A stretch of DNA of 64,000 nt from Thermoproteota archaeon. Its GTDB lineage: Archaea; Thermoproteota; EX4484-205; JAAOZP01. Both the position numbers and the translations under genes were made by a program. Positions 1-64,000 of the stretch are shown here, in pieces. Below the pieces are notes generated by a model. That model was not told where the DNA came from. It did no database searches and was given only the letters and a program-made list of their open reading frames with translations. Location: the NCBI GenBank assembly GCA_038848185.1, contig JAWCNV010000007.1, forward strand, positions 9,378-73,377. The letters are read 5' to 3'. Numbering within the stretch: position 1 is the stretch's first letter; each line of letters begins with the position of its first letter.

Positions 1-210
1 TTCCCTATGCAGAATACACGGCCCGATTCGGTAGTTCTATACTTCTTGGCAACTCTACCCTTCTCCGTAACAGGTTCAAGATAGCCCCTCTTAACAAGCT
101 CTTTAAACTCCTTCTCGTTCACACGGCTTTTCCTCTGTATCTCCTTTTTAGAAACACCTTTACTATTATCAGCGAGAACTAGTGCAAGCAGTTGGAATTC
201 GTTCAGCCGT
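1..210 (-). CDS. Window-truncated ORF (N-terminal part in window); winged-helix DNA-binding-like; start codon unclear
   Basis: Minus-strand frame is open from 210 to position 1 after a TAA: LNEFQLLALVLADNSKGVSKKEIQRKSRVNEKEFKELVKRGYLEPVTEKGRVAKKYRTTESGRVFCIG. K/R-rich helix-turn-wing pattern. No ATG/TTG in frame; only a GTG (the Val of SRVNEK). Confidence 0.25.
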
Positions 211-318
211 TATCACCCTGTTAAAATAGGCTCAGGTGATTTTTAAAGCTTCCCTATAAAAACAATTGCAAGCTTAAATATCGCAATATGAAGTTAAATC
301 AGATATCAGAAGCAGCAA

Positions 319-771
319 ATGAGAAGGAAAAAGTCATTAAAAGGGAAGATTAAAGTATCGTTTCCAAATATTAGGTTTGAATGTACGCTCTGTGAAAAAT
401 GCTGTATTCAAGATGACAAAAACAGGAGGCAGATAGTTCTGACCGGAAAAGACGTTGAGGAAATTTCAAGCAGGACGAGTCTTAAGACAGAGGATTTTGC
501 AAACGAAAACTCTAATGAAAAATATCCATTTATCATGAAGCTTGTGGAGGAGAGATGTTTCTTCCTAGAACCAAGTGGTAAATGCAGGATCTACTCGAGC
601 AGGCCGCTAGTATGCAGATTCTATCCTTTCGTCATGCATAAGTTTGATGGAAAATACGTGTTTCACGCAGACCCCTCTTGCCCCGGGCTGGGGAAAGGAG
701 AATATCTTGAACGGGAATATTTTGAGAAGCTTGTTGAGGAGGCGGAGAAACGCTTAGGAAAAGCTCATTAG
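319..771 (+). CDS. YkgJ/UPF0153 family Cys-cluster (putative Fe-S or Zn binding) protein
   Basis: Motifs CTLCEKCC near the N-terminus and later CRIY...CRFYP plus PSCPG, typical of the CxxCxxCC 'zinc/iron-chelating domain' family. 150 aa. Confidence 0.55.
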   Translation: MRRKKSLKGKIKVSFPNIRFECTLCEKCCIQDDKNRRQIVLTGKDVEEISSRTSLKTEDFANENSNEKYPFIMKLVEERCFFLEPSGKCRIYSSRPLVCRFYPFVMHKFDGKYVFHADPSCPGLGKGEYLEREYFEKLVEEAEKRLGKAH

Positions 772-1343
772 ACTGTACGGGGAGCCCCGCAGTTAGGGCA
801 TTTCGACTCGCTCTCAGGGAAAACAGTCCCACAGTATTTGCATGAAACAGTTGTCGATAATGCTTTCGGAACCTGGGATGGGTGAGCAACCTGTATTTCG
901 ATTATTCTACTGTTCGCATCTGGACGCCCATCTACTGCAACAACTCCCTTCAGACTCCACGTTACAACTCTGTCAACACTTTTAAAGGAAGGTTGTGCCC
1001 CCGGCGGGATGGGGATTTTAAACTGGAAGCCTTGAATAAATCCTTCAGGTATATGCATCGCTCCAATAAGCTGAGGCTTGGCTGAGAAAAGTATTGCGGA
1101 CTCCCAAACCTGTTGATCAACCTCTTTTTTAAGAGCCTCGTTGTAAACCCTTCTTATTCTCCGCACCTGTTCAACGCATTCAAGCTCACACCTGATCTCG
1201 GTGCAATCAAACTCCTCTTGAGACTCAACTTGGACAACACCCTCCACAACATCGCCGAGGACGAATAATGGTTTCTTCAGGGTTACGGATACATTGGCCT
1301 TAGGAGGAGTAACCTTCTCCTTCAGCTTTCTGAATACGCTCAT
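768..1343 (-). CDS. Arrestin-like/Spo0M-like beta-sandwich protein with C-terminal zinc ribbon
   Basis: N-terminal pattern V.L.KPLFVLGDVVEGVV.V typical of the arrestin-N/Spo0M fold. C-terminal CKYCG...CPNCG zinc ribbon. Converges on the previous gene with a 4-nt overlap. Confidence 0.35.
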   Translation of the reverse strand: MSVFRKLKEKVTPPKANVSVTLKKPLFVLGDVVEGVVQVESQEEFDCTEIRCELECVEQVRRIRRVYNEALKKEVDQQVWESAILFSAKPQLIGAMHIPEGFIQGFQFKIPIPPGAQPSFKSVDRVVTWSLKGVVAVDGRPDANSRIIEIQVAHPSQVPKALSTTVSCKYCGTVFPESESKCPNCGAPRTV

Positions 1344-1457
1344 CTTGAGTAAATGATTCTCTCGAAAGATTTAAACTTTAAAGTTCATAATTCCTCTTCC
1401 TTCGGAATGCTAGGCGAACCATCTCAGAAGTATTCTAATAGTTTCATGAAGGAAGAG

Positions 1458-2294
1458 TTAAATCAACCCGCATAGATATTTCGCTGCCCTAGCTACTTCA
1501 CCGTCGAGTTCAGAGCACTGTGTCGAATCGTTCAGGCTTTCGATAACGATGAAACCTTCGTAGCCTAAATCGTGCAGCGTTTTAAAGGTTTCATCTAGGT
1601 CGACATTTATGCTTCTGAGCCATTCCTTGTTTACAGGATCATTAACGTGGACAAGTTTCACTTTATCCCCGCATTTTTTAAGGTGTTGCATCAGGGTTTC
1701 GTCTTGTGGTCGCGCCATCGTGTTTCCAACCTCTAGGCAAAGACCTACTTTCTCCGAGCCGACATCCTCAAGAAAATCGATAATTGTTTCGGAAGTTTTG
1801 AAGTAATGGTTAACAAATTCCACAGCAATATTAACATCATATTTCTCAGCGGCATCTAAACATTCGTGGAAAAGATTTAGCGTCCACTTGTAGGTCTCGT
1901 CCATACTCATGTAAATGGGGATTGGAGAAATTCCATACATTACTGTTCCTCCTTTTAGCCGGGAAGCGATTTCAATAGCCTTCCTTAATCTATGGATGAT
2001 TAACTGTCTATCCTTTTCTTCCGGAAGGATCTCCAGCCCTGGGGAGAAAGTTGGTACGGTTATGCCCGAGGTCTTAAGGTTTAGTTCAGCCAGCCTATTA
2101 GCCAATAAATCTATTTCCTTCTCAGCCATATCCATGGGCCAAAACTCAAGAGGATATTCGCAAAAATCCACGTAGGATAATCCTGACTTTGCGATCCTGT
2201 TTAAGATTTGTGGAAGTGTGAAATTGAATGTTCTTCCAGGCCATCCATAACACTTCCAATATACGCGGGTCATGATTGAAGGCTTCATTGGCAT
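1458..2294 (-). CDS. Sugar phosphate isomerase/epimerase (xylose isomerase-like TIM barrel; IolE/IolI-like)
   Basis: 278 aa. TIM-barrel AP-endonuclease-2/xylose-isomerase-like signature (VHVNDP...EGFIVIES). Abuts the downstream Gfo/Idh/MocA gene (stop/start share nt 2294). Confidence 0.7.
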   Translation of the reverse strand: MPMKPSIMTRVYWKCYGWPGRTFNFTLPQILNRIAKSGLSYVDFCEYPLEFWPMDMAEKEIDLLANRLAELNLKTSGITVPTFSPGLEILPEEKDRQLIIHRLRKAIEIASRLKGGTVMYGISPIPIYMSMDETYKWTLNLFHECLDAAEKYDVNIAVEFVNHYFKTSETIIDFLEDVGSEKVGLCLEVGNTMARPQDETLMQHLKKCGDKVKLVHVNDPVNKEWLRSINVDLDETFKTLHDLGYEGFIVIESLNDSTQCSELDGEVARAAKYLCGLI

Positions 2295-3382
2295 TAGAAT
2301 CTCCTCCTTTCAACCATTTCCAGCAGAGGATTCTCATCAACTTTTAGAGGAAGCGGGATGATTTCTCTCCGTCTTGCAGACTCATATATTGCCATAATTA
2401 CTTCAAGCGTTTTACGACCCTGCTCCCCGCTGCACGGATGCTCAACACCCTCCTCCATGCTTTTTATAAGTGCTTCAGCCTGAAGCCTAAATGGATCTGA
2501 TTCTTGCGTAACGCTACTAGCTTGCCAGTCCCTCTCGTTTTTCCCTCTATATTTTAGTGGCGGGTTCCCTCTTTCATCAACCTGAATCACACCATCTGAT
2601 CCATATACCTGTATGGCGCAGTAAGGAACGTTTTTCTTCCACCATCTAATCTTGTTGACACGATTCAAATCCTTGAAGAGGCTTTCCTGTGAAAAACCGA
2701 CCTCTCCAAGTCTAGGTCCGCCAGAGGAAACTTGAGATGTTTCTATGAATGCCCTTAACCCGTTTTCAAACTCCACGTATCCAATTGAAGCATCCTCAAC
2801 GTAATGCCCATATCGCCTTCGCTTCTCATATGCATCGATTTGCCCGAAAACCCAGTTTACTGTTTCATCATTGTTAATGAACCTTATTAAATCAATAAGG
2901 TGGGTTCCATCTGAAAGAAGGTCACCTACCGAGGCACCGTGAATCAACTCTGGTTCCCCTATTATTCCAGAGTTCAGCAGGTTTTTCGTCTCACTGTAGA
3001 TTTTTAGAAACCTTCTCATGTGGCCAATAGCCAATTTTGCACCAGTCTTTCTACACGCCATTATCATTCTGTCGGCTTCAGCTAGGTTCATCGCCATAGG
3101 TTTTTCACAGATTATTCCTTTAACTCCTTCTTCAGCAGCTCTTTCAGTCATCTCGCAATGGAATATTGGCCAAGTGCAGACACTCACAATGTCAAGCTTC
3201 TCTTTACGAAGCATTTCCCCGTAGTCCGTGTAAATGTTTTTAACGTTGTAGAGTTTACTGAATTCTTTGAGGCGAACCTGATCTATATCGGAGGCAGCTG
3301 TTATTTCTAAACCTAATTCAATGTATGCCTTTGCATGAGCATTCGCTATGCCTCCGCACCCAATTATTCCTGTTCTATACAT
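2294..3382 (-). CDS. Gfo/Idh/MocA family NAD(P)-dependent oxidoreductase (inositol 2-dehydrogenase-like)
   Basis: N-terminal Rossmann motif GIIGCGGIANAHAKAY. EKP motif (CEKPMA). C-terminal alpha/beta domain. 362 aa. Confidence 0.85.
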   Translation of the reverse strand: MYRTGIIGCGGIANAHAKAYIELGLEITAASDIDQVRLKEFSKLYNVKNIYTDYGEMLRKEKLDIVSVCTWPIFHCEMTERAAEEGVKGIICEKPMAMNLAEADRMIMACRKTGAKLAIGHMRRFLKIYSETKNLLNSGIIGEPELIHGASVGDLLSDGTHLIDLIRFINNDETVNWVFGQIDAYEKRRRYGHYVEDASIGYVEFENGLRAFIETSQVSSGGPRLGEVGFSQESLFKDLNRVNKIRWWKKNVPYCAIQVYGSDGVIQVDERGNPPLKYRGKNERDWQASSVTQESDPFRLQAEALIKSMEEGVEHPCSGEQGRKTLEVIMAIYESARRREIIPLPLKVDENPLLEMVERRRF

Positions 3383-3451
3383 GCTTATGACACTCGATGA
3401 AGCCGATTGTTTGATTTAAGTTTTAAACAAGGATTGAATGGGAAGGGTGCC

Positions 3452-4606
3452 TCACAAAGGTATAAGCAGTAAATTGGATAGAATCATTATTAATCCTCCT
3501 ATAAGAAACGGGAGATTGATATTCATCGAGCCGAAGTACCCTGCCATAAAGGGGCCTATAATATTCCCTATGGAGCTTATGAAGGAAACAATGTTATAAT
3601 CTCTCCCCCTAGTTTCATCTCCCGAATACCTTTGAATAAGGTAGTTTCTTAAAGTAAACCATACGGATGCTCCAAAAGGATCGTGGAGAAGCCATATGAA
3701 GGCAGAGGCCAGAAAACCTTCAGGAAGGGTAGCAAGGGCTGTAAACAATCCCTGCATGGTTGTAAACAATATGAGAAAAGACTTGTAGGAAAACCTCTTA
3801 GAACCCTTGATAATTCTGTCATTGTACAGCATTGGGATACCTAGGCTAAGTCTATGCACAGTCATCAGTACTGAGAGAACCTCGGGGGAAAGCGAAAATT
3901 TCTTTGAGAAGAACAGCGTCATAGTAAAATAGTGGGTGGCTGAAGACCCGGCTAATAGGACTATCCCTGAGAGAGACAGTATTTTAAGCTCCCTACTAAA
4001 CTTCTTCTCAACATTCCTTTCACCTCTAACTTTCAAAACCTTTTTCTCCCCAACTACCCTGTTTTCCTTAAAGAAGAGAGCGAGTATCAGAAAACCAATG
4101 ATTTGAAGAACACTTGAAATCGTGAATGCAGCTCGATAATCAAAAATGCTGACAAGCAGACCGGCGGAAATAAGGCCTATTGCCTGAGAGATAAACTCTA
4201 ACCCAGCTATTCTGGAGTAAGAGGAGATGAAGCTTTGACGATCCTGCTCATACACCATTGGAGTGAAGACAGCACCCCTAATTGCTACAGCAGAGTCAAA
4301 CATTGTTTTAACAATCGCTATCATAATAACCGAGTTGAAGAACGGGGTAAGTAAGTGTGAAAATCCTCCGAGCAATAGAGCGGAAATCATGAAAATCTTT
4401 CTACCGTACACATCGGATTTAGCCCCCAAGATGATGCTTAAAAAAGCAATAAACAGAGCAGATATTGTGAAGACATATCCAATATCAATAAGGGAAATCG
4501 AGAGAGAATCCATGTAAAGAGGAAGCAGGATCTCGTAGAGCCCAAAGGAGAAGCCGAAGAACCATGTAGAGATGGTTAGTGCGATTAGCCCTATCCTGTC
4601 AGCCAT
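3452..4606 (-). CDS. MFS transporter
   Basis: 384 aa, about 12 predicted TM helices. MFS loop motif GAKSDVYGRK between TM2 and TM3. Confidence 0.8.
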   Translation of the reverse strand: MADRIGLIALTISTWFFGFSFGLYEILLPLYMDSLSISLIDIGYVFTISALFIAFLSIILGAKSDVYGRKIFMISALLLGGFSHLLTPFFNSVIMIAIVKTMFDSAVAIRGAVFTPMVYEQDRQSFISSYSRIAGLEFISQAIGLISAGLLVSIFDYRAAFTISSVLQIIGFLILALFFKENRVVGEKKVLKVRGERNVEKKFSRELKILSLSGIVLLAGSSATHYFTMTLFFSKKFSLSPEVLSVLMTVHRLSLGIPMLYNDRIIKGSKRFSYKSFLILFTTMQGLFTALATLPEGFLASAFIWLLHDPFGASVWFTLRNYLIQRYSGDETRGRDYNIVSFISSIGNIIGPFMAGYFGSMNINLPFLIGGLIMILSNLLLIPL

Positions 4607-4660
4607 GAGCTCGTTGACAAGTGTTTAACCATCTTATAAGCATTAGTTTCAGATTCCCTA

Positions 4661-4672
4661 AAGTTTTAAAGC
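4661..4672 (+). promoter_or_regulatory. Candidate archaeal TATA box (AAAGTTTTAAAG) about 25 nt upstream of ATG 4693
   Basis: AT-rich box in the 86-nt divergent intergenic region between the MFS gene (start 4606, minus) and the 4693 start. Confidence 0.3.
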
Positions 4673-4692
4673 AACTCTTAGCTATAGGATTC

Positions 4693-5241
4693 ATGGCCAA
4701 GCAAGATAGGATTACAAAATATTTTGCTGAGCCAGGCCCAGAAAACACGGGTGACTTAATAAAGGCTGTTGCTGAAAGAATTAAGACGGGCGATGTTAAG
4801 AAAGTGGTTGTCGCAAGCACTTCTGGAGAAACAGGTCTTAAATTTGCTGAGGCTTTGAAAAGCAATGCTCAGGTTGTGGCGGTGTCGCACGAGAAGATGG
4901 TTCCTGAGCTTAAGGATAAGATAGTTAAACTGGGAGGAGTTGCCACTGACGGTACTCACCTACCGCTACACGGTAAAGGTATGGATGAGGTTAGAGACGC
5001 TTTCTATACTCTTGGTCAAGGATTTAAAGTAGCTGTAGAAGTAATACTGATAGCTGCAGATAAAGGCTTAGTGAAACCCTATGAGGATGTCATAGGGGTT
5101 GGCGGAAGTGGAGAAGGAGCTGACACAGCGATAGTAGCAAGAGCAACTCCTACAAAGGAAATCTTTAGTAGCGACAAGTCTAAGAGGCTCGAGGTAAGAG
5201 AGATAATTGCTATGCCGCTTAAGAAGAAATGGTGGGACTAG
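4693..5241 (+). CDS. Pyruvate-kinase C-terminal (alpha/beta) domain-like protein, function unknown
   Basis: The ORF track begins at 4621, but the internal ATG at 4693 (MAKQDRITKYF...) lies about 25 nt downstream of a TATA-like box. VVVASTSGETG...GGSGEGADTAIVARA resembles the PK C-terminal domain fold. Confidence 0.45.
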   Translation: MAKQDRITKYFAEPGPENTGDLIKAVAERIKTGDVKKVVVASTSGETGLKFAEALKSNAQVVAVSHEKMVPELKDKIVKLGGVATDGTHLPLHGKGMDEVRDAFYTLGQGFKVAVEVILIAADKGLVKPYEDVIGVGGSGEGADTAIVARATPTKEIFSSDKSKRLEVREIIAMPLKKKWWD

Positions 5242-5262
5242 TAGAAAGGTAATAGAGAAGGA

Positions 5263-6582
5263 TTACGGCACAATCTTAGCTTCCGAATTTATTTTCCTCC
5301 AATATAATTCAAACAAAAGGCCCGAGGAACTAGTTTTTACTTCATCGATTAGACTTTTTTCAAGCTTCAATGATTTTTCGAAAGCGTTGTATGTGAGCTG
5401 CCTCAAATCCTTGAAAGAAGCATCCCCGTTTAAAAAGCGAGACCTCAATTCCTCCGCCTCTTTATGAAGCAAATTCTCTGTTGACTTGATCTGCTCACGT
5501 ATCTTTGAGAAGTACCGTTTAAAGGAACCGAGTGTTTTCCTACTCAATCTTTCATGAGTCCACCAGATTGAATCAGAATCGTAAAAACTTTTTGGAGTTA
5601 GTTTTAAATCCGGTAGACCAGCCTCCATGAAAACCGGTTTGTAAATACTTATGCAGGGTGTTGACGTAGCTGTAAACCAGTGGATAGGTGTTTTTTCAAA
5701 AAGCTGACCAATATAGGATGCTGAGGTTTGGGAGGGTCGTGTTAGGATGCCAGCATGCATGCAGACATCTCTCATAGAGCCTTTTGCAGGAGTAAAGTTT
5801 TCGCCAAGCCTGTGGCTCCTCATAATGTTCTTAACGAAAGCTATATCGATCTCTCCCATCTTTTGCTCTAGGCAACCCTGAGTGTAAGCATGCCTCTCCC
5901 TTCCTCTAGCAAAATGTGTGTAAAACCAGTCTGAATAACACTTTGAAAAATCAAAATCCCTATCATCTCTACACCACCCTTTTTCCACTGCATGTTCAAC
6001 AACGTTTTTTGAAGCAAGGTCCCACTTGTCTTTAATGGTTAAAGCGTTAGAAATACTCCTTACATTCCTAACCTTTTCTGCAACCCAGTATTTCCCAGCG
6101 GTTTCTAAAACCCAAGCCTCCCGGGGATCAGATATTATGAAGGAGTTATGGTAGTATGTTTTGCTTTTAAACCCGCAGTTACCGCCCTGACCATATTCCT
6201 CCAAGTATCTAATAATGAACTGAAGTGCCTCATACGAATCTCTACATCTCTCTAAGGCAAGCCTCAGTAGATCCATCCCGGTGAGACCGGTTTCAGATTT
6301 TCCTTCCTTGGTGAACACCGCCTCGTTTCCTATGGCCAATCCGAATTCGTTAACACCCATTTCAGCACCCCACATCCAGACAGGCCTCGAAATGATAATG
6401 GAATAGGTTTTCTTCACCTGTGGAACCTTAATGTAAGTGCAGTTAACAAATTCTTCATCATGCTCCATCCCAAGATAAAACTCCAGTGCTTGCGGCTCAT
6501 TAGGTTCTCTATCACTATTCTTAGCAAAAATCGTTACATTCTCTTTACTTGAGTTTTGCAATATTACTAAGGTGTCACACAT
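5263..6582 (-). CDS. Peptidase C69/secernin-like Ntn-hydrolase (dipeptidase family)
   Basis: Starts MCDTLV, i.e. Cys2 as the N-terminal nucleophile. FAKNSDREPNEPQ matches the secernin/C69 motif FGKNSARPRDEVQ. 439 aa. Confidence 0.7.
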   Translation of the reverse strand: MCDTLVILQNSSKENVTIFAKNSDREPNEPQALEFYLGMEHDEEFVNCTYIKVPQVKKTYSIIISRPVWMWGAEMGVNEFGLAIGNEAVFTKEGKSETGLTGMDLLRLALERCRDSYEALQFIIRYLEEYGQGGNCGFKSKTYYHNSFIISDPREAWVLETAGKYWVAEKVRNVRSISNALTIKDKWDLASKNVVEHAVEKGWCRDDRDFDFSKCYSDWFYTHFARGRERHAYTQGCLEQKMGEIDIAFVKNIMRSHRLGENFTPAKGSMRDVCMHAGILTRPSQTSASYIGQLFEKTPIHWFTATSTPCISIYKPVFMEAGLPDLKLTPKSFYDSDSIWWTHERLSRKTLGSFKRYFSKIREQIKSTENLLHKEAEELRSRFLNGDASFKDLRQLTYNAFEKSLKLEKSLIDEVKTSSSGLLFELYWRKINSEAKIVP

Positions 6583-6676
6583 GTTTTTAATAAAATGGAT
6601 CGTAGAAAATAAATCTTTCCAAGAGCTTAAGAATTAGAGAATGTAATAATGCTCCAATAATTGAAAAAAGAAAAAG

Positions 6677-7123
6677 TTAGTAGCTGCTTCCTGATTTTTC
6701 TAGCAAAAGCTCAAGCTCAGTTATGTGCTCCTGCTCATCCATTATGATGTGCCTAACCTCGTGTTCCAGCAGGAAATCGTAGTATCCTCTACCTCTCTCC
6801 TTTAAAATAGCATCATAGATTCTCCTGTAAGTGTCTACTGCCTCCTTCTCATCTTTCAGATTCTGTTCGAGTATCTCCTTAACAGTTTTAGCCGGATGGG
6901 TTTCAGCAATCCTCATGCTCGGGATTCCTCCAAGCATGCCTATTAGAGACCTAAACTTATCTTGATGAGTCTTTTCATCATTCGCGATTTCCTTCAGCCT
7001 CTCTATTATTGGTTCAGCATTCTCACCGTCAATAATCTCGGCATGACTCAGGTACTGAACATATGCAGCATGCTCAAGCTCAAGTGCATGGTTAAGCATT
7101 TTCAACAGCTCTTCCTTAGACAT
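6677..7123 (-). CDS. Ferritin-like (bacterioferritin/rubrerythrin-type) di-iron four-helix-bundle protein
   Basis: Paired E...E..H motifs (ELEHAAYVQY and DEQEHITELE). 148 aa, helical. Confidence 0.55.
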   Translation of the reverse strand: MSKEELLKMLNHALELEHAAYVQYLSHAEIIDGENAEPIIERLKEIANDEKTHQDKFRSLIGMLGGIPSMRIAETHPAKTVKEILEQNLKDEKEAVDTYRRIYDAILKERGRGYYDFLLEHEVRHIIMDEQEHITELELLLEKSGSSY

Positions 7124-7211
7124 TTTAAATCACCATTTTGGGAAGGAAACCCTTTTCTTATAAGCGTTTTCCGAAAATCCTTATAAACAAATCTTACCAG
7201 TAACTGTATAA

Positions 7212-7712
7212 TTGTCTAGCCCTAAGACAATAGAGAAGTCTGCCGGCTTCATAGTATTTATGGAGGAGGGCGGGAGGGCAAAGTATCTTTTTCTCAGAGT
7301 TGGCGGTAGGCTTGACTTTCCTAAGGGCAACATAGAGAAGGATGAGGATGAGCTTTCAGCAGCCCTAAGAGAGTTGAAGGAGGAGAGTGGGATAGCTAAA
7401 GTCAGGATAATCCCTGGATTTAGAAGAGTCTTAAATTATTACTACAGGAGGGGAGATGGGACGCTCGTCAGTAAGACGCTAATCCTATTCCTCGGGGAAG
7501 CCTTGGGAAAAGAGGTTTCAACTTCTTGGGAGCATGAGGGTTTCGAGTGGCTTAGCTTCGAGGATGCTGTTAAAAAGATCAAATACCATGGCTACAGGAA
7601 GATTTTGGAGGAGGCGGAAGAACACAGGGTTAAAATGGTCCAAGGAAGCTTGGAGCGATGGATAAACGGTGACACTGGCTTCCAAGCGTCTTCAGATAGA
7701 GGCGAAAAATAG
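7212..7712 (+). CDS. NUDIX hydrolase
   Basis: Nudix box GNIEKDEDELSAALRELKEESGI (Gx5Ex7REUxEExGU). Confidence 0.8.
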   Translation: MSSPKTIEKSAGFIVFMEEGGRAKYLFLRVGGRLDFPKGNIEKDEDELSAALRELKEESGIAKVRIIPGFRRVLNYYYRRGDGTLVSKTLILFLGEALGKEVSTSWEHEGFEWLSFEDAVKKIKYHGYRKILEEAEEHRVKMVQGSLERWINGDTGFQASSDRGEK

Positions 7713-8531
7713 TTTTCCATGTTCAAACAAGGCTTGCTCCACGTAACCCATGTTTCTAGCGTATTCAACTATAGAGTCATACCCGAAATCTATTTCGCTT
7801 AAACTGTGAGCATCTGTGCCTAAGGTAATAGGGATCTTCATAGATGCACATGCTTCGAAAACTCTTCTTGTAGGATATGCTTCATTCACAGGGTTTCTTA
7901 ACCCTTTGCTGGAAACCTCAACCGCTATTTTAAGCTCGCTCACTTTCTCCAGCACGCTTAACTCCTCTTTCTTTAAAGAATCCGATGGCTTAAACCCCCA
8001 ATTCCTAGCGACATCGAAGTGTGCAATAATATTGAACAATCCTGTTTCAACAGCCCTTCCAAGAAGCCTGAGGTACTTAACGTAGAAACCGTCGAAACCC
8101 TCTTCCTTAACAGCTGTTTCAAACGCTTTTCTGAACTTGGTGCAGTCTAAGCAGAGTTCCCCTATCCAGTGCACGCTTCCCATCAGAAAGTCGAAATCAT
8201 AGCTTCCCAGTATGTCTCTAAGAATTTTCTCTGAACCCGGAAAATAGTCGACCTCTAGACCAGCTTTTAATCTTAAAACTGGAAACTGTTTTCCAACTTC
8301 CCTAACCTCAGACAAGTATTCTCCAAGCTTAGAAGGCTCAATAGAATAATACAGCTTCTTCATAGAGCCTGGCCTTACCGCCAAGTGCTCCGTGAAAGCT
8401 ATCTCGTTAAAATCCTTTCTAATGGCTTCCTGCACATAGTCCTTGATGGTCGCTTTGCCGTCGCTGTAAGTGCTGTGAATATGGTAGTTCACTTTAACCA
8501 TTCTTTCACAGGCATGCTTCGCCGCTTCCAA
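7692..8531 (-). CDS. PHP-domain phosphoesterase (HisJ-family histidinol-phosphatase-like)
   Basis: N-terminal NYHIHSTYSDG motif, the PHP metal-binding HxH. Later FTEH and GTDAH motifs. 279 aa. Convergent with the NUDIX gene, 21-nt overlap. Confidence 0.7.
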   Translation of the reverse strand: MEAAKHACERMVKVNYHIHSTYSDGKATIKDYVQEAIRKDFNEIAFTEHLAVRPGSMKKLYYSIEPSKLGEYLSEVREVGKQFPVLRLKAGLEVDYFPGSEKILRDILGSYDFDFLMGSVHWIGELCLDCTKFRKAFETAVKEEGFDGFYVKYLRLLGRAVETGLFNIIAHFDVARNWGFKPSDSLKKEELSVLEKVSELKIAVEVSSKGLRNPVNEAYPTRRVFEACASMKIPITLGTDAHSLSEIDFGYDSIVEYARNMGYVEQALFEHGKLFFASI

Positions 8532-8646
8532 TATTATTTAACGTTTTTCCCTCAGGGTCATCGTTGCTATTCAGAGTTATGCTTTGTTAGGAATACTCTT
8601 TTCCGAGCAATGTTTATAAACTGCTTATTTTTTAACCGGTCACAGT

Positions 8647-8790
8647 GGCGGTAGCAGGGGGAGCTGGGAAAACCGGCTGAGAGGATCCCTGATCGGGGTC
8701 GACCCCTTGAACCTGACCCGGGTAATACCGGCGTAGGGAATGCTACCTGATGCTCCTTCTTCTACCGCCCCGTGTAAAAAGGAGGTGAAA
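8647..8790 (+). promoter_or_regulatory. TPP (THI-box) riboswitch with putative SD-sequestering expression platform
   Basis: Aptamer core GGGGAGC..GCTGAGAGG (8677-8684)..CCCTTGAACCTGACCCGGGTAATACCGGCGTAGGGAA (8703-8740) matches the conserved THI-box blocks. P1 candidate GGTAGCA 8650-8656 / TGCTACC 8741-8747. CTCCTT 8753-8758 is complementary to SD AAGGAG 8779-8784. GGCGGTAG 8647-8654 is complementary to CTACCGCC 8762-8769. Confidence 0.8.
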
Positions 8791-8793
8791 AAG

Positions 8794-9819
8794 ATGAGAA
8801 TAGGTTGGAGAATAACAGCGGTAATAGTGGTTGTAGCATCCGCAATAGTAGCTTCAGTACTATACCTCTACTTGAGCCAGCCGAAGCTTGAGGGTACCCT
8901 GATCATTTATGGCCCGAGGGGCATAACTGGTCTTGCAACAGCCCTCGTAAACGCTTTTAAAAACAAGTATCCCGATGTAAACGTTACCTTCATAAGCTAC
9001 GGCATGGGTTCAATAGAGATAGCTAACAAGCTTATTCTGGAGAAGGATTCTCCTGTAGCTGACGTGATAATAGGGCTTCCAGAGTTCTATGCGAAGGTTG
9101 TGGTGGACGCGGGAGTTCTTGAACCATATAGGCCTCAAACCATTTCGCTGATACCTAGTGAAGAGATCTGGGATCCTTCCGGAACAGTGCTTCCTATGGA
9201 TAAGGGTTTTGTCGTCCTAACTTATAATAGCACAATAATTTCGAGACTAGGTCTTCCACCGCCTGAAACGCTTGACGACCTACTTAGACCAGAGTACAGA
9301 GGCCTAGTATTCTACCAAGATCCCACTTCAAGTGGAACCGGGTTATCATTCCTAGTATGGGTGCTTTCCGTTAAAGGTGTTGACGAAGGGTTCAACTTTC
9401 TAAAGCAGCTTGAGCAGAACGTTAAAACGCATCCCTCAGGATGGACAACATCCATAATAGCTTTGAAAAGTGGAGAGGTTGCAATAGGATCAATGTTTAA
9501 CACTGACGTAGGCTATGAGGAGACGCCTAACCTTACGAGTAGAGTTGTGGAAGGTTTTGTCTACAGGGAGGGTATAGCTCTGGTTAAGAACGCGAAGCAT
9601 CCTGAAATAGCTAAGAAGTTCATAGAGTTCGCTTTAAGCACTGAAGCACAGAACCTTGTTGCACCAGAAGGCTATATGTATCCTGTTAACCCCTTAGCAT
9701 CCGTAGAGTTATTCAGCTATGCGCCAATACCCTTTAACAAGGTAACTTTTAATAATGAACTCGCTGGAAACGTTGAACAGTGGCTTGAAAGGTGGAGGAG
9801 AGAGATAAAAACAGGATGA
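8794..9819 (+). CDS. ABC transporter substrate-binding protein (thiamine/iron(III) TbpA/FbpA-type), N-terminal membrane anchor
   Basis: Strong SD GGAGGTGA 8781-8788, then ATG 8794 (MRIGWRITAVIVVVASAIV = signal/anchor). Family-1 extracellular solute-binding fold. Directly downstream of the TPP riboswitch. The ORF-track start at 8740 lies inside the aptamer and is rejected. Confidence 0.8.
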   Translation: MRIGWRITAVIVVVASAIVASVLYLYLSQPKLEGTLIIYGPRGITGLATALVNAFKNKYPDVNVTFISYGMGSIEIANKLILEKDSPVADVIIGLPEFYAKVVVDAGVLEPYRPQTISLIPSEEIWDPSGTVLPMDKGFVVLTYNSTIISRLGLPPPETLDDLLRPEYRGLVFYQDPTSSGTGLSFLVWVLSVKGVDEGFNFLKQLEQNVKTHPSGWTTSIIALKSGEVAIGSMFNTDVGYEETPNLTSRVVEGFVYREGIALVKNAKHPEIAKKFIEFALSTEAQNLVAPEGYMYPVNPLASVELFSYAPIPFNKVTFNNELAGNVEQWLERWRREIKTG

Positions 9820-11432
9820 TCGATGTTAAAAGGCTTCTGGCCTTCACACCATTTCTTTTTTTCCTAATCTTCTTCTATATTCTGCCCTTGGTCTTTTTAA
9901 TCGGTAACGCTAGTTTAACAGATTTCTTAAGCGTCGTGGGCGACGAATATATTCATAGGCTACTCAATGGTACGCTTATTCAGGCTTTCCTATCCATGCT
10001 GTTAACTTTGCTTCTAGCTCTTCCAGTAGCCTTCTTCTTCGCAAGATACTCGTTTAAGGGTAAGAGAATGCTTGAATACGTTTTGCTAACAGTTTTTTTC
10101 GTCCCCGCGTTCACGATAGCTGAAGGCCTTATAGTTCTTCTGGGTGATAACGGTATTGTCAACATGTTTCTCTCCTCCCTGTTTGGAACAGGGGAACCAG
10201 TTATCAGGATCCTTTACTCAATGTGGGCGGTTGTGCTTGCACACGTGATATATTACGTTCCTCTTGCAGTCCTTATTCTTGAACAAGGCTTCTCCTCCGT
10301 CGACCAGGATCTCGTTGATGCTGCTAGGGTTTTCTCAGGATCAGGCCTAAGAACTTTTAAAGCAGCATATTTAAACACTTTAACCCCCTTCATTGTTGCC
10401 GCCTCACTCCTCGTATTCGCCTTCTCCTTCATAACCTACTCAACACCAATACTCGTAGGAGGAAGGTTTACAACTCTCGAGGTTGAGATATACGCTACTA
10501 AGTTCAGGCCAATATCCTCGTCGATAGCCATCATACAGCTATCGTTAACATTCCTAATCTCGATTATAATCATCCTGTTCAGAGAGAAACTCTTCACAAA
10601 GCCTTCTGCAGGTTATCCTGCTGAGGAACCTGTTTCCAGACTATTATCAAAGCCCTCAGGAGTGCTTCTGATTGCCTACGTTGCCATAATCTATATTTTT
10701 GAACTGACTCCTGTCGCAATGCCTGTTCTCAAGCCTTTTCTGGAGGCAGGTTATGACTCGCTTAGCCTTTTCAAGGATCTTTACAGCTTCAAATTTGGCT
10801 TCGGCCTTAGTTTCAACGACGTTTTTTTCCAAAGCTTGGCGATAGCAATCATTGTCTCAACGGTCTCCGTTTTTCTCTCCATAGTAATGGTCTGGTCCTC
10901 TAAGATTCTAGGGGGATTATTTGAAAGAACCATGAGTATCCTTATGGCTCTCCCCCTGACAATATCGCGGTCATCCCTCGCCCTCGGGATGCTTCTTTCC
11001 TATGGCTTCGGCGTCATCAAGCTGTATGGAAGCTGGGTTCTGATGGTTCTAGGCCAGTCTGCATTCATCATTCCTCTCGTAGTTAGAATTGTTGAAGCCT
11101 CTTGGAGCAGGGTGATTGAAGAATACCGTGAGGCTGCTGAGGTGCATGGTGCATCACTCTTCTTCAGGCTTATCAGAGTTGAGATTCCCTTGGTGCTGCC
11201 CACTTTATTAGCATCGTTCCTAATGGCGTTCTCCTCATCTTTAAGCGACTTCACCTTCTCAACTTTCTTCAGCACGCTCAACTTGATGACATTGCCGGTG
11301 GCGGTTAACATTCTCATAGATTCGAGAAGGCTTAGCTTGGCACTAGCCTTAACCTCGGTCATCACCATGCTCGTAATCATTGTGGAAACCCTTGGTTCAC
11401 AGCTCTCCAGAGAAAGATTAAGGGTGATATAG
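9792..11432 (+). CDS. ABC transporter permease, fused double-domain (ThiP/FbpB-type), about 12 TM
   Basis: 546 aa with two EAA-loop-like segments (DLVDAARVFSGSGL... and REAAEVHGASLFF...). Alternative start ATG 9816 overlaps the binding-protein TGA (ATGA). Confidence 0.8.
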   Translation: MEERDKNRMIDVKRLLAFTPFLFFLIFFYILPLVFLIGNASLTDFLSVVGDEYIHRLLNGTLIQAFLSMLLTLLLALPVAFFFARYSFKGKRMLEYVLLTVFFVPAFTIAEGLIVLLGDNGIVNMFLSSLFGTGEPVIRILYSMWAVVLAHVIYYVPLAVLILEQGFSSVDQDLVDAARVFSGSGLRTFKAAYLNTLTPFIVAASLLVFAFSFITYSTPILVGGRFTTLEVEIYATKFRPISSSIAIIQLSLTFLISIIIILFREKLFTKPSAGYPAEEPVSRLLSKPSGVLLIAYVAIIYIFELTPVAMPVLKPFLEAGYDSLSLFKDLYSFKFGFGLSFNDVFFQSLAIAIIVSTVSVFLSIVMVWSSKILGGLFERTMSILMALPLTISRSSLALGMLLSYGFGVIKLYGSWVLMVLGQSAFIIPLVVRIVEASWSRVIEEYREAAEVHGASLFFRLIRVEIPLVLPTLLASFLMAFSSSLSDFTFSTFFSTLNLMTLPVAVNILIDSRRLSLALALTSVITMLVIIVETLGSQLSRERLRVI

Positions 11433-12506
11433 ATGGAGCTTGAAGTCAAGGATCTCAGGAAAAGGTTTGAAAGCTTCGAAGCGTTGAAAGGCGTCAGCTT
11501 TAAGACACCATCTCGAAAAACCCTAGCCCTCCTAGGGCCGAGCGGATGCGGTAAGACAACCACTCTTAGAATAATCGCAGGTCTCCTGAAGCCGGATGAG
11601 GGTAAGATTCTTTTCGACGGAAGGGATGTGTCTAAGCTGCCTCCCAGAGAAAGAAACGTGGGAATGGTTTTCCAAAGCCCAGCGTTGTTCCCAAACCTCA
11701 CAGTATGGGAGAACATCGCGTTCCCTCTAGAAGCTAGGAATAAGAGTTTTGAAGAAACCAATAAGAGGGTTAGAGAAGTCGTGGAACTGGTGGAGCTTGC
11801 TGGGCTTGAAAAAAGGCGTCCGCACGAGTTGAGTAGGGGACAGCAGCAGAGAGTAGCGATAGGCAGGGCAATAGCATCAGAAGTTAGCATCCTGCTTCTA
11901 GACGAGCCTCTAACTGCTCTGGACACCAGTCTCAGAACAGAGATATCTGAAGTAATAAGGAATATTCAGAGGAACCTTGGTCTTACAATGGTCTATGTAA
12001 CGCACAACCAAGTTGAAGCGTTCACCATGGGGGATTTCATCGCCACCATGTTCGACGGCCTGATAGATTCCTACGCAGATGTTCAGACAATGTATTCAAA
12101 GCCCCCTACGGAAAAGACCGCGAGATTCCTAGGGTTCATTAACAGGCTGGAGGCTAAAGCAGAATACATGGGTTCAGATACGGTCAGGCTTGTTTCCTCA
12201 TGGGGAGAATTCAGGCTTAATTGGCATGGGCCTAAGCTGAGTGGAAAAGTGATTGTTCTCTTCAGGCCTGAAGACGCTTCGATTAGTCTTGATGAAAAAG
12301 GCCTGTTAGAAGGCGAGCTTTTAAACAGCGTTTTCACGGGTAGAAATGTAGTTACACGTGTTAAGACAAGCCAAGGCTTGTTTGAGTGTGCAGGAAACGA
12401 TTTTTCTCAATACAAAGCATTATCTGGAATGGTGGGTAGAAGAGTCATGGTTAAAATAGACTTGGAAAAATCTGCTTTGATACGAGTTAACAATTTAATG
12501 GACTGA
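11433..12506 (+). CDS. ABC transporter ATP-binding protein with C-terminal TOBE-like domain (FbpC/PotA-type)
   Basis: Walker A GPSGCGKTT, signature LSRGQQQRV (degenerate LSGGQ), Walker B LLLDEP, H-loop VTHNQ. C-terminal about 120-aa beta-rich extension. Confidence 0.85.
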   Translation: MELEVKDLRKRFESFEALKGVSFKTPSRKTLALLGPSGCGKTTTLRIIAGLLKPDEGKILFDGRDVSKLPPRERNVGMVFQSPALFPNLTVWENIAFPLEARNKSFEETNKRVREVVELVELAGLEKRRPHELSRGQQQRVAIGRAIASEVSILLLDEPLTALDTSLRTEISEVIRNIQRNLGLTMVYVTHNQVEAFTMGDFIATMFDGLIDSYADVQTMYSKPPTEKTARFLGFINRLEAKAEYMGSDTVRLVSSWGEFRLNWHGPKLSGKVIVLFRPEDASISLDEKGLLEGELLNSVFTGRNVVTRVKTSQGLFECAGNDFSQYKALSGMVGRRVMVKIDLEKSALIRVNNLMD

Positions 12507-12518
12507 ACTTAAGGTTAA

Positions 12519-13580
12519 TCATTTTTCAGGCTTAACCTCTATGTCGAATCCCCAGTGGTATTTGAAGGGAGCAACCTCTCTTATCCTTCTAGAGGACAGG
12601 AGTCTTGTTTCGCAACCAAGCTTCTTAAAAGACTCCTCTATGCTAGCATACTTTTCATCAGCATCAACTTCTTTTTCCAAGAAAACATGGAGGTGCACTA
12701 CCCCACCATCATTTTTAACCACGTTGCAAGCCGCGTCGAGATAAAATTCTGAACTCATGGGAAGATTCATGATTACCCTGTCCCCGACGCCTTTCAAATC
12801 TCTTTCAGACAGTGTTCTAGCGTCGCCAAGATACGGTTTAACTCTGTCTTCAACCCTGTTCAGCCTAATGTTCTCAACCAGATATCGGTATGCATCAGGG
12901 TTTATGTCGCAAGCATAGACTTTTACACTCGGGTTCTTCCTCGCAATAATTATGCTGAAGGGCCCTATGCCAGCGAAAAGGTCGCAGACAACTTCCCCCG
13001 GTTTAACAAGTGACGCGACCCTAGCTCTCTCAGCTGAAAGCCTCGGTGTGAAGAAAACTTTTGAAATATCGAGTTTAAAGATGCATCCGTGTTCTCGGTA
13101 GGTTGTCTCAGTGCCTCCTTCGCCCGCTAAAACCTCATATCCTCCAACCCTGTACTCGCCTGAAAGAGGCTCAGTCTTGTTGAGCACAATCCTCACGTTC
13201 TTCATAGATTGAAGAAAGGCTTCTCCAATAATCCTGCGACGGTCCTGAAGCTTTTCAGGAAGCTGGAAAATGCAAATGTCGCCAATCACATCGTAGGACC
13301 GGGGGATAATGCTCATTTCCTCATCAGTTAAAACTTTTCTAAGGTTTTCAAACAGGCTTGGCCTTCGCGTAGCTTCTTCAAATTCCTCTAGCACTATCTC
13401 TCCATCAATCTTCAGATCCTTTAATTCTTCGGGCGAAACCTTTCTGGTGAGAGGTATAGCTAGGAAGCCGTTTTTCCTCTTGATCAGGAGCGTTCTGTCG
13501 ACGAGGTTCCTGTCTCTAAGCATCCTTAAAGCATTCTCCCCAAACTGCTTCCTAACTAAGACACCTACCTTCATACCCAT
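12519..13580 (-). CDS. trm5: tRNA (guanine37-N1)-methyltransferase Trm5 (archaeal Trm5/Taw22 family)
   Basis: Class I SAM-MTase motif VCDLFAGIGPFSI, NLP motif (VIMNLP), Trm5 N-terminal D1 domain. The ORF-track start at 13700 is an upstream extension; ATG 13580 (MGMKV) sits 30 nt after a TATA box. Confidence 0.8.
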   Translation of the reverse strand: MGMKVGVLVRKQFGENALRMLRDRNLVDRTLLIKRKNGFLAIPLTRKVSPEELKDLKIDGEIVLEEFEEATRRPSLFENLRKVLTDEEMSIIPRSYDVIGDICIFQLPEKLQDRRRIIGEAFLQSMKNVRIVLNKTEPLSGEYRVGGYEVLAGEGGTETTYREHGCIFKLDISKVFFTPRLSAERARVASLVKPGEVVCDLFAGIGPFSIIIARKNPSVKVYACDINPDAYRYLVENIRLNRVEDRVKPYLGDARTLSERDLKGVGDRVIMNLPMSSEFYLDAACNVVKNDGGVVHLHVFLEKEVDADEKYASIEESFKKLGCETRLLSSRRIREVAPFKYHWGFDIEVKPEK

Positions 13581-13607
13581 AGTGGTTTTGCTCTTAAAAG
13601 TATGCGA

Positions 13608-13620
13608 TGTTTTATAAAAC
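13608..13620 (-). promoter_or_regulatory. BRE/TATA box (minus strand GTTTTATAAAAC) for trm5
   Basis: TTTATAAAA about 30 nt upstream of ATG 13580 on the minus strand, consistent with a leaderless archaeal promoter. Confidence 0.4.
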
Positions 13621-13711
13621 TTTAATTTCCAGTTTTTGAATCCATTGTTTTTAAATCGGTTTTCACGGAATATTCTAAAGCTTAATAAATCGCGCTCCAA
13701 CGCTCTTAGCG

Positions 13712-14629
13712 TTGCCGAGACTGTTTGAAATCATATTCGAAATAGTCACGCTGCTTTCTCTAGGCATAGTTTTGAAGAAAACCCGCGTGATTAACGAGCC
13801 CATTGGAAGAAGGCTCCTCTCATTATCGCTTAATCTACTCCTACCGATCATAGTGTTCCATTCCTTCGCAAAAGTTAGAACATCCTTAGAGGATTCTCTA
13901 CTACCTTTAATCGGACTCATGCTTAATCTTTCACTTCTGGCAATAGCCTACTTGGTTTCAAAAAACCTTAACATGGATAACGCTAGGAGGGGAGCCTTCC
14001 TACTTGGATGCAGCACTCTGAACATAGGTATAATAGGCCTACCATTCATAGAGTTATTCTTCAAAACTGAGGGTGTGGCAACAGCATCATTACTCGACAT
14101 AGGTAATTCCCTATACGTCTTCTCAATAGCCTTCCTAGTCGCGTCCAAGTTCAACCCTTCTAAGCGAGAAAACTCGTTTAAAAATGGTGTTAAGCGGTTC
14201 TTAACCCAGCCGTATATTCTTTCAATAGCAATCGGTCTGGTTGCAAACATTTCGAAAATAGAATTGCCTGAATCGGTTATGGTCTTCACAAGCATCGTCT
14301 CGTTTATCAACATTGTTATAATACTTATAGCAGTAGGCGTTTTCATTAAGCTTCCGGCGAAAAGCCTTATGCGGGAGATACTTGCGTCCGCAGCCGTTAA
14401 AATCCTGCTTGGAGGATTAGTTGGCTTAACATTCGCCAGCTTATTCTGCTTAACACAGCAAGCATTGAAAGTCACGTTGATCATAGCATCCCTCCCACCT
14501 GCCTTCATGACTCTGATACATGCTAGAACCGAGAACCTAGATCTGGAGTTCACTACAATCCTGCTCGGCTCAATGCTTGCCATCGGGATCCCGGTAATAG
14601 TTTTCTACGGCCTACTTTTCTCGGTTTAG
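13712..14629 (+). CDS. AEC (auxin efflux carrier/malate permease) family transporter
   Basis: 305 aa, about 10 TM. AEC-type N- and C-terminal repeat architecture (MPRLFEIIFEIV...LLPIIVFHSF). Confidence 0.75.
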   Translation: MPRLFEIIFEIVTLLSLGIVLKKTRVINEPIGRRLLSLSLNLLLPIIVFHSFAKVRTSLEDSLLPLIGLMLNLSLLAIAYLVSKNLNMDNARRGAFLLGCSTLNIGIIGLPFIELFFKTEGVATASLLDIGNSLYVFSIAFLVASKFNPSKRENSFKNGVKRFLTQPYILSIAIGLVANISKIELPESVMVFTSIVSFINIVIILIAVGVFIKLPAKSLMREILASAAVKILLGGLVGLTFASLFCLTQQALKVTLIIASLPPAFMTLIHARTENLDLEFTTILLGSMLAIGIPVIVFYGLLFSV

Positions 14630-14788
14630 AGCATTTTTGCCACGTATAGCTGAAGACTTAGTGAGAAACACTTATCCCCCTTTCTCAGTAAAGGGTATAT
14701 GTAGAAGCAGCAAGGGATTTAAGTGTAACGCTTGTTGAAAAGCCAGTCTCATGCTGAACCATAAAGGTTTTAAACAGTAGTCTTTTGG

Positions 14789-16474
14789 ATGGGGCAGAGC
14801 TTGTCATCCGCCAAGTTGGAGAAAACAAGCCTGTTTAGAAAAACAGGCCGGAGGATTATTGTGCGGCTAGACAGGCTCTCCGAAAAAAAGGGGGCAGCAT
14901 ATTCAATTTATTTCGCTTCAATCATATTTTTCTTCGGAGTAATTCTACTCCCCTCCCTACTGGGGATCCTGCTTAAAATTGACATGGTTCGAGAAGTTTT
15001 GTCAAACCCAGAGATGCTTGAAAAATCAGTTTCAGCAATCTTCTCATCGATCATCATGGCCACCATAGTTTCTGCCGTAGATGTGATCTCCGGATTGCCG
15101 CTTGCCTGGATCATTGTTAAGAGAAGAAACCGTTGGATGACGCTAGTTGATTCCCTTGCAGACCTTCCGATGATAATACCGACAGTGATACTTGGATACT
15201 CGACGCTCCTACTCTGGTGTGAAGATGCACCTTTCTCGATAATCGGTTTCCCGAGTCTTTCACCAGGGTTCCTCACGGTTTTTCTTCTCCACTTCTCCTT
15301 CTCCTACCCTGTTGTTGTAAGGGTTCTTGTAGGTAAGCTGATGGAGATTGACGCTACTTATGAGATCGCGGCCAGAACACTTGGAGCATCCTCGTGTACC
15401 GCCACTAGGACAATAAGCCTCCCGATGCTTAAATCAGGCATCATCGCGTCTCTAATCCTATCATTTGCAAGATCTCTTTCCGAGACAGGGGCGACACTAA
15501 TGGTTGCAGGAAGCTTTGAAAACGGGCCGGTCTTCATAAAAAGATCTATAGACAATGGACTGGTTTCCCCAATGGTTTTCGTCAGCCTTATGCTAATAGT
15601 TTTCTCGATACTAATACTCTTAGGGTTAAGAGTGTTCGGCTTCAAATTGAAGATACCTTTCAGAAAAGCCTATAGGGTTGAGACTTTTTTAAGCAGGAAG
15701 CCAGTTACATATGTTAGAGACTTATCCACGTTAAGCATCTTTGTTCTTCTAGTTCTTCTTCCAGCGTCATACATGGTTATCGCTAGACTGCCTTTAATGC
15801 TGGAGTCAGGTATAATAGGGGAAATGTTTCTAGGCAGTGGCGTATGGGCAACATACTGGATCAGCGTCTGGGACTCGTATCTCATAGGTTTTCTAGCAAC
15901 CTTGATCAACATTCTGTTCAGCCTACCCATGGCCATAGTAATCGCTAGAAATAGGCTGGGAAAAAGTCTTTCAAAGCTTTTAGACGCGTTAAGCAACACC
16001 TCTATAATAATGCCTTCTGTCGCCCTCGGCGTATCTATAGGATTATTCTGGGGAGCCTCCGGAATACCGGACTTCCTCCTAGTGCTTCTGGCACACCTCT
16101 GTATAACATACCCCTACATGGTTGCGACGATGGTTTCAGCACTCGAAGATCTTCCGGTGGAGCTTGAGGAAGCAGGGAGGACTCTTGGAGGCACGCCTTT
16201 CACAGTCTTCAGGACAATCGTGCTTCCAGTAGCTAAATACTCCTTTCTCTCTGGAGCAATCCTAACCTTCACCAGAAGTGTAAACGAGACAGGAGCTACA
16301 CTAGCTGTTTCAAAAACCTTTAAAACAGTCTCAGTCTTGCTTGTCGAATGGGTTAAATCCCCTGCAATGAGAGTTGAATCAAGCATTGGTACATTAATAC
16401 TAATGTTTTTCTCAATAATTTTTCTCCTGGTTTTCCGATACTTCTACTCTAGGGGAGGCGGCTCGGTTGCCTAG
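14789..16474 (+). CDS. ABC transporter permease, fused double-domain (sulfate/molybdate/iron-thiamine superfamily), no cognate SBP nearby
   Basis: Two EAA-like segments (YEIAARTLGASS...SFARSLSETGATL and EEAGRTLGGTPF...FTRSVNETGATL). Probable true start GTG 14861, preceded by SD GGAGG 14850-14854 and a hairpin at 14829-14848. Confidence 0.75.
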   Translation: MGQSLSSAKLEKTSLFRKTGRRIIVRLDRLSEKKGAAYSIYFASIIFFFGVILLPSLLGILLKIDMVREVLSNPEMLEKSVSAIFSSIIMATIVSAVDVISGLPLAWIIVKRRNRWMTLVDSLADLPMIIPTVILGYSTLLLWCEDAPFSIIGFPSLSPGFLTVFLLHFSFSYPVVVRVLVGKLMEIDATYEIAARTLGASSCTATRTISLPMLKSGIIASLILSFARSLSETGATLMVAGSFENGPVFIKRSIDNGLVSPMVFVSLMLIVFSILILLGLRVFGFKLKIPFRKAYRVETFLSRKPVTYVRDLSTLSIFVLLVLLPASYMVIARLPLMLESGIIGEMFLGSGVWATYWISVWDSYLIGFLATLINILFSLPMAIVIARNRLGKSLSKLLDALSNTSIIMPSVALGVSIGLFWGASGIPDFLLVLLAHLCITYPYMVATMVSALEDLPVELEEAGRTLGGTPFTVFRTIVLPVAKYSFLSGAILTFTRSVNETGATLAVSKTFKTVSVLLVEWVKSPAMRVESSIGTLILMFFSIIFLLVFRYFYSRGGGSVA

Positions 16475-17561
16475 AGTGGTCTTGGAAAAAGTTTCGAAAA
16501 ATTTTGAAAGAGTGGCTGCACTGGATAATGTAAGCCTGTCTTTCGAAGACGGAGATTACAGCTGTATTCTAGGTCCAACTGGAAGCGGTAAGACAACTCT
16601 TCTTAAAGTCATAGCTGGCCTCGTGGAGCCGGATTCCGGCGAAGTGTATATAGACGGGAAAAATGTCACCGGAGCCCCGCCTGAAGCGAGGGGTGCAGTC
16701 TACATGCATCAACAGTATGCTCTGTTTCCACACCTGACTGTAAGCCAGAATATATCTTTCGGCCTCATTGCAAGAGGCGTGAACAGGAAGCTTATCGAGA
16801 AAAGGGTTTCAGAAGCTCTTGAAATAGTTAAGCTCAGTGAATGGAGTGACGCTTACCCAAGGGAGCTAAGCGGAGGAATGCAGCAGAGGGTTGCACTAGC
16901 CAGATGCCTAGCTACTGGAGCACAACTCCTTCTACTGGATGAGCCCTTGGGTGCGCTTGACGCTAGGCTTAGGCTAGAGGTTAGAGGCGAACTGGCAAGG
17001 ATAGTGGATGAGCTTAATCTGACTGTGATCCATGTTACTCACGACCAGTCTGAAGCCATGTCTCTTGCAGACAGGCTGATCCTCTTAAGGGATGGAAGAG
17101 TTGTTCAGACCGGTTCTCCTGAAGATGTTTATTTTAACCCGAACAGCGTTTTCTCAGCATACTTCGTCGGGGAAAGTGTTTTCCTAGAAGGAGTTGTTAC
17201 GAAGGCTGATGGAAGGCTTGTTTCAATAGAGCTTAGAAACGGCATGACTGTTGAAGCATTATCCGGTGATAATTTCAGCCAGGGCGAGCTGGCTGTAGCT
17301 GCCGTCAGATGCGAGGACATAATTGTTGGCGAAGGCCCTTTAATGGGTCTACTTAGAGAGGTAAACTTTCTCGGCAGCTTCTCCAAGCTGACCTTCGAGC
17401 TTCCCGGAGGCTTGAGGATATCGGTGAACATTCCTCTATCAAAGTTCATTAAAACAGACTTTAGAATCGGAATGGGTCTTCAGCTGACAATACCGAGAGA
17501 CAAGGTTCGCGTCTTCAAATATCCGTACATGGGGTTAGCAAAGGAGATTGAGGCGTTTTAA
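16467..17561 (+). CDS. ABC transporter ATP-binding protein 1 with TOBE-like C-terminal domain
   Basis: TTG start overlapping the permease stop. Walker A GPTGSGKTT, LSGGMQQRV, LLLDEP, VTHDQ. Confidence 0.85.
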   Translation: MPRVVLEKVSKNFERVAALDNVSLSFEDGDYSCILGPTGSGKTTLLKVIAGLVEPDSGEVYIDGKNVTGAPPEARGAVYMHQQYALFPHLTVSQNISFGLIARGVNRKLIEKRVSEALEIVKLSEWSDAYPRELSGGMQQRVALARCLATGAQLLLLDEPLGALDARLRLEVRGELARIVDELNLTVIHVTHDQSEAMSLADRLILLRDGRVVQTGSPEDVYFNPNSVFSAYFVGESVFLEGVVTKADGRLVSIELRNGMTVEALSGDNFSQGELAVAAVRCEDIIVGEGPLMGLLREVNFLGSFSKLTFELPGGLRISVNIPLSKFIKTDFRIGMGLQLTIPRDKVRVFKYPYMGLAKEIEAF

Positions 17562-17563
17562 AG

Positions 17564-18649
17564 ATGCCTAGTGTCAGAGTAGAGAACATTAAGAAAAAGT
17601 TCGGCGACTTCACTGCCCTTGAAGATGTTAAGATAAACGTGAATGATGGGGAATATGTTTCCATAATTGGCCCCTCAGGATGCGGCAAGACAACCCTGTT
17701 AAGGATAATTGCAGGCATAATAAGAGACTATGAAGGCCATGTCTACGTTGATGGCGAGCTTTTCGACGAGAAGCCGCTGGAGGAGAGGGGAATCGGATAC
17801 GTGTTTCAAAACATTGCGCTTTTTCCAAATATGAATATCGGTGGAAACGTGTCTTACAGCCCTAGGGCTAAAGGTCTTAACTCAACCACGATAAGAACAA
17901 TGACGCTGGAAATGCTTGAACTCATGAAGCTGACGGAACGCTACTACGATTATCCTGCGAGGCTGAGCGGAGGAATGCAGCAGAAAACAGCCCTAGCCAG
18001 AGCACTAGCTTCAGGAGCCCGGCTCCTACTCTTAGACGAGCCTCTTTCACTTCTAGACTTGAAGGTTAGAACTGAGCTGAGGTATGAGCTTAGACGTATT
18101 GTTAAGGATCTTGGCTTAACCGCAATCCATGTGACTCATGACCAAGAGGAAGCGATGGCGATCTCGGACAGGATTATAATTATGAGGAGGGCCCGCATCG
18201 TGGAAGACGGTACTCCGTTAAGCCTTTACCTTAGGCCTAAGAAGATTTTCACAGCCTATTTTCTAGGAGAGTCAAACGTTTTAGAGGGAGATGTTACTGA
18301 AGCTGATGAAGACTCGTTGACAGTAAACATTGGAGGAGTGTCAGTTAAGGCGAGGAACACTGGTTTTCAGGTGGGGGAGAAGGTCATCGTTATGGTTAGG
18401 CCTGAGCTTATTGAGCTTGGGGAGGAGGGTTTTGAGGGAAGGGTTTTGAAAAAACTGGTTGAAGGGTTTTTCAACAGGTTTACTCTAGATTTAAACGGTA
18501 TTAAGATTATTGTTAAACAACCATATTCAACGGCTTCAAACATAAGCGATGGTTCCATGGTTAGAGTAAGGCTGCCGGAGGAGCATGTATTAGTGTACAA
18601 GTATCCGAAGAGAGGCTTATATAGTGAGATTTCACTTTATCAGTATTAG
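17564..18649 (+). CDS. ABC transporter ATP-binding protein 2 with TOBE-like C-terminal domain
   Basis: Walker A GPSGCGKTT, LSGGMQQKT, LLLDEP, VTHDQ. Starts 3 nt after the preceding ATPase gene. Confidence 0.85.
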   Translation: MPSVRVENIKKKFGDFTALEDVKINVNDGEYVSIIGPSGCGKTTLLRIIAGIIRDYEGHVYVDGELFDEKPLEERGIGYVFQNIALFPNMNIGGNVSYSPRAKGLNSTTIRTMTLEMLELMKLTERYYDYPARLSGGMQQKTALARALASGARLLLLDEPLSLLDLKVRTELRYELRRIVKDLGLTAIHVTHDQEEAMAISDRIIIMRRARIVEDGTPLSLYLRPKKIFTAYFLGESNVLEGDVTEADEDSLTVNIGGVSVKARNTGFQVGEKVIVMVRPELIELGEEGFEGRVLKKLVEGFFNRFTLDLNGIKIIVKQPYSTASNISDGSMVRVRLPEEHVLVYKYPKRGLYSEISLYQY

Positions 18650-18651
18650 AA

Positions 18652-19338
18652 TTGGCGTCAAAGGACTTAGGAGAGTGGCTTAAGGACAGGAAGAAGCTGA
18701 AATCCTACGAGACACTGGTTTCTCATGCGGATAAGGTTTTCCAAGTTGTCGACGAGCTTTTGAATCTTGTGAGAGCATCGATGAATGCTCAAAGCTCTAA
18801 GGCAGACGCCATATACGTGAGACAAGAGCAGATGGAGAGGGATGCCGACTTCCTAAGAAGAAAGGTGATGGACGAGATTGCTAGAAGCGAGCTTCCACCA
18901 GATATGAAGAAGTATTTCATGGAGCTCTCTAGGGAGGTAGACATGGTTGCTGACTATGCTCACGGGGCAGGCAGAATACTGGCGTTTCTGCCTCTAAGCA
19001 ACCTTGGACAGGACATTAAGGATAAGATAGAGCAGATGTGCATAAAGACTAGGGAGTGCGCTTTAGATCTTAGAGATGCCTTATCGGCAATACTTTCAAG
19101 AGAGTACAGGAGAGCAGTTAATTTAAGCGACAAGGTTGAGGATGATGAGAAGGAGGTCGACAAGCTTTACGTGGAGGCACGGGGGCTTCTGTTAAGTGAC
19201 AAGTACTCCAATATGGATCCCAGAATGGTTATATTTCTCTCAGAGTTTTTCGAGGCGATAGAGGAAACCTCGGATAGGTGCGAGGACTCCATAGACTACT
19301 TTAGAGTTCTACTAGTTGAACTCACTAAGCCGAAGTGA
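18652..19338 (+). CDS. DUF47/PhoU-like helical protein (TIGR00153-type)
   Basis: TTG start 3 nt after the ATPase stop. All-helical 228 aa with paired PhoU-like repeats (D..R...D.ia..e.....e). Usually found next to Pit transporters, here next to an ABC system. Confidence 0.55.
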   Translation: MASKDLGEWLKDRKKLKSYETLVSHADKVFQVVDELLNLVRASMNAQSSKADAIYVRQEQMERDADFLRRKVMDEIARSELPPDMKKYFMELSREVDMVADYAHGAGRILAFLPLSNLGQDIKDKIEQMCIKTRECALDLRDALSAILSREYRRAVNLSDKVEDDEKEVDKLYVEARGLLLSDKYSNMDPRMVIFLSEFFEAIEETSDRCEDSIDYFRVLLVELTKPK

Positions 19339-19342
19339 CGCG

Positions 19343-20953
19343 TTAAACCTTAATCTTCTTCACAACCCCTAGCCCTCTTGTCCTACCTTCTCTAAAAATG
19401 AAGGTGTCCCCAACCCTAACATATTCAGGCCTCTTTATGAATTCAAACTCAACGAGATCCGTGTCCCCTGTTCTAAGAGCATCCTTCCTCATCCTGACTA
19501 TTCTAGCAGCCTGCTTAATAGTCCTAGTCTGTATAACAGGCTCATACCCCACCATTATTGTCGTAGGATGATGAAGTATCCTAACCTCAGCGGTAAACCT
19601 TCTGACAGCATACGTTTTAGCTGCAACATCTAGAAGAACCATCCCAGTCCTAACCTCATCGTAATCCACGTTCGTTATGGCTAACGCAGCTATCTGGCCC
19701 GCACTAGCCTTCTCAACATGAACCCTGTTAACGTGGATAGACTTAACCCTGACTGTTCTAAAAGAGCCGTCGTCGAAAGGCCCCAAGAGAAGCATCTCAT
19801 CCCTCTTAACAACACCCTGCTCAACCAGCCCACCTACAACAAGACCGACACCCTCAACGTAAAACTTCTCGTCGATGAAGCAGAGCGTCTTCATACCTGT
19901 CTTCTCAGACCAGTCTGTCTTAGGCGGCAGAGCATTCAGAAAAGCCTTAAGCTCAGGCAAACCCTGTCCAGTAGTGTTCGAAACAAGGAAGATAGGGCAA
20001 ACCCTGAGGTGAGGCATTATCCTTGCGGCGAGCGAAGCATCACCCCTGCTCCTTATGGTGAAAGGAATCTTGTTAACCCCGGGAAGCTTGAGAATCGCCT
20101 CAACATCGCTAATAGTCTTCAGCAAAACTTCCTCGGGAGTCATGTCGACCTTAGTCACAACCATGAAGACAGGTATTTTAAGCGCAACCGTCAGCCCAAG
20201 GTGCTCCCTGAAAGTCCCGATAGGCCCAGCGTTACCCCCGACAACTATGCAAACATAGTCTGGAAGATTACCCAAGACTCCTCTTATCGTGGTCTTCAAA
20301 TACCTCTCGTGTCCAGCAAGATCAATCAGGGAAACAATTTTAGAACCGTTCAGAAAAATCTTGGACTCATCGTAGGAGCCGAGGCCATCATTAATAGACT
20401 CCCCTCTCGAGTCGAAGCCGAGCAGGTGGATCGCCACCGACGATGATCTTCTAAGCTTAATCTCATGAAGATATCTTGCAACCATGCTCATCGCAGCCCC
20501 GTCCCCATCATCAAGCCTACCGGATACTAGGACCCCCTTCAAAGTGGATTTACCTGAGTCAACATTACCCAGTAGGGCTACTGAAACCTGGACAGGCGGA
20601 AAATCCACAGTCCTCCTCACAAGGATTTCCAGAACCTTCCCCCGCCTACCCTTCTCAACCCTTGTCACCATGTAGGAGGCACCTATCATCCCAGTTATCC
20701 TATCGAGAGCCCTGAGGGATTCCTCAGCCTCCTCATCAGTGAGGCCAACTGTCTCACCCTCATCGCTCACACCCAGCTCGTAGAAAGCCTCCCCCCGGCC
20801 CTCGTTAAGCCTGTAGTTCAACTGGGTCGCTAGCTGCTGCAGCCTCTTCTCATCGTTAGCAGCAACTAGAAGCTTATACTCTACGTTACCCTCCTCCTTC
20901 TCCTTCTCCAACAGTCTGAAGGAAAACACGGGGGAGTTGATTAACTTTAACAC
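19343..20953 (-). CDS. GTPBP1-family translational GTPase (EF1A/EF-Tu paralog)
   Basis: G1 motif GNVDSGKST (GTPBP1 hallmark GNVDAGKST), DLAGHERY (G3), VTKVD (G4), followed by EF-Tu domain II/III beta-barrels. 536 aa. Confidence 0.65.
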   Translation of the reverse strand: MLKLINSPVFSFRLLEKEKEEGNVEYKLLVAANDEKRLQQLATQLNYRLNEGRGEAFYELGVSDEGETVGLTDEEAEESLRALDRITGMIGASYMVTRVEKGRRGKVLEILVRRTVDFPPVQVSVALLGNVDSGKSTLKGVLVSGRLDDGDGAAMSMVARYLHEIKLRRSSSVAIHLLGFDSRGESINDGLGSYDESKIFLNGSKIVSLIDLAGHERYLKTTIRGVLGNLPDYVCIVVGGNAGPIGTFREHLGLTVALKIPVFMVVTKVDMTPEEVLLKTISDVEAILKLPGVNKIPFTIRSRGDASLAARIMPHLRVCPIFLVSNTTGQGLPELKAFLNALPPKTDWSEKTGMKTLCFIDEKFYVEGVGLVVGGLVEQGVVKRDEMLLLGPFDDGSFRTVRVKSIHVNRVHVEKASAGQIAALAITNVDYDEVRTGMVLLDVAAKTYAVRRFTAEVRILHHPTTIMVGYEPVIQTRTIKQAARIVRMRKDALRTGDTDLVEFEFIKRPEYVRVGDTFIFREGRTRGLGVVKKIKV

Positions 20954-21014
20954 TAGCCTAAGCAGAGCCTAGGGAAAGCAATTATTTTAACTGTAAAAAA
21001 AAGGACGAGGGTTT

Positions 21015-22289
21015 TCAAGCCGGAGGAGGCGGTGGAGGTGCTCTCCCTCTCCTCATCAGCAGGATTATTAGAACAGCCTCAACAACCATCGCTACCGCAA
21101 CAACAGCCAGGAAGACCGTCTCCGAGCCGAAGAACCCTATTATGCCCCCGGTCGTGGTGGTTGCCGAAGGATAGGTCAAGGAGTAAACTGGCTTAGGAAT
21201 AGAGCGGTAAAGGTACCACCATCTTCGATACATATATAAGCCGACTCGTTCTCCAGAACTCAATCCTAAATAGCTGAGGGGTATTTTGAATTCGAAGACA
21301 CTGTTAAAGTTTGAGGATGCAGAGCCTCCTGCAACCCACTGCCAATTCCAATCACCCCCAGTTCCAGTATACCTGTAGTAGTCGATATAGTTGTTTTTTG
21401 CTGGATTAGCGCTGAAAGATACAGATGCGTAGAAGTCTGCCCCACTGTAGCTACTGTATCCTGTAGCATTATTATTGTCAGTGTCAAGATAAGGATAGAG
21501 GTACCGACTCAAGGTCCCGGTGTTGATGCTTGCTGTGGGAGTGCCTCTCGTATCTATTCTCATGTAAAGGTTTTCCGCATCGTTGGCAACGTAAATGTTT
21601 GAAATCTCAAGCTCAGAAGGGTTAATAGACCTAGATTGGAACGTTGCTAATGGAGTGATGTCACCCCAGTCCCCAGGATTTCCGTCCACTGTGATCTGCT
21701 TCACTGAAGAGCCTATGACATAGCTTAGCTCCGTCGTTGGCATAGCCTTGACTTCAGCATATGAAACCATATAGAAGTCTATTCCCCTAGCGGTGTATCC
21801 TATGTCCTGCTGGTCAACCCAGATCTCCATGTAGCTTAGTTCAGGTGCCAGCTTCATGTTCGGCCTCAAGTTTTTAACGCCTTGCCAAGAGTTGGCTGTG
21901 CTGTTCAACCTATAAAGCCATGCATAATAGGTAGAGTTGTCGCCATACAGATAGAATTCGATGTAGTAGTCCCGCCCCAGCTCATTGGAGACGCTGCCCG
22001 TCTCAGTACTTCTATCTGTATCCATGTATATTTGTAGATCTCGATAACAGTCTTCGGAGTTCGGCATCGCCCCATAGTACTCCGCGTAGAAGTATAATCT
22101 ACTTCCCTCAGTCTTCATGTAGACCGCCTTAACATCCATCCAGTCCACGCCATAGGCTCGCGGCGGAGAGTAGACGAGGGTGTAACCCTGAGGCTGGCTG
22201 GTGACAGTTGGAACTATTACGCTCAGCAGAGTCATAACAATGATAATAATCATGAATCCAATCCCATAAGCTCTAGCCTTAATTTTCAT
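21015..22289 (-). CDS. Secreted cell-surface protein, tandem Tyr/Asn-rich beta domains, C-terminal TM anchor plus poly-Pro tail
   Basis: N-terminal signal/TM (GIGFMIIIIVMTLLSVIV). Two related domains (YFYAEYYG... and DFYASVSF...). Thr-rich linker TTTTGG, then hydrophobic helix, then RRGRAPPPPPPA. Confidence 0.5.
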   Translation of the reverse strand: MKIKARAYGIGFMIIIIVMTLLSVIVPTVTSQPQGYTLVYSPPRAYGVDWMDVKAVYMKTEGSRLYFYAEYYGAMPNSEDCYRDLQIYMDTDRSTETGSVSNELGRDYYIEFYLYGDNSTYYAWLYRLNSTANSWQGVKNLRPNMKLAPELSYMEIWVDQQDIGYTARGIDFYMVSYAEVKAMPTTELSYVIGSSVKQITVDGNPGDWGDITPLATFQSRSINPSELEISNIYVANDAENLYMRIDTRGTPTASINTGTLSRYLYPYLDTDNNNATGYSSYSGADFYASVSFSANPAKNNYIDYYRYTGTGGDWNWQWVAGGSASSNFNSVFEFKIPLSYLGLSSGERVGLYMYRRWWYLYRSIPKPVYSLTYPSATTTTGGIIGFFGSETVFLAVVAVAMVVEAVLIILLMRRGRAPPPPPPA

Positions 22290-22340
22290 AGAGTATGTGT
22301 TTGAAACAAACTTATAAGCCTATTGGATAGAAAAAGCCTT

Positions 22341-24008
22341 TCAGATGGTCTTAAGGCAGGCTTTTACGAAGCCTTTGAAAAGGGGCGCTGGCTTAAGTGG
22401 TCTGGATTTGAACTCAGGGTGGGCCTGCGTCGCAACGAAGAACGGGTGCCCATCCAACTCTATGAATTCTACAAGCCTGTTATCCGGGGAGACGCCTGAG
22501 AAAATCATCCCGGAATCCTGGAGAATCGTGTGGTATTTGGGGTTGACCTCATACCTGTGCCTATGCCTCTCGTATACTGTTGACGCGTTACTGTAAAGCT
22601 TTGCGACGAGTGTCCCAGGTTTTAACACTGCAGGGTATGCGCCGAGCCGCATTGAAGCCCCGTATCTGGAGTCTTTCAACACCTCCTTCTGCTCTGGAAG
22701 AATATCTATAACTGGGTGCGGCGTATTCGGGTTGAATTCCGTTGAGTTTGCCTCCCTGAGGCCAGCAATGTTCCTCGCATACTCTACCACAGCCAGCTGG
22801 AGCCCGAGGCATAGTCCTAGGAAAGGAATCTTTTTCTCCCTCGCATGTTTTATAGCCATTATCTTCCCCTCAATCCCCTTGGTACCGAATCCTCCTGGCA
22901 CTATTATTCCATCCAGCTCCTCAAGGCTTGAAAGCCTGTTAAAATCCTCCTCGAAATCCGTGGAGTCGATGAATCTTAGAGCCGGTTTCACGGAGAATGC
23001 TGCGCAAGCATGTTTCACGGCCTCTATAACCGATATGTATGCGTCTGGAAGCCTGTATTCTCCTGTCTCGAAATATTTTCCGACTATCCCGATTTCCACC
23101 TCTTTCGTTGCAGAGTTGAAGGAGTTAGTGAAACCCTTCCAGTCTTCCAGCTTCGGCTCCTTTTGCTCCATCCCGAATTTCTCAAGTATCTTGCTGCCTA
23201 GGCTCTGCTCCTCAAATATTAGAGGTAGTTCATACACGTTTTTGAGATCCGGATTTGAAATAATATGGTCCTTAGGAACATTGCAGAATATTGATATCTT
23301 GCCCTTCCTAACATCGTCTATGGATTCCTCTGACCTGCAGACTATGAAGTCTGGCTGTATACCTAGTTCGCCAAGCCTCTCAACAGACTGTTGAACAGGC
23401 TTAGTCTTCATCTCTCCTAGGTGTTTTGGAATAGGAAGGTAAGCCACATGTACGAACACTACTCTGTCACCCTCAGCCTTCATCATTCTCGCAGCCATGT
23501 AGTAGATTTCGCTCTGATACTCTCCTACTGTTCCACCTATCTCAACGATAGTGAAGTCAGCCTTAGCCTCCTCCGCCGCCGTCCTTATTCGTCGCTTTAT
23601 CTCGTCAGTTATGTGAGGAATTACCTCAACCGTCTTACCAAGATATTCCCCCTTCCTCTCCTTCTCTATGACTGCTCCATATATTTGGCCGGTTGTAATA
23701 TTGTTCCTCTTAGGAATATTTATGTCCAAGAACCTTTCGTAATGCCCGAGGTCCTGATCTATTTCTCCAGCATCCTCAGTAACCCAGACTTCCCCGTGCT
23801 CAGTTGGCCTAAGTGTGCCAGCATCATAATTCAGGTAGGGATCTATTTTAACTGCTGTGACATGGTAACCTCTTGCCTGGAGGATTTTCCCTATGGAGGC
23901 TGCAGTAATGCCCTTGCCTATTCCAGAAATAACGCCGCCGGTCACAAATATGTAGTTTGTGTGCACAACAGGATTTTCTGAAACCCTGTAATAAGCGTTT
24001 CCTTTCAT
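22341..24008 (-). CDS. pyrG: CTP synthase
   Basis: YIFVTGGVISGIGKGI synthase-domain motif. C-terminal class-I glutamine amidotransferase (GLCLGLQ, Cys nucleophile; H/E triad). 555 aa. Confidence 0.95.
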   Translation of the reverse strand: MKGNAYYRVSENPVVHTNYIFVTGGVISGIGKGITAASIGKILQARGYHVTAVKIDPYLNYDAGTLRPTEHGEVWVTEDAGEIDQDLGHYERFLDINIPKRNNITTGQIYGAVIEKERKGEYLGKTVEVIPHITDEIKRRIRTAAEEAKADFTIVEIGGTVGEYQSEIYYMAARMMKAEGDRVVFVHVAYLPIPKHLGEMKTKPVQQSVERLGELGIQPDFIVCRSEESIDDVRKGKISIFCNVPKDHIISNPDLKNVYELPLIFEEQSLGSKILEKFGMEQKEPKLEDWKGFTNSFNSATKEVEIGIVGKYFETGEYRLPDAYISVIEAVKHACAAFSVKPALRFIDSTDFEEDFNRLSSLEELDGIIVPGGFGTKGIEGKIMAIKHAREKKIPFLGLCLGLQLAVVEYARNIAGLREANSTEFNPNTPHPVIDILPEQKEVLKDSRYGASMRLGAYPAVLKPGTLVAKLYSNASTVYERHRHRYEVNPKYHTILQDSGMIFSGVSPDNRLVEFIELDGHPFFVATQAHPEFKSRPLKPAPLFKGFVKACLKTI

Positions 24009-24221
24009 CCCATGGAAGTATATTAGGCTTGAATATTAATGGAGGCGGGAGAAAAAACAGATAGTTGACATCTGGAGTCCAAAAAAAGTCCGGGAAGGGG
24101 GTTGAAAGGGGGTAAACAATCGGGTTAGACCGAGATTATAAGATTCACAGCCTCGTAAATCAGTCATAACAGAAGAGTATGTTTAAATATCGCTTAGGAA
24201 CCGTATATACGGTGTAATACG

Positions 24222-24470
24222 ATGAGCGATATGATCACCGTAAGAATTCCCAAGAAGTTAAAGAAAAGGATGAAGGCGAGTAAGATTAATTGGAGCGGGG
24301 CTATAAGGAGATTCATTGAGAAACGAATAGTTTTTGAAGAAAGGAAAAGAAGCATTGAAAAAGCTGTTGAAACAATGGATGAGATTAGGAATAGGTTGAT
24401 ACACTCCTATGGTCCTACAAGTTACGATTCTATCGAGGTGATTAAGCTCTGGAGGAGCTTAAGAAAGTAG
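24222..24470 (+). CDS. vapB: VapB-like antitoxin (small DNA-binding protein)
   Basis: 82 aa, MITVRIPKKLKKRMK N-terminus typical of archaeal VapB-type antitoxins. Immediately precedes a PIN-domain gene. Confidence 0.6.
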   Translation: MSDMITVRIPKKLKKRMKASKINWSGAIRRFIEKRIVFEERKRSIEKAVETMDEIRNRLIHSYGPTSYDSIEVIKLWRSLRK

Positions 24471-24877
24471 TTCTTGATGCCAGTGTAGTTGTAAAATGGT
24501 TCGTCCCCGAAGCCTATTATGAAAAGGCTCTAACCATCAGGAGGGCTTTCTTAAACGGCAGGATAAAACTTGCAGAGCCAAGCCTTTTGATATATGAGGT
24601 TGCTAATGCCCTGAGGTTTCACAAGATCTACAAGCTCTCGGAAGACGATATGGTTGAAGCAGTTAGAGCAATCTTAGCTTTCAGAATGCTTGAGAAGGTG
24701 AAGAGGGAAGACTGGAGGAAGACCCTTGAACTCTCTATGAGTAGGGAAGTAAGCATATATGATGCAATCTATGCTGCATTAGCAATTAGACTTGAGGCAA
24801 CACTGATTACAAGTGACGCTGAAACGAAGAAAAAACTAGGGGACCAAGCAAGTATTGTGTTACTAAAAGATCTATAG
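24446..24877 (+). CDS. vapC: VapC-like PIN-domain ribonuclease (toxin); no canonical start codon
   Basis: Frame opens at 24446 (ALEELKKVVLDASVVVKWF...), reaches the PIN hallmark VLDAS and later ITSDAE. The only candidate starts are CTG 24449 or the internal ATG 24587, which would remove the first catalytic Asp. Overlaps the vapB 3' end. Confidence 0.55.
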   Translation, partial: ALEELKKVVLDASVVVKWFVPEAYYEKALTIRRAFLNGRIKLAEPSLLIYEVANALRFHKIYKLSEDDMVEAVRAILAFRMLEKVKREDWRKTLELSMSREVSIYDAIYAALAIRLEATLITSDAETKKKLGDQASIVLLKDL

Positions 24878-25011
24878 CAAGTTGTGAAAAATGCGATTAG
24901 TCTTTATTAGAAGAATTTCTGGTAGATTAAGACATCGCAAACACCATCAGCTAATAGATAATGGATTATCCAGTATTGCCTAATGCTGCTTACGCTTTAA
25001 AATAAATTTGA

Positions 25012-26091
25012 TTGTCGTTAAAAGTATTGTTCATCCAAAAGTTTTTAAAGAGGGGAAAGGCTTTCTCACGAGGCTTGAAATTCCTTAGATGCAAGGAAGT
25101 AATTCCGCGCATAAAAGGAAGAGTTGCGATCATTGGGGCAGGGCCAGCTGGATTGACCGCCGCAGGATCATTGGTATGTGATGGGGTTGAGGTTGATGTT
25201 TACGATATGCTGCCTGAGGCAGGTGGCCTACTTCTATTCGGCATCCCGGAGTTCAGGATTCCTAAGAAGGGGGTTAGAGAAGGGGTGAAGGAGCTTGTTG
25301 AAAAAGGAATCGTCTTCAAACTCGGTAGTAAGGTTCATGATTCTGAGCATCGCGATGTGGATTTTACGGAGATCGTTGAAAGATATGATGCTGTTCTAAT
25401 AGCCACAGGAGCATGGGAACCGCGCAGGTTGAAAGTTGAAGGCGAAGACCTTCAGGGCGTTTTCCACGCTGCCCCATACATCGTGAAATACTATTTGACG
25501 AAGTTCGGATACGCCTCTCCCTCAAGTCTTCCTAGCCTAGGAAGATCGGTTGCAGTCATCGGAGCAGGCTTAACAGCTATTGACTCAGCCCTCCTAGCAC
25601 TTGAAATCGGTGTGAAGGAAGTTTACCTTGTTTATAGAAGAACTAGGAAGGAGGCTCCAGCAGGCGAGAAGGAGCTTAAAATGCTTGAGGAGAAAGGAGT
25701 TAGCGTAGTGGAGCTTAAGGCCCCCGTAGGCTTCAAGGGTGAAGACGGGAGGCTCAGGCAAATGTTAACTGTGGATATGCAGCTTGGGCCGCCTGACAGG
25801 AGCGGCAGACCCTCACCAATACCTGTCCCAGGCTCTGAGAAGGCTTTTGAGGTTGATTCAGTAATAGTGGCGACAGGAGGCTGTTCAACACCCCCATTCA
25901 AGAAGTATTCTGACAAGATCCGTGTGATGGAGGACGGCAGGATAATCGTTGACGATAAGAGGAGGACCAGTAAGACAGGTGTTTTCGCAGCCGGAGATGT
26001 TGAGTCAGGACCGTCACTAATAGGTCCGGCATTGAAATCCGGGTTAATCGCAGCAGAATCCATAAAAGAGTATTTAACTCAAAAAGTTTGA
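25012..26091 (+). CDS. FAD/NAD(P)-binding pyridine nucleotide-disulfide oxidoreductase (GltD/SudA-like small-subunit type)
   Basis: Dinucleotide motifs VAIIGAGPAGLTAA and VAVIGAGLTAID, C-terminal FAAGDV. TTG start at 25012; alternative TTG at 25076. Confidence 0.65.
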   Translation: MSLKVLFIQKFLKRGKAFSRGLKFLRCKEVIPRIKGRVAIIGAGPAGLTAAGSLVCDGVEVDVYDMLPEAGGLLLFGIPEFRIPKKGVREGVKELVEKGIVFKLGSKVHDSEHRDVDFTEIVERYDAVLIATGAWEPRRLKVEGEDLQGVFHAAPYIVKYYLTKFGYASPSSLPSLGRSVAVIGAGLTAIDSALLALEIGVKEVYLVYRRTRKEAPAGEKELKMLEEKGVSVVELKAPVGFKGEDGRLRQMLTVDMQLGPPDRSGRPSPIPVPGSEKAFEVDSVIVATGGCSTPPFKKYSDKIRVMEDGRIIVDDKRRTSKTGVFAAGDVESGPSLIGPALKSGLIAAESIKEYLTQKV

Positions 26092-26160
26092 AAACTATTT
26101 GTAAATTCAACAGTCAATAAAGTTTTTCAACTTCTACCACTCTATATTTACGGTGAGTCA

Positions 26161-26715
26161 GTGTTGAATAAGCGTATTACAATCCTTGGTTTTACAGGAA
26201 GCCTTAGGAAGGACTCTTATAATAGGGCTCTGCTGGAAAATGCTTCAGAACTTTTGCCGAGTGAGACAAGGCTTGAAGTATTCGACTTAACCAGTATTCC
26301 TATTTTCAACCAAGATTTAGAAGCAGAGATGCCGAGCATAGTGCTAGATTTCAAGAGCAGGATTAAGACTTCAGACGCGATTCTCATAGCTACACCAGAA
26401 TACAACCATTCTATACCAGGTGTTCTCAAGAATGCTATTGACTGGGCTTCAAGACCTTACGGAGACAATTCCTTCGAAGATAAGCCTGTTGCAGTAATTA
26501 GCGCATCCCCCGGTATGCTGGGGGGAGTCAGGGCACAAATACACTTGAAACAAATACTCCAAGCCTTAGACATGCGTATAGTCAATAAGCCTGAGGTAAT
26601 TCTGTCTTTTGCATCTAAGAAGATAGATAAGAATGGGAAGCTGATCGATGAAACAGCGAGGAAATTAATAGGTGATCTTCTTAAGAACTTGGTGGATTTA
26701 GCCAAGACGCAGTGA
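26161..26715 (+). CDS. NAD(P)H-dependent FMN reductase (flavodoxin-like fold, SsuE/YieF/ArsH family)
   Basis: GTG start. ITILGFTGSLRKDSYNRAL and ATPEYNHSIPGVLKNAIDW motifs of the NADPH-dependent FMN reductase family. Confidence 0.75.
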   Translation: MLNKRITILGFTGSLRKDSYNRALLENASELLPSETRLEVFDLTSIPIFNQDLEAEMPSIVLDFKSRIKTSDAILIATPEYNHSIPGVLKNAIDWASRPYGDNSFEDKPVAVISASPGMLGGVRAQIHLKQILQALDMRIVNKPEVILSFASKKIDKNGKLIDETARKLIGDLLKNLVDLAKTQ

Positions 26716-26770
26716 GTGAACTAGTTCGGCAAATTGGAGGGTTTTTCTGTTAACGAATTCTTCAGGATTG

Positions 26771-27835
26771 TTAGAAATCCCATTCGACAGTTGTTTCCCT
26801 ACCTTCTACTGCAGACCTGTGGATTGCTTCAAGAATAGCTTGAACCCTAAGTCCTTCAATAGCGGGTGAAAACAGGGGTCTCCCTTCTTTAACTGATTGT
26901 ACGAATTTCCTGATCCTCTCCTCATATATGTTTACTTCAGGAAACTTATCTTGCGGCTTTACGACCATCCTGACTCCCTGAACCTCCTTGTAGATTTCAA
27001 AAGGATCTAGTTGCACTCCGCCTTCCGTTCCGAGGAGCGTGAGGCCGAATTTGTCCTCGCTTATGAATGAAGCCCAGTTTGTCTCAAGAAGCATCGTGAA
27101 ATCCTTTTCAAACTTTACTAGGGCGAAAGCATTATCCTCCACTTCAAAATCCTCAGGGTTCCAAGTTTTTCCCCAGCATCCTTTTTCAGCCATCTCTGGT
27201 CTCCTGCCGAACTTGCTGTATTCTACTCCGAATGCTGATTTAGGCTTAGGAAAATTGGTGACGTACATTGCAGAGTCAACCGCGTAGCAACCTATGTCAA
27301 ACAATGGCCCTGTGCCAGAAAGCTTTCTGCTCATGAAGGTTTTCGCAGGCGGTATACCCCACCTTCTTAATGCGAGGGCCCTAGCGTAGTAGACTTCACC
27401 AAGCTCCCCTGAGTCTATGAGGCTTCTCAGAATGTTCAAGTCGGGTCTAAACCGGGTCTGGAAGCCGACGATCAGTATTCTGCCTGTCTTCTTAGATGCT
27501 TCATACATTTCTATAGCGTCTTTAAGGCTTCCAGCCATAGGTTTCTCAGTTAAGACATGCGCCCCCTTCTTCATTGCGGCAACGGCAGGATCCTTATGGA
27601 ACATGTTGGGCGTGCAGACGCTGACTGCATCCATCTCCTCTTTCTCAAGCATCTCGTTATAATCAACATAGTGCTTGGGGATTTTGAACTCTTCCGCCAT
27701 GCTTCTAGCAGCGTTAGCATCTATGTCTGCACATGCAACAATTTCAACGTCGCTGATCTTCCTGTAGTTTGGAGCATGGGCGAACCTAGCTATTCCTCCG
27801 CACCCAATTATACCTACCCTAATCTTCTGACTCAT
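26771..27835 (-). CDS. Gfo/Idh/MocA family oxidoreductase (second copy)
   Basis: VGIIGCGGIARFAHAPNY Rossmann motif, EKPMA motif. 354 aa. Confidence 0.85.
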   Translation of the reverse strand: MSQKIRVGIIGCGGIARFAHAPNYRKISDVEIVACADIDANAARSMAEEFKIPKHYVDYNEMLEKEEMDAVSVCTPNMFHKDPAVAAMKKGAHVLTEKPMAGSLKDAIEMYEASKKTGRILIVGFQTRFRPDLNILRSLIDSGELGEVYYARALALRRWGIPPAKTFMSRKLSGTGPLFDIGCYAVDSAMYVTNFPKPKSAFGVEYSKFGRRPEMAEKGCWGKTWNPEDFEVEDNAFALVKFEKDFTMLLETNWASFISEDKFGLTLLGTEGGVQLDPFEIYKEVQGVRMVVKPQDKFPEVNIYEERIRKFVQSVKEGRPLFSPAIEGLRVQAILEAIHRSAVEGRETTVEWDF

Positions 27836-27985
27836 GGAGCATGCGGAAAAACTTCTTTTTAATAAGGTTTTTTACAATATTTTTTGGACAAACAGTCTGC
27901 ATCTTGGCTTCAATAGTCCCATAAACTTCCCTTGGATACGGTTTAAATAACGATTTATTAAGCGGATTAAGCATGATGAGAGGAT

Positions 27986-29209
27986 TTGGCGTCTGACGCT
28001 GATAGGGAAAGGCTCAAATGGATGTATGGAAGATCGTTTGTAAGCTCCCTTAGCAACGGTATGATCTCCCCCTTCATATATGTTTACGCTGCTAGGATCG
28101 GAGTTTCTTCAGGTGAAATAGGTTGGATGCATTCCTTCAACAATTTTTTCACGAACAGTCTTCAAGTTCCTTGGGGAAGGCTTAGCGACAGGATTGGGAG
28201 AAGAGTCATCATCATAGTTGCAACAAGCCTCCTAGCCTCACTCCTATGGATACCTATAGCATTAATCACCGAACCCAGATTTTTCCTCATGCTCGTGGCA
28301 CTGCAGTTTCTCCTAGCCTCAGCCGCAGTCCCTGCTTGGAACGCTCTTTTAAGAGAGTCGACGCAAGCCTTTTTCAGAAGCATAGCAGTCTCAAACATAA
28401 ACATCGCCTCACTACTCGGAAGCCTGATTGCAACAATCTTCTCCGGGTGGCTCATAGACTCCTCTGAAGGCAAAATCATAATTCCATCAGTCATAGCAAC
28501 TATTCTAGGATTAGTGGGAGCCTTAATACTTTTAAGGGTGAGAGAGAAGGAAATTAAGAAGCCTAAACCTGGAAAACTTACCTCCATCTTTAAGGTCACA
28601 GATATCCCTAGTTTAATCAACGAGAATAATGATTTCAAGCTTTTCCTAAAGCTGTCAGCAATATACGGTTTCTCCATGTCTCTCGCGTGGCCGATATTCA
28701 CGATCACTACTGCAATAATCCTAAACTTGAGTATGACGGAGGTTGGAGCCCTGTCGGTGATTCAGACAGTTGCAACGCTCCTAGTGCAGCCCTTAATGGG
28801 GCGCCTCGTAACCAGAATCGGTAAGAAGCCGCTAATAGTCTTTCACTACGTTGCCTTAACCACAGTTCCGCTAGTATACTGCTTCGCCTCAAGCTTCCTC
28901 CAGATAGCGGTGTTAAACACTTTCCTTGGACTGGTAGTAGCTGCAGGCAACGCGACAATCCTACCGTATATCCTAGATATTCTCCCCGAGAACCATGTTG
29001 GAGAATTCACCTCGATATACAATATGGTTATGGGCCTAGCATACTTCACTGGTTCAGCAATTGGGGGGAACGCTATTGAAATTATGAGCCAGTATCTTGG
29101 AAGAGTTTTAAGTCTTCAAGTAGGATACCTCGTCTCAGCCTCGGGGAGGCTTATCATAGGACTATCATTCCTTAAGATAAGGGAGACCGGGACGCCTAAA
29201 AGAATTTGA
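27986..29209 (+). CDS. MFS transporter (second copy)
   Basis: 407 aa, about 12 TM. GRLSDRIGRR MFS signature between TM2 and TM3. Confidence 0.8.
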   Translation: MASDADRERLKWMYGRSFVSSLSNGMISPFIYVYAARIGVSSGEIGWMHSFNNFFTNSLQVPWGRLSDRIGRRVIIIVATSLLASLLWIPIALITEPRFFLMLVALQFLLASAAVPAWNALLRESTQAFFRSIAVSNINIASLLGSLIATIFSGWLIDSSEGKIIIPSVIATILGLVGALILLRVREKEIKKPKPGKLTSIFKVTDIPSLINENNDFKLFLKLSAIYGFSMSLAWPIFTITTAIILNLSMTEVGALSVIQTVATLLVQPLMGRLVTRIGKKPLIVFHYVALTTVPLVYCFASSFLQIAVLNTFLGLVVAAGNATILPYILDILPENHVGEFTSIYNMVMGLAYFTGSAIGGNAIEIMSQYLGRVLSLQVGYLVSASGRLIIGLSFLKIRETGTPKRI

Positions 29210-29272
29210 AATCTGTCTATCTAATAGCTGAAAAACAACATAAACATGTGATTTTTACCACCGCACATTTGC

Positions 29273-30211
29273 TTAGAAGAAGTCTAGTGAAATTGTTCTT
29301 AGAACACTGTCTATCTCCATAAGCTCCTGTTCACTAAGCCTCCAGCCTGCTGCTCCAGCATTCTCCTCAGCCTGCTTAGGGTTCTTAGCCCCGGGTATTG
29401 GAACAACATTCCCATCTTTCAACAACCAGTTCATCGCAACCTGTGCAATAGTTTTACCCCTTGCCTTAGCAATCTTCTCGAGAACAGGTAGAAGCCGGCT
29501 TACCTCCTTAAGATTCTTGTCTGAGAAAAGCTTGTTATGCCTCCTAATATCGTCAGAAGGCTTGTTGCTCAAACTGTATTTTCCGGTTAAAGCCCCCTGC
29601 GCAAGCGGGCTGTAAGCGATTATCGTTATGTTCTCCCTTCTGCAGTAGGGTATGACCTCCTCCTCAATCTCCCTCTGCAACATGTTATACTTAACCTGGT
29701 TAGAAACTATGGGAGCTTCAGAAAGATGCTTCTTAGCCTCCTCCAGGTCTCTTACCGCGAAATTGCTGACGCCGATTGCCCTTATCTTACCCTCCTTGTA
29801 AAGCTTCCCCATAGCACGCATAGTGTGTTTCAAAGGAACCTGGTCCCAGGGGTCTGGCCAGTGAACTTGGTAAAGATCTATCTCCCTTACTCCGAGCCTT
29901 CTTAAACTGTTTTCAGCAGCCTTCAAAACATCGTCATACCTCAAGTGTCCACCCTGAACCTTCGTTGCGATAACGAGGTTCTCTCTCCCAACCTCCTTCA
30001 CTGCTCTTGCAACAACCTCCTCTGAATGCCCATTCCCGTATGCTTCAGCAGTATCTATCAGGTTTACTCCAAGCTCGTATGCTCTTACAATCGCCTTCAC
30101 TATCTGCTCATCCTCAACATCAACCCCCCAAGCTTTCCCACTGGCCTGCCAAGCACCCAGACCGATTATTGATGCTTTTAAATCGCTTTTACCCAACTTA
30201 ATATACTCCAT
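29273..30211 (-). CDS. Aldo/keto reductase
   Basis: AKR signature: LIDTAEAYGNGHSEE (catalytic Tyr), IGVSNF, and a C-terminal NADP-binding loop. Confidence 0.85.
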   Translation of the reverse strand: MEYIKLGKSDLKASIIGLGAWQASGKAWGVDVEDEQIVKAIVRAYELGVNLIDTAEAYGNGHSEEVVARAVKEVGRENLVIATKVQGGHLRYDDVLKAAENSLRRLGVREIDLYQVHWPDPWDQVPLKHTMRAMGKLYKEGKIRAIGVSNFAVRDLEEAKKHLSEAPIVSNQVKYNMLQREIEEEVIPYCRRENITIIAYSPLAQGALTGKYSLSNKPSDDIRRHNKLFSDKNLKEVSRLLPVLEKIAKARGKTIAQVAMNWLLKDGNVVPIPGAKNPKQAEENAGAAGWRLSEQELMEIDSVLRTISLDFF

Positions 30212-30448
30212 ACCTTACACCTCGGAAACGAAATAGTCTTCTTCGTTTTTAAACTTTCTCCGAAGCTGAAGGATGCATCAAACATCTTTTAGAAAAAAGA
30301 CAGTTTATAAGGATATCCCCGCTTCAAATCCTTAACAGCCTTTAAAGGAAGCTTATCGAACCAGTTTATCTCTATTACAATACTTCGCTCACCCGAAAAA
30401 CCAAAGATTTATATATGTTGAGCAGCACATCACACCCAGTGAATATAA

Positions 30449-31273
30449 ATGAAGGGGGAGTCGCATTCTCAGAGTCCTAGCGGGAAGAAAAAGCTTAACC
30501 CAAAGGAGGTTCTATGTTCAGAGTATCATCCTAATGAGAAGGTTGTCGAATGGTCTTTAAAAGCTAGGAATATGCCGGGGATAATGGCCACTATTATGAA
30601 TGTCCTATCTGAAAAAGGAGTGAGGTTCCTCTCCGGCTTCCAAACCATAGATCCGAATGAAAACATTTTTCTCCTAGGGGGCTTCATAGACCTCTCGGCT
30701 TCAAAAATTAAATCAGAAGACGTTGGAAAATTATTGAGAGCTGTTGAGGGTGTTTTAGAGGTTAATGTTCATGAGGAAATGTTCGACGGGTTGATTATCG
30801 ACGAGCTCCATTTCCCGCTGAAAGTTTCAGGTGAGAGAAGCTTTACTTTCAGGGTTGAAACATTCGGAGGTATACTTAAGAGGCTTTATGAGAAGTTTGG
30901 AACTGGTGCTGCAGTAATACTCTACGAAATGGGTATGGCAGCAGGCGAGAGTAGGGCGAAGAGTGCTGTGAAGAAGCATCGCACAGATAAGTTAGGCATT
31001 TTGAAACTGATAATGGCTGAAAGGTCTGCTAAAGGCTGGTGTCTAGCTGAAGTGGAGGATTTCAGCAGTAAAAAGGCTGTGCTGACAGTTAATGACTTAT
31101 TTGAATGCATGCCTTTTAAAGGTAAGCAGGACAGGGCAATCAGCCATTTCTTCAGGGGGTATTTGGCAGGAATATGTCAAACCCTATTTGGTAAAGAGGT
31201 TTCTGTAACGGAGGTTGAATGCATAGCCAAGGGGGACCCTGTCTGTAAATTTAACATTCAGGTCAAGGATTAA
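30449..31273 (+). CDS. ACT-like plus V4R (4-vinyl-reductase-type) domain protein; putative small-molecule sensor
   Basis: N-terminal ACT-like segment (PGIMATIMNVLSEKGV). C-terminal V4R fold with conserved Cys pair (ECIAKGDPVCKF). Confidence 0.5.
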   Translation: MKGESHSQSPSGKKKLNPKEVLCSEYHPNEKVVEWSLKARNMPGIMATIMNVLSEKGVRFLSGFQTIDPNENIFLLGGFIDLSASKIKSEDVGKLLRAVEGVLEVNVHEEMFDGLIIDELHFPLKVSGERSFTFRVETFGGILKRLYEKFGTGAAVILYEMGMAAGESRAKSAVKKHRTDKLGILKLIMAERSAKGWCLAEVEDFSSKKAVLTVNDLFECMPFKGKQDRAISHFFRGYLAGICQTLFGKEVSVTEVECIAKGDPVCKFNIQVKD

Positions 31274-31350
31274 CCTTTTTAATGAAACATATAGAAGACT
31301 TAGCCTTTTCTTTATTAAAGCTTATATCTCTATTATGAGTTTCTTTTCCT

Positions 31351-32886
31351 ATGTTTCCAAAGAATTTTCTCTGGGGGGCTGCGGAAGCAGGTTTCCAGTT
31401 TGAGATGGGTGATTCCGATGGTAGGAATGTTGATCCTAATACTGATTGGTTTAAATGGGTTCATGATGCTGAGAATATCCGTAATAAAACTGTTAGTGGA
31501 GACCTTCCTGAGAACGGGATTAACTACTGGGAGCTTTACAAGGTTGACCATGATTTGGCAAGAGGCTTGGGAATGAATGCCTATAGGCTTGGGGTTGAGT
31601 GGAGCAGAATATTTCCTAAAAACACTTCAGAAGTTAAAACTGACGTAGAGATATCTTCAGACGGAAGGATAAGCAGGATAGAGTTGGATGAGAAGAGCCT
31701 AGAGAAGCTGGAGCCATTAGCAGACATGAATGCTCTAAAACACTATGAGAAGATGATTGACGACCTGAGGGAGAAAGGGTTTAAAGTAATAATATGTCTT
31801 AATCATTTCACTCTCCCACTCTGGGTGCATGACCCGATTGTCGCAAGGGATTCTAAGCTTAAGCGTGGGCCGAGAGGATGGTACGATCAGGATACGGTTG
31901 TCGAGTTCACGAAGTACGCAGCCTTCCTAGCGTGGAAGCTTGGGGCAAAGATAGATATGTGGGCTACTTTCAACGAGCCGAATGTGGTTGCGGAGATGGG
32001 TTACTTCATGGGGCTGGGAGGGTTTCCACCAGGCATCAAGATGAATGCTTTAAGCTCTTTCAGAGTGTTTAAAAGGGTTTTGCTTAACATGATTGTTGCG
32101 CATGCAAGAGCCTTCGAAGCCATTAAGAAGTTTGATGTTCAGCGTGCTGACTCAGATAGTTCTCAGCCTGCTTCGGTAGGAATTATTCAAAACGTTATTC
32201 CAGCGATGCCGCTGAACCCCTCTAGGGATGCTGATTTACAGGCTTCACGCTTCCTTGAGAAGATGCATAACGATTTTTTCATTGACGCTGCATCATCCGG
32301 CTGGGTTGACATGAACCTAAACAATATTAAAGATGAGAACGAGGTTAAGAAGGATCTTGAAGGCAAGATGGATTGGCTGGGTTTAAACTATTATACTCGG
32401 ATGGTTGTAAGCGGTAAGAAGTTTTTCCTAGCGAGATTAGTCTCAGGCATTTCAGCTATCCCAGAACTCGTTGAAGGTTATGGTTTCGCGTGTAAAGCCA
32501 ATGAAGTTTCCAAGGATGGTAGACCAACATCAGACTTCGGCTGGGAACTGTATCCAGAAGGGCTTGTAAGAGTAGTTGTCGAAATGTCGAGATACGGTAA
32601 GCCTATTTACGTGACTGAGAATGGTGCTGCAGACTCCGAGGACAGAATTAGATCAAGATATATCGTTGAACACTTGAAGGTTTTGGAGAACTTGGTTGAG
32701 GAGAAGCATGTCGACCTAAGGGGTTACTTCCATTGGGCTTTAACAGACAACTATGAGTGGGCAGAAGGATTCAGTATGAAGTTTGGATTATATGGCGTTG
32801 ATCTTAAAACTAAGAAGAGGCTTCGGAGAAAAGGCGCCGAGGTTCTTAGAAAAATAATTCAGAACGGTACCGTAAGCAACACGTGA
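31351..32886 (+). CDS. Glycoside hydrolase family 1 beta-glycosidase (beta-glucosidase/beta-mannosidase type)
   Basis: GH1 motifs: FLWGAAEAGFQFE, TFNEPNVV (acid/base Glu), YVTENG (nucleophile Glu), ALTDNYEWAEGF. Confidence 0.9.
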   Translation: MFPKNFLWGAAEAGFQFEMGDSDGRNVDPNTDWFKWVHDAENIRNKTVSGDLPENGINYWELYKVDHDLARGLGMNAYRLGVEWSRIFPKNTSEVKTDVEISSDGRISRIELDEKSLEKLEPLADMNALKHYEKMIDDLREKGFKVIICLNHFTLPLWVHDPIVARDSKLKRGPRGWYDQDTVVEFTKYAAFLAWKLGAKIDMWATFNEPNVVAEMGYFMGLGGFPPGIKMNALSSFRVFKRVLLNMIVAHARAFEAIKKFDVQRADSDSSQPASVGIIQNVIPAMPLNPSRDADLQASRFLEKMHNDFFIDAASSGWVDMNLNNIKDENEVKKDLEGKMDWLGLNYYTRMVVSGKKFFLARLVSGISAIPELVEGYGFACKANEVSKDGRPTSDFGWELYPEGLVRVVVEMSRYGKPIYVTENGAADSEDRIRSRYIVEHLKVLENLVEEKHVDLRGYFHWALTDNYEWAEGFSMKFGLYGVDLKTKKRLRRKGAEVLRKIIQNGTVSNT

Positions 32887-32913
32887 TAATATCTTGAGGA
32901 TCCTTTTAAACAA

Positions 32914-33309
32914 ATGAGCCGGAAGAAACTTATCTACGTTATTCAAAAACACGCGGCAACGCATCTCCACTATGATCTCAGGCTTGAAATGGATGGTGTT
33001 CTGAAAAGCTGGGCTATTCCTAAGGAGCCTGAGGATAAGCCTGGTGCAAGGAGGCTGGCCATACAGGTTGAGGATCATCCTCTGGAATATGCCAGTTTTG
33101 AAGGATTCATTCCTGAAGGCCAATACGGTGCAGGGGAGGTTGAGAGATGGGATTTCGGGAACTATGAGCTTGTAAAAAAGACGGAGAGGAGTATAGAGGT
33201 TGAAATATATGGGAAACGCCTCAAGGGACGTTTCATCCTGATGAAATTTGAGAAAGCAGGAGGAAACGCTTGGCTCTTCTTTAAGAAGAAGAGCAGTGTC
33301 CGTGCTTAA
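32914..33309 (+). CDS. Stand-alone DNA ligase D 3'-phosphoesterase (LigD-PE) domain protein
   Basis: [32 protein letters not shown] matches the LigD PE core (H..HyDlRlE..GvL.SWAvPKGP). 131 aa, the right size for archaeal stand-alone PE proteins. Confidence 0.75.
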
Positions 33310-33445
33310 ACCATGGCGACCAAGTTAAAAACATCTAACCCTTAAGAGTAAAAACAGTTTTTTTCCCATTCTCTGTGTCTACTCTGTTTAACAGCAAGGT
33401 TCATATAGATGTAGGTCTAACAAAAATTTCAGGGTGTAGCTGCAA

Positions 33446-34459
33446 ATGGGTGGAGTAAGAATAATCGGAGAAAATTTGAAAAACATGCCTTGGCAGGATA
33501 AGCCTGAAGGTTATGAAGGCGTTATATGGAGGTATGATAAGAATCCTCTAACGAAGTGGAATCCTACTAAGAGCACTGCAAGAATATTCAATAGTGCGGT
33601 GGTCCCGTTTAAGAACAGGTTTGTAGGAGTTTTCAGGGCGGACCATAAGGACGGTAAAGCTAGGCTTCACGTGGGTTGGAGCGAAGACGGGGTTTCATGG
33701 GATATCGAGGACGAGGTGATAATGTGGAAGGATGAGAAGGGAGAAATATACCAGCCTAACTACGCTTACGACCCGAGGGTTGTTAAGATAGAGGACACCT
33801 ATTACATAACTTGGTGCACAGACTTCTTCGGCCCCACTATAGGAGTAGGTAGGACGAAGGATTTCAAAGAGTTCACCCGGCTTGAAAACGCTTTCCTCCC
33901 CTTCAATAGGAATGGTGTCCTATTCCCGAGGAAGGTCAATGGTAAATACTTAATGCTTTCAAGACCCAGCGATACTGGGCACACTCCTTTCGGAGACATC
34001 TTCCTGAGCGAAAGCCCTGACATGATTCACTGGGGGAGACACAGGAGGGTTATGGGTAGAGGAGGATCAGGATGGTGGCAGGGGCTTAAAATCGGAGCAG
34101 GCCCAATACCAATTGAAACAACAGAGGGTTGGCTGCTTTTCTACCATGGTGTGGTTCTTACGTGCAACGGTTATGTCTATAGCTGTGGGGCAGCAATACT
34201 AGACTTAAACACTCCCTCCAGGGTTCTATACAGGTGTAGAGACTACTTGTTGACGCCGGAGAAGGAGTATGAGACAGTAGGCTTTGTTCCCAACGTAGTT
34301 TTTCCGTGCGCAACCTTAACGGATGCGGAAAGTGGTAGAATCGCCCTGTACTATGGTTCTGCAGACACATATGTTTCACTGGCTTTTGCATATGTTGACG
34401 AAGTAGTGGACTACGTTAAAGAAAACGCGGAGCCGTTTCGCGAGGGAGAGGGAAGATAA
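33446..34459 (+). CDS. GH130 family glycoside phosphorylase (beta-1,4-mannoside phosphorylase-like)
   Basis: Five-bladed beta-propeller GH130 pattern (FNSAVVPF..RADH, YDPRVV..YYITW, LFPRKVNGKYLMLSRP, LFYHG, ALYYGSADT). Confidence 0.8.
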   Translation: MGGVRIIGENLKNMPWQDKPEGYEGVIWRYDKNPLTKWNPTKSTARIFNSAVVPFKNRFVGVFRADHKDGKARLHVGWSEDGVSWDIEDEVIMWKDEKGEIYQPNYAYDPRVVKIEDTYYITWCTDFFGPTIGVGRTKDFKEFTRLENAFLPFNRNGVLFPRKVNGKYLMLSRPSDTGHTPFGDIFLSESPDMIHWGRHRRVMGRGGSGWWQGLKIGAGPIPIETTEGWLLFYHGVVLTCNGYVYSCGAAILDLNTPSRVLYRCRDYLLTPEKEYETVGFVPNVVFPCATLTDAESGRIALYYGSADTYVSLAFAYVDEVVDYVKENAEPFREGEGR

Positions 34460-34532
34460 ATAGTATCCGTTTTGAAGAAAACAAGTTTGGCAGCTGTTTC
34501 AACCGTTAGGAAAACCCTAAAACCTATGTCAG

Positions 34533-34850
34533 CTAGTTTTTTTCAATATTCTCTTGAGCCTCTCTAAGCCTAGATAAGAATATTCTCAAAGCATTAATCC
34601 CATCCGGGGTTAATACCAGAATTCTTGCCCTCAAATCCTCCCATGGTCGGTTAACCCTTATATAGTCTTTCTCCTCAAGAGCCTTCAGATGGTGTGCTAA
34701 TCGACCTGGTGAAAGACCAAGCCCCTCAGCAACCTCCGTAAACCTTGCCTTCCCCCTTACCGAAAGAAAAAGCATAACAGCTAATCTAACATTATCCCCT
34801 AATACTTCTCCTTCTTCAATTAGGCGTCTAATTTTCTCCTCTGGCTGCAT
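34533..34850 (-). CDS. ArsR/SmtB-like winged-helix transcriptional regulator
   Basis: 105 aa. HTH segment RLAVMLFLSVRGKARFTEVAEGLGLSPGRLAHHLKALEEKDYI. Confidence 0.65.
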   Translation of the reverse strand: MQPEEKIRRLIEEGEVLGDNVRLAVMLFLSVRGKARFTEVAEGLGLSPGRLAHHLKALEEKDYIRVNRPWEDLRARILVLTPDGINALRIFLSRLREAQENIEKN

Positions 34851-35550
34851 GAAGAATCCCTAGTGCTTTCTGCCTAGCTGACAGGATATACCAGACAGCA
34901 GTCACGAAATACGAGAAGGTTAAGTGGATGGAATTGATAATGTAAGGATAGAATTCTTCCGGAAGTAGCAGGTATGAGGGCAAAGTTAGAAGGAGGTAGA
35001 GGCATACGAAGAGTGGCCGGGGGTCAATTCTACGGGTTGCCCGAAACTCCCACAAGAAGGTGGCCATGTTCCCAAGGGAAACTCCCAGACTTACCATTAC
35101 TGCTATCCTTAGGGCAACTAACTCGGCAGGTATCACAACATTAGATATTACTGAGGAAAACAGAAATGCGAAAACCCAGAAAAGCATCGAAATATATTCT
35201 GTTTCTGGTTTTACCCTTTTTCCCTGAGCCTTAAACAACTCTAATGTTACACTTATTCTACTGATTATCATTACAGATAAACTGGCTACTGTGAAAGACG
35301 CTCCAAAGACAAGTATTACTAGGATGATCACCGGGGTTGATAGTTTGAAAACGGCCATTAGAAGCTCCGTCAGCATTCCTGCAAATAATGCTGCCGAAAG
35401 GTATAGTAGGTAAATAATGGCGCCTGAAACCTCTGAAAGCACTATCGCGTATGCTTCAACTATTCTGAAAAGATTTTTACTCATGCTTAGTATATCTAAA
35501 CAGATAATATAAATGTTTCTTAACTTTGGAAAACAAAGTAAACGAAGCAT
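34828..35550 (-). CDS. Integral membrane protein (6 TM), function unknown
   Basis: 240 aa, hydrophobic throughout. Overlaps the downstream ArsR-like gene by 23 nt, suggesting an operon. Confidence 0.5.
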   Translation of the reverse strand: MLRLLCFPKLRNIYIICLDILSMSKNLFRIVEAYAIVLSEVSGAIIYLLYLSAALFAGMLTELLMAVFKLSTPVIILVILVFGASFTVASLSVMIISRISVTLELFKAQGKRVKPETEYISMLFWVFAFLFSSVISNVVIPAELVALRIAVMVSLGVSLGNMATFLWEFRATRRIDPRPLFVCLYLLLTLPSYLLLPEEFYPYIINSIHLTFSYFVTAVWYILSARQKALGILHAARGEN

Positions 35551-35578
35551 TATAAACCTTCAAGTAGAAGCCTACAGC

Positions 35579-36358
35579 ATGAGCATAAGGTTGCAGAATG
35601 TATCTGCCAGATATTCAAGGGCAAGCATTCTCCATGATATTGATTTAGATTTAAACGGTAGAGACATAATCCTAGGTCCGAATGGCTCTGGCAAAACAAC
35701 GCTTTTCCGCACAATACTTGGAGTGAATGTGTATTCTGAGGGACACATAGAGATAGACGAGGTTGATGTTAAGAAGATAAAAAGCACTCCAGGAATATTG
35801 GCAACAAACCTCGACGAGGTTTATAATCTTCTGAGGATTCCAATAAGGAATGTGGCTAAGCTTTACCTTGAACTTGGTAAGGGAGATTTCTCAAGATTTC
35901 TAAGTATGGTTGAAGAATTTGAAGCATCCAGTGCTTTAAATAAGAGGCTTGATGAATTATCAGCTGGGCAGAGAAGAATCATGTGTAATCTTATCGCGCT
36001 GGCTATGAATACAAAGTATGTTCTCCTCGATGAACCTTTTGAAAACATGGATCCTGCTAGAAGGGTTAAGATGGCCAAGATTATCATAGATTGGGATGGG
36101 GGCATCATAATGAATACTCATGCAACATGGCTTCTCGATAAGTTTTCAGACTGGCAGGCTCACCTAATGTTTCATGGGAAAACATGTGAGCCTGTGAGGG
36201 TTAATGGCCTTCTGAACTCGAGAATAGTTGAAGGACAGAGAGAAGGTGCAATTAGTTTTACAATTAGAGAGAAAACGTTCTCACTAGTGTCTGGGAATCA
36301 AGGTATTTGCCTTACTGAAATGGAGAGTTTAGACCGTCTCTTCGAGGTGGGGTTGTGA
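35579..36358 (+). CDS. ABC transporter ATP-binding protein (ABC-2 type)
   Basis: Start moved to ATG 35579 (MSIRLQNV). Walker A GPNGSGKTT, signature LSAGQ, Walker B VLLDEP, H-loop NTHATW. Confidence 0.75.
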   Translation: MSIRLQNVSARYSRASILHDIDLDLNGRDIILGPNGSGKTTLFRTILGVNVYSEGHIEIDEVDVKKIKSTPGILATNLDEVYNLLRIPIRNVAKLYLELGKGDFSRFLSMVEEFEASSALNKRLDELSAGQRRIMCNLIALAMNTKYVLLDEPFENMDPARRVKMAKIIIDWDGGIIMNTHATWLLDKFSDWQAHLMFHGKTCEPVRVNGLLNSRIVEGQREGAISFTIREKTFSLVSGNQGICLTEMESLDRLFEVGL

Positions 36359-37182
36359 TGAGCATTCTTTTATTCAAAATGCTTTCGAAGGAAATGTTCA
36401 GGAACCCTTCTGCCTGGGGATGGGGTTTCTTCTTCGTCTCTTTCTGGATTATCATGGGGGCCTACATATTTAGTATTGAAATGCCTAAAGGTCTTCCTGC
36501 TGAAGCATATTTCTCCTACACGGGTAGCTGGTTCTCAATATCTCTAGTCTACAGTTTCTCGGCTCTTGCAGTAGGCATTGTTAATTCTTCATATTACTCA
36601 TCTTTCTCCCTAAGATATTTGACGAAATATTCTGCTCTCAATAATAAGCGTTACTACGCTGTGAGCCTGATTTCGACAGCCATGTTCTTCACGGTTTTCA
36701 CAATGCTCTTAGGAGTAGAGACATTTTTAATATATAGCTTTAGGTTCGGAGTCTTGCTGGCTCCCAAGAACCCTGTTGAACTGGCCTTAGCATCAATCTT
36801 ATCAGCATTATTCATATATGTGCTTTCAAGCTCCATAGCCTATTTAATCCTAGTTTTGAAGAGGCCGCGACTCGTCACCTTCGCATCCTTTCTACCCCTC
36901 GTTGTCTCCTACCCGCTTCTATTCCTACAACTATACCTTGACATAGGTTATGCCACAGTCCTATCCCCCTTTAACACGATTAACAGCCTCATCTACCGTT
37001 ATTACTCCGGAATCGAAGTGCCTAAGGGACCTCTATTTATTGGTAGTCAAGCCTCTGCAACAATAGATCCATTATACTTTTGGGCATCGCTTTTTTCATG
37101 GATTGTTTTACTCAGCATAATTAACATAATCCTGATAGGGAAGCAAAGGGGGGTCAGCGTAGAGGAACTCAGACAGTTTTGA
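36355..37182 (+). CDS. ABC-2 type transporter permease
   Basis: 275 aa, 6 TM. ATGA overlap with the ATPase gene. Confidence 0.6.
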   Translation: MMSILLFKMLSKEMFRNPSAWGWGFFFVSFWIIMGAYIFSIEMPKGLPAEAYFSYTGSWFSISLVYSFSALAVGIVNSSYYSSFSLRYLTKYSALNNKRYYAVSLISTAMFFTVFTMLLGVETFLIYSFRFGVLLAPKNPVELALASILSALFIYVLSSSIAYLILVLKRPRLVTFASFLPLVVSYPLLFLQLYLDIGYATVLSPFNTINSLIYRYYSGIEVPKGPLFIGSQASATIDPLYFWASLFSWIVLLSIINIILIGKQRGVSVEELRQF

Positions 37183-37410
37183 GCCGTCCACAGCAAGTCT
37201 GTCGACCAGACGCTCTACTCACCCCCTAGCGACAGTAAGCATATAGCTAGCGATATCACTCTCGACAGGTTTAAGCAGTAATTTTTTATTTAAAAGGCTT
37301 AAAAACCAGTGTTTCTGGTTTTAGATAGGGTTTTAAAGAGTTGTCCATAGTCTAAAAACCAAAAAATCTTAAATATTCTCCGTGATAAAATATATTCAAG
37401 GTAATCTTGA

Positions 37411-38835
37411 ATGACCCTCCCCTACGAATCCCGCCTCGGATACCGGTTACCAAGGTTTGAGATAAGTGGGGGAGCTAGCACGGCTTCAGAGCAAGACATA
37501 GCTTATTCTGAAGGAGTTTTCAGAAGTTTTCTAGAGCTTGAACATAGTAAATTGCTAATACCCCCTTTCTGCATCCTAAACGTTTTCGGCGGGGTTACAA
37601 CACTAGAAGCACAGAAATCTGCAGGAATACCCCTAGGGGCAATGGTTCAAGTGGTGCCGGTTGATGATGTTACAGTAACGCTTAGCGGTAAGCCTTCAGA
37701 TCTTTTAACCGTCTACTCTTGCGAGGTTCATGAAACGACCCACATGTACCAGATGAGCCATCTAGAGGTTATGAATAAGTATGTTACCACTGAAGTATTA
37801 ATCTACACTTTTAACTCTCTACTTAAGGCTGCAGCAGGACAAACAGCAGGCTCCTTGGAGTTGAGCGAAGGCAAGACGGCCCGAGGCTTGTCATTCGGCA
37901 GCATAGAGTTCAGAAAGCTGGCTACGGATATAAAGGAGGTATTCCCATACTTGCCTCTTAGAATTGACAGGGATAAGCTAGTTCTTTTAGAATCCTATCC
38001 TCTTTTGGTTCAAATGAGGTCTATGGAATTCCCTGAAGTCGATGTTCTTAAAAGCTCTGTGGAAGACCGTCTTAGGAGCAATATTAACACTAGTGTGATT
38101 AAAATACTAGGAGAAGACCCTAGTAAATCGCTTTATTCAGAAGCGATGGGGCTTGTATATAGTCTTCACGAGATGTTACCCAAGTCATACGTAACTCTAT
38201 TAGTTTACTCAAATTACTTGACTGGACTGGGGGCTCAGGGTCTTCTTGAGATGGCGCAGAAACTTGTCCATGATGAAAACAAGGTGAGAATCCTAGTAGG
38301 GGTTGAGAATGAGGTTGAGAGTGGTGGAGACCCTTTGACTTTAGCATTCGACCACGATGTTTTCAACTACGAGGATTTTGTAAAGCATAAAGAAAATCTT
38401 TTAGGAACAATTGGTGATGCTTTAAAAATATGCAACAGCGGTAAACCGTTTAACAGGCTCAACTATATTAAGAAAAAGATCGAAGGCATTAAAACACCAT
38501 CGGAACTCCGTTATCTGGCAGCAGGCTTTTCCCAAAACGTTTTCAGTCAGCGTTTGGCTGTTAATCAGCCTCCAACATACTATCTTCATGCTAACGGTGT
38601 TTCATACGATAAGGAGGAGGTAATGCTATTTAACTCTTTCTTTGCAGACTTGGCGATTACAGTTAATATCCTTAAAAATTTAATCGATGCATTAGAGAAA
38701 GGGCATGATGTGAGAAACACTATAAAAGGCTCTATACGCTGTCCACTTAAAAGGGCGCCGCAGATGAGATGTGCCTCAAGCTTTGAGTGTGAGCATGAGA
38801 AAAACTGGCTTGATACTATTTCGGGATCAGGGTAA
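37411..38835 (+). CDS. Orphan hypothetical protein with HExxHxxxxxH (metzincin-spaced) motif and C-terminal Cys cluster
   Basis: 474 aa, no family I recognise. CEVHETTHMYQMSH at about aa 103-116. C-terminal CPLKRAPQMRCASSFECEHEKNW. Bounded by a 228-bp upstream gap and a convergent uspA. Confidence 0.5.
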   Translation: MTLPYESRLGYRLPRFEISGGASTASEQDIAYSEGVFRSFLELEHSKLLIPPFCILNVFGGVTTLEAQKSAGIPLGAMVQVVPVDDVTVTLSGKPSDLLTVYSCEVHETTHMYQMSHLEVMNKYVTTEVLIYTFNSLLKAAAGQTAGSLELSEGKTARGLSFGSIEFRKLATDIKEVFPYLPLRIDRDKLVLLESYPLLVQMRSMEFPEVDVLKSSVEDRLRSNINTSVIKILGEDPSKSLYSEAMGLVYSLHEMLPKSYVTLLVYSNYLTGLGAQGLLEMAQKLVHDENKVRILVGVENEVESGGDPLTLAFDHDVFNYEDFVKHKENLLGTIGDALKICNSGKPFNRLNYIKKKIEGIKTPSELRYLAAGFSQNVFSQRLAVNQPPTYYLHANGVSYDKEEVMLFNSFFADLAITVNILKNLIDALEKGHDVRNTIKGSIRCPLKRAPQMRCASSFECEHEKNWLDTISGSG

Positions 38836-38929
38836 ACTTTTATTCTATTATGTATAATAGGTCTCTAGTAAAGATTAGTAGCATCATAAAGGCTTATGAC
38901 TATTGTTCAGAATCCAGGATGACATGGTT

Positions 38930-39388
38930 TTACCTAATTACGAGTACAGATCCTTTAAAATGGTTTATAACTCTGCTTGCAACGCTTCCGAGAATACGCC
39001 CTGATCTTCCAAATCCCTCTCCCCCAATAACTATAAGATCGTAGCCTCCTTTCTCCGCTTCTTCAACAATGATTGACGCGGGATCACCCATCCTGTTTAG
39101 CAGCTTTACTTTAACACCCATTTCTTCAGCAATTATTCTCGCTCTCTCCAGTATCTCATCCTTCTCCCTAATCATGCTCATCCTAGTAGAATCCGGGAGA
39201 ACTATTAGTTTGGAGGAATGTTCCACACTTGGCTCCACCATGGTTTTCGAAGGTGCTTCGGAAACATGTAGTACTGCTACCTCAATCTCCGGAGTCTGGA
39301 GCTTTAGCCTTAAAACGGTTTCAACAGCCTTCTCAGAGGTTGGAGAACCATCGGTTGCCACTAGAATCCTCCTGAACATCACCCCCAT
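38930..39388 (-). CDS. Universal stress protein (UspA family)
   Basis: ILVATDGSPTSEKA near the N-terminus, and C-terminal ATP-binding motif GYDLIVIGGEGFGRSGRILGSVASRV. Confidence 0.85.
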   Translation of the reverse strand: MGVMFRRILVATDGSPTSEKAVETVLRLKLQTPEIEVAVLHVSEAPSKTMVEPSVEHSSKLIVLPDSTRMSMIREKDEILERARIIAEEMGVKVKLLNRMGDPASIIVEEAEKGGYDLIVIGGEGFGRSGRILGSVASRVINHFKGSVLVIR

Positions 39389-39433
39389 TTAAAAGACCTC
39401 TGCTAATAAATCTTTAAAGCTAAAATGCCAAGC

Positions 39434-40222
39434 TCAGGGGTTGAGAGTCACGCTGTAATAAGTTATGTTCCCGTTCTGGGCGGGGTTCCAAACAATTAGG
39501 CAGTTCAACCCAGTATCAACAGCCTTAAGGAACCCGGACCATTCACCGTCTTTCAACAAATAGTTCTCAATTTTCCCTTCCTCGTGGTAAACAGTCGCGA
39601 CAATAGGCTTGTCAGCAGGCTCCCACTTTATAACTATCTTTATGTTTTCGCCAGAAGGAAGGTAAAAACCACCGTAGAGTTGGCCGGTTAAGGGCTCAAG
39701 GGATCCTGACAAGGTTTCGTTCGCCTTAGGCTCGTGAGGTGTTTCAATTGTTTCTAAAACTGTTTTAAAACTTGAATCAGCATACGATAAATCTTCGAAA
39801 TGAAATCTTAAATCGACCGCGTAAGTCTTTTGCGAAAAATGTCCTCCTTTAACCTCAGTATAGTTTATGCGGAGAACATTATAGACATGGAAATCCCATG
39901 ACCTAATATATACGGTTTTATTGTATGCTTCAATTACTCGGGGAAGCTTCAATGGGAATACCTTTATGACAGCCTCTTTTGGCGAGACTGTGTTGCTTGG
40001 AGTTGAAATACTATAGGAGGCAATTATATTGCCATAAGGATTTTCTATAATGACGTAATCCGATGTCAACTCTACTATAAAGTCAGTAGACCCTAAATCT
40101 CCCGGAATAATTCTGAACTCAGATGCTTTAAGTAGCATTAGGGCCATAGAAATCATTATCAGCATTGAGAAGGATATTACTAGCACCAAGTTTCCGTTGA
40201 ACATCTTTATTGTTCTTTCCAT
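39434..40222 (-). CDS. Secreted/membrane-anchored hypothetical protein
   Basis: N-terminal TM/signal (LVLVISFSMLIMISMALMLL), then a beta-rich 230-aa ectodomain. No recognisable family. Confidence 0.45.
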   Translation of the reverse strand: MERTIKMFNGNLVLVISFSMLIMISMALMLLKASEFRIIPGDLGSTDFIVELTSDYVIIENPYGNIIASYSISTPSNTVSPKEAVIKVFPLKLPRVIEAYNKTVYIRSWDFHVYNVLRINYTEVKGGHFSQKTYAVDLRFHFEDLSYADSSFKTVLETIETPHEPKANETLSGSLEPLTGQLYGGFYLPSGENIKIVIKWEPADKPIVATVYHEEGKIENYLLKDGEWSGFLKAVDTGLNCLIVWNPAQNGNITYYSVTLNP

Positions 40223-40281
40223 TTATCGGGGAGTATTAAACGATAAATTCATTATTAAACATTTTTTACGAAACAATTTGC

Positions 40282-40636
40282 AATTATTCTGAAACGTGGC
40301 GGCGTTAGACAAAATGTCGCGGAGGGAAAGAGCATTTGTTTTTTTTTTAAAAAGGCGTGGTTTAATGAAAATCAAGATTTAAAGAAGGCTTTTCGGTTTC
40401 CGTCGGTTCTAAGACTAGTTGGTAGAGCCTCCAGTATTTTAAAATCACAACCATCTGAACTATGGATTCGCATTTTCTGTATGCATGGGACAGCAAGCCT
40501 TATGCGGCTCAGCATCTTTCTACAACTATAATCAGCTATCTCGAGCCCCAGAAAAATAATTAGGGTCAACCAGCCTATGTTAATAACTGATTAAGTCCCT
40601 AGCGGTAAAAATATTTTTCAAAATTATTCTGAAACG
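40282..40636. repeat. Perfect 16-bp direct repeat AATTATTCTGAAACGT (40282-40297 and 40621-40636) in a 580-bp divergent intergenic region
   Basis: Two identical copies 339 bp apart. Related ATTCTGAAA core also at 51866-51874 in another divergent intergenic region. Confidence 0.6.
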
Positions 40637-40802
40637 TTTTTTAAAAAATCTATGTTAAAAACACGTCTCTTTTGAACCGGAAATATACAGGGAAAACAAT
40701 ACGGCTTTAATCGAAGCTAAACCGTTCTTAAAAAGAATGGTGTGGGAAAAAGTCTTAGAGCGACATATAACGTAATAGTTATAAGCCCTTGGCGAGAATT
40801 CA

Positions 40803-41288
40803 TTGGAACCCCCAATGAGGCTTAACTTGGCTTGGGCTACCCTAGCCATTGTCTCAGGCCTGCTCCTACTAGTTAGAATATTGACTCCCAGCGTGTATCA
40901 TATCATTATAGAGGGGGGAGATAACCCAAGGGTCTACCCGATTCCAAACGTTTACACATTCAGCGATATTATAGTGGTCTGTCTTCTCTCAATAACCTTC
41001 GGCTATGCAGTGTTTAAGGCGATAATCATCGAGGAGAAGCCCCCGTTCCTGAAGCAGTTTAGAATTTCAGAGTTGATAAGACTTCTTAAACCAGACGAGC
41101 TTAAAGTCTACGAGATAATAAAGAATAATAGCGGAATCTTCCAATCAGAGCTTCCTGAGAAAACAGGCTTCTCAACAACTAAGGTGAGTCAGATTCTAGG
41201 CTTCCTTGAAGTCTATGGGCTGGTTGAAAAAAAGAAGAAGGGAAGGGAGAACTTCTTAAGAGCGGTTGAGGAAGAGCCTAAGCCCTGA
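40803..41288 (+). CDS. Membrane-anchored winged-helix (MarR/TrmB-like) transcriptional regulator
   Basis: Two N-terminal TM helices, then C-terminal HTH (LKVYEIIKNNSGIFQSELPEKTGFSTTKVSQILGFLEVYGLV). Confidence 0.55.
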   Translation: MEPPMRLNLAWATLAIVSGLLLLVRILTPSVYHIIIEGGDNPRVYPIPNVYTFSDIIVVCLLSITFGYAVFKAIIIEEKPPFLKQFRISELIRLLKPDELKVYEIIKNNSGIFQSELPEKTGFSTTKVSQILGFLEVYGLVEKKKKGRENFLRAVEEEPKP

Positions 41289-41362
41289 TACTGTTTAATC
41301 CCATTATATTTCTGAAATCGGTTTATTAACGCTTATATTCGCCTATTATTATCCTCGGGTCG

Positions 41363-43306
41363 TTGAGAAAGATAAACTCATCATGCATATACTGCGGGGT
41401 TGGTTGCAGGCTAAACTATGTTTTGGAGAACGAGAAAATTGTTAGAATAGAACCTGTTAAGGAGGATGAGGTAAGTGAGGGTTTCCCCTGTCTTAGGGGC
41501 TTAACTATCCACGAAGTCATACATGAAAACAGGATTACAAAGCCATTGATAAGAGAAAAGAAGGATGAGGATTTTAGGGAAGCGTCTTGGGATGAAGCAT
41601 ACAGGTTTATCTTCGACCATTTGAAGGGGCTCGAGGGCAATGAGGTTTTGTTCATACCGTCGGGCAAAGCAAGTAATGAAAATGCTTACGTTATGCAGAA
41701 GTTCGCACGGGCTGTTTTAAAGAGTAATAATGTGGACGGGTGTTGCTCCAGGCTTTGCCACGCCAACACTATGAGTGCGTTAAGCGAGGTCTTTGGAATA
41801 AACGGCTCCCCAGGAAGGATTGAAGACATTTCTGACAGAGACCTTATTCTAATCATAGGTTCAAACCCTGCTTCAAATTATCCTGTTATTTTCAGCAGGG
41901 TTGTTAAAGCTAAATCAAAAGGCATGAGGCTGATAGATGTGAACTCTCCTCCGAATGAGACATCAAGGTTTTCAGATATTAATGTTCAGGTTAAGCCGGA
42001 TACGCAGCTCGTTTTTCTTAACGGTTTAATTAATGAGATTATTAGAAGAGGAGTTCCCGAAGATAGGAGAATGATACAGGGTTTTGAAATACTCGCCGAA
42101 ACAGTGGCGGAATATACTCCGGAAAGGGTCTCAGAAACATGTGAAATTGAAAAGAGGCTTTTTGAAAAGGTTGTTGACATCGTGTATTCTTCTAAAGCCT
42201 TTGGGATAATGCATGGGATGGGGCTTACCCAAAGCAGGAATGGTTTTCTAAACATAGTTTCCCTTCTAAACCTAATGATTCTGAAGGAGGGTAGGCTTCT
42301 CTCAGGGAGAGGAGAGATAAACGTGCAGGGCATGGGTGATGTTGGAGGTGTTCCATCCGGATTCCTACCGGCTTTTGTTTCTAAAGATGAGTTGGAGAAG
42401 GCTTGGGGATCAAAGCTTAGCGAGGAATCTGGTTTAAACATGATTCAAGCGCTCTACCTTAATCCTGTAAAAGCGGTTTTCGCATGCGACGTTAACATGG
42501 CGCTTTCACTTCCTGATCTTGAAGCTCTTCATGAAAAGCTGGGAGAAATGTTCGTAGTTCTTCTTCACCACCATTTTAACTATACTATGCGCTTTGCTAA
42601 CGTTGTCCTGCCTATAGCGATGCTTATCGAGGGAAACGGAACAATAACAAACTGGGAGAGACGTATACGTCTTGTCAGGAAGGCTGCAGATCCTCCTGCT
42701 GAAGCCAAGCAGGTGTGGCTTATTTTCAAAGAACTCGCCAGCTATTTCAACTGTGAACACCTCTTCAACTATAGTAGTGAGAAGGAGATTTTCAAAGAGA
42801 TTGTTAGGCTTATTCCCGCATACAGGAGTGTCGACCCAGAGAAGGTTTATGATGGTGGAGACGATTGGGGTGTTAAGAAACCTGCCTTTGTAAGGTATGT
42901 TCCGGTGCACTTTACAGGTGTCGACTATCCTGTTAGCAAGAAATACCCCTATATTCTGGTAGGTGTTAGAACACCTTTTCTCTTTCTGCATAATGAACTA
43001 ACAGACCTCTCAGAAATCCTGCGGAAGGTGAATAAGAAAGATATTGAAGCCTGCTACATGAATCCGGAGGATTTAAGGAGAGAAGGGTTCTCAGACGGTG
43101 AAACAATAATCCTATTCAGCTCATGCGGTAGGCTGAGGATCAGAGTTAAGTCTGATCCATCCATCCCGAGCAAGACGATTAAGATGTATATCCATTCGGA
43201 GAAAACTCCTGTAAACAAGCTTGTCCCATTAAACTATACTTTTAACACGTTTACTCCAAACTATAAGTCGGTGGCTGTTGGCGTAAGCAAAGATGTTTCA
43301 GACTAG
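41363..43306 (+). CDS. Molybdopterin oxidoreductase, FdhF-like formate dehydrogenase catalytic subunit (Cys-type)
   Basis: N-terminal 4Fe-4S motif CIYCGVGC...C. NNVDGCCSRLCHANTMSAL aligns with FdhF NNVDCCARVUHGPSVAGL (Cys in place of Sec, His conserved). C-terminal MGD-binding beta-barrel. No Tat signal. Confidence 0.7.
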   Translation: MRKINSSCIYCGVGCRLNYVLENEKIVRIEPVKEDEVSEGFPCLRGLTIHEVIHENRITKPLIREKKDEDFREASWDEAYRFIFDHLKGLEGNEVLFIPSGKASNENAYVMQKFARAVLKSNNVDGCCSRLCHANTMSALSEVFGINGSPGRIEDISDRDLILIIGSNPASNYPVIFSRVVKAKSKGMRLIDVNSPPNETSRFSDINVQVKPDTQLVFLNGLINEIIRRGVPEDRRMIQGFEILAETVAEYTPERVSETCEIEKRLFEKVVDIVYSSKAFGIMHGMGLTQSRNGFLNIVSLLNLMILKEGRLLSGRGEINVQGMGDVGGVPSGFLPAFVSKDELEKAWGSKLSEESGLNMIQALYLNPVKAVFACDVNMALSLPDLEALHEKLGEMFVVLLHHHFNYTMRFANVVLPIAMLIEGNGTITNWERRIRLVRKAADPPAEAKQVWLIFKELASYFNCEHLFNYSSEKEIFKEIVRLIPAYRSVDPEKVYDGGDDWGVKKPAFVRYVPVHFTGVDYPVSKKYPYILVGVRTPFLFLHNELTDLSEILRKVNKKDIEACYMNPEDLRREGFSDGETIILFSSCGRLRIRVKSDPSIPSKTIKMYIHSEKTPVNKLVPLNYTFNTFTPNYKSVAVGVSKDVSD

Positions 43307-43309
43307 TTT

Positions 43310-44182
43310 TTAATATTGGCCTAAGGCGCCTTCTCTTCTGGTTGAATCGTAAGACTTTTTGAAAAACCATAGTGAAAAAGGCAATACTACCACTATGAAG
43401 ACTATTAGCTTTACAACATTCTCAATTATCATGGGGCTACTGAGGCTTTCACCGTTCATCAGACACCTCCTCAACCCGTCTAGAGAATACGTGAGTGGAA
43501 ACACGTTGCCAACCCATTTAAGCCAATCGGGCAGTAACCCTAAGGGGTAGAGTACTCCCGAGAAAAGTTGAGTAAGCCAGGAGAAAGCCCAGACTATGGG
43601 GTCACCCTGCTTAAGCTTAAGTATCATAGCTGCTCCGAGAATCCCGATAACCATGTGGCTTATTACAAGCAGTATTGTTAAAACTAGTGTAGCCAGCATC
43701 GACTCAATGTTTAGAATAAACCTCATGCCTAGGAGAGTACCCATGCCGAGTGATGCAGCCAAGAAATAAGAGCCTATTATGAATCTGAACATGGATTCTC
43801 CCAGCAGGAAAACCCTGAAGCTTGTTGTCGAGGAGAGTATGGTCTCCATTGTTCCGTTCCACTGCTCCTCTCTTATAGCATCAGACAGGCTTGAAACAGA
43901 TGAGAAAACATAATGTTGGAAAGATATGCCTATGATTGAGAACGTTAGAAAGTCTGCGGCATAGCCTGATTCGACCAGTGCTTGTGGAGTCGTTATCATA
44001 GATACGAAGTAGTATGTTGCTACAAACGTTAGCGAGCTTATTACATCTAGCGTTATCCAAAGCTTATACGTCCACCAGATTTTAAAGTCCCTCACGATGA
44101 AGGCAAAGACCTTCTCAGTAACGCTAACCTTACTCGGCGGAACGCTTTCAGCCATGTATTTCACAATCTCCTCAACCTTCAA
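43310..44182 (-). CDS. ABC-2 type transporter permease
   Basis: 290 aa, 6 TM. Operon with the next two genes. Confidence 0.65.
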   Translation of the reverse strand: MKVEEIVKYMAESVPPSKVSVTEKVFAFIVRDFKIWWTYKLWITLDVISSLTFVATYYFVSMITTPQALVESGYAADFLTFSIIGISFQHYVFSSVSSLSDAIREEQWNGTMETILSSTTSFRVFLLGESMFRFIIGSYFLAASLGMGTLLGMRFILNIESMLATLVLTILLVISHMVIGILGAAMILKLKQGDPIVWAFSWLTQLFSGVLYPLGLLPDWLKWVGNVFPLTYSLDGLRRCLMNGESLSSPMIIENVVKLIVFIVVVLPFSLWFFKKSYDSTRREGALGQY

Positions 44183-44192
44183 GTTTAACCAC

Positions 44193-45080
44193 CTAGTAGG
44201 ATGATGTTGTACCCTCCCTCCTTATTCTCCTATAGCCCCAGCCCAAAACCTTCAAGCCTACTGGAATAAGAATCATGCTGAAGACGATTAGGATTACTAT
44301 GTCTGTTAAAACATTGATGTCGAATACTGAAGCTCCCATTATTAGGGTCCTCCTCATTCCATCTAAGGCATAAGTATAGGGGAAGATCATGGATAGGGCT
44401 TTTATTGCCGGGAATTTTTCAAGCATCTGCAAAGGATAAAGGACGCCGGCAAGAAACTCGTTAAGGGCTGCAAGTATGAATACAAGTGGGTCGCCCTTCT
44501 TGAAAACCATTATGATGCCTGCAGCTATAAGGCCTATAGCTTGGTTTGAAATAAGCATTAGGATGAATATAATTAGGAATGCAGATAATGACTGAGGGCT
44601 CAATGAAAGATTTGCTCCAAGCCCATATATCCCTACTAGAAAAACTCCTACCAAGTAAATGAGGCTGACCAAGTAGCCGCGTGCCGTAAGACCTATGAAG
44701 AACACAAGCATGTTAACGGGGGTTACTGCAATAGTTTCAAGAGTACCTCCTCTTATCTCATGCTGTATTGAATGACTTAGCCTCGTTATACATGCCCAAA
44801 GATAGTTTGAAGTAGCTATTCCAACTAGTGAAAAGGCGAGATAGCTGGTTCCCCAACCGCTCTGCGAAAGCTTAGCTGGATCAACCTGTAGGCCGACGAA
44901 GTAATACATGACTACAGATGCAAAAGTACTTAATAAGTCCATTATAAGCCAAGACTTGTAAGCTAGCATCATCTTCAGCTGAGCCCATACTACTGCCATA
45001 AGTTGCCTTAGGTTAGACTTGTAACGCGGCTCCTCGCCTTTAAAAATCTGGAGGATTTTAGAACTATTCATGTTCTTCAC
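44193..45080 (-). CDS. ABC-2 type transporter permease
   Basis: 295 aa, 6 TM. Paralogous to the previous permease. Confidence 0.65.
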   Translation of the reverse strand: MKNMNSSKILQIFKGEEPRYKSNLRQLMAVVWAQLKMMLAYKSWLIMDLLSTFASVVMYYFVGLQVDPAKLSQSGWGTSYLAFSLVGIATSNYLWACITRLSHSIQHEIRGGTLETIAVTPVNMLVFFIGLTARGYLVSLIYLVGVFLVGIYGLGANLSLSPQSLSAFLIIFILMLISNQAIGLIAAGIIMVFKKGDPLVFILAALNEFLAGVLYPLQMLEKFPAIKALSMIFPYTYALDGMRRTLIMGASVFDINVLTDIVILIVFSMILIPVGLKVLGWGYRRIRREGTTSSY

Positions 45081-46044
45081 CCGTCAGACTTAGAAAAACC
45101 TCCTCTAAACTTGGGAGAGCGATCTGAACTCCTATTATTTTCAACCCTTTAGAGGTGAAGGCCGGAGGAATCTCTGATAATGCCTGCTCCTCATCCGCGA
45201 CCTCCACCCGAATAACCGTGTGATCCTCCTCAGGCTGGACACTTATAACCCTCTTAACACCTCTCATTTTTCTCAACAGGTTTTCAGCATCTTCAGAGGA
45301 TCCGCGGAAACTTACTTCGACACCTCTATACTTTCGCGTTACTTCACTCAGCCGTAGAGGAGTGTCTAAAGCGATAACTCTACCCCTGTTCATAACAGCT
45401 ATCCTGTCGCACAGTCTTTCAGCCTCAACTATGTTATGCGTAGTGAAAATTATTGTCTTGTTAAGATCCCTGCAAAGAGATTGAAGTAGCTTGCGTGTTT
45501 CTATTGCTCCAGTAGCATCCAGCCCAACAGTAGGTTCATCCATGAGCAGGATAGGTGCATTTGAGAGTAGGGTTCTCGCAAGCATCACTCTCATCTTCAT
45601 ACCTGTTGAAAAATCCTTCACAAGCCTGTCAGCATCCTTGTTTAATTCGAAGAACTCGAGTAGAGCATCTATTCTCTTTCTAGAGGTGTCTGGTGGAATG
45701 TTCTGCAGGTAAGCGTAGAATCTCAAATTGTCTCTTGCCGAAAGCCTCCAGTATAAGGCTCTTCCACCAGTCTCACCGTGCAGCCAGCCTATGCACTCCC
45801 TAACTCTCTCAGCCTCTTTCACCACGTCGAAGCCAGCGATTCTTGCAGTACCCTCATCCGGAATTATCAGTGTACACAGTATTTTTATCAATGTTGTTTT
45901 GCCAGCACCATTCGGGCCTAGGAGGCCGAAGAACTCCCCTGTTCTAACCGATAGGTTCACGTGATCCACTGCAATAATATTCGCTTTCCCACTATCCTTC
46001 CTGAAGTACTTAGTCAGGTTTTCCGTCTCAACCGCGGGGTTCAA
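45064..46044 (-). CDS. ABC transporter ATP-binding protein (ABC-2/DrrA-like) with C-terminal accessory domain
   Basis: Walker A GPNGAGKTT, signature FSTGMKMRV, Walker B LLMDEP, H-loop TTHNI. 17-nt overlap with the downstream permease. Confidence 0.8.
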   Translation of the reverse strand: MNPAVETENLTKYFRKDSGKANIIAVDHVNLSVRTGEFFGLLGPNGAGKTTLIKILCTLIIPDEGTARIAGFDVVKEAERVRECIGWLHGETGGRALYWRLSARDNLRFYAYLQNIPPDTSRKRIDALLEFFELNKDADRLVKDFSTGMKMRVMLARTLLSNAPILLMDEPTVGLDATGAIETRKLLQSLCRDLNKTIIFTTHNIVEAERLCDRIAVMNRGRVIALDTPLRLSEVTRKYRGVEVSFRGSSEDAENLLRKMRGVKRVISVQPEEDHTVIRVEVADEEQALSEIPPAFTSKGLKIIGVQIALPSLEEVFLSLTGEEHE

Positions 46045-46193
46045 TGCAGATTATCCTCCGAAACCTTTTTTCACCAGACTTAAAGCACTGTTAAAAACTT
46101 GAAGTAGAAGTATTTTTAACGATTACCAAAACGTATTGTTGAACCCATAAGGATGGGAAAGCTTAATAACACCATTCTCCGCCAACGGCTCCA

Positions 46194-46943
46194 ATGTTCA
46201 TTAGTCTAGAGGTAACTCCTCCGAGAAAAGGTGTTGAAAAAGTGTTTAACACCGTTCTTAGGGCGAAGGACCTAGTTGATGCTATAAATGTTACCGATAC
46301 TCCTTTCGGTCAACCCCGAATACCGGGGTTTGTCTTCGCCATAATGATCAAGGAGAAACTGGGTGTTGAACCAATAGTACACTATAAGACGGTAAACATG
46401 AATTTGACTGGCTTGAAAAGCGGGCTTTATGCATGTGCCGCCGCAGGAGTCAGAAGATTCCTATTCATGAAAGGCGATAACCCTGCCGAGGGCTCGCTAA
46501 TATCGGATGTTTCTCCTGAAAACCTTTCAGAATGGGCTAGGAAGGAGCTTGGCGTTGAAGTAGGATTAGCGATGGGATGGCCTATCTCGGCTGAGAAAAT
46601 AGCTTTAAGGCTTTCAGCCAAGCCGGACTATGTTTTCACCCAAATCTTCCTGACTGTTAAGGATGCGGAGAGGTTCCATGAAATGTTTGATGAGGCTGTT
46701 GAAAAAACAGGATGGAGACCCCCGGTGTACTGTACGCATCTTGTTCGTTGCGAAGAAAACCTGGATACTCTTAAGGAGGTGGCTAGGCTGATGGGTTTTG
46801 AAGCACCCAGTTTTAAACTCGGCATCGATGCTAATGTGAGCTTTCTTAGGGAACTGGAAGGTTTTTTCAACGGCTTCATGATTTCTTCGCCGGGAGGCTA
46901 TGAGCACGCAATAAAGCTGGCAGAGGCACTAAGGAGGTCTTAA
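46194..46943 (+). CDS. Methylenetetrahydrofolate reductase (MetF)-like protein
   Basis: TIM-barrel MTHFR-like N-terminus (FISLEVTPPR). 249 aa. Precedes the metE pair. Confidence 0.55.
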   Translation: MFISLEVTPPRKGVEKVFNTVLRAKDLVDAINVTDTPFGQPRIPGFVFAIMIKEKLGVEPIVHYKTVNMNLTGLKSGLYACAAAGVRRFLFMKGDNPAEGSLISDVSPENLSEWARKELGVEVGLAMGWPISAEKIALRLSAKPDYVFTQIFLTVKDAERFHEMFDEAVEKTGWRPPVYCTHLVRCEENLDTLKEVARLMGFEAPSFKLGIDANVSFLRELEGFFNGFMISSPGGYEHAIKLAEALRRS

Positions 46944-46948
46944 GCATC

Positions 46949-47917
46949 ATGAAGAAAATGATTGTCCAAGCTGCATTAGTAGGAGGCTTCCCTAGGCCTT
47001 TCAACATTGGTAGGCTCATGAGTAGATATAGAGATGGCAAGCTCGCTCCGGAAACCTATGAGAAAAGGATTAGGACAGAGCTTCTTAAAACGATTAGGAG
47101 AATCGCTGATTCGAATGTTTCCATGATTCCTTTCAACATGTTTCTCTGGGACGATATTTTCGAGCCTTTCGCAGGCACCTTTGGAGGGATTGAGAGAGGA
47201 GGACTCTACCGATTTCTAGACAACAATTTCTATTATAGGGTTCCCTTGGTGAAAGGAAAGATACATCACAAAGAAGCAACAGTAACTCATTTCAAGATGA
47301 TTAAGAACATCGTCAGAGAAAGCAAGCGGCGTTTGAAGGTTAATGCAGTTATCCCCGGCCCATACACCTTTGTGAAAATGTGTGAGAACAAGTACTATCC
47401 TTCTGAAGAAGCACTTATAACTGATATTGCTGAGGCTCTGGGCGAAGAGGTGCGGCTGCTTGAGAAGCTTGGTGCAGGGTTTATCGAAGTCCATGAGCCC
47501 CTACTGGCTTCTGGAAAGGTTAGTATAGAACTCTTCGAGAAAGGGTTTGAAACATTGACTTCCAAAGTATCTTCGAAAATCTGGCTTCAAACATACTTCG
47601 GTCCAGTCAGTCAGCTTGAGGAACTATCAGGGTTGAAAATTGATGTGCTTGGAGTCGACTTAGTTGAAGCACCTAATCAGTTTGAAGCAATCTTGGGTTT
47701 AAGGGGTAAAATGGGAGTCGGTCTTGGCGCTGTAGATTCTAGGAGCACTAGAGTTGAAACCGTTAGAAGCCTGAGGATGCTTGTTAAGAGGGCTAGTGAA
47801 AACTTTAGCAGGGTCTATCTAACACCTAATGCGATGATGGATTTCATACCGGTTTCAATAGCATATGCTAAGATCAGGAGGATGGGCACAGCTGCAGGAG
47901 GTTTTAGAAATGGTTGA
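46949..47917 (+). CDS. MetE-like (cobalamin-independent methionine synthase family) protein, non-catalytic N-domain-like paralog
   Basis: UroD/MetE (beta/alpha)8 fold (IEVHEPLLA). Lacks the His/Cys/Glu/Cys zinc ligands. Confidence 0.6.
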   Translation: MKKMIVQAALVGGFPRPFNIGRLMSRYRDGKLAPETYEKRIRTELLKTIRRIADSNVSMIPFNMFLWDDIFEPFAGTFGGIERGGLYRFLDNNFYYRVPLVKGKIHHKEATVTHFKMIKNIVRESKRRLKVNAVIPGPYTFVKMCENKYYPSEEALITDIAEALGEEVRLLEKLGAGFIEVHEPLLASGKVSIELFEKGFETLTSKVSSKIWLQTYFGPVSQLEELSGLKIDVLGVDLVEAPNQFEAILGLRGKMGVGLGAVDSRSTRVETVRSLRMLVKRASENFSRVYLTPNAMMDFIPVSIAYAKIRRMGTAAGGFRNG

Positions 47918-48917
47918 GGTTAAGCTACCAGTCTTACCAACAACAGTCATCGGAAGCTACCCGAGGCCAATATGGCTCAGGAGAACTATTAAGCTCTGGA
48001 AATCCGGTAGGCTTGAGGACGAGCATATGAAGGAGGCTTTCAACGATGCCGTTGTAAGCGTTTTAAGAGATCAGGAGGCGGCAGGTATAGATATTCCGAG
48101 CGACGGGGAGCAGAGAAGGGATGAGATGGTGGAGTACTTTGCTGAGAGGATAGGAGGTTTCAAGTTCTATGACCCTATAAGAATATGGGGTAACGCCTAC
48201 TACAGGAAGCCAGCGGTCCACGCTCCTCTCCAGTATAAGGGGAACATGGTTGTAGAGGAATTCAGGTTCCTAAGGTCTGCTTCAACGAAGCCAGTTGTGA
48301 AGATAACTATAACTGGGCCATACACTATAGCTGACTGGAGTTTCAATGAGTATTACTCCACTAAGGAGGAGCTTACATTCGAAATTGCGAAAATAGTCAA
48401 CAGGGAGCTAAAAGCCTTGGAGGAGGCTGGAGCAATATATGTTCAGATAGACGAGCCTGCGTTGTCGACACATTTAGAGGAGGTAGAGTGGGCTGTTGAA
48501 GCGGTTAACGAGGCTGTGAGTGAAATGCGGATTAAAATAAGCATGCATGTGTGCTATGGAGACTACTCTAGGATCATCCCGTACTTGGAAAATGTTAAGG
48601 TGAGCCAGTTTGCCTTTGAGTTCGCGAACAGAGGCTTTAAGGATATAGAGGTTGTTAAGAAGATGCCTGAGGATAAGGAGCTTGGCTTCGGAGTTATAGA
48701 TGTTCACAATAGGAGGATTGAAACAGTTGAGGAAGTTGCCTCAGGAATAAGGAGGATGCTTCAACTACTTCCCGCCCACAGGCTATATATTAATCCTGAT
48801 TGCGGGTTGAAACTCCTACCTAGAGCAATAGCTAAGGATAAGATGAGGGTCATGGTTGAGGCTGTTAAGAAGATCAGGGAAGAGATTAAGGACGATGGCC
48901 CAGTAATCAGAACCTAA
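47910..48917 (+). CDS. metE: Cobalamin-independent methionine synthase, archaeal short form (catalytic domain)
   Basis: ATG 47910 after SD GGAGGT, 8-nt overlap with the upstream gene. VIGSYPRP, IQIDEPAL, zinc ligands MHVCYG and DCGLK. Confidence 0.8.
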   Translation: MVEVKLPVLPTTVIGSYPRPIWLRRTIKLWKSGRLEDEHMKEAFNDAVVSVLRDQEAAGIDIPSDGEQRRDEMVEYFAERIGGFKFYDPIRIWGNAYYRKPAVHAPLQYKGNMVVEEFRFLRSASTKPVVKITITGPYTIADWSFNEYYSTKEELTFEIAKIVNRELKALEEAGAIYVQIDEPALSTHLEEVEWAVEAVNEAVSEMRIKISMHVCYGDYSRIIPYLENVKVSQFAFEFANRGFKDIEVVKKMPEDKELGFGVIDVHNRRIETVEEVASGIRRMLQLLPAHRLYINPDCGLKLLPRAIAKDKMRVMVEAVKKIREEIKDDGPVIRT

Positions 48918-50161
48918 GCTGTTTTAAAACAATAGTGAACCTCGTTAAACTTTTTCTTTAATTCTATTACTTCCTGCTTCACTGTCTTGCCTTCCACCAA
49001 GACTTTCTTAAACAGCTCAGCCACTATTTTCATCTCCTCCTCCTTCATCCCCCATCTCGTAAGCTCTTGGACACCCAGCCTTATGCCCGAGGGGTTTCTC
49101 GTAGCGTCTTGCGGCTTGTCTGTCGGCAGTGCCATCTTGTTACAAATAATGTTGGATGCTTCAAGAAGCTCTGAAACAGGTTTACCTCCTCCGAACCTGC
49201 TAACGTTAACCATCACCTGATGAGACTCTGTGAAACCAAGGTCGGGGCAGAGAACATCAAAACCTTTTTCATACAGGCTTTCAGCAAACTTCTTTGCGTT
49301 TATAACAACCTGCTTCGCATAATCCTTTCCAAAGACATTCATCTCAAGCGCTGTGATTGCAAGTGCTGGGAAACGGTGGATATGAGTGTTTGACGTTATT
49401 CCTGGAAATATCGCGGTCTCAACCTTCTGCCAGTCCTCCTCACTCAGGCTTCTGTTTCCTATTACAACTCCTCCTTGAGGCCCCTGAAACGTCTTATGTG
49501 TTGAGGAGGTTATGAGATCAGCTTCCTCTTTCAAAGGATCTTGAAAAACCCCTCCGTATATTAGGCCGAAAACATGTGAAGCATCATACACCGTTTTAAT
49601 CTTAGGGTCTATCCTATCCCGAATCTCTTTCACAGGCTGTGGAAAGAGAAGCATAGAGGCCCCAAACATGATTAGCCTTGGCTTAACTTTCTCTATCAGC
49701 TTCACAGTATTCTCAACATCTATGTTCAGCTTCTCCGTGTCAAAGAACATGTCTATGCTCTTTAATCCTCTCACACCAGCTATTCCCCACTGCGTAGACG
49801 AGACGTGTGCCCCATTTGGTATTCCAAGAGAGATTATCGCGTCACCAGGCTTCGCGAATGCGGAGTAGACAACCATGTTTGCAACAGCACCTGAAATAGG
49901 CCGCACGTCAGCAAAAGGTGTTTCAAACCGTTCCCTGAATAAGTGGTTGCAGAGCTCCTCCACCTCATACGCATATTTTGTTCCGCAATAATGCCTCTCC
50001 ACGCCACTATGCTCGTTGTACCGGCCATCGAAGTCAGAAACATAGTATTTCTCCGCCAGCGGGGACATAACGCTTTCGGAGGCTATAAGGTTTAAACATT
50101 CCTGTCTCCTCCACCTATTCTGATTTTCCACTATTCTTAAAACATCCTCTATCTTAGGCAT
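48914..50161 (-). CDS. glyA: Serine hydroxymethyltransferase
   Basis: PLP-lysine motif TSSTHKTFQGPQGG, N-terminal LNLIASES. 415 aa. Confidence 0.9.
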   Translation of the reverse strand: MPKIEDVLRIVENQNRWRRQECLNLIASESVMSPLAEKYYVSDFDGRYNEHSGVERHYCGTKYAYEVEELCNHLFRERFETPFADVRPISGAVANMVVYSAFAKPGDAIISLGIPNGAHVSSTQWGIAGVRGLKSIDMFFDTEKLNIDVENTVKLIEKVKPRLIMFGASMLLFPQPVKEIRDRIDPKIKTVYDASHVFGLIYGGVFQDPLKEEADLITSSTHKTFQGPQGGVVIGNRSLSEEDWQKVETAIFPGITSNTHIHRFPALAITALEMNVFGKDYAKQVVINAKKFAESLYEKGFDVLCPDLGFTESHQVMVNVSRFGGGKPVSELLEASNIICNKMALPTDKPQDATRNPSGIRLGVQELTRWGMKEEEMKIVAELFKKVLVEGKTVKQEVIELKKKFNEVHYCFKTA

Positions 50162-50966
50162 CTTCAGACTTCCTCCTCTTATCTTTCTCCTTAACCTTCA
50201 CTTCAGTTTTCTCTTTTTCAGCCGTTTGCTTCGATGCCTCCGTTAAAACTGTTAATGCAGAGACCCGTTGCATAACCATTATAGAGAGCTTTATTGCGAA
50301 ATAGAAGAAGGAGATGCCGGCTGCTATGATGAGCCGCTCCACAATGGTGAACGGGATTGCCTGAATCCAGAATTCTGCAGGTATGTTCATAAAGTAAAGA
50401 TAGGTTATAGAGCCGATTGCATGATCTGTGAATGCTGAACCAAGCGAGTAGGTGTATACTTGAGCCAAATGATTCTTGAGAAGCCTGTCAATCTTCGGTT
50501 TAAAAACTGCTATTAAAAGAGGTATTGTCCAGAAAAGCGAGCAGAACCAGACTTCCCTGCCTATGGGGTGAAGCAGGAAAAGCAGGATGCTTAAAGCGGG
50601 AACTATGATCAGCCTTCTGTCCCCCTTAAACATCTTTGTAAAGTAGATTCCAGCTAACATTATGGGCAGGAACGTGAGCCAACTCATTATGAACTTGGGT
50701 AGATTACTGATATCTCCCATCTTATAGTAGCCTGTGAAAAACCCTATTATACGTGCAAGCATTATGACGGAGGTCCCCCAGTAAACGTTGAGGAACCTTG
50801 AGATAACCGGGCCAAACATGACTCCGAAGGAAAAGCTGGATTCTGTTCCAAATATCGGCCAGAATTTAATCTTAGTTAGAACCATGAAGAGAGCTGCAAA
50901 CAACACTGAAAACATTATCTTTGGAAGCATGAGCAGAATTCTAGTTTTCATATCTACCTTTCCCAT
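50154..50966 (-). CDS. Integral membrane protein (about 7 TM) encoded between thyX and glyA; possible vitamin/folate-type transporter component
   Basis: 270 aa hydrophobic with a Lys/Glu-rich C-terminal tail. 8-nt overlap with glyA; starts 1 nt after the thyX stop. Confidence 0.4.
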   Translation of the reverse strand: MGKVDMKTRILLMLPKIMFSVLFAALFMVLTKIKFWPIFGTESSFSFGVMFGPVISRFLNVYWGTSVIMLARIIGFFTGYYKMGDISNLPKFIMSWLTFLPIMLAGIYFTKMFKGDRRLIIVPALSILLFLLHPIGREVWFCSLFWTIPLLIAVFKPKIDRLLKNHLAQVYTYSLGSAFTDHAIGSITYLYFMNIPAEFWIQAIPFTIVERLIIAAGISFFYFAIKLSIMVMQRVSALTVLTEASKQTAEKEKTEVKVKEKDKRRKSEDA

Positions 50967-51686
50967 CTAAATCATCTCCCTAAACATCTTCTGAATATTA
51001 GGTATTCCCATTCTCCTACATTCCTCAGGCATCAGATCACCCTCGGGACAGAAGCCTTTCATACATGATGGGCCCGCGTCTTTAAAAATAGTTGGAGCAA
51101 CCTTCTTCACCAGTTTCAACATTTCCATCCCTACCTCTCTCAGTTCCCATTGGGCTCTTGCGCAAAGCCTAAGGTTGAAGAAGTGCAGCAACTCCCTAGC
51201 GTTCATTGTTACAACTATGTTTGTCCTTGTAGCGTTAGGAAGTATGAATCTTGCATCCTCGTTCGACAACCCTTCTTTAACAAGCTCCTCATACCATTGG
51301 GCAATCGTCTTCATCCTTTCCTTAAACCGCTCCTCTTCACCGTTTCTAAGTGTCTTAGGAATAATAAACCAATCATCACTTGAAGTATTCACCTTCACAA
51401 ACCTTTGACTCTGCTGAGTATAGGATGCTACTCTATGCCTCACCAGCTGATGTGTACAGGCTCTGGAAACACCTTCTAGCGAGAATGTGAATGAAGCGTG
51501 TTCAATGGGTGAAAGATGGTTATGCCTCAATAGATCTGAAACCTCTTTCTTAATCTTCTCAGCATTCTCAGGCTTAGATAGTTTCGCAAGTATCTCCGTT
51601 GGCGTATCGCTTTTAAACGATGCCCTAGCAGCAACTGCAACTATAAGCTCCGGGTTTGGAGTGTGTGAGATTAGGGAAACCTTCAT
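50967..51686 (-). CDS. thyX: Flavin-dependent thymidylate synthase
   Basis: ThyX motif RHRVASYTQQSQR (RHRxxSxxxxSxR). 239 aa. Confidence 0.9.
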   Translation of the reverse strand: MKVSLISHTPNPELIVAVAARASFKSDTPTEILAKLSKPENAEKIKKEVSDLLRHNHLSPIEHASFTFSLEGVSRACTHQLVRHRVASYTQQSQRFVKVNTSSDDWFIIPKTLRNGEEERFKERMKTIAQWYEELVKEGLSNEDARFILPNATRTNIVVTMNARELLHFFNLRLCARAQWELREVGMEMLKLVKKVAPTIFKDAGPSCMKGFCPEGDLMPEECRRMGIPNIQKMFREMI

Positions 51687-52160
51687 TACCCAGCTTTTTA
51701 AAAATCAGCATTATAAACGTTTCCGCGTAAAGAAGGTTAAAAATTAAAAACAGTATTTTTGCTTCGAATCAGCTAACGACAAACCAGTACTAGCACTAAT
51801 GATGTTTTACGCTACAAGCATATGCGATACTTTTTTCTCATGCCGCTTAATGGAAGCAAATCAGAATTCTGAAAAACCCCGTGAAACACTCCTTTCATAC
51901 TCCTAAAACGCATCGATCATTGATTGAGAGAAGGCTTAACGCTATTTAAGATGGTGCTAAAAATGAGTTTTAGAATCGAAAAAACGCGTTTTCAGGTGGA
52001 AGGCGGGTTTCCTTAAAAACAGTCTTTATCCATTTGAAAAACATAGGTTTAAGCCATGTTTTAATGGGGGTTAAGAAAATTTATGAAGGTAGTATGTAAC
52101 AGTTATAACTGACAAAGAGATATTGGATTATCGGCTAAAATCATAATTGTGTAGCTTAAT

Positions 52161-52775
52161 ATGGAAAGCGAAAAAGATAAGGAGGCTGAAGAAGACAGGA
52201 CTGATTTTGACAAGATCATAGCACGCTACAGGATGGCGGCATCAAGACAGGATGCTGCAAAAACAGAGGAAAAGCGGCCGGTAATAATTGAGAAAACATC
52301 GATAACACCGATGGTGGAGAAGCCAGTTGTAAAGAAAGAGACTATACCTGTGGCTCAAAAACCCGCGTCGCGAGAAATCGTGACGAGCGAGGATGCTGAA
52401 AAATACTTTGAATGGGTTAAGGTTGTGGAGAGTGCAATACAGAATTGCCTTTCCCAGTCTAAGGGAGCCATAAACTCCATATATGTTCTACTGCCTGACG
52501 AGATAACTTGCCTAAGCTTCGGTTCACGCATCGACCTGGATGAAGATATTTTGGCAGCTTTCATAGGAGAACAGTTTGGATTATTTGAAAGCTACAGCGG
52601 TATTCTTCAAATAGGAGAGATAGAAGAGATAGAGTATACTGGAAAACAGAGTGTTGTCCTGATGAAATCTGGGAGTGGGTTGAGGCTTATGGCCCTGTTA
52701 AACGATAAGAGCTACACTAGGCTAGCCAAGATATACTTGGAGAGAATGCTGAAAAGCATTCCGAGATTCGAGTAG
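52161..52775 (+). CDS. Hypothetical protein with C-terminal Roadblock/LC7-like domain and charged low-complexity N-terminus
   Basis: The C-terminal 110 aa follow the Roadblock pattern (KGAINSIYVLLPDEI...ILQIGEIEEIEYTGKQSVVLMKSGSGLRLMALL). N-terminal 80 aa are K/E-rich. Confidence 0.4.
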   Translation: MESEKDKEAEEDRTDFDKIIARYRMAASRQDAAKTEEKRPVIIEKTSITPMVEKPVVKKETIPVAQKPASREIVTSEDAEKYFEWVKVVESAIQNCLSQSKGAINSIYVLLPDEITCLSFGSRIDLDEDILAAFIGEQFGLFESYSGILQIGEIEEIEYTGKQSVVLMKSGSGLRLMALLNDKSYTRLAKIYLERMLKSIPRFE

Positions 52776-52792
52776 AATAAGTTTCACTTTTC

Positions 52793-54013
52793 TCACGCTA
52801 TTTCTTTAAAGGCCTTACCCATTATTTTAAGTCCTTCCCTTATGTTTTCAACCGAGTTAGCATAGCTTATTCTTACGTAGCCCTCTCCAAAGGAGCCCAT
52901 GGCGGTTCCATGTAGGACTGCAACGCCGTATTTCTCCAGTAGAATTGACGCCAGTTTCAAACTGTCGATTCCGGCTCTATTTGTTATCTTCTTGACATTG
53001 ATGAACCCGTAGAAGGCGCCTCTCGGCCTAACCATGTGAACATCATCGATCTTGGAAACCTCTTCAATAACGACCTCTCTTCTCATCGCATATTGCTCCA
53101 CCATCTTCCTTACAGCATCCATGCCGTTTCTCAAAGCCTCTATGCCTCCCACCTGGATGAAGGAGGAGGGGCATGCAGTTATCAGGTTTAAAACCAGTTG
53201 CAACGACTCAGTTAAATGCGTGGGGGTAATTACGTATCCAAGCCTCCACCCGGTCATAGCATAATATTTCGAGAAGCCGTCTATAAGAATAGTGTTCTCC
53301 AGATTCTCGTCAAACTGTACCGGTGAATAGTGTTTTAAGCCGTCATATATTATGTACCGATAGACCTCGTCGCTGATAACGTATGCTCCAGCATCCTTAG
53401 CTATCTCAACAATACCCTTGACATCCTCCTTGGTTAATACTGAGCCCGTCGGGTTCTCTGGAGAGTTTAAGACGATCGCCCTAGTCCTGTTTGAAACCAG
53501 CTGGTTAACGTCATCCGGAACCATTCTAAACTCGTTCTCCTCCTTAAGCCGGACTGGAACAGGTTTTCCCTTGAAGAACCTTACACCTTCCCCGTAAGCC
53601 GTGTACCCGGGGTTAGGGTAGATCACTTCATCACCCTCCTCCACTATGGAGGCCAGTGTTGCGAAAACCGCCTCCTTAGAACCCGTTGTCACTGAAACAT
53701 TCTTGAAATCTATTTCAACATCGAAGTCCTGAGCCGTTTTCTCCGATATTGTTTTCCTCAGCTCCAATGTTCCCGGAGTCGGAGTGTAATGTGTCTCTCC
53801 CTCTTTCAAAGCCCTTATCGCAGCCTCCCTTACGTTGCTAGGTGTGACGAAGTCCGGCTCCCCTATCTCCAAGTGTATTATCTTCTTCCCCTGGGCTTCA
53901 AGCATCTTCGCCTTACCTAGAACCATGAAGGAGCTTTCTCCCTCTAGCTCCAGCGACCTCTTAGCCACCTTCAGCCTCGAATCCAATTTATCCCTCTCCC
54001 CTTCTAAGGGCAC
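52793..54013 (-). CDS. PLP-dependent aminotransferase class I (aspartate/aromatic aminotransferase)
   Basis: FSKYYAMTGWRLGY (PLP Lys region), NPGYTAY, NSPENPTG motifs. Confidence 0.85.
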   Translation of the reverse strand: MPLEGERDKLDSRLKVAKRSLELEGESSFMVLGKAKMLEAQGKKIIHLEIGEPDFVTPSNVREAAIRALKEGETHYTPTPGTLELRKTISEKTAQDFDVEIDFKNVSVTTGSKEAVFATLASIVEEGDEVIYPNPGYTAYGEGVRFFKGKPVPVRLKEENEFRMVPDDVNQLVSNRTRAIVLNSPENPTGSVLTKEDVKGIVEIAKDAGAYVISDEVYRYIIYDGLKHYSPVQFDENLENTILIDGFSKYYAMTGWRLGYVITPTHLTESLQLVLNLITACPSSFIQVGGIEALRNGMDAVRKMVEQYAMRREVVIEEVSKIDDVHMVRPRGAFYGFINVKKITNRAGIDSLKLASILLEKYGVAVLHGTAMGSFGEGYVRISYANSVENIREGLKIMGKAFKEIA

Positions 54014-54531
54014 TATTTCAACTTTTTCAGGCTTTTCATAACTTTCGGTATGATAAGTATGCAGGCATAGAGGAAAACGCCTACGCCTCCTGTAATTATG
54101 CAGAAAAGGTATATTCCACCCGTTACCGAAGGGTTGTAAAACGGGTTTACCGTCAAAGGATATAATGGGCGAATATCATCGTATAAGGGAGCATCCAGCA
54201 AAATATGGAGCAGTGCTCCTGAGGAACCTGCGAGCACGAACTGCCTTAAACTCGGTTTCACATCAGACTCTAGAAGAAGAGTCTTGTAGAAATGAGATAG
54301 AAACCTTTCAAGCATGAACATTGCTAAGCCAAGAAAACTCCCTATGAAAAAACCCATTATAAATGTGTGAAAATAACCATGTAACGGATATTTTAAACCG
54401 AATATGATAACGAGGAGTGGTTCAATATCAAGAATCACATTAGCTACGATGAAGGTAGGCATGTGCATATGCTTTCTTAAAAGCATCCCGAAGAATATTG
54501 CCGGCCCTAGGTGGAACGGTGTGAAAGGCAT
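54013..54531 (-). CDS. YdjM/DUF457-like membrane-bound metal-dependent hydrolase
   Basis: MPFTPFHLG N-terminus and His-rich motifs (HMHM, HGYFHTF) in a 5-TM scaffold. Confidence 0.55.
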   Translation of the reverse strand: MPFTPFHLGPAIFFGMLLRKHMHMPTFIVANVILDIEPLLVIIFGLKYPLHGYFHTFIMGFFIGSFLGLAMFMLERFLSHFYKTLLLESDVKPSLRQFVLAGSSGALLHILLDAPLYDDIRPLYPLTVNPFYNPSVTGGIYLFCIITGGVGVFLYACILIIPKVMKSLKKLK

Positions 54532-54611
54532 CTCTTCATATTGTTTTTCAATAGATATTTAGGGTTTTTCTTGTGAAAAGTATTTATTCCACTAAGCCCG
54601 ATTCTATCTGT

Positions 54612-54923
54612 GTGACGAGAATTATAGTGGAGCTCAGCATAATTCCGCTTGGTGAGGGAACAAGCGTTTCAAATATTCTCGCCTACGCGGTGAAGGAGCT
54701 TGAGAACATGGGTGTAAAGTACGAAGTAACACCTATGTGTACAGTTTTCGAGGCGGATAGTGTTGAGGAAGCATTAAAGATCGTGAAGGCTGCACATGAA
54801 GCAGTTTTCAAACAGGGTGTGAAACGCACAGTAACAACCGTCAGGCTAGACGATAGGCGGGATGTGGAGAGGAGCATGAGAAGCAAGGTGGACTCTTTGA
54901 AGAAGGCTGTTGAAAAACTTTAA
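54612..54923 (+). CDS. MTH1187/YkoF family (UPF0045) small ligand-binding protein
   Basis: GTG 54612 gives a 103-aa product beginning VTRIIVELSIIPLGEG, the canonical family start. The ORF-track ATG 54573 adds 13 aa. Confidence 0.65.
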   Translation: MTRIIVELSIIPLGEGTSVSNILAYAVKELENMGVKYEVTPMCTVFEADSVEEALKIVKAAHEAVFKQGVKRTVTTVRLDDRRDVERSMRSKVDSLKKAVEKL

Positions 54924-54974
54924 TTCTTCTCAGGGAAACGTTTTTATTTCAAAATCAGGCTGAATTAACGTGCT

Positions 54975-55946
54975 ATGAGTGGCTTGCCGTTAAAACTAGC
55001 TTTACCTACTACAGGCAATCAATACGACGTTATAATAATTGGGTCCGGCCCAGCTGGTTTAACCGCCGCAATATATACTGGAAGGGCCAGGTTGAAAACC
55101 CTCGTTATCGCAGGCTCAGCCTGGGGAGGGCAGTTAATGTTAACCTCTGAGGTTGAGAATTATCCTGGTTTCCCAGAAGGGGTTCTCGGCCCAGACCTTA
55201 TGAACAATATGTTGAAGCAGGCTCAGCGTTTTAATGCTGAAATACTGTTTGAGGATGCTGAAAGCGTAGACTTCTCCAAGAAACCTTTCAAAGTGGTGGC
55301 TGGAGGAGAAACCTATGAGGGTAAAACAGTGATAATAGCAACCGGAGCCTCTCCAAGAGAGCTTGGCTTAGAGAGTGAAAGAAGGTTAAAAGGTAAAGGT
55401 GTTTCTAACTGCGCGGTTTGCGACGCAGCCTTCTTCAAAGATAAGACGGTGATGGTTGTGGGAGGCGGCGATACGGCGATGGAGGAAGCCTTGTTCCTAA
55501 CAAAATACGCGAAAAACGTTAAGGTTATTCACAGGAGAAGTGGGTTGAGAGCGATCAAAATACTGCAGGAAAGAGCTTTCAAAAACCCTAAGATAGAGTT
55601 CATCTGGAACAGCGTGGTTGATGAGATACTTGGTAAGGATCATGTTGAAGGAGTCAGGATAAGGCGGGTTGAGTCCGGAGAGGTGTCTGAGATACCTTGC
55701 GACGGAGTGTTTATATCAATAGGCTACGATCCGACGACTAAAATCTTCAAGGGACAGGTTGAAATGGATGAGAAGGGGTATATAGTAGTTAAGGGTAACA
55801 GTAGGACTAGTGTTGACGGTGTTTTCGTAGCTGGCGAGGCTAAGGATTACCGTTACCGTCAAGCTATTACTGCAGCTGGCGAAGGATGCCAAGCAGCGCT
55901 TGACGCAATAAAATACTTGGAGGAGATTGAGCATAGCCTCACATAG
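54975..55946 (+). CDS. trxB: Thioredoxin-disulfide reductase
   Basis: FAD motif VIIIGSGPAGLTAA, redox-active CAVCDA, NADPH motif VVGGGDTAMEEA. Confidence 0.9.
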   Translation: MSGLPLKLALPTTGNQYDVIIIGSGPAGLTAAIYTGRARLKTLVIAGSAWGGQLMLTSEVENYPGFPEGVLGPDLMNNMLKQAQRFNAEILFEDAESVDFSKKPFKVVAGGETYEGKTVIIATGASPRELGLESERRLKGKGVSNCAVCDAAFFKDKTVMVVGGGDTAMEEALFLTKYAKNVKVIHRRSGLRAIKILQERAFKNPKIEFIWNSVVDEILGKDHVEGVRIRRVESGEVSEIPCDGVFISIGYDPTTKIFKGQVEMDEKGYIVVKGNSRTSVDGVFVAGEAKDYRYRQAITAAGEGCQAALDAIKYLEEIEHSLT

Positions 55947-55961
55947 GATGAGCTCATCACT

Positions 55962-56789
55962 ATGAAACTCGATAATGTTCTGTCTAGAATTGGTTTCCAC
56001 TCGGTTTACGAGAAAAGCATCAGGGAAGCTGTGGACCTTGCTTACAAGCATGGCTTCTCTTCAGTACAGGTAGAAACCGCTATGCCAATATTTTTCCCTG
56101 AGAAGTACACCTTTAGAGCTAGGAGAGAAATCGCTACGTATGCTGCTGACAGAAACATAGTGCTTAAGATTCACGCACCTGGAGAAGACTTCAGTCTGCA
56201 AACTCTACATTCCCCTATTCACCGGGCAATTGTTGAAAGACTTAAGGAAATTATTGACTTTGCCTCGGATTTGGAGGCGAAGATAGTTACAATACATCCC
56301 GGTGTTGTTCCCGTTTTCACTCTACCTGGAAAAGGGGATGTTCCTATAGATGTGCAGTATCCTCAACTCCATGTTCAAGCTCTTAAAACAGCCTTACTCG
56401 AGCTCTCCGATTATTCTAAGGGTAGAATATTGTTCTGTGTAGAAAACAGCCCGTTCACCCCTACGGTTATGAATGTTCTCTCAAGCATGCTTAAAGACAA
56501 TAAGGTTTCTCTCACCATGGATTTAGCCAAGCTCTACAAGTCTGATGGTACTACTCATCGCAATGTTGAAAACTTTTTCCTTAAAAACCTAGATAAAGTG
56601 AGGGAATGTCATTTACACGATAAGACTAGAAAAGGGGGACACCAAATAATTGGCAGAGGATTCGTAGATTTCAAACGTTACTTGAAAACTCTCTCAAACT
56701 ATGACTTAGAGTACACCATAGAGGTTAGGCCTTTTGAAAACGCCTTGGTTTCGCTTAAAGCATTGAGAAAAATATTGAAGCCCACTTAA
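55962..56789 (+). CDS. Sugar phosphate isomerase/epimerase (xylose isomerase-like TIM barrel)
   Basis: 275 aa. IHAPG, TIHPG and CVENS motifs of the AP-endo-2/XI-like TIM barrel. Confidence 0.7.
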   Translation: MKLDNVLSRIGFHSVYEKSIREAVDLAYKHGFSSVQVETAMPIFFPEKYTFRARREIATYAADRNIVLKIHAPGEDFSLQTLHSPIHRAIVERLKEIIDFASDLEAKIVTIHPGVVPVFTLPGKGDVPIDVQYPQLHVQALKTALLELSDYSKGRILFCVENSPFTPTVMNVLSSMLKDNKVSLTMDLAKLYKSDGTTHRNVENFFLKNLDKVRECHLHDKTRKGGHQIIGRGFVDFKRYLKTLSNYDLEYTIEVRPFENALVSLKALRKILKPT

Positions 56790-56836
56790 GAGGGACAGGG
56801 GAAAAGTTTAAACTCGAAAGCTCACCATTCTTTAAC

Positions 56837-57853
56837 GTGAAGGAGGCTGTTCTCTGGCATAAAGAGGGGGAGAGGGTGAGATGCAACCTTTGCGGGAGAC
56901 GCTGTTTAATCGCCGACAAGGCTTTAGGCATATGCCTCGTTAGGAAGAATATTGACAGCAAGCTCTACAGTCTTAACTACGGTAAGCTTATAGCTCTACA
57001 CGTCGACCCCATTGAGAAGAAGCCACTCTTCCACTTCCTTCCTGGAAACTTCACTTTCTCGATCGCCAGCGCTGGATGCAACTTTGCCTGCAAGTTTTGT
57101 GACAACTATGATATAAGTCAGGTTTATCGTGACAGGAGACTTGACCAAGTTCTTGGAGACGAATATACTCCTAAGGATGTTGTTAACCAAGCAGCATCCG
57201 AAGGCTGCAGGATAATAAGCTACACTTACACTGAGCCCACGATATTCTTCGAATTCGCCTATGATACTGCTAAGCTCGCCCATGAGAATGATATTAAGAA
57301 TACTTTTGTCACAAACGGCTACATGACGCCTGAGGCGGTTAAAATGATTGCACCGTACTTGGATGCTGCTACTGTGGACTTCAAATGCTCCGGTGACCCA
57401 GAGTGCTATAGGAAGATAATGGGTGTCCCTGATGTTAAGCCCGTATATGACTGCCTTATTGAGATGAAGAAGCAAGGAATCTTCATCGAGATTACGAATC
57501 TTGTGATACCAGGTTTCGACGATAATATGAATGGTTTCAGAAACCTTGTCAAATGGGTTAGGGACAACCTTGGCGGGGAGACTCCTCTTCACATACTCAG
57601 GTTCTTTCCAACATACAGGTTTTCAAATATTTCGGATACGCCCTTAGAAAGCCTCGAGAAAGCATACGAGGTAGCTAGGCAGGAAGGGATGAAGTTTGTC
57701 TATCTTGGTAATGTGCCGGGTCAAGGCGAAAACACTTATTGCCCGAATTGCGGAGAGCTGTTGATCGAGAGATTTGGGCTGATGATGAGTCGCAATAGGC
57801 TTAAGGGAGACAGATGTTTCAAGTGCGGGGCTAAAATACCTATCGTCATCTAA
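56837..57853 (+). CDS. AmmeMemoRadiSam-system radical SAM enzyme (PflA-like activase family)
   Basis: N-terminal CNLCGRRC zinc ribbon, radical SAM CNFACKFCDN, C-terminal CPNCG...CFKCG. Confidence 0.75.
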   Translation: MKEAVLWHKEGERVRCNLCGRRCLIADKALGICLVRKNIDSKLYSLNYGKLIALHVDPIEKKPLFHFLPGNFTFSIASAGCNFACKFCDNYDISQVYRDRRLDQVLGDEYTPKDVVNQAASEGCRIISYTYTEPTIFFEFAYDTAKLAHENDIKNTFVTNGYMTPEAVKMIAPYLDAATVDFKCSGDPECYRKIMGVPDVKPVYDCLIEMKKQGIFIEITNLVIPGFDDNMNGFRNLVKWVRDNLGGETPLHILRFFPTYRFSNISDTPLESLEKAYEVARQEGMKFVYLGNVPGQGENTYCPNCGELLIERFGLMMSRNRLKGDRCFKCGAKIPIVI

Positions 57854-57935
57854 TCTTTATAGGCGTCTGGCTAAACATATGTTCAGTTAACACTTTTCCG
57901 AGGGTTAGCAATACCCATAAATACTTCCAAAGAAT

Positions 57936-58742
57936 TTGATTAACGCCTTGCAGACGATATGTGTTATTGGTCTGGGAAAGATGGGTAGCATAATAGTCAG
58001 ACGCATCCTTAAAACGGGAGAATACAGAGTAGTCGCCACAGATATTGATCCTAACAGGCGTATGCTTGCCGAGTCACATGGTGCAGAGGTTTTCGAGACT
58101 AATAGGGATGCTGCAAAGAATGCTGACATAATTATTCTGGCGGTTAAACCTAAGGAAGTAGCCTCTGTTTTAAATAATGTTAAAGACTTTATAGACGGAA
58201 AGCTTGTGCTATCCATAGCTGCAGCAGTCACGCTGAACCACATGGAGAAGATTTCTCCAAACACCAGGTTCATCAGAGTCATGCCGAACATTCTGATAGA
58301 GGTTGACGAAGCATTCATCGCACTGTGCCCTGGTTCCAAGGCGGCAGAGGAAGATGTTGAGCTTGCCTCCAAGATTTTCAGTATAATGGGCGAGGTAGTA
58401 AGAGTTGGGGAGGAACTGATGGATGGGGTAACAGGGTTCTCAGGAAGCGGCCCTGCCTACGTTTTCGACATTATGGATGCGTTGGCGGATGCTGGTGTAA
58501 AGATCGGCCTACCTAAGGAGCTTTCACTCAAGATAGCGGCGAAGATGATGCTTGGCTCTGCTAAAATGGTGCTGGAGGGAAAAGGCAAGCCGATGGAGCT
58601 TAGAGACATGGTTACCACCCCCGGAGGCACAACTATAATGGGTCTTTATGAGCTTGAGAAAGGGGGAGTCAGGGCATCCATAATGAATGCTGTGGAGGCT
58701 GCTGCTAAGAGAGCCAAGGAATTGTCCGTAGCATTCTCGTGA
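57936..58742 (+). CDS. proC: Pyrroline-5-carboxylate reductase
   Basis: ICVIGLGKMGS Rossmann motif, ILAVKP, C-terminal dimerisation domain TTPGGTT. Confidence 0.85.
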   Translation: MINALQTICVIGLGKMGSIIVRRILKTGEYRVVATDIDPNRRMLAESHGAEVFETNRDAAKNADIIILAVKPKEVASVLNNVKDFIDGKLVLSIAAAVTLNHMEKISPNTRFIRVMPNILIEVDEAFIALCPGSKAAEEDVELASKIFSIMGEVVRVGEELMDGVTGFSGSGPAYVFDIMDALADAGVKIGLPKELSLKIAAKMMLGSAKMVLEGKGKPMELRDMVTTPGGTTIMGLYELEKGGVRASIMNAVEAAAKRAKELSVAFS

Positions 58743-58842
58743 TTCTGAAAAAAGCGATGGGAAAAAACTGGTCAATAAACATTTTTCCTAACCAACCCTT
58801 ATATCGAGCTTTTTCACCTGCCGGTATTCAACTAAAAGAAAA

Positions 58843-60675
58843 ATGAGTGTAGAAAAGCCGCTGCTTGACTACGTTAATTCGCTTAAGCCGAGGAAGAGTT
58901 TCACAGAGTCTATCGATGCCTTTGAAATGTTGATTAAATACCATAGGAAGTATCTCCTACTCATAATAATTGTGGTAATTCTCTCCTTCCTAAGAACCTA
59001 CTTGTTTACGCTTGAACCCCTCTACACTTCTCTGATAATAGACGACGTGATTATAGGTGGGGAACACGAGATGCTGGTAAGCTATGTCACGATAATCCTG
59101 CTGGTAGGTGTAGGGTTTGCGGTAGTAAACTTTTTCATAAGTTACTTGAACGGTTTAATAGCACTACTCATCATACGTGATATAAGGTCAGACTACTATA
59201 CGTCTCTACAAGCAAAATCCTTCAGCTTCTATGACTCTGTGGCGGTCGGCGACCTAGTTTCAAGAGCCACAATGGATCTACAGCCCGTCGATGCTTTTCT
59301 ACGCAGCTGGGTCAGCACTTTATTTAATGCAATATTCTCAGTAATCATCTTCTTCTCAGTCATGTATTCGATCAGCCCCTCAATGACCCTTATCTCCCTA
59401 ATACCGATGCCCTTAATCTTCTATTTTACAACTAGGCTCTGGGTTGAAACGATGCCGCTTTTCAGAATCATGCAGCTTATACTTGGCAGGCTTAGCGCAT
59501 ATATTCAGCAGAACATTATAGGAATGAAGACGGTAAGAATATTTAGGAGAGAAAAGGATGTTGTTGAAGGCTTTAAGAAGGCTGAGCAAGTATTCGTTGA
59601 GACAGCCATAACCGCTGGAAGAATACAATCCATATATATGCCTCTTCCCACAGCGATACTAACTCTTTCAATAGCTATGGTTTACGTTTATGCTACACAC
59701 TCGATTTACAACGCTGGAGCTATGCTGACTGTCGGAAGCATAATACTTTTCGCCAGATACATGATGCGCCTAAGCTTCCCCTTGAGGGATTTGAGCATGC
59801 TGCTGGGAACATGGATCAACGCGTCCGCAGGGTTGGAGAGGATTTTTGAAATAATGGATGCTCCGAGAGGCGTTGAGGATAAGCCCGGTGCTGATGACAT
59901 AACTATAAGAAACGGTATGGTTGAATTCCAGAACGTAACCTTCCAGTATGCTAACGGCAAGCCGGTTTTAAGAAACATAAGTTTCAGAGTCAACCCGGGC
60001 GAGAAGATCGCTATCCTAGGCGCAACCGGTTCAGGCAAATCATCTCTAGTATATCTTATTCCAAGGTTTTACGACGTCACCTCTGGAAGCATACTAATAG
60101 ATGGTGTGGACGTTAGAAGATTTAAACTATCCTCTTTAAGAAGACAGATAGGCATTGTTCCCCAAGACGTCTTCCTTTTCTCCGGAACAATCAAAGACAA
60201 CATTACTTTCGGAAAGCCGAATGCCTCAATGGAGGAGGTTGTTAAGGCTGCGGAGCTAGCTAAGATACGTGACTTCATAGAGTCTTTACCAGAGGGCTAT
60301 GATACTTTCGTCGGCGAGAGAGGAGTCACTCTTTCAGGAGGCCAGAGGCAGAGGATAACTATTGCTAGGGCAATACTGACAGACCCTAAGATACTTATAA
60401 TGGATGATTCATTATCCTTTGTAGATTCTAAGACTGAGCAAGAGATACAGTCTGCTATTGAGGAAGTGATTAAGGGAAGAACGACATTCATAATTGCGCA
60501 GAGACTGTCAACCATAAGAAACGCGGACAGGATAATGATTCTTGAGGATGGTGAGATTATCGAGTTCGGAACGCATGAAGAACTCATGGCTAGAGACGGG
60601 GCCTACAGGAGGATTTACGAGACTCAGTTCCTAGGTAAGGGTTTGGAAATCCTTTCCGCGGAGGTGGGTAAATAA
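58843..60675 (+). CDS. ABC exporter, fused TMD-NBD half-transporter (MsbA/type I exporter family)
   Basis: 6-TM domain then Walker A GATGSGKSS, LSGGQRQRI, IMDDSLSFVD, H-loop IAQRL. Confidence 0.85.
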   Translation: MSVEKPLLDYVNSLKPRKSFTESIDAFEMLIKYHRKYLLLIIIVVILSFLRTYLFTLEPLYTSLIIDDVIIGGEHEMLVSYVTIILLVGVGFAVVNFFISYLNGLIALLIIRDIRSDYYTSLQAKSFSFYDSVAVGDLVSRATMDLQPVDAFLRSWVSTLFNAIFSVIIFFSVMYSISPSMTLISLIPMPLIFYFTTRLWVETMPLFRIMQLILGRLSAYIQQNIIGMKTVRIFRREKDVVEGFKKAEQVFVETAITAGRIQSIYMPLPTAILTLSIAMVYVYATHSIYNAGAMLTVGSIILFARYMMRLSFPLRDLSMLLGTWINASAGLERIFEIMDAPRGVEDKPGADDITIRNGMVEFQNVTFQYANGKPVLRNISFRVNPGEKIAILGATGSGKSSLVYLIPRFYDVTSGSILIDGVDVRRFKLSSLRRQIGIVPQDVFLFSGTIKDNITFGKPNASMEEVVKAAELAKIRDFIESLPEGYDTFVGERGVTLSGGQRQRITIARAILTDPKILIMDDSLSFVDSKTEQEIQSAIEEVIKGRTTFIIAQRLSTIRNADRIMILEDGEIIEFGTHEELMARDGAYRRIYETQFLGKGLEILSAEVGK

Positions 60676-60677
60676 TA

Positions 60678-61739
60678 ATGTCAGGTCCATGGCGCACATT
60701 TTCATCAACTCAGGAGGAAGAAAGAAAGAGAACTACTCCAGACAGAATATTGATTAGGAGGCTTTATAAATATGTTAAGCCGTTCAGGAGGAATCTTGCG
60801 ATCGCAACCCTAGCGATAGTTCTAACTTCCATAACTGGATTAGCTTCACCCTACATGCATAAGGTGGCGATAGACCAGATAATACAGACTGGAAACCTTT
60901 CCAACTTTATATGGTGGATCCCGCTGTTCATACTGGTTGTCCTATGCAACTTCTTCTTCCAATATGTGCAGATATTCCAAATGAGGATAATTGGTGAAAA
61001 CGTTGTTTCACTCATAAGGGATGAGATTATGGAAAAACTCCAAATCATTTCCCTAAGATATTTTTCAGAGGGCGAGATAGGCAGAATAATCTCCAGACCC
61101 ATAAACGATGCGAATAATCTCAGGATATTTCTTAGAATGGGGTTTACCAGCATACTTCTCGACACCTCCTCCATATTGGGCACTTTCATCATCATGTTTA
61201 TGCTGGATTTCGAGCTGTCCGCCATAGCTTTATCCTTCATTCCTCTAGCCATCGCTATAATCTGGTTGCTTGGAAAATACTCCAGGAAAGTTTATAGAAA
61301 AACCCTTTCAACTCTAGCTGGTTTAACTGCGAGGATGCAGGAAGACCTGTCTGGAATAAAAATTACTCAAGCGTTCGTGCAGGAGGAGAAGGTGAGAAGG
61401 AGGTTCGAGGAAACTCAGGAGGAGAATCTTAAGGCGAATAAGAATGCGTTAAAAATATCCTCAGTCTACCAGCCAGTGGTCATCATAACAAGGATAATCG
61501 GGACGTTGATAATACTTTGGTATGGGACGATTTTTGTTGAAAGTGGAGCCATAACAATAGGCACTTTAGTAGCTTTCATAGAATACCAGTTCTCATACTT
61601 CATGCCGCTTGTAGATCTGGTGAATATTTCAGACCAATATAACTCTGCAATGGCTGCAGTCGAAAGGCTTTTCGACCTTATTGACACTAAGGTTGAGGTT
61701 GAGGAGCCTCCTCCTGAAATAGCGGTTGAACTAAAATGA
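60678..61739 (+). CDS. ABC exporter transmembrane domain (partner half, TMD only)
   Basis: 353 aa, 6 TM type-I exporter fold. Ends at the ATGA overlap with the next gene. Confidence 0.75.
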   Translation: MSGPWRTFSSTQEEERKRTTPDRILIRRLYKYVKPFRRNLAIATLAIVLTSITGLASPYMHKVAIDQIIQTGNLSNFIWWIPLFILVVLCNFFFQYVQIFQMRIIGENVVSLIRDEIMEKLQIISLRYFSEGEIGRIISRPINDANNLRIFLRMGFTSILLDTSSILGTFIIMFMLDFELSAIALSFIPLAIAIIWLLGKYSRKVYRKTLSTLAGLTARMQEDLSGIKITQAFVQEEKVRRRFEETQEENLKANKNALKISSVYQPVVIITRIIGTLIILWYGTIFVESGAITIGTLVAFIEYQFSYFMPLVDLVNISDQYNSAMAAVERLFDLIDTKVEVEEPPPEIAVELK

Positions 61740-62479
61740 TAGAAGAAGTAAGATTTGAGAACGTTACTTTCGGATATGACCCGGAGACCCCTGTTATAAG
61801 GGACATTAGTTTCACGCTTACACGCGGAAAGAAACTAGCTATAGTTGGGCCTACTGGCGCTGGGAAATCAACGATAATCAACTTGCTATCAAGATTTTAC
61901 GATCCTGACGAGGGCAGGATCCTTGTAAACAATACTGATTTAAAAAACATTCCAATCCTATCTTGGAGAGCAAGACTTAGCATAGTTCTCCAAGACTCCT
62001 TCCTTTTTCCAATGAGCGTGAAGGAGAACATAAGGTTTGGAAAACCTGATGCTTCAGACGAAGAGGTTGTTTCTGCCGCGAAAACCGTTGGGGCCCACGA
62101 GTTCATAATAAAGCTTCCTAACGGATATAACTACATGATACAAGAAGGATCCTCAAATATCTCCATCGGGCAGAGGCAGATGATAAGCTTCGCGAGAACC
62201 CTGTTGGCTAACCCAGAGATACTTGTTCTAGATGAGGCAACCTCCTCAGTCGACCCTTATACTGAGCTGGTTATACAGAGAGCTTTAAAGAAGCTTTTAA
62301 TGGGTAGGATGGCGATCATAATAGCTCACAGGCTTTCAACGATACGTCTGTGCGATGAAATACTGGTAATCAACAACGGGGTCATCGTGGAAAAAGGTAC
62401 CCATGAGGAGTTGATGCAGAAAGGAGGGTTATACAGCTCTTTCTACAGGCTCCAATTCATAGAGGAAAAAGGTTTCTAA
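61736..62479 (+). CDS. ABC exporter nucleotide-binding domain (partner half, NBD only)
   Basis: Walker A GPTGAGKST, signature ISIGQRQMI (degenerate), LVLDEATSSVD, H-loop IAHRL. Confidence 0.8.
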   Translation: MIEEVRFENVTFGYDPETPVIRDISFTLTRGKKLAIVGPTGAGKSTIINLLSRFYDPDEGRILVNNTDLKNIPILSWRARLSIVLQDSFLFPMSVKENIRFGKPDASDEEVVSAAKTVGAHEFIIKLPNGYNYMIQEGSSNISIGQRQMISFARTLLANPEILVLDEATSSVDPYTELVIQRALKKLLMGRMAIIIAHRLSTIRLCDEILVINNGVIVEKGTHEELMQKGGLYSSFYRLQFIEEKGF

Positions 62480-62563
62480 ACCCCTATTAACCTGAGCAAC
62501 CAGTTTGAGGAAACGCATCGAAAAATTTTAAAAACAGGTTTCAAAAATCCTGTCCATAAGGAG

Positions 62564-63940
62564 GTGCCTTCCTTGAGTGGAGTCAGGGAGATCTCTGAGT
62601 CTCTGCGGGAATGGGAAAGGATTGCAGCACACTCCCATATAACAGGCCTAGGCTTAGAAGGATTAAAAGCTAAGCCTGTTGCAAGCGGTATGGTAGGCCA
62701 AGTCGAGGCGAGAGAGGCGGCGGGCATTGTGGTACGGTTAATAAAAGAAGGAAAGTTTGCAGGAAGAGCCGTATTGCTCGCAGGGCCTCCGGGAACCGGA
62801 AAGACGGCAATTGCTACCGCCATAGCGAGAGAACTCGGTAGAGATGTTCCATTTGTACCATTAGCAGCAAGCGAAATATTCTCTGCGGATATTAAGAAGA
62901 CAGAGTTCCTAATGCAAACCCTTAGGAAAGCGATAGGAGCAAGGATACATGAAGTTAGAAAGATTTACGAGGGGGAAGTTAAGGAAGTCTCTATAGAGAA
63001 GGCTCCCCATCCATATAACCCTTATCAACAGATACCTGCAGGGGCAACGATAAAGATTGCGACCACTGATGAGTCCAAGAGACTTACGATGGACCAGAGT
63101 TTTGCAACCCAACTCATACAGCAGGGCATAGAGACAGGCGACATCGTTCAGATAGATCCTGAAGGAGGCAGAATTGTTAAACTTGGGAAGAGTAGGAAGA
63201 GTGTTGAAGATAAGAAGGTTGACCTCTCTACATCCCAGGTTCTGGATGTTCCGAACGGTAATGTTCTTAAGGAGAAGGAGTTTGTCTACCCTGTCACACT
63301 CTATGCTCTCGATATGGCTGCAGCTAGACGGGGAGGAGACATATTCAGCATATTCTTCGGTGGAAGAGAATCAAAAGAAATAGAGCCTGAGACCAGGAGG
63401 GAGGTGGATGAATACGTAAAGACACTGGTTCAAGAAGGCAGGTGCGAGCTTCTTCCAGGCGTGGTGTTTATAGATGAATGTAGTATGCTTGACATAGAGA
63501 CTTTCGCGTTTCTCAACAGGGCACTGGAGCAGGAGCTTGCTCCAATAATAATATTTGCAACGAACAGAGGCTTCTCCACAGTAAGAGGAACGGACATGAG
63601 GGCCCCCCACGGAATGCCTCTAGACCTTCTCGATAGGCTTTTAATAATAAACACGAAGCCATATGGCAGGGACGAGATCAGAAGGATTCTGGAAATAAGG
63701 GCGGAGGCTGAGAAGATCCCGATAAGTAAGGAAGCTGTGGAGTATTTGACTGAAATAGGCGTTAACACAAGCCTTAGATATGCTGTTCAGCTTATTGCTC
63801 CAGCGTTTGAACTGGCTAAGGAGAGAAAGGCGGATAGAATAGAGAAGGATCATGTAAGCTATGTTGAGAAGCTCTTTGTTGACGTTAAGAAATCCGTTGA
63901 ATATCTTCGAGAGTATGAGAAACAGTTCCTTGACCTTTAG
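62564..63940 (+). CDS. RuvB-like AAA+ ATPase TIP49 (Pontin/Reptin homolog)
   Basis: Walker A GPPGTGKTA, inserted OB-like domain II (aa 120-280), Walker B VFIDECSMLD, sensor/arginine finger region FATNRG. Confidence 0.85.
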   Translation: MPSLSGVREISESLREWERIAAHSHITGLGLEGLKAKPVASGMVGQVEAREAAGIVVRLIKEGKFAGRAVLLAGPPGTGKTAIATAIARELGRDVPFVPLAASEIFSADIKKTEFLMQTLRKAIGARIHEVRKIYEGEVKEVSIEKAPHPYNPYQQIPAGATIKIATTDESKRLTMDQSFATQLIQQGIETGDIVQIDPEGGRIVKLGKSRKSVEDKKVDLSTSQVLDVPNGNVLKEKEFVYPVTLYALDMAAARRGGDIFSIFFGGRESKEIEPETRREVDEYVKTLVQEGRCELLPGVVFIDECSMLDIETFAFLNRALEQELAPIIIFATNRGFSTVRGTDMRAPHGMPLDLLDRLLIINTKPYGRDEIRRILEIRAEAEKIPISKEAVEYLTEIGVNTSLRYAVQLIAPAFELAKERKADRIEKDHVSYVEKLFVDVKKSVEYLREYEKQFLDL

Positions 63941-64000
63941 GAAGCTTTTAAAGTAAGGATTCATGATACAGGCATGCCTCTCACATGGGTATGGAGAAAG

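Follow-up and report, generated by a model that had tools for sequence, protein, structure and literature searches.

The leader of an ABC transporter operon in a Brockarchaeota-like archaeon contains an element which, by class membership, is a genuine canonical TPP riboswitch (RF00059). Very probably, this riboswitch is driven by a TATA/BRE promoter and acts as a thiM-like translational OFF switch on an uptake operon. The element lies in a window of 64 kb (the whole stretch of DNA that was analysed), where it occupies the 5' leader, on the same strand and 37 nt upstream, of a gene for a substrate-binding protein (SBP) that passes the TIGR01254 model.

A canonical TPP riboswitch had been proposed for this leader in a first-pass annotation, and the covariance-model search bore this out. 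Rfam 15 cmscan matched RF00059 to positions 8647-8757 of the plus strand with 75.4 bits against a gathering score of 54.3, a surplus of 21 bits (E 4.9e-13), in an alignment that spans positions 1-105 of the 105-position model and in which every conserved position matches. When the whole 64 kb window was scanned this was the sole Rfam match at gathering level, and no second TPP element was found elsewhere in it. The score, taken together with the uniqueness of the match, places the aptamer far beyond chance. The sequence blocks and helices of the element are as follows.

8658-8664, plus strand: THI-box block GGGGAGC
8676-8684, plus strand: THI-box block GCTGAGAGG
8704-8740, plus strand: THI-box block CCCTTGAACCTGACCCGGGTAATACCGGCGTAGGGAA
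8650-8656 with 8741-8747, plus strand: P1, formed by GGTAGCA and TGCTACC
8657-8660 with 8703-8706, and 8663-8667 with 8673-8677, plus strand: P2, from the helix map
8684-8689 with 8695-8700, plus strand: P3, from the helix map
8712-8715 with 8734-8737, plus strand: P4, from the helix map
8718-8721 with 8728-8731, plus strand: P5, from the helix map
Within the window aptamer: candidate TPP-contacting blocks CUGAGA and ACCUGA/CGUAGGGA

The GGGGAGC block, the two P1 arms, CTCCTT (8753-8758), AAGGAG (8779-8784) and the ATG at 8794 are all found where the first-pass annotation had placed them. The aptamer is richer in G+C (0.62-0.63) than the window as a whole (approximately 0.44). Folded alone, the aptamer core gives the expected three-way junction with an MFE of -47.6 kcal/mol (z = -2.69 against dinucleotide shuffles).

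Starting from an alignment of the archaeal SBP clade, 137 related loci were retrieved, and a TPP aptamer was found directly upstream of the SBP gene, at the Rfam gathering score, in 35 further archaeal loci; the element is thus carried by orthologous leaders, as had been anticipated. Together with the window, the archaeal aptamers amount to 36 sequences, 23 of them distinct, and these 23 make up the model-fitted alignment in which covariation was assessed. The ligand-contacting blocks CUGAGA, ACCUGA and CGNAGGGA, all present in the window, are invariant in 23/23 distinct archaeal sequences. The predicted helices are also upheld. Paired cells make up 89.8% of the alignment at helix positions, compared with 79.6% in shuffles and 32-54% when partners were slid. 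Both sides have changed in 15 of the 30 pairs, which confirms the covariation predicted for orthologous leaders, and the covariation score of 0.303 exceeds both the shuffled value (0.136 +/- 0.011; 0/500 reach 0.303) and that with slid partners (0.05-0.10). Compensatory changes fall in P2, P3 and P5. Since a model-fitted alignment leans towards the structure of the model, RNAalifold was also run on a plain MAFFT alignment; P2, P3 and P4/P5 were recovered independently, with 7 of 21 pairs compensatory. P1 was examined by an alignment-free search. In the window's clade this helix comprises 7-8 bp, and its innermost pair alternates between A-U and U-A among relatives, whereas in distant subclades it is short or weak (3-6 bp).

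Next to the aptamer, on its 5' side, lies a predicted archaeal promoter.

8606-8612, plus strand: BRE-like purine-rich heptamer agcaatg, directly before the TATA box
8613-8620, plus strand: TATA box TTTATAAA, conserved; predicted promoter
8641-8647, plus strand: predicted transcription start region, placed from the spacing; it coincides with the first base of the 5' strand or narrowly precedes it

A TATA-like box stands at a fixed distance in 23/23 distinct leaders. Measured to the GGGGWGC block, the distance is 42-45 nt for the window's clade; the remaining leaders have 32-36 nt, and this difference of approximately 10 nt matches the extra 5' extension (GGCGG...) that the window's clade uses. 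The box itself is invariant in 9 close relatives, while the spacer 3' of it varies freely. Archaeal transcription usually starts approximately 30 nt after the beginning of the TATA box, so that the start here would lie at about 8641-8647 and the mRNA would begin with the riboswitch. Should the start instead lie downstream of 8651, the alternative helix described below would be shorter. No sigma-70-like promoter was found on the plus strand of the leader region.

The segments that are predicted to switch are listed here.

8647-8664, plus strand: 5' switching strand GGCGGTAGCAGGGGGAGC, comprising the 5' strands of P1 and P2; anti-anti-SD
8752-8769, plus strand: anti-aptamer 18-mer GCTCCTTCTTCTACCGCC, containing the anti-SD CTCCTT at 8753-8758
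8779-8787, plus strand: Shine-Dalgarno (SD) sequence AAGGAGGTG, whose GGAGGTG ends 6 nt before ATG 8794

Between 8647-8664 and 8752-8769, 17 of 18 positions can pair, with 2 G.U pairs and a single C.U mismatch at 8655/8761. The resulting duplex has a predicted energy of -30.9 kcal/mol against -15.6 +/- 3.0 kcal/mol for composition-matched shuffled linkers, none of which was as good (0/2000). In silico, the anti-SD either pairs with 8779-8784 or sits in the 8752-8769/8647-8664 helix, and the two arrangements are mutually exclusive. Both pairings proposed earlier are therefore present, including that of GGCGGTAG (8647-8654) with CTACCGCC (8762-8769); they are, however, the ends of one 18-nt helix and not separate pairings.

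The bound and unbound alternatives were folded, as had been suggested. The holo state (P1-P5 plus CUCCUU:AAGGAG) has computed energies of -49.5 kcal/mol at 37 °C, -30.9 kcal/mol at 55 °C and -15.5 kcal/mol at 70 °C, and the apo state (the 18-nt helix plus P3-P5) of -50.5, -33.4 and -19.2 kcal/mol, respectively. In this model the two states are nearly isoenergetic, and the gap between them could plausibly be tipped by the energy of ligand binding. Without constraints, the MFE structure at 37 °C reaches -59.1 kcal/mol, below both of these hand-drawn states, and lacks the simple 6-bp SD:anti-SD helix; at 60-75 °C P2 and P3 are kept in the MFE structure, and of the alternative helix only the outer 8 bp form. 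The accessibility of the SD was calculated over the ensemble. Opening the SD (AGGAGGU) becomes costlier once the aptamer is enforced, at 8.45 instead of 2.17 kcal/mol at 37 °C and 4.40 instead of 0.49 kcal/mol at 65 °C (increases of 6.3 and 3.9 kcal/mol, respectively), so that the translational ON/OFF platform put forward in the first-pass annotation holds in silico. With shuffled linkers the change is only 0.29 +/- 0.80 kcal/mol, and 0/120 reach 6.28.

The change in SD opening cost is positive in 20 of 21 leaders; it is approximately zero in L060 at 37 °C (0.02) and negative in L015. Shuffling also abolishes the effect in L001 and in L009, the latter having a platform that differs in sequence. 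The values for distant subclades are unreliable, given poorly placed alignment-mapped P1 helices, holo penalties of 9-27 kcal/mol and a weak P1, and among these subclades only L009 and L012, where shuffles were run, were relied upon. Because P1 is weak in the distant subclades, the platform logic is well supported for the window's clade and for L009 only.

The pattern of conservation in the leader points to the same segments. Among 9 distinct close relatives the 18-mer is invariant except for one T>C change, which falls at the unpaired mismatch position, and the 5' strand (with GGCGGTAGC invariant) and the SD (AAAGGAGGTG) are unchanged while the intervening spacers vary. Substitutions in close relatives thus avoid the switching strands and the SD.

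A real aptamer might instead act on transcription or on the fate of the mRNA, by premature termination, aCPSF1/FttA-type cleavage or altered mRNA stability, and not by occlusion of the SD. Many bacterial TPP riboswitches are transcriptional, and the pyrimidine-rich tract at 8753-8763 is U-rich. Moreover, archaeal riboswitch mechanisms are almost unstudied, the fluoride switch of Thermococcus being the only natural archaeal riboswitch that has been determined experimentally (PMC8241225). Nevertheless, 8748-8793 contains neither a run of at least 5 T nor a hairpin with a T-tail, and an intrinsic terminator scan returned 0 terminator-like sites in 8450-8950. What is conserved is precisely an anti-SD and an SD, and it is specifically in the real sequence that SD accessibility switches. 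An effect on transcription or mRNA fate is thus considered unlikely. The switch in SD cost, the pattern of conservation and the lack of a terminator together make a thiM-like translational OFF switch the best-supported mechanism.

Under the thiM-like mechanism, the archaeal TATA/BRE promoter at 8606-8620 would start the mRNA at approximately 8641-8647, so that the transcript opens with the riboswitch. At low TPP, 8647-8664 would pair with 8752-8769 and the aptamer would be broken; the anti-SD CUCCUU would be locked in the long helix, the SD at 8779-8787 would be free and the SBP-permease-ATPase operon would be translated, its internal genes by tight coupling (an ATGA overlap and adjacent stop and start codons). 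With TPP bound, P1 and P2 would form and release the 18-mer, whose CUCCUU could then pair with AAGGAG of the SD and block initiation at ATG 8794. For this leader we infer that TPP binds, and also in which direction and at which level regulation would act in the cell.

RF00059 elements of the Escherichia coli thiM type have the same P1-P5 three-way junction and the same CUGAGA, ACCUGA and CGNAGGGA blocks as the window. The logic is also shared, in that an anti-SD has two alternative partners, the SD and an anti-anti-SD supplied by the aptamer's own 5' strands. The window switch differs from thiM in its archaeal TATA/BRE promoter, its transcription start apparently at the first nucleotide of the switch, and its TACK host. 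Its alternative helix is also unusually long (18 nt) and G+C-rich, as would be expected for a thermophile. The fluoride riboswitch of Thermococcus kodakarensis is likewise natural, located in an archaeal mRNA leader and presumed to be translational, but it belongs to another ligand and aptamer class, is an ON switch for an exporter and has been tested experimentally, whereas the window switch is known in silico (PMC8241225).

The putative switch precedes three closely packed genes.

8794-9819, plus strand: SBP of 341 aa with an N-terminal membrane anchor, TbpA/AfuA/P5PA-type (Pfam SBP_bac_6/1/8/11)
9816-11432, plus strand: fused double permease with two BPD_transp_1 domains (Pfam); alternative GTG start at 9792
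11433-12506, plus strand: ABC ATPase of 357 aa, PotA/PhnT2-like, with a C-terminal extension

A longer SBP reading frame, starting from an ATG at 8740 inside the aptamer, was considered and rejected. Its frame is closed in the relatives L008, L001, L005 and L060, and the SD and ATG 8794 are conserved, so the start at 8794 is preferred. The permease ATG at 9816 and the SBP stop codon share bases (ATGA), and the ATPase ATG comes immediately after the permease stop codon. SD-type sites precede the internal genes of the operon too, the ATPase having its own (GGGTGAT, 11422-11428).

The operon had been named a thiamine/HMP importer. This name is reasonable, since the SBP passes NCBIfam TIGR01254, the thiamine ABC transporter SBP subfamily (133.1 bits against a cutoff of 93.4), but it is unproven, as the nearest solved relatives are of PLP and AfuA/Fe types. 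In order, these relatives are the PLP-binding P5PA (6wce, E 3.9e-24), an SBP annotated for Fe(III) (8x1a), 4r72, and only in fourth place E. coli TbpA (2qry, E 1e-19). The 4r72 entry was deposited as an ABC-type Fe3+ transport component, and we take it to be AfuA, a sugar-phosphate binder. Homology by itself would fit more than one substrate of the SBP, and a match in fold with TbpA, P5PA or AfuA would not tell the ligands apart either.

The equivalog models give a similar picture. The SBP fails the ThiB equivalog TIGR01276 (71.8 bits against 317). The permease had been called a ThiP-like fused double permease, and its two BPD_transp_1 domains and end-to-end alignment with the ThiP and PhnU2 models agree with this description; its scores, though, are 55-92 bits against equivalog cutoffs of 395-984 (approximately 92 against 679), far too low for an equivalog, and its best match, PhnU2, is also below cutoff. 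The ATPase scores approximately 146 bits with the ThiQ models, whose cutoffs are 245-298, and its best matches, of the PhnT2 and PotA types, fall below their cutoffs as well. As the ThiB, ThiP and ThiQ cutoffs are all failed, the system would work like ThiBPQ, yet it is no equivalog of it. The gene order, SBP followed by a fused two-domain permease and an ATPase, is that of E. coli ThiBPQ (TbpA/ThiP/ThiQ). The window ATPase differs in being of the longer PotA/PhnT2 type, and the window SBP is by sequence as close to P5PA (6wce) and AfuA as to TbpA (2qry). The assignment to thiamine is made because TIGR01254 is passed and because this SBP family occurs repeatedly with TPP aptamers, in Archaea and Bacteria alike. 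On this basis the likeliest cargo of the operon is thiamine, a precursor of it or a phosphorylated form (TMP/TPP).

The binding preferences of the solved SBP relatives, which are for PLP, sugar phosphates or iron and not for thiamine, also bear on what the aptamer senses, and a covariance-model score does not itself reveal ligand specificity. The aptamer might accordingly respond to thiamine, TMP or a precursor such as HMP-PP, or the element might be an ON switch. Such readings seem to us very unlikely indeed: the pyrimidine-sensor and pyrophosphate-sensor blocks of RF00059 are all intact and invariant, and the HMP-PP (thiS) riboswitch is a different and much smaller motif, which counts against HMP-PP. 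As for an ON switch, the computed direction is occlusion of the SD when the aptamer is closed, and importers are usually controlled by OFF switches. A TPP-responsive OFF switch therefore remains the preferred reading. No thiamine biosynthesis gene was found elsewhere in the 64 kb window.

The genes that flank the operon bear on the identity of its host.

Upstream of the riboswitch operon, divergent: PHP-family phosphatase
Downstream of the operon, convergent: Trm5b-type tRNA methyltransferase

These genes belong to a syntenic block (rubrerythrin-like, NUDIX, PHP, SBP, permease, ATPase, Trm5b and AEC transporter) which is shared with Brockarchaeota and Thermoproteota MAGs at approximately 70-90% amino-acid identity. 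The closest homologues of the SBP, 83-94% identical, were found in metagenomes and in MAGs that bear the label Candidatus Brockarchaeota or Thermoproteota archaeon, and Brockarchaeota are placed within Thermoproteati (TACK) in the NCBI taxonomy. As judged from this gene neighbourhood, the host is a Brockarchaeota-like (TACK/Thermoproteota) archaeon to which the element is native. The TACK-like archaeal origin suggested by the first-pass annotation is upheld by the synteny, by the neighbouring Trm5b gene and by a TATA box at the right distance.

The distribution of the aptamer among relatives is broad but uneven. Aptamer-bearing MAGs carry the labels Brockarchaeota, Thermoproteota, Nitrososphaerota and Bathyarchaeia, with SBP identities down to approximately 54%, and homologues with a TPP aptamer also occur in at least 3 bacterial loci (Pseudothermotoga, Thermotogae and Treponema). 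At the gathering score, the aptamer is absent from one subclade with 63-65% SBP identity (L010, L013, L016 and L069-L071) and from loci L082, L084 and L085, and none of the Pyrobaculum-type, Thermococci-type or Thermoplasmata homologues has one. A search with a clade-specific covariance model at E <= 1 for degenerate aptamers at the Rfam-negative orthologues identified none. A further locus, L116, did match the clade-specific model, yet was excluded as bacterial, since it groups with Pseudothermotoga.

This distribution could be taken to indicate that the element is neither native nor functional, the contig being a bacterial contaminant or the element the remnant, now decaying, of a bacterial cassette gained by horizontal transfer. 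The same SBP family occurs with TPP aptamers in Thermotogae and Treponema, and the element appears to have been lost in the sister archaeal orthologues L010, L013, L016 and L069-L071. Against contamination, the same contig carries Trm5b and genes syntenic with several independent Brockarchaeota/Thermoproteota MAGs, and the leader has a TATA promoter and no sigma-70-like site on its plus strand. As for decay, the opposite is seen, in that the 23 distinct sequences show compensatory changes while their ligand-contacting blocks do not vary. Contamination or decay is therefore largely refuted already, and is scarcely credible as an account of this element.

In a rough NJ tree (no bootstrap), the aptamer-less L010/L016/L069 group is nested inside the aptamer-bearing archaeal clade, and the aptamer-bearing Bathyarchaeia-like group branches outside both. 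Because of this placement, the aptamer-less archaeal subclade suggests a secondary loss. A wider proposal can be made tentatively, although we hold it to be somewhat more doubtful than not: TPP riboswitches may be ancestral regulators of this uptake operon, inherited vertically in a wide range of Thermoproteota (Brockarchaeota, Bathyarchaeia-labelled and related MAGs) and lost in one subclade, rather than sporadic imports. The same joint proposal would include their archaeal adaptation, seen in a TATA/BRE abutting P1, in SD-occlusion platforms that have diverged between subclades and in an upstream-ORF-coupled variant in the Bathyarchaeia-like group.

Feedback control of thiamine uptake in Archaea is also the task of ThiR in Thermococci and Crenarchaeota, where it regulates thiamine transport genes. 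ThiR is a protein transcription factor, whereas the window element is a cis-acting RNA, and the homologous SBP operons in Pyrobaculum and Thermococci are without an aptamer. ThiR PF0601 and ThiR-regulated thiamin transport in Pyrococcus are mentioned in the literature (PMC10746257). The TPP riboswitches of Thermoplasmata offer the closer comparison, being of the same aptamer class, in an archaeal host and upstream of thiamine transport or biosynthesis genes. The window differs from them in phylum (Brockarchaeota/Bathyarchaeia as opposed to the Euryarchaeota-type Thermoplasmata), and the sole Thermoplasmata homologue of the window SBP that was retrieved (L034) has no aptamer. Studies by Rodionov et al. 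from 2002 and 2017 are said to have dealt with the TPP riboswitches of Thermoplasmata/Thermoplasmatales, and the 2017 study reportedly found archaeal TPP riboswitches to be restricted to Thermoplasmatales, with ThiR regulating thiamine genes elsewhere.

Riboswitches are rare in Archaea. TPP switches are known mostly from Bacteria and, to our knowledge, those of Archaea had been placed essentially in Thermoplasmata. McCown et al. 2017 list 79 riboswitches for Euryarchaeota, 6 for Crenarchaeota, 1 for Korarchaeota and 1 for Thaumarchaeota; TPP and fluoride are the commonest classes there, and the counts for the TACK phyla are of unspecified class (PMC5473149). The extension of the known distribution that had been expected from this element is thus real, with 35 archaeal loci, but modest, since those counts already include a few riboswitches in TACK phyla. 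In the literature searched there was no link between riboswitches and Bathyarchaeia, and Brockarchaeota appeared in only one incidental mention in a reference list. Annotation pipelines that run Rfam may already flag such elements. Aptamer and logic are textbook, no concept is changed, and the phyletic extension is modest.

Overall, Brockarchaeota-like and Bathyarchaeia-like genomes (the window and 35 relatives) are seen to carry a canonical TPP switch in an archaeal promoter setting, with an expression platform, consisting of an 18-nt anti-aptamer strand, an anti-SD and an SD, that is simple enough for a direct test. The riboswitch also gives a regulatory argument for a thiamine-related annotation of an ambiguous ABC transporter family. 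Some archaeal lineages equip the same operon with an RNA switch; Pyrobaculum, Thermococci and one Brockarchaeota-labelled subclade do not. If the ancestral origin proposed above were true, TACK archaea would for the first time offer a natural translational riboswitch platform that is clean and can be tested by mutation.

Among solved structures, the closest relative by sequence of the substrate-binding protein (SBP; window 8794-9819, +) is the pyridoxal-5'-phosphate binding protein P5PA (6wce). This is followed by 8x1a, an SBP annotated for Fe(III), and by 4r72, which was deposited as an Fe3+ transport component and which we take to be AfuA; the thiamine-binding protein TbpA (2qry) ranks only fourth. 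Homology does not allow the ligand of the window SBP to be read. A mechanical ORF list gives a longer SBP reading frame from ATG 8740, which lies in frame and inside the aptamer and would add 18 codons (window 8740-8793). This extension is open in some relatives only, and is therefore probably untranslated.

The TPP element is the sole Rfam gathering-level match in the window (1-64000), and ARAGORN found no tRNA genes over the same 64 kb. Two further gene groups are present:

window 14789-19338, +, second ABC system: fused double permease (Mo/W/sulfate-like), two tandem ABC ATPase genes and a PhoU_div (DUF47) protein
window 46949-48917, two neighbouring genes, each cobalamin-independent methionine synthase-like (Meth_synt_1/2)

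No SBP gene adjoins the second ABC system, and the Rfam scan of the 64 kb detected no RNA element 5' of it. The Meth_synt_1/2 pair has an MTHFR-like neighbour; SHMT and ThyX are close by, and together these genes form a small one-carbon/methionine cluster.

Related loci, fetched by SBP homology and cited here by handle in their own numbering, include Bathyarchaeia-like leaders in which the aptamer is accompanied by a Shine-Dalgarno (SD) hairpin and an upstream ORF:

L014:4839-4988
L015:4790-4934
L078:2812-2961
also L077, L079, L080 and L081

The SD-containing hairpin lies 3' of the aptamer, for example CCCACCTC-cta-GAGGTGGG; in L014 an A>G change keeps the pair as G.U. The hairpin is followed by an upstream ORF of 29-34 codons, the stop codon of which is separated from the SBP ATG by 0-4 nt. 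The encoded peptides are not conserved, which suggests that the upstream ORF under riboswitch control in these leaders would serve for coupling and not for the production of a small protein.

Two of these loci also carry a 105 nt tRNA match (RF00005, 39.5 bits; L014:2121-2225 and L077:121-225). Introns are frequent in archaeal tRNAs, and since the match far exceeds the 71-position model, this tRNA presumably contains one. Separately, CRISPR arrays with RF01319 (CRISPR-DR6) repeats lie ∼ 0.5 kb 3' of Thermococci SBP homologues (L026:6420-7190, also L023 and L027).

A search with a clade-specific covariance model found no TPP aptamer in the leaders of a subclade of orthologous SBP-permease-ATPase operons:

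L010:4290-4690
L013:1970-2372
L016:4600-4940
L069-L071

These operons, with an SBP identity of 63-65% and one member labelled Brockarchaeota, have an AT-rich leader in place of the aptamer and adjoin a divergent gene of ∼ 500 aa. On a rough tree the subclade is placed inside the aptamer-bearing clade, and this nested position suggests that the aptamer was lost in these lineages.

Follow-up and report, generated by a model that had tools for sequence, protein, structure and literature searches.

The window, by which we mean the whole 64-kb stretch of DNA analysed here, carries on its forward strand an open reading frame for a 474-AA protein, situated downstream of an ArsR/ABC cassette and facing a convergent Usp gene. 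The earlier note had described this frame correctly, and had also been right in placing an ArsR-type winged-helix gene, an ABC ATPase and a hydrophobic 275-AA protein upstream of it and the Usp gene downstream. The sequence HETTHMYQMSH occupies residues 107-117, and the numbering H107, H111 and H117 is therefore correct. The features referred to below are as follows.

34533-34850, minus strand: ArsR-type winged-helix gene
Listed between the ArsR-type gene and the ABC ATPase: 240-AA membrane protein
35513-36358: ABC ATPase
36355-37182: hydrophobic 275-AA protein
37363..37379, plus strand: 17-nt BRE/TATA-like promoter element AAAATCTTAAATATTCT, conserved across the family
37411..38835, plus strand: coding sequence, 474 AA, from the ORF call
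37453..37833, plus strand: N-terminal beta/alpha module, residues 15-141, from DSSP of the predicted model
37729..37761, plus strand: motif H107-E108-T-T-H111-M-Y-Q114-M-S-H117, on and at the end of helix 95-116
37780..37794, plus strand: Y124 and E128 on the next helix, each 54/54; E128 is the candidate third metal ligand and Y124 may be polarising or stabilising
37903..38733, plus strand: all-helical body, residues 165-441, with about 14 helices and a beta-hairpin (375-394), from DSSP of the model
37984..38013, plus strand: patch L192-L193-E194...Q201 on helix 187-206 (L192, L193 and E194 54/54, Q201 52/54)
38740..38808, plus strand: Cys3-His knuckle C444-P-x4-P450-x-M452-x-C454-x5-C460-x-H462-E463-x2-W466, from conservation in 54 homologues
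38930-39388, minus strand: Usp gene, convergent to the coding sequence

The gaps on both sides of the gene had been regarded as unusually long. By our own count from the ORF lists over the region from 33 to 64 kb, this holds for the upstream gap of 228 bp, the third longest of about 31, which contains the conserved promoter element; the downstream gap of 94 bp is ordinary for convergent genes. Rfam searches and terminator and promoter scans of the flanks of the coding sequence returned nothing. The protein was found to lack a signal peptide and a TM helix, as had been claimed (Kyte-Doolittle means over 19 residues peak at 1.49, and the N-terminus has no hydrophobic character), and to read it as cytoplasmic and metal-binding appears reasonable. 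Within the 64-kb window we found neither a second paralogue nor an operon partner that would hint at a substrate.

The description of the protein as an orphan did not stand, as there are 33 close homologues, further distant ones, and 2-4 paralogues per genome. One MAG protein (Thermoproteota), QW304_05555, annotated as hypothetical, is 100 % identical to the window protein; Candidatus Brockarchaeota and related 'Thermoproteota' MAGs supplied 32 further homologues, 44-90 % identical to it. An exhaustive HMMER scan of 1.84 billion representatives added no more than a small clade of JGI metagenome sequences with 25-30 % identity, and among 185,579 species-representative genomes the family occurs in just five, all of them Brockarchaeota. 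The family is confined to Brockarchaeota (hot-spring archaea) and one related uncultured lineage. A viral or mobile-element origin was rejected, since no relatives were present in IMG/VR or among GenBank phages. Comparison of the window gene with its 90 % ortholog in locus L030 gave a dN/dS of 0.096 at a dS of 0.55, so the gene is under strong purifying selection.

In a neighbour-joining tree the family falls into three Brockarchaeota paralogue clades, named here after their neighbours as Usp-adjacent (the window's), HMG-CoA-reductase-adjacent and Thy1-adjacent, and a distant clade known from metagenomes alone. Judging from synteny with L007, the HMG-CoA-reductase-adjacent paralogue is expected just past the right end of the window. 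Pfam, NCBIfam and PDB sequence searches recognised no known family for the window protein, and Pfam, NCBIfam and PADLOC gave none when its paralogues and 38 members of the family were included.

The members of the family share a promoter element. Every family gene of the three clades is preceded by AAAATCTTAAATAT(T/C)CT, with the 13-nt core ending about 35-37 nt before the ATG; in the window this core is AAATCTTAAATAT and ends 35 nt upstream of the start codon. Searching 372 kb of Brockarchaeota DNA for the core gave 23 matches at one mismatch or fewer, 22 directly upstream of family genes and one elsewhere. The core occurs once in the 64-kb window, where the count at two mismatches equals the chance expectation, and the element is also kept in the L030 locus. 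As the element is retained nearly base for base while the paralogous proteins are only 45-50 % identical to each other, its conservation implies selection beyond ordinary promoter function, and the paralogues are probably co-regulated through it.

The genomic surroundings differ from clade to clade. In the window's clade a conserved block consists of the family gene (+), the Usp gene (-), a gene for a 260-AA protein (-) and a DUF7343 winged-helix gene (+); this Usp/DUF7343 (TrmB-like) block was found in the window, L001 and L030. The upstream genes vary between genomes, and the ArsR/ABC cassette is thus not linked to the family gene: a functional tie was rejected because the cassette is present only in the closest relatives (L030), with other genes in L001. 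The HMG-CoA-reductase-adjacent paralogue is usually followed by genes for a 105-AA protein, a MoxR-like AAA+ ATPase (AAA_5, AAA_lid_2; 401 AA) and a 573-AA protein. In L009 this trio is displaced, leaving pseudogene remnants at the old site. An operon tie to the trio was discarded, as it would concern the HMG-CoA-reductase-adjacent paralogue only and is broken in L009.

A different arrangement was seen in the distant clade, where the family gene is the third in a tight module of A (290-370 AA), B (240-255 AA) and C. The module occurs four times on four contigs and is duplicated on L012, and P0035 shows a fusion of the N-terminal ~115 residues of B to C. Neither A nor B has Pfam or PDB relatives. 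A ThiF (E1) gene lies beside the module on all four contigs (L012, L013, L014 and L028), and on the three longer ones it forms an operon with genes for a protein of 485-591 AA, one of 74 AA with LGG at its end, an E2-like protein, and a JAB protein that bears an H-x-H-x7-S-x2-D motif. L012 and L013 differ by an inversion, and the adjacency of the A-B-C module to the ThiF operon may be mere synteny.

Conservation was assessed over 54 full-length homologues, the most distant at 25 % identity. The HExxHx5H motif is more than chance, its rate in shuffles of the window protein being 0.04 % (4e-4) as compared with 1.8 % for HExxH, and the suggestion that HETTHMYQMSH is a genuine feature was borne out by H107 and H111, which are invariant (54/54 each), and by E108, which neither the window's clade nor the most distant one has lost. 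The remaining positions of the motif are less uniform: H117 is present in 50 of the 54 sequences and replaced by Arg in 4, and position 114 is Gln in 52, His in one, Glu in one and never Gly. More than 20 positions spread over many helices of the 474-residue protein are invariant. Besides Y124 and E128, and L192, L193 and E194, they include R349, P363, Y391, S409, D413, I416, C444 and P445 (54/54 for each). Such an abundance of invariant polar residues suggests an active site.

E108 itself is found in 41 of the 54 homologues and is Gly in the other 13. The earlier note had held that homologues lacking the HExxH residues would count against its reading; these 13 are such homologues (HGxxH), all within one sister clade, the HMG-CoA-reductase-adjacent one, while the window's and the distant clades have HE throughout. 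The HG sequences form two groups in the tree, each sister to a Glu-keeping sequence (P0017 and P0025), and E108 was therefore lost at least twice. Since it was lost repeatedly there and the other invariant residues were kept, the Glu cannot be essential to the role of the HG paralogue. All five Brockarchaeota species genomes contain HE copies of the window's type as well as HG copies, one or more of each. The two genes do not share an operon.

The structure of the protein was predicted with AlphaFold2 from an alignment of 38 sequences, giving a model with pLDDT 85.8 (90-96 across residues 81-140) and pTM 0.89. The N-terminal module runs in the order strand 15-18, helix 28-48, strand 53-58, a poorly predicted segment, hairpin 80-85/88-93, helix 95-116 and helix 118-141, and H117 is the sole non-helical residue between the last two helices. 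HETTH (107-111) lies within helix 95-116, which is the HExxH-on-helix arrangement of gluzincins, and Q114 shares one face of this helix with H107 and H111 (i, i+4, i+7). Y124 and E128 are spaced i/i+4 along helix 118-141, E128 being 17 residues past H111. In zincins, as far as PMC9848320 describes their catalytic domain, the order is strand, backing helix, strands, motif helix and second helix; the strand and helix order predicted for our N-terminal module resembles this generic arrangement, a resemblance and not a match. Beyond the module lies the all-helical body, which bears the invariant R349, P363, Y391, S409, D413 and I416.

The spacing of the motif had been likened to the metzincin zinc site, and this part of the earlier proposal failed. 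Metzincins are described in PMC9848320 as having HEXXHXXGXXH with the Gly as the turning point of the chain, a third ligand (His) contributed by the C-terminal subdomain, and a Met-turn, the catalytic domain being built of a five-stranded sheet, a backing helix, an active-site helix and a C-terminal helix. In the window protein the Gly position is held by Gln, and the predicted helix is unbroken over residues 95-116. Because this helix continues to residue 116, H117 would lie about 9 A of helical rise past H111. No candidate for a Met-turn was found, as the only Met columns at 50 % or more are M121 (33/54), which is helical, and M452, 335 residues downstream in the Cys loop, and a five-stranded sheet is not predicted. 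Conservation favours, instead, a gluzincin-like site of H107 and H111 together with E128, accompanied by Y124, from the adjoining helix.

Fold and profile searches did not place the protein in a known group. Foldseek of the model against PDB and BFVD gave nothing at E<0.5, zincin or other, and PDB profile searches with the full-length protein and with its N-terminal 136 residues returned no peptidase, only a spurious summation over designed PPR proteins and a CTP synthase match at E 0.05. With Pfam and NCBIfam no peptidase family was hit at E<=10 by the protein or the 38 members. In hhalign comparisons of the N-terminal profile with thermolysin and astacin the motif alone was aligned, at about 1 % probability. 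An internal duplication into two zincin-like lobes was rejected after hhalign of the N-terminal, middle and C-terminal thirds (probability <=1 %). The idea of a terpene synthase had come from the paralogue adjoining HMG-CoA reductase and from weak Foldseek matches to prenyl synthases; it was dropped, as these matches have E values of only 3-7 and the protein has no Asp-rich motif.

The second potential metal site noted earlier, the C-terminal Cys string CPLKRAPQMRCASSFECEHE, was confirmed as residues 444-463 and is conserved in the form C444-x9-C454-x5-C460-x-H462. Among the 53 sequences that include the C-terminus, C454, C460, H462, E463 and W466 are all invariant, and M452 is present in 50/54. 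In the model the Cys loop (442-460) is non-helical and is followed by the final helix. CCCH zinc fingers are spaced C-x6-14-C-x4-5-C-x3-H. The spacing C-x9-C-x5-C-x1-H of the window protein differs from this, and no zf-CCCH profile match was obtained with Pfam or NCBIfam for the protein and the 38 members.

From this material we infer metal binding, a ligand set, hydrolase chemistry and a pairing of paralogues. The broader idea that the protein is a divergent zinc enzyme, which was one half of the earlier suggestion of a divergent zincin protease or a zinc-dependent regulator, is plausible even with the metzincin analogy set aside. The reading that we prefer, at a probability of roughly 35 %, places the protein in a new family of zincin-like metallohydrolases. 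It would have a gluzincin-type site made up of H107, H111 and E128 and a Cys3-His knuckle with a structural role, and would work alongside a degenerate paralogue. The catalytic metal would be held by H107 and H111 of helix 95-116 and by E128 of the next helix, Y124 and Q114 would line the metal site, and E108 would serve as the general base. The helical body with its invariant E194, Q201, R349, Y391, S409 and D413 may form a substrate chamber, and the Cys3-His knuckle would bind a second, structural metal. The window gene would be expressed from its own promoter, and its product probably pairs with the co-occurring Glu-less paralogue as an active/degenerate pair.

A less probable alternative is a metal-dependent enzyme other than a peptidase, such as a nuclease or another hydrolase, in which the cluster of H107 and H111, with or without H117, holds the metal and the motif Glu is dispensable, as in YbeY. 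This is consistent with the HG paralogues, which keep all the other invariant residues and so make an E108-independent chemistry plausible, and with the many invariant polar residues far from the motif. On the other hand, neither a UPF0054/YbeY nor a nuclease family was matched, the YbeY structure 1tvi appeared only as Foldseek noise (E 6.8, TM 0.16), and E108 is strictly kept in two clades, the oldest split included.

We give a similarly low credence to a non-catalytic role as a metal-binding scaffold, sensor or regulator, i.e., a pseudo-zincin whose His pair and CCCH site would be structural or would serve metal or redox sensing. The repeated tolerance of E-to-G in one paralogue would fit such a role, as would the fact that in the window, L001 and L030 the gene keeps a Usp stress gene and a DUF7343/TrmB-like winged-helix gene as neighbours, and that it has a tightly conserved promoter, which suggests dedicated regulation. 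Yet 474 residues with so many invariant positions exceed the usual needs of a scaffold, the searches showed no DNA-binding domain, and the Usp/DUF7343 setting may be plain synteny within a single phylum, as the upstream neighbours differ.

The most far-reaching version of the hydrolase reading is one we hold to be quite unlikely. It would make the family a new zincin-like clan with an unseen fold, forming a co-regulated active/degenerate pair in Brockarchaeota and, in the sister lineage, the third subunit of A-B-C beside a Ubl-E2-JAB-E1 operon, which would hint at a protease tied to ubiquitin-like tagging.

Also quite unlikely is a redox or radical enzyme in which the Cys3-His set would hold an iron-sulfur cluster instead of zinc, perhaps close to the His pair. 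In its favour, the three Cys and the His are invariant, and the hosts, as far as they are described in PMC8065059, are anaerobic hot-spring archaea; against it, no Fer4 or radical-SAM match was found, and C341, the only other well-conserved Cys and one outside the Cys site, is Leu in 19 of the 54 sequences. The motif spacing C-x9-C-x5-C-x-H corresponds, to our knowledge, to no known Fe-S motif.

A true metzincin-type protease with zinc on H107, H111 and H117 and Gln in place of Gly is very improbable and largely refuted already: the exact H-E-x-x-H-x5-H spacing and the frequent H117 speak for it, but the Gln is nearly constant, the model helix runs on through 114-116, H117 gives way to Arg in some sequences while E128 is invariant, and a Met-turn candidate as well as any sequence or fold match are missing.

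This is a dark family: it is duplicated and under tight regulation, and its structure has no match. If the metal-site reading is true, it would be an undescribed zincin-type family whose architecture has no solved relative, and would add a new scaffold to the catalogue of metallopeptidases. It is confined to a recently recognised archaeal phylum, is duplicated there under a strikingly conserved promoter, and would provide a natural example of an active/degenerate paralogue pair; its distant clade would also be a lead to the partners A and B beside an operon for ubiquitin-like conjugation in archaea. Should the reading fail, the protein is one among many conserved hypothetical proteins, with the lesson that even a perfect HExxHx5H string need not mean a metzincin.

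Among known systems, metzincins share with the window protein an identical spacing of the three His and the Glu. They differ from it in that the window protein has Gln for Gly, a variable third His and no Met-turn, and is read as cytoplasmic. Archaemetzincins (MEROPS M54) carry the metzincin motif followed by a Cys4 zinc finger. Like them, the window protein is archaeal, appears to be cytoplasmic, and has, besides its HExxH-type motif, a second putative metal site that is rich in Cys and contains a conserved Met (M452); unlike them, it has its Cys cluster 330 residues away, of Cys3-His and not Cys4 type, is far larger, and matches no peptidase family at E<=10.

YbeY (UPF0054) is a metal-dependent RNase of about 150 AA with the motif HGxLHxxGxxH. 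The window protein has the same His spacing, and the HG paralogues mimic the Glu-less motif; however, no sequence match was found for the window protein, and the 1tvi structural match is noise. A compact catalytic domain of about 150 AA is typical of YbeY and also of the minimal HExxHx5H zincins (WLM/Wss1, SprT-like and DUF45), none of which was matched in Pfam by the protein or the 38 members.

Pairs of active and degenerate metallopeptidases include TldD/TldE, MPP alpha/beta and Rpn11/Rpn8. Pairs of the TldD/TldE type are paralleled here in that each genome has a copy with the intact motif and one without the motif Glu, with a promoter element common to both. In contrast to such pairs, the window family is unrelated to them, its two genes lie about 20-27 kb apart, and its pairing is a putative one.

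The comparison with gluzincins (thermolysin-like, 'minigluzincin') is one of local likeness within a different whole. Unlike gluzincins, the window protein shows no detectable sequence or Foldseek similarity to them, and its module is set in a helical body of 330 residues that carries a CCCH knuckle; in M1 and M4 the His-to-Glu spacing is also longer than in the window protein. Like gluzincins, it is predicted to have its HExxH in a long helix after a beta-hairpin and an earlier strand-helix-strand, with an invariant Glu on the following helix and an invariant Tyr one turn earlier.

A BRE/TATA-like element of 17 nt, AAAATCTTAAATAT(T/C)CT, shows base-for-base conservation 5′ of all three paralogue clades. 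It lies about 35–50 nt upstream of each family gene, at 37363-37379 in the window and also in the homologue-bearing loci L001-L010, L015-L025 and L030. When 372 kb were searched with at most one mismatch, 22 of the 23 matches fell at family genes, and the element was essentially absent elsewhere. This conservation and near-exclusive placement suggest that the family genes have a regulator of their own or a promoter of a special kind. A second stretch upstream of the family gene, TTTATTTAAAAGGCTTAAAAA (window 37283-37305), is conserved with the 90 % ortholog locus L030. Possible roles are that of an oligo-T terminator for the ABC genes further upstream and that of another regulatory site.

L010 carries the third paralogue (P0027 type) with Thy1 on one side and a 211-aa gene on the other. 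The TTG start annotated for P0027 (L010 5962-6000) is probably wrong. When translation is begun at an in-frame ATG 39 nt 5′ of it, the protein regains the family N-terminus (MSFRWVSPALKYRLPRFE...), and the promoter element then lies at the customary 37-nt distance. Homologues of both flanking genes are present in the window:

50967-51686, - strand, Thy1 homologue
52161-52775, + strand, homologue of the L010 211-aa gene (78 % identity)

Nothing but a gap of 474 bp separates them (within 50967-52775), and in it no remnant of the third paralogue or its promoter motif was found.

The HMG-CoA-reductase-adjacent paralogue is followed on its 3′ side by a trio of genes encoding a 105-aa protein, a 401-aa MoxR-like AAA+ ATPase (AAA_5 and AAA_lid_2 domains) and a 573-aa unknown protein:

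L004 9514-12751, paralogue-linked trio
L007 9553-12847, paralogue-linked trio
L009 1123-4348 and 7684-8329, displaced trio and remains of the 573-aa gene

The trio of L009 has been relocated to the opposite side of HMG-CoA reductase; its former site still contains fragments of the 573-aa gene. The right end of the window (58843-63940; ABC, ABC-membrane, ABC and TIP49-like ATPase genes) is colinear with L007 971-6039. From this colinearity, the HG-type paralogue, with Gly in place of the motif Glu, is expected about 2 kb past the window end, after a phosphatase gene and HMG-CoA reductase.

Closer to the window's family gene, one further neighbour is conserved beside Usp:

39434-40222, - strand, 262-aa protein, 35 % identical to the L001 neighbour

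It has a hydrophobic segment at its N-terminus and gave no Pfam match. After its gene comes the region's longest intergenic gap (40223-40802; 580 bp, GC about 0.36) and then a divergent DUF7343/TrmB-like gene. Elsewhere in the window, a stand-alone LigD 3′-phosphoesterase domain protein (131 aa) adjoins a GH130 mannoside phosphorylase (32914-33309 and 33446-34459), a pair also found in L030.

Fragments of the family were observed as well. A 92-aa ORF in L029 (1103-1381), surrounded by transposase genes, comprises only the last helix and the CCCH knuckle and is probably the remnant of a disrupted copy; several cluster members of 59-92 aa (P0042, P0046-P0049, P0053, P0058) may likewise be fragments of this kind.

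The distant clade has its family gene (C) as the final gene of a tight three-gene module of order A, B, C, with A of about 290-370 aa and B of about 240-255 aa:

L012 4646-8196 and 11729-14343, A-B-C module
L013 3764-6966, A-B-C module
L014 6161-9356, A-B-C module
L028 987-4264, A-B-C module

No Pfam or PDB relatives of the three module proteins were found. P0035 is a fusion joining the N-terminal ~115 aa of B to C. The module is adjoined by an archaeal ubiquitin-like operon, whose orientation relative to it varies among contigs (inversion):

L013 7115-10207, - strand, ubiquitin-like operon
L012 311-3773, - strand, ubiquitin-like operon
L014 9503-11053, - strand, ubiquitin-like operon
L028 4413-4835, - strand, ThiF gene, the sole operon member visible

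The operon encodes an uncharacterised 485-591-aa protein, a 74-aa Ubl with an LGG terminus, an E2/RWD-like protein of 117-124 aa, a JAB/JAMM protein with the motif HxHx7Sx2D, and a short ThiF E1.
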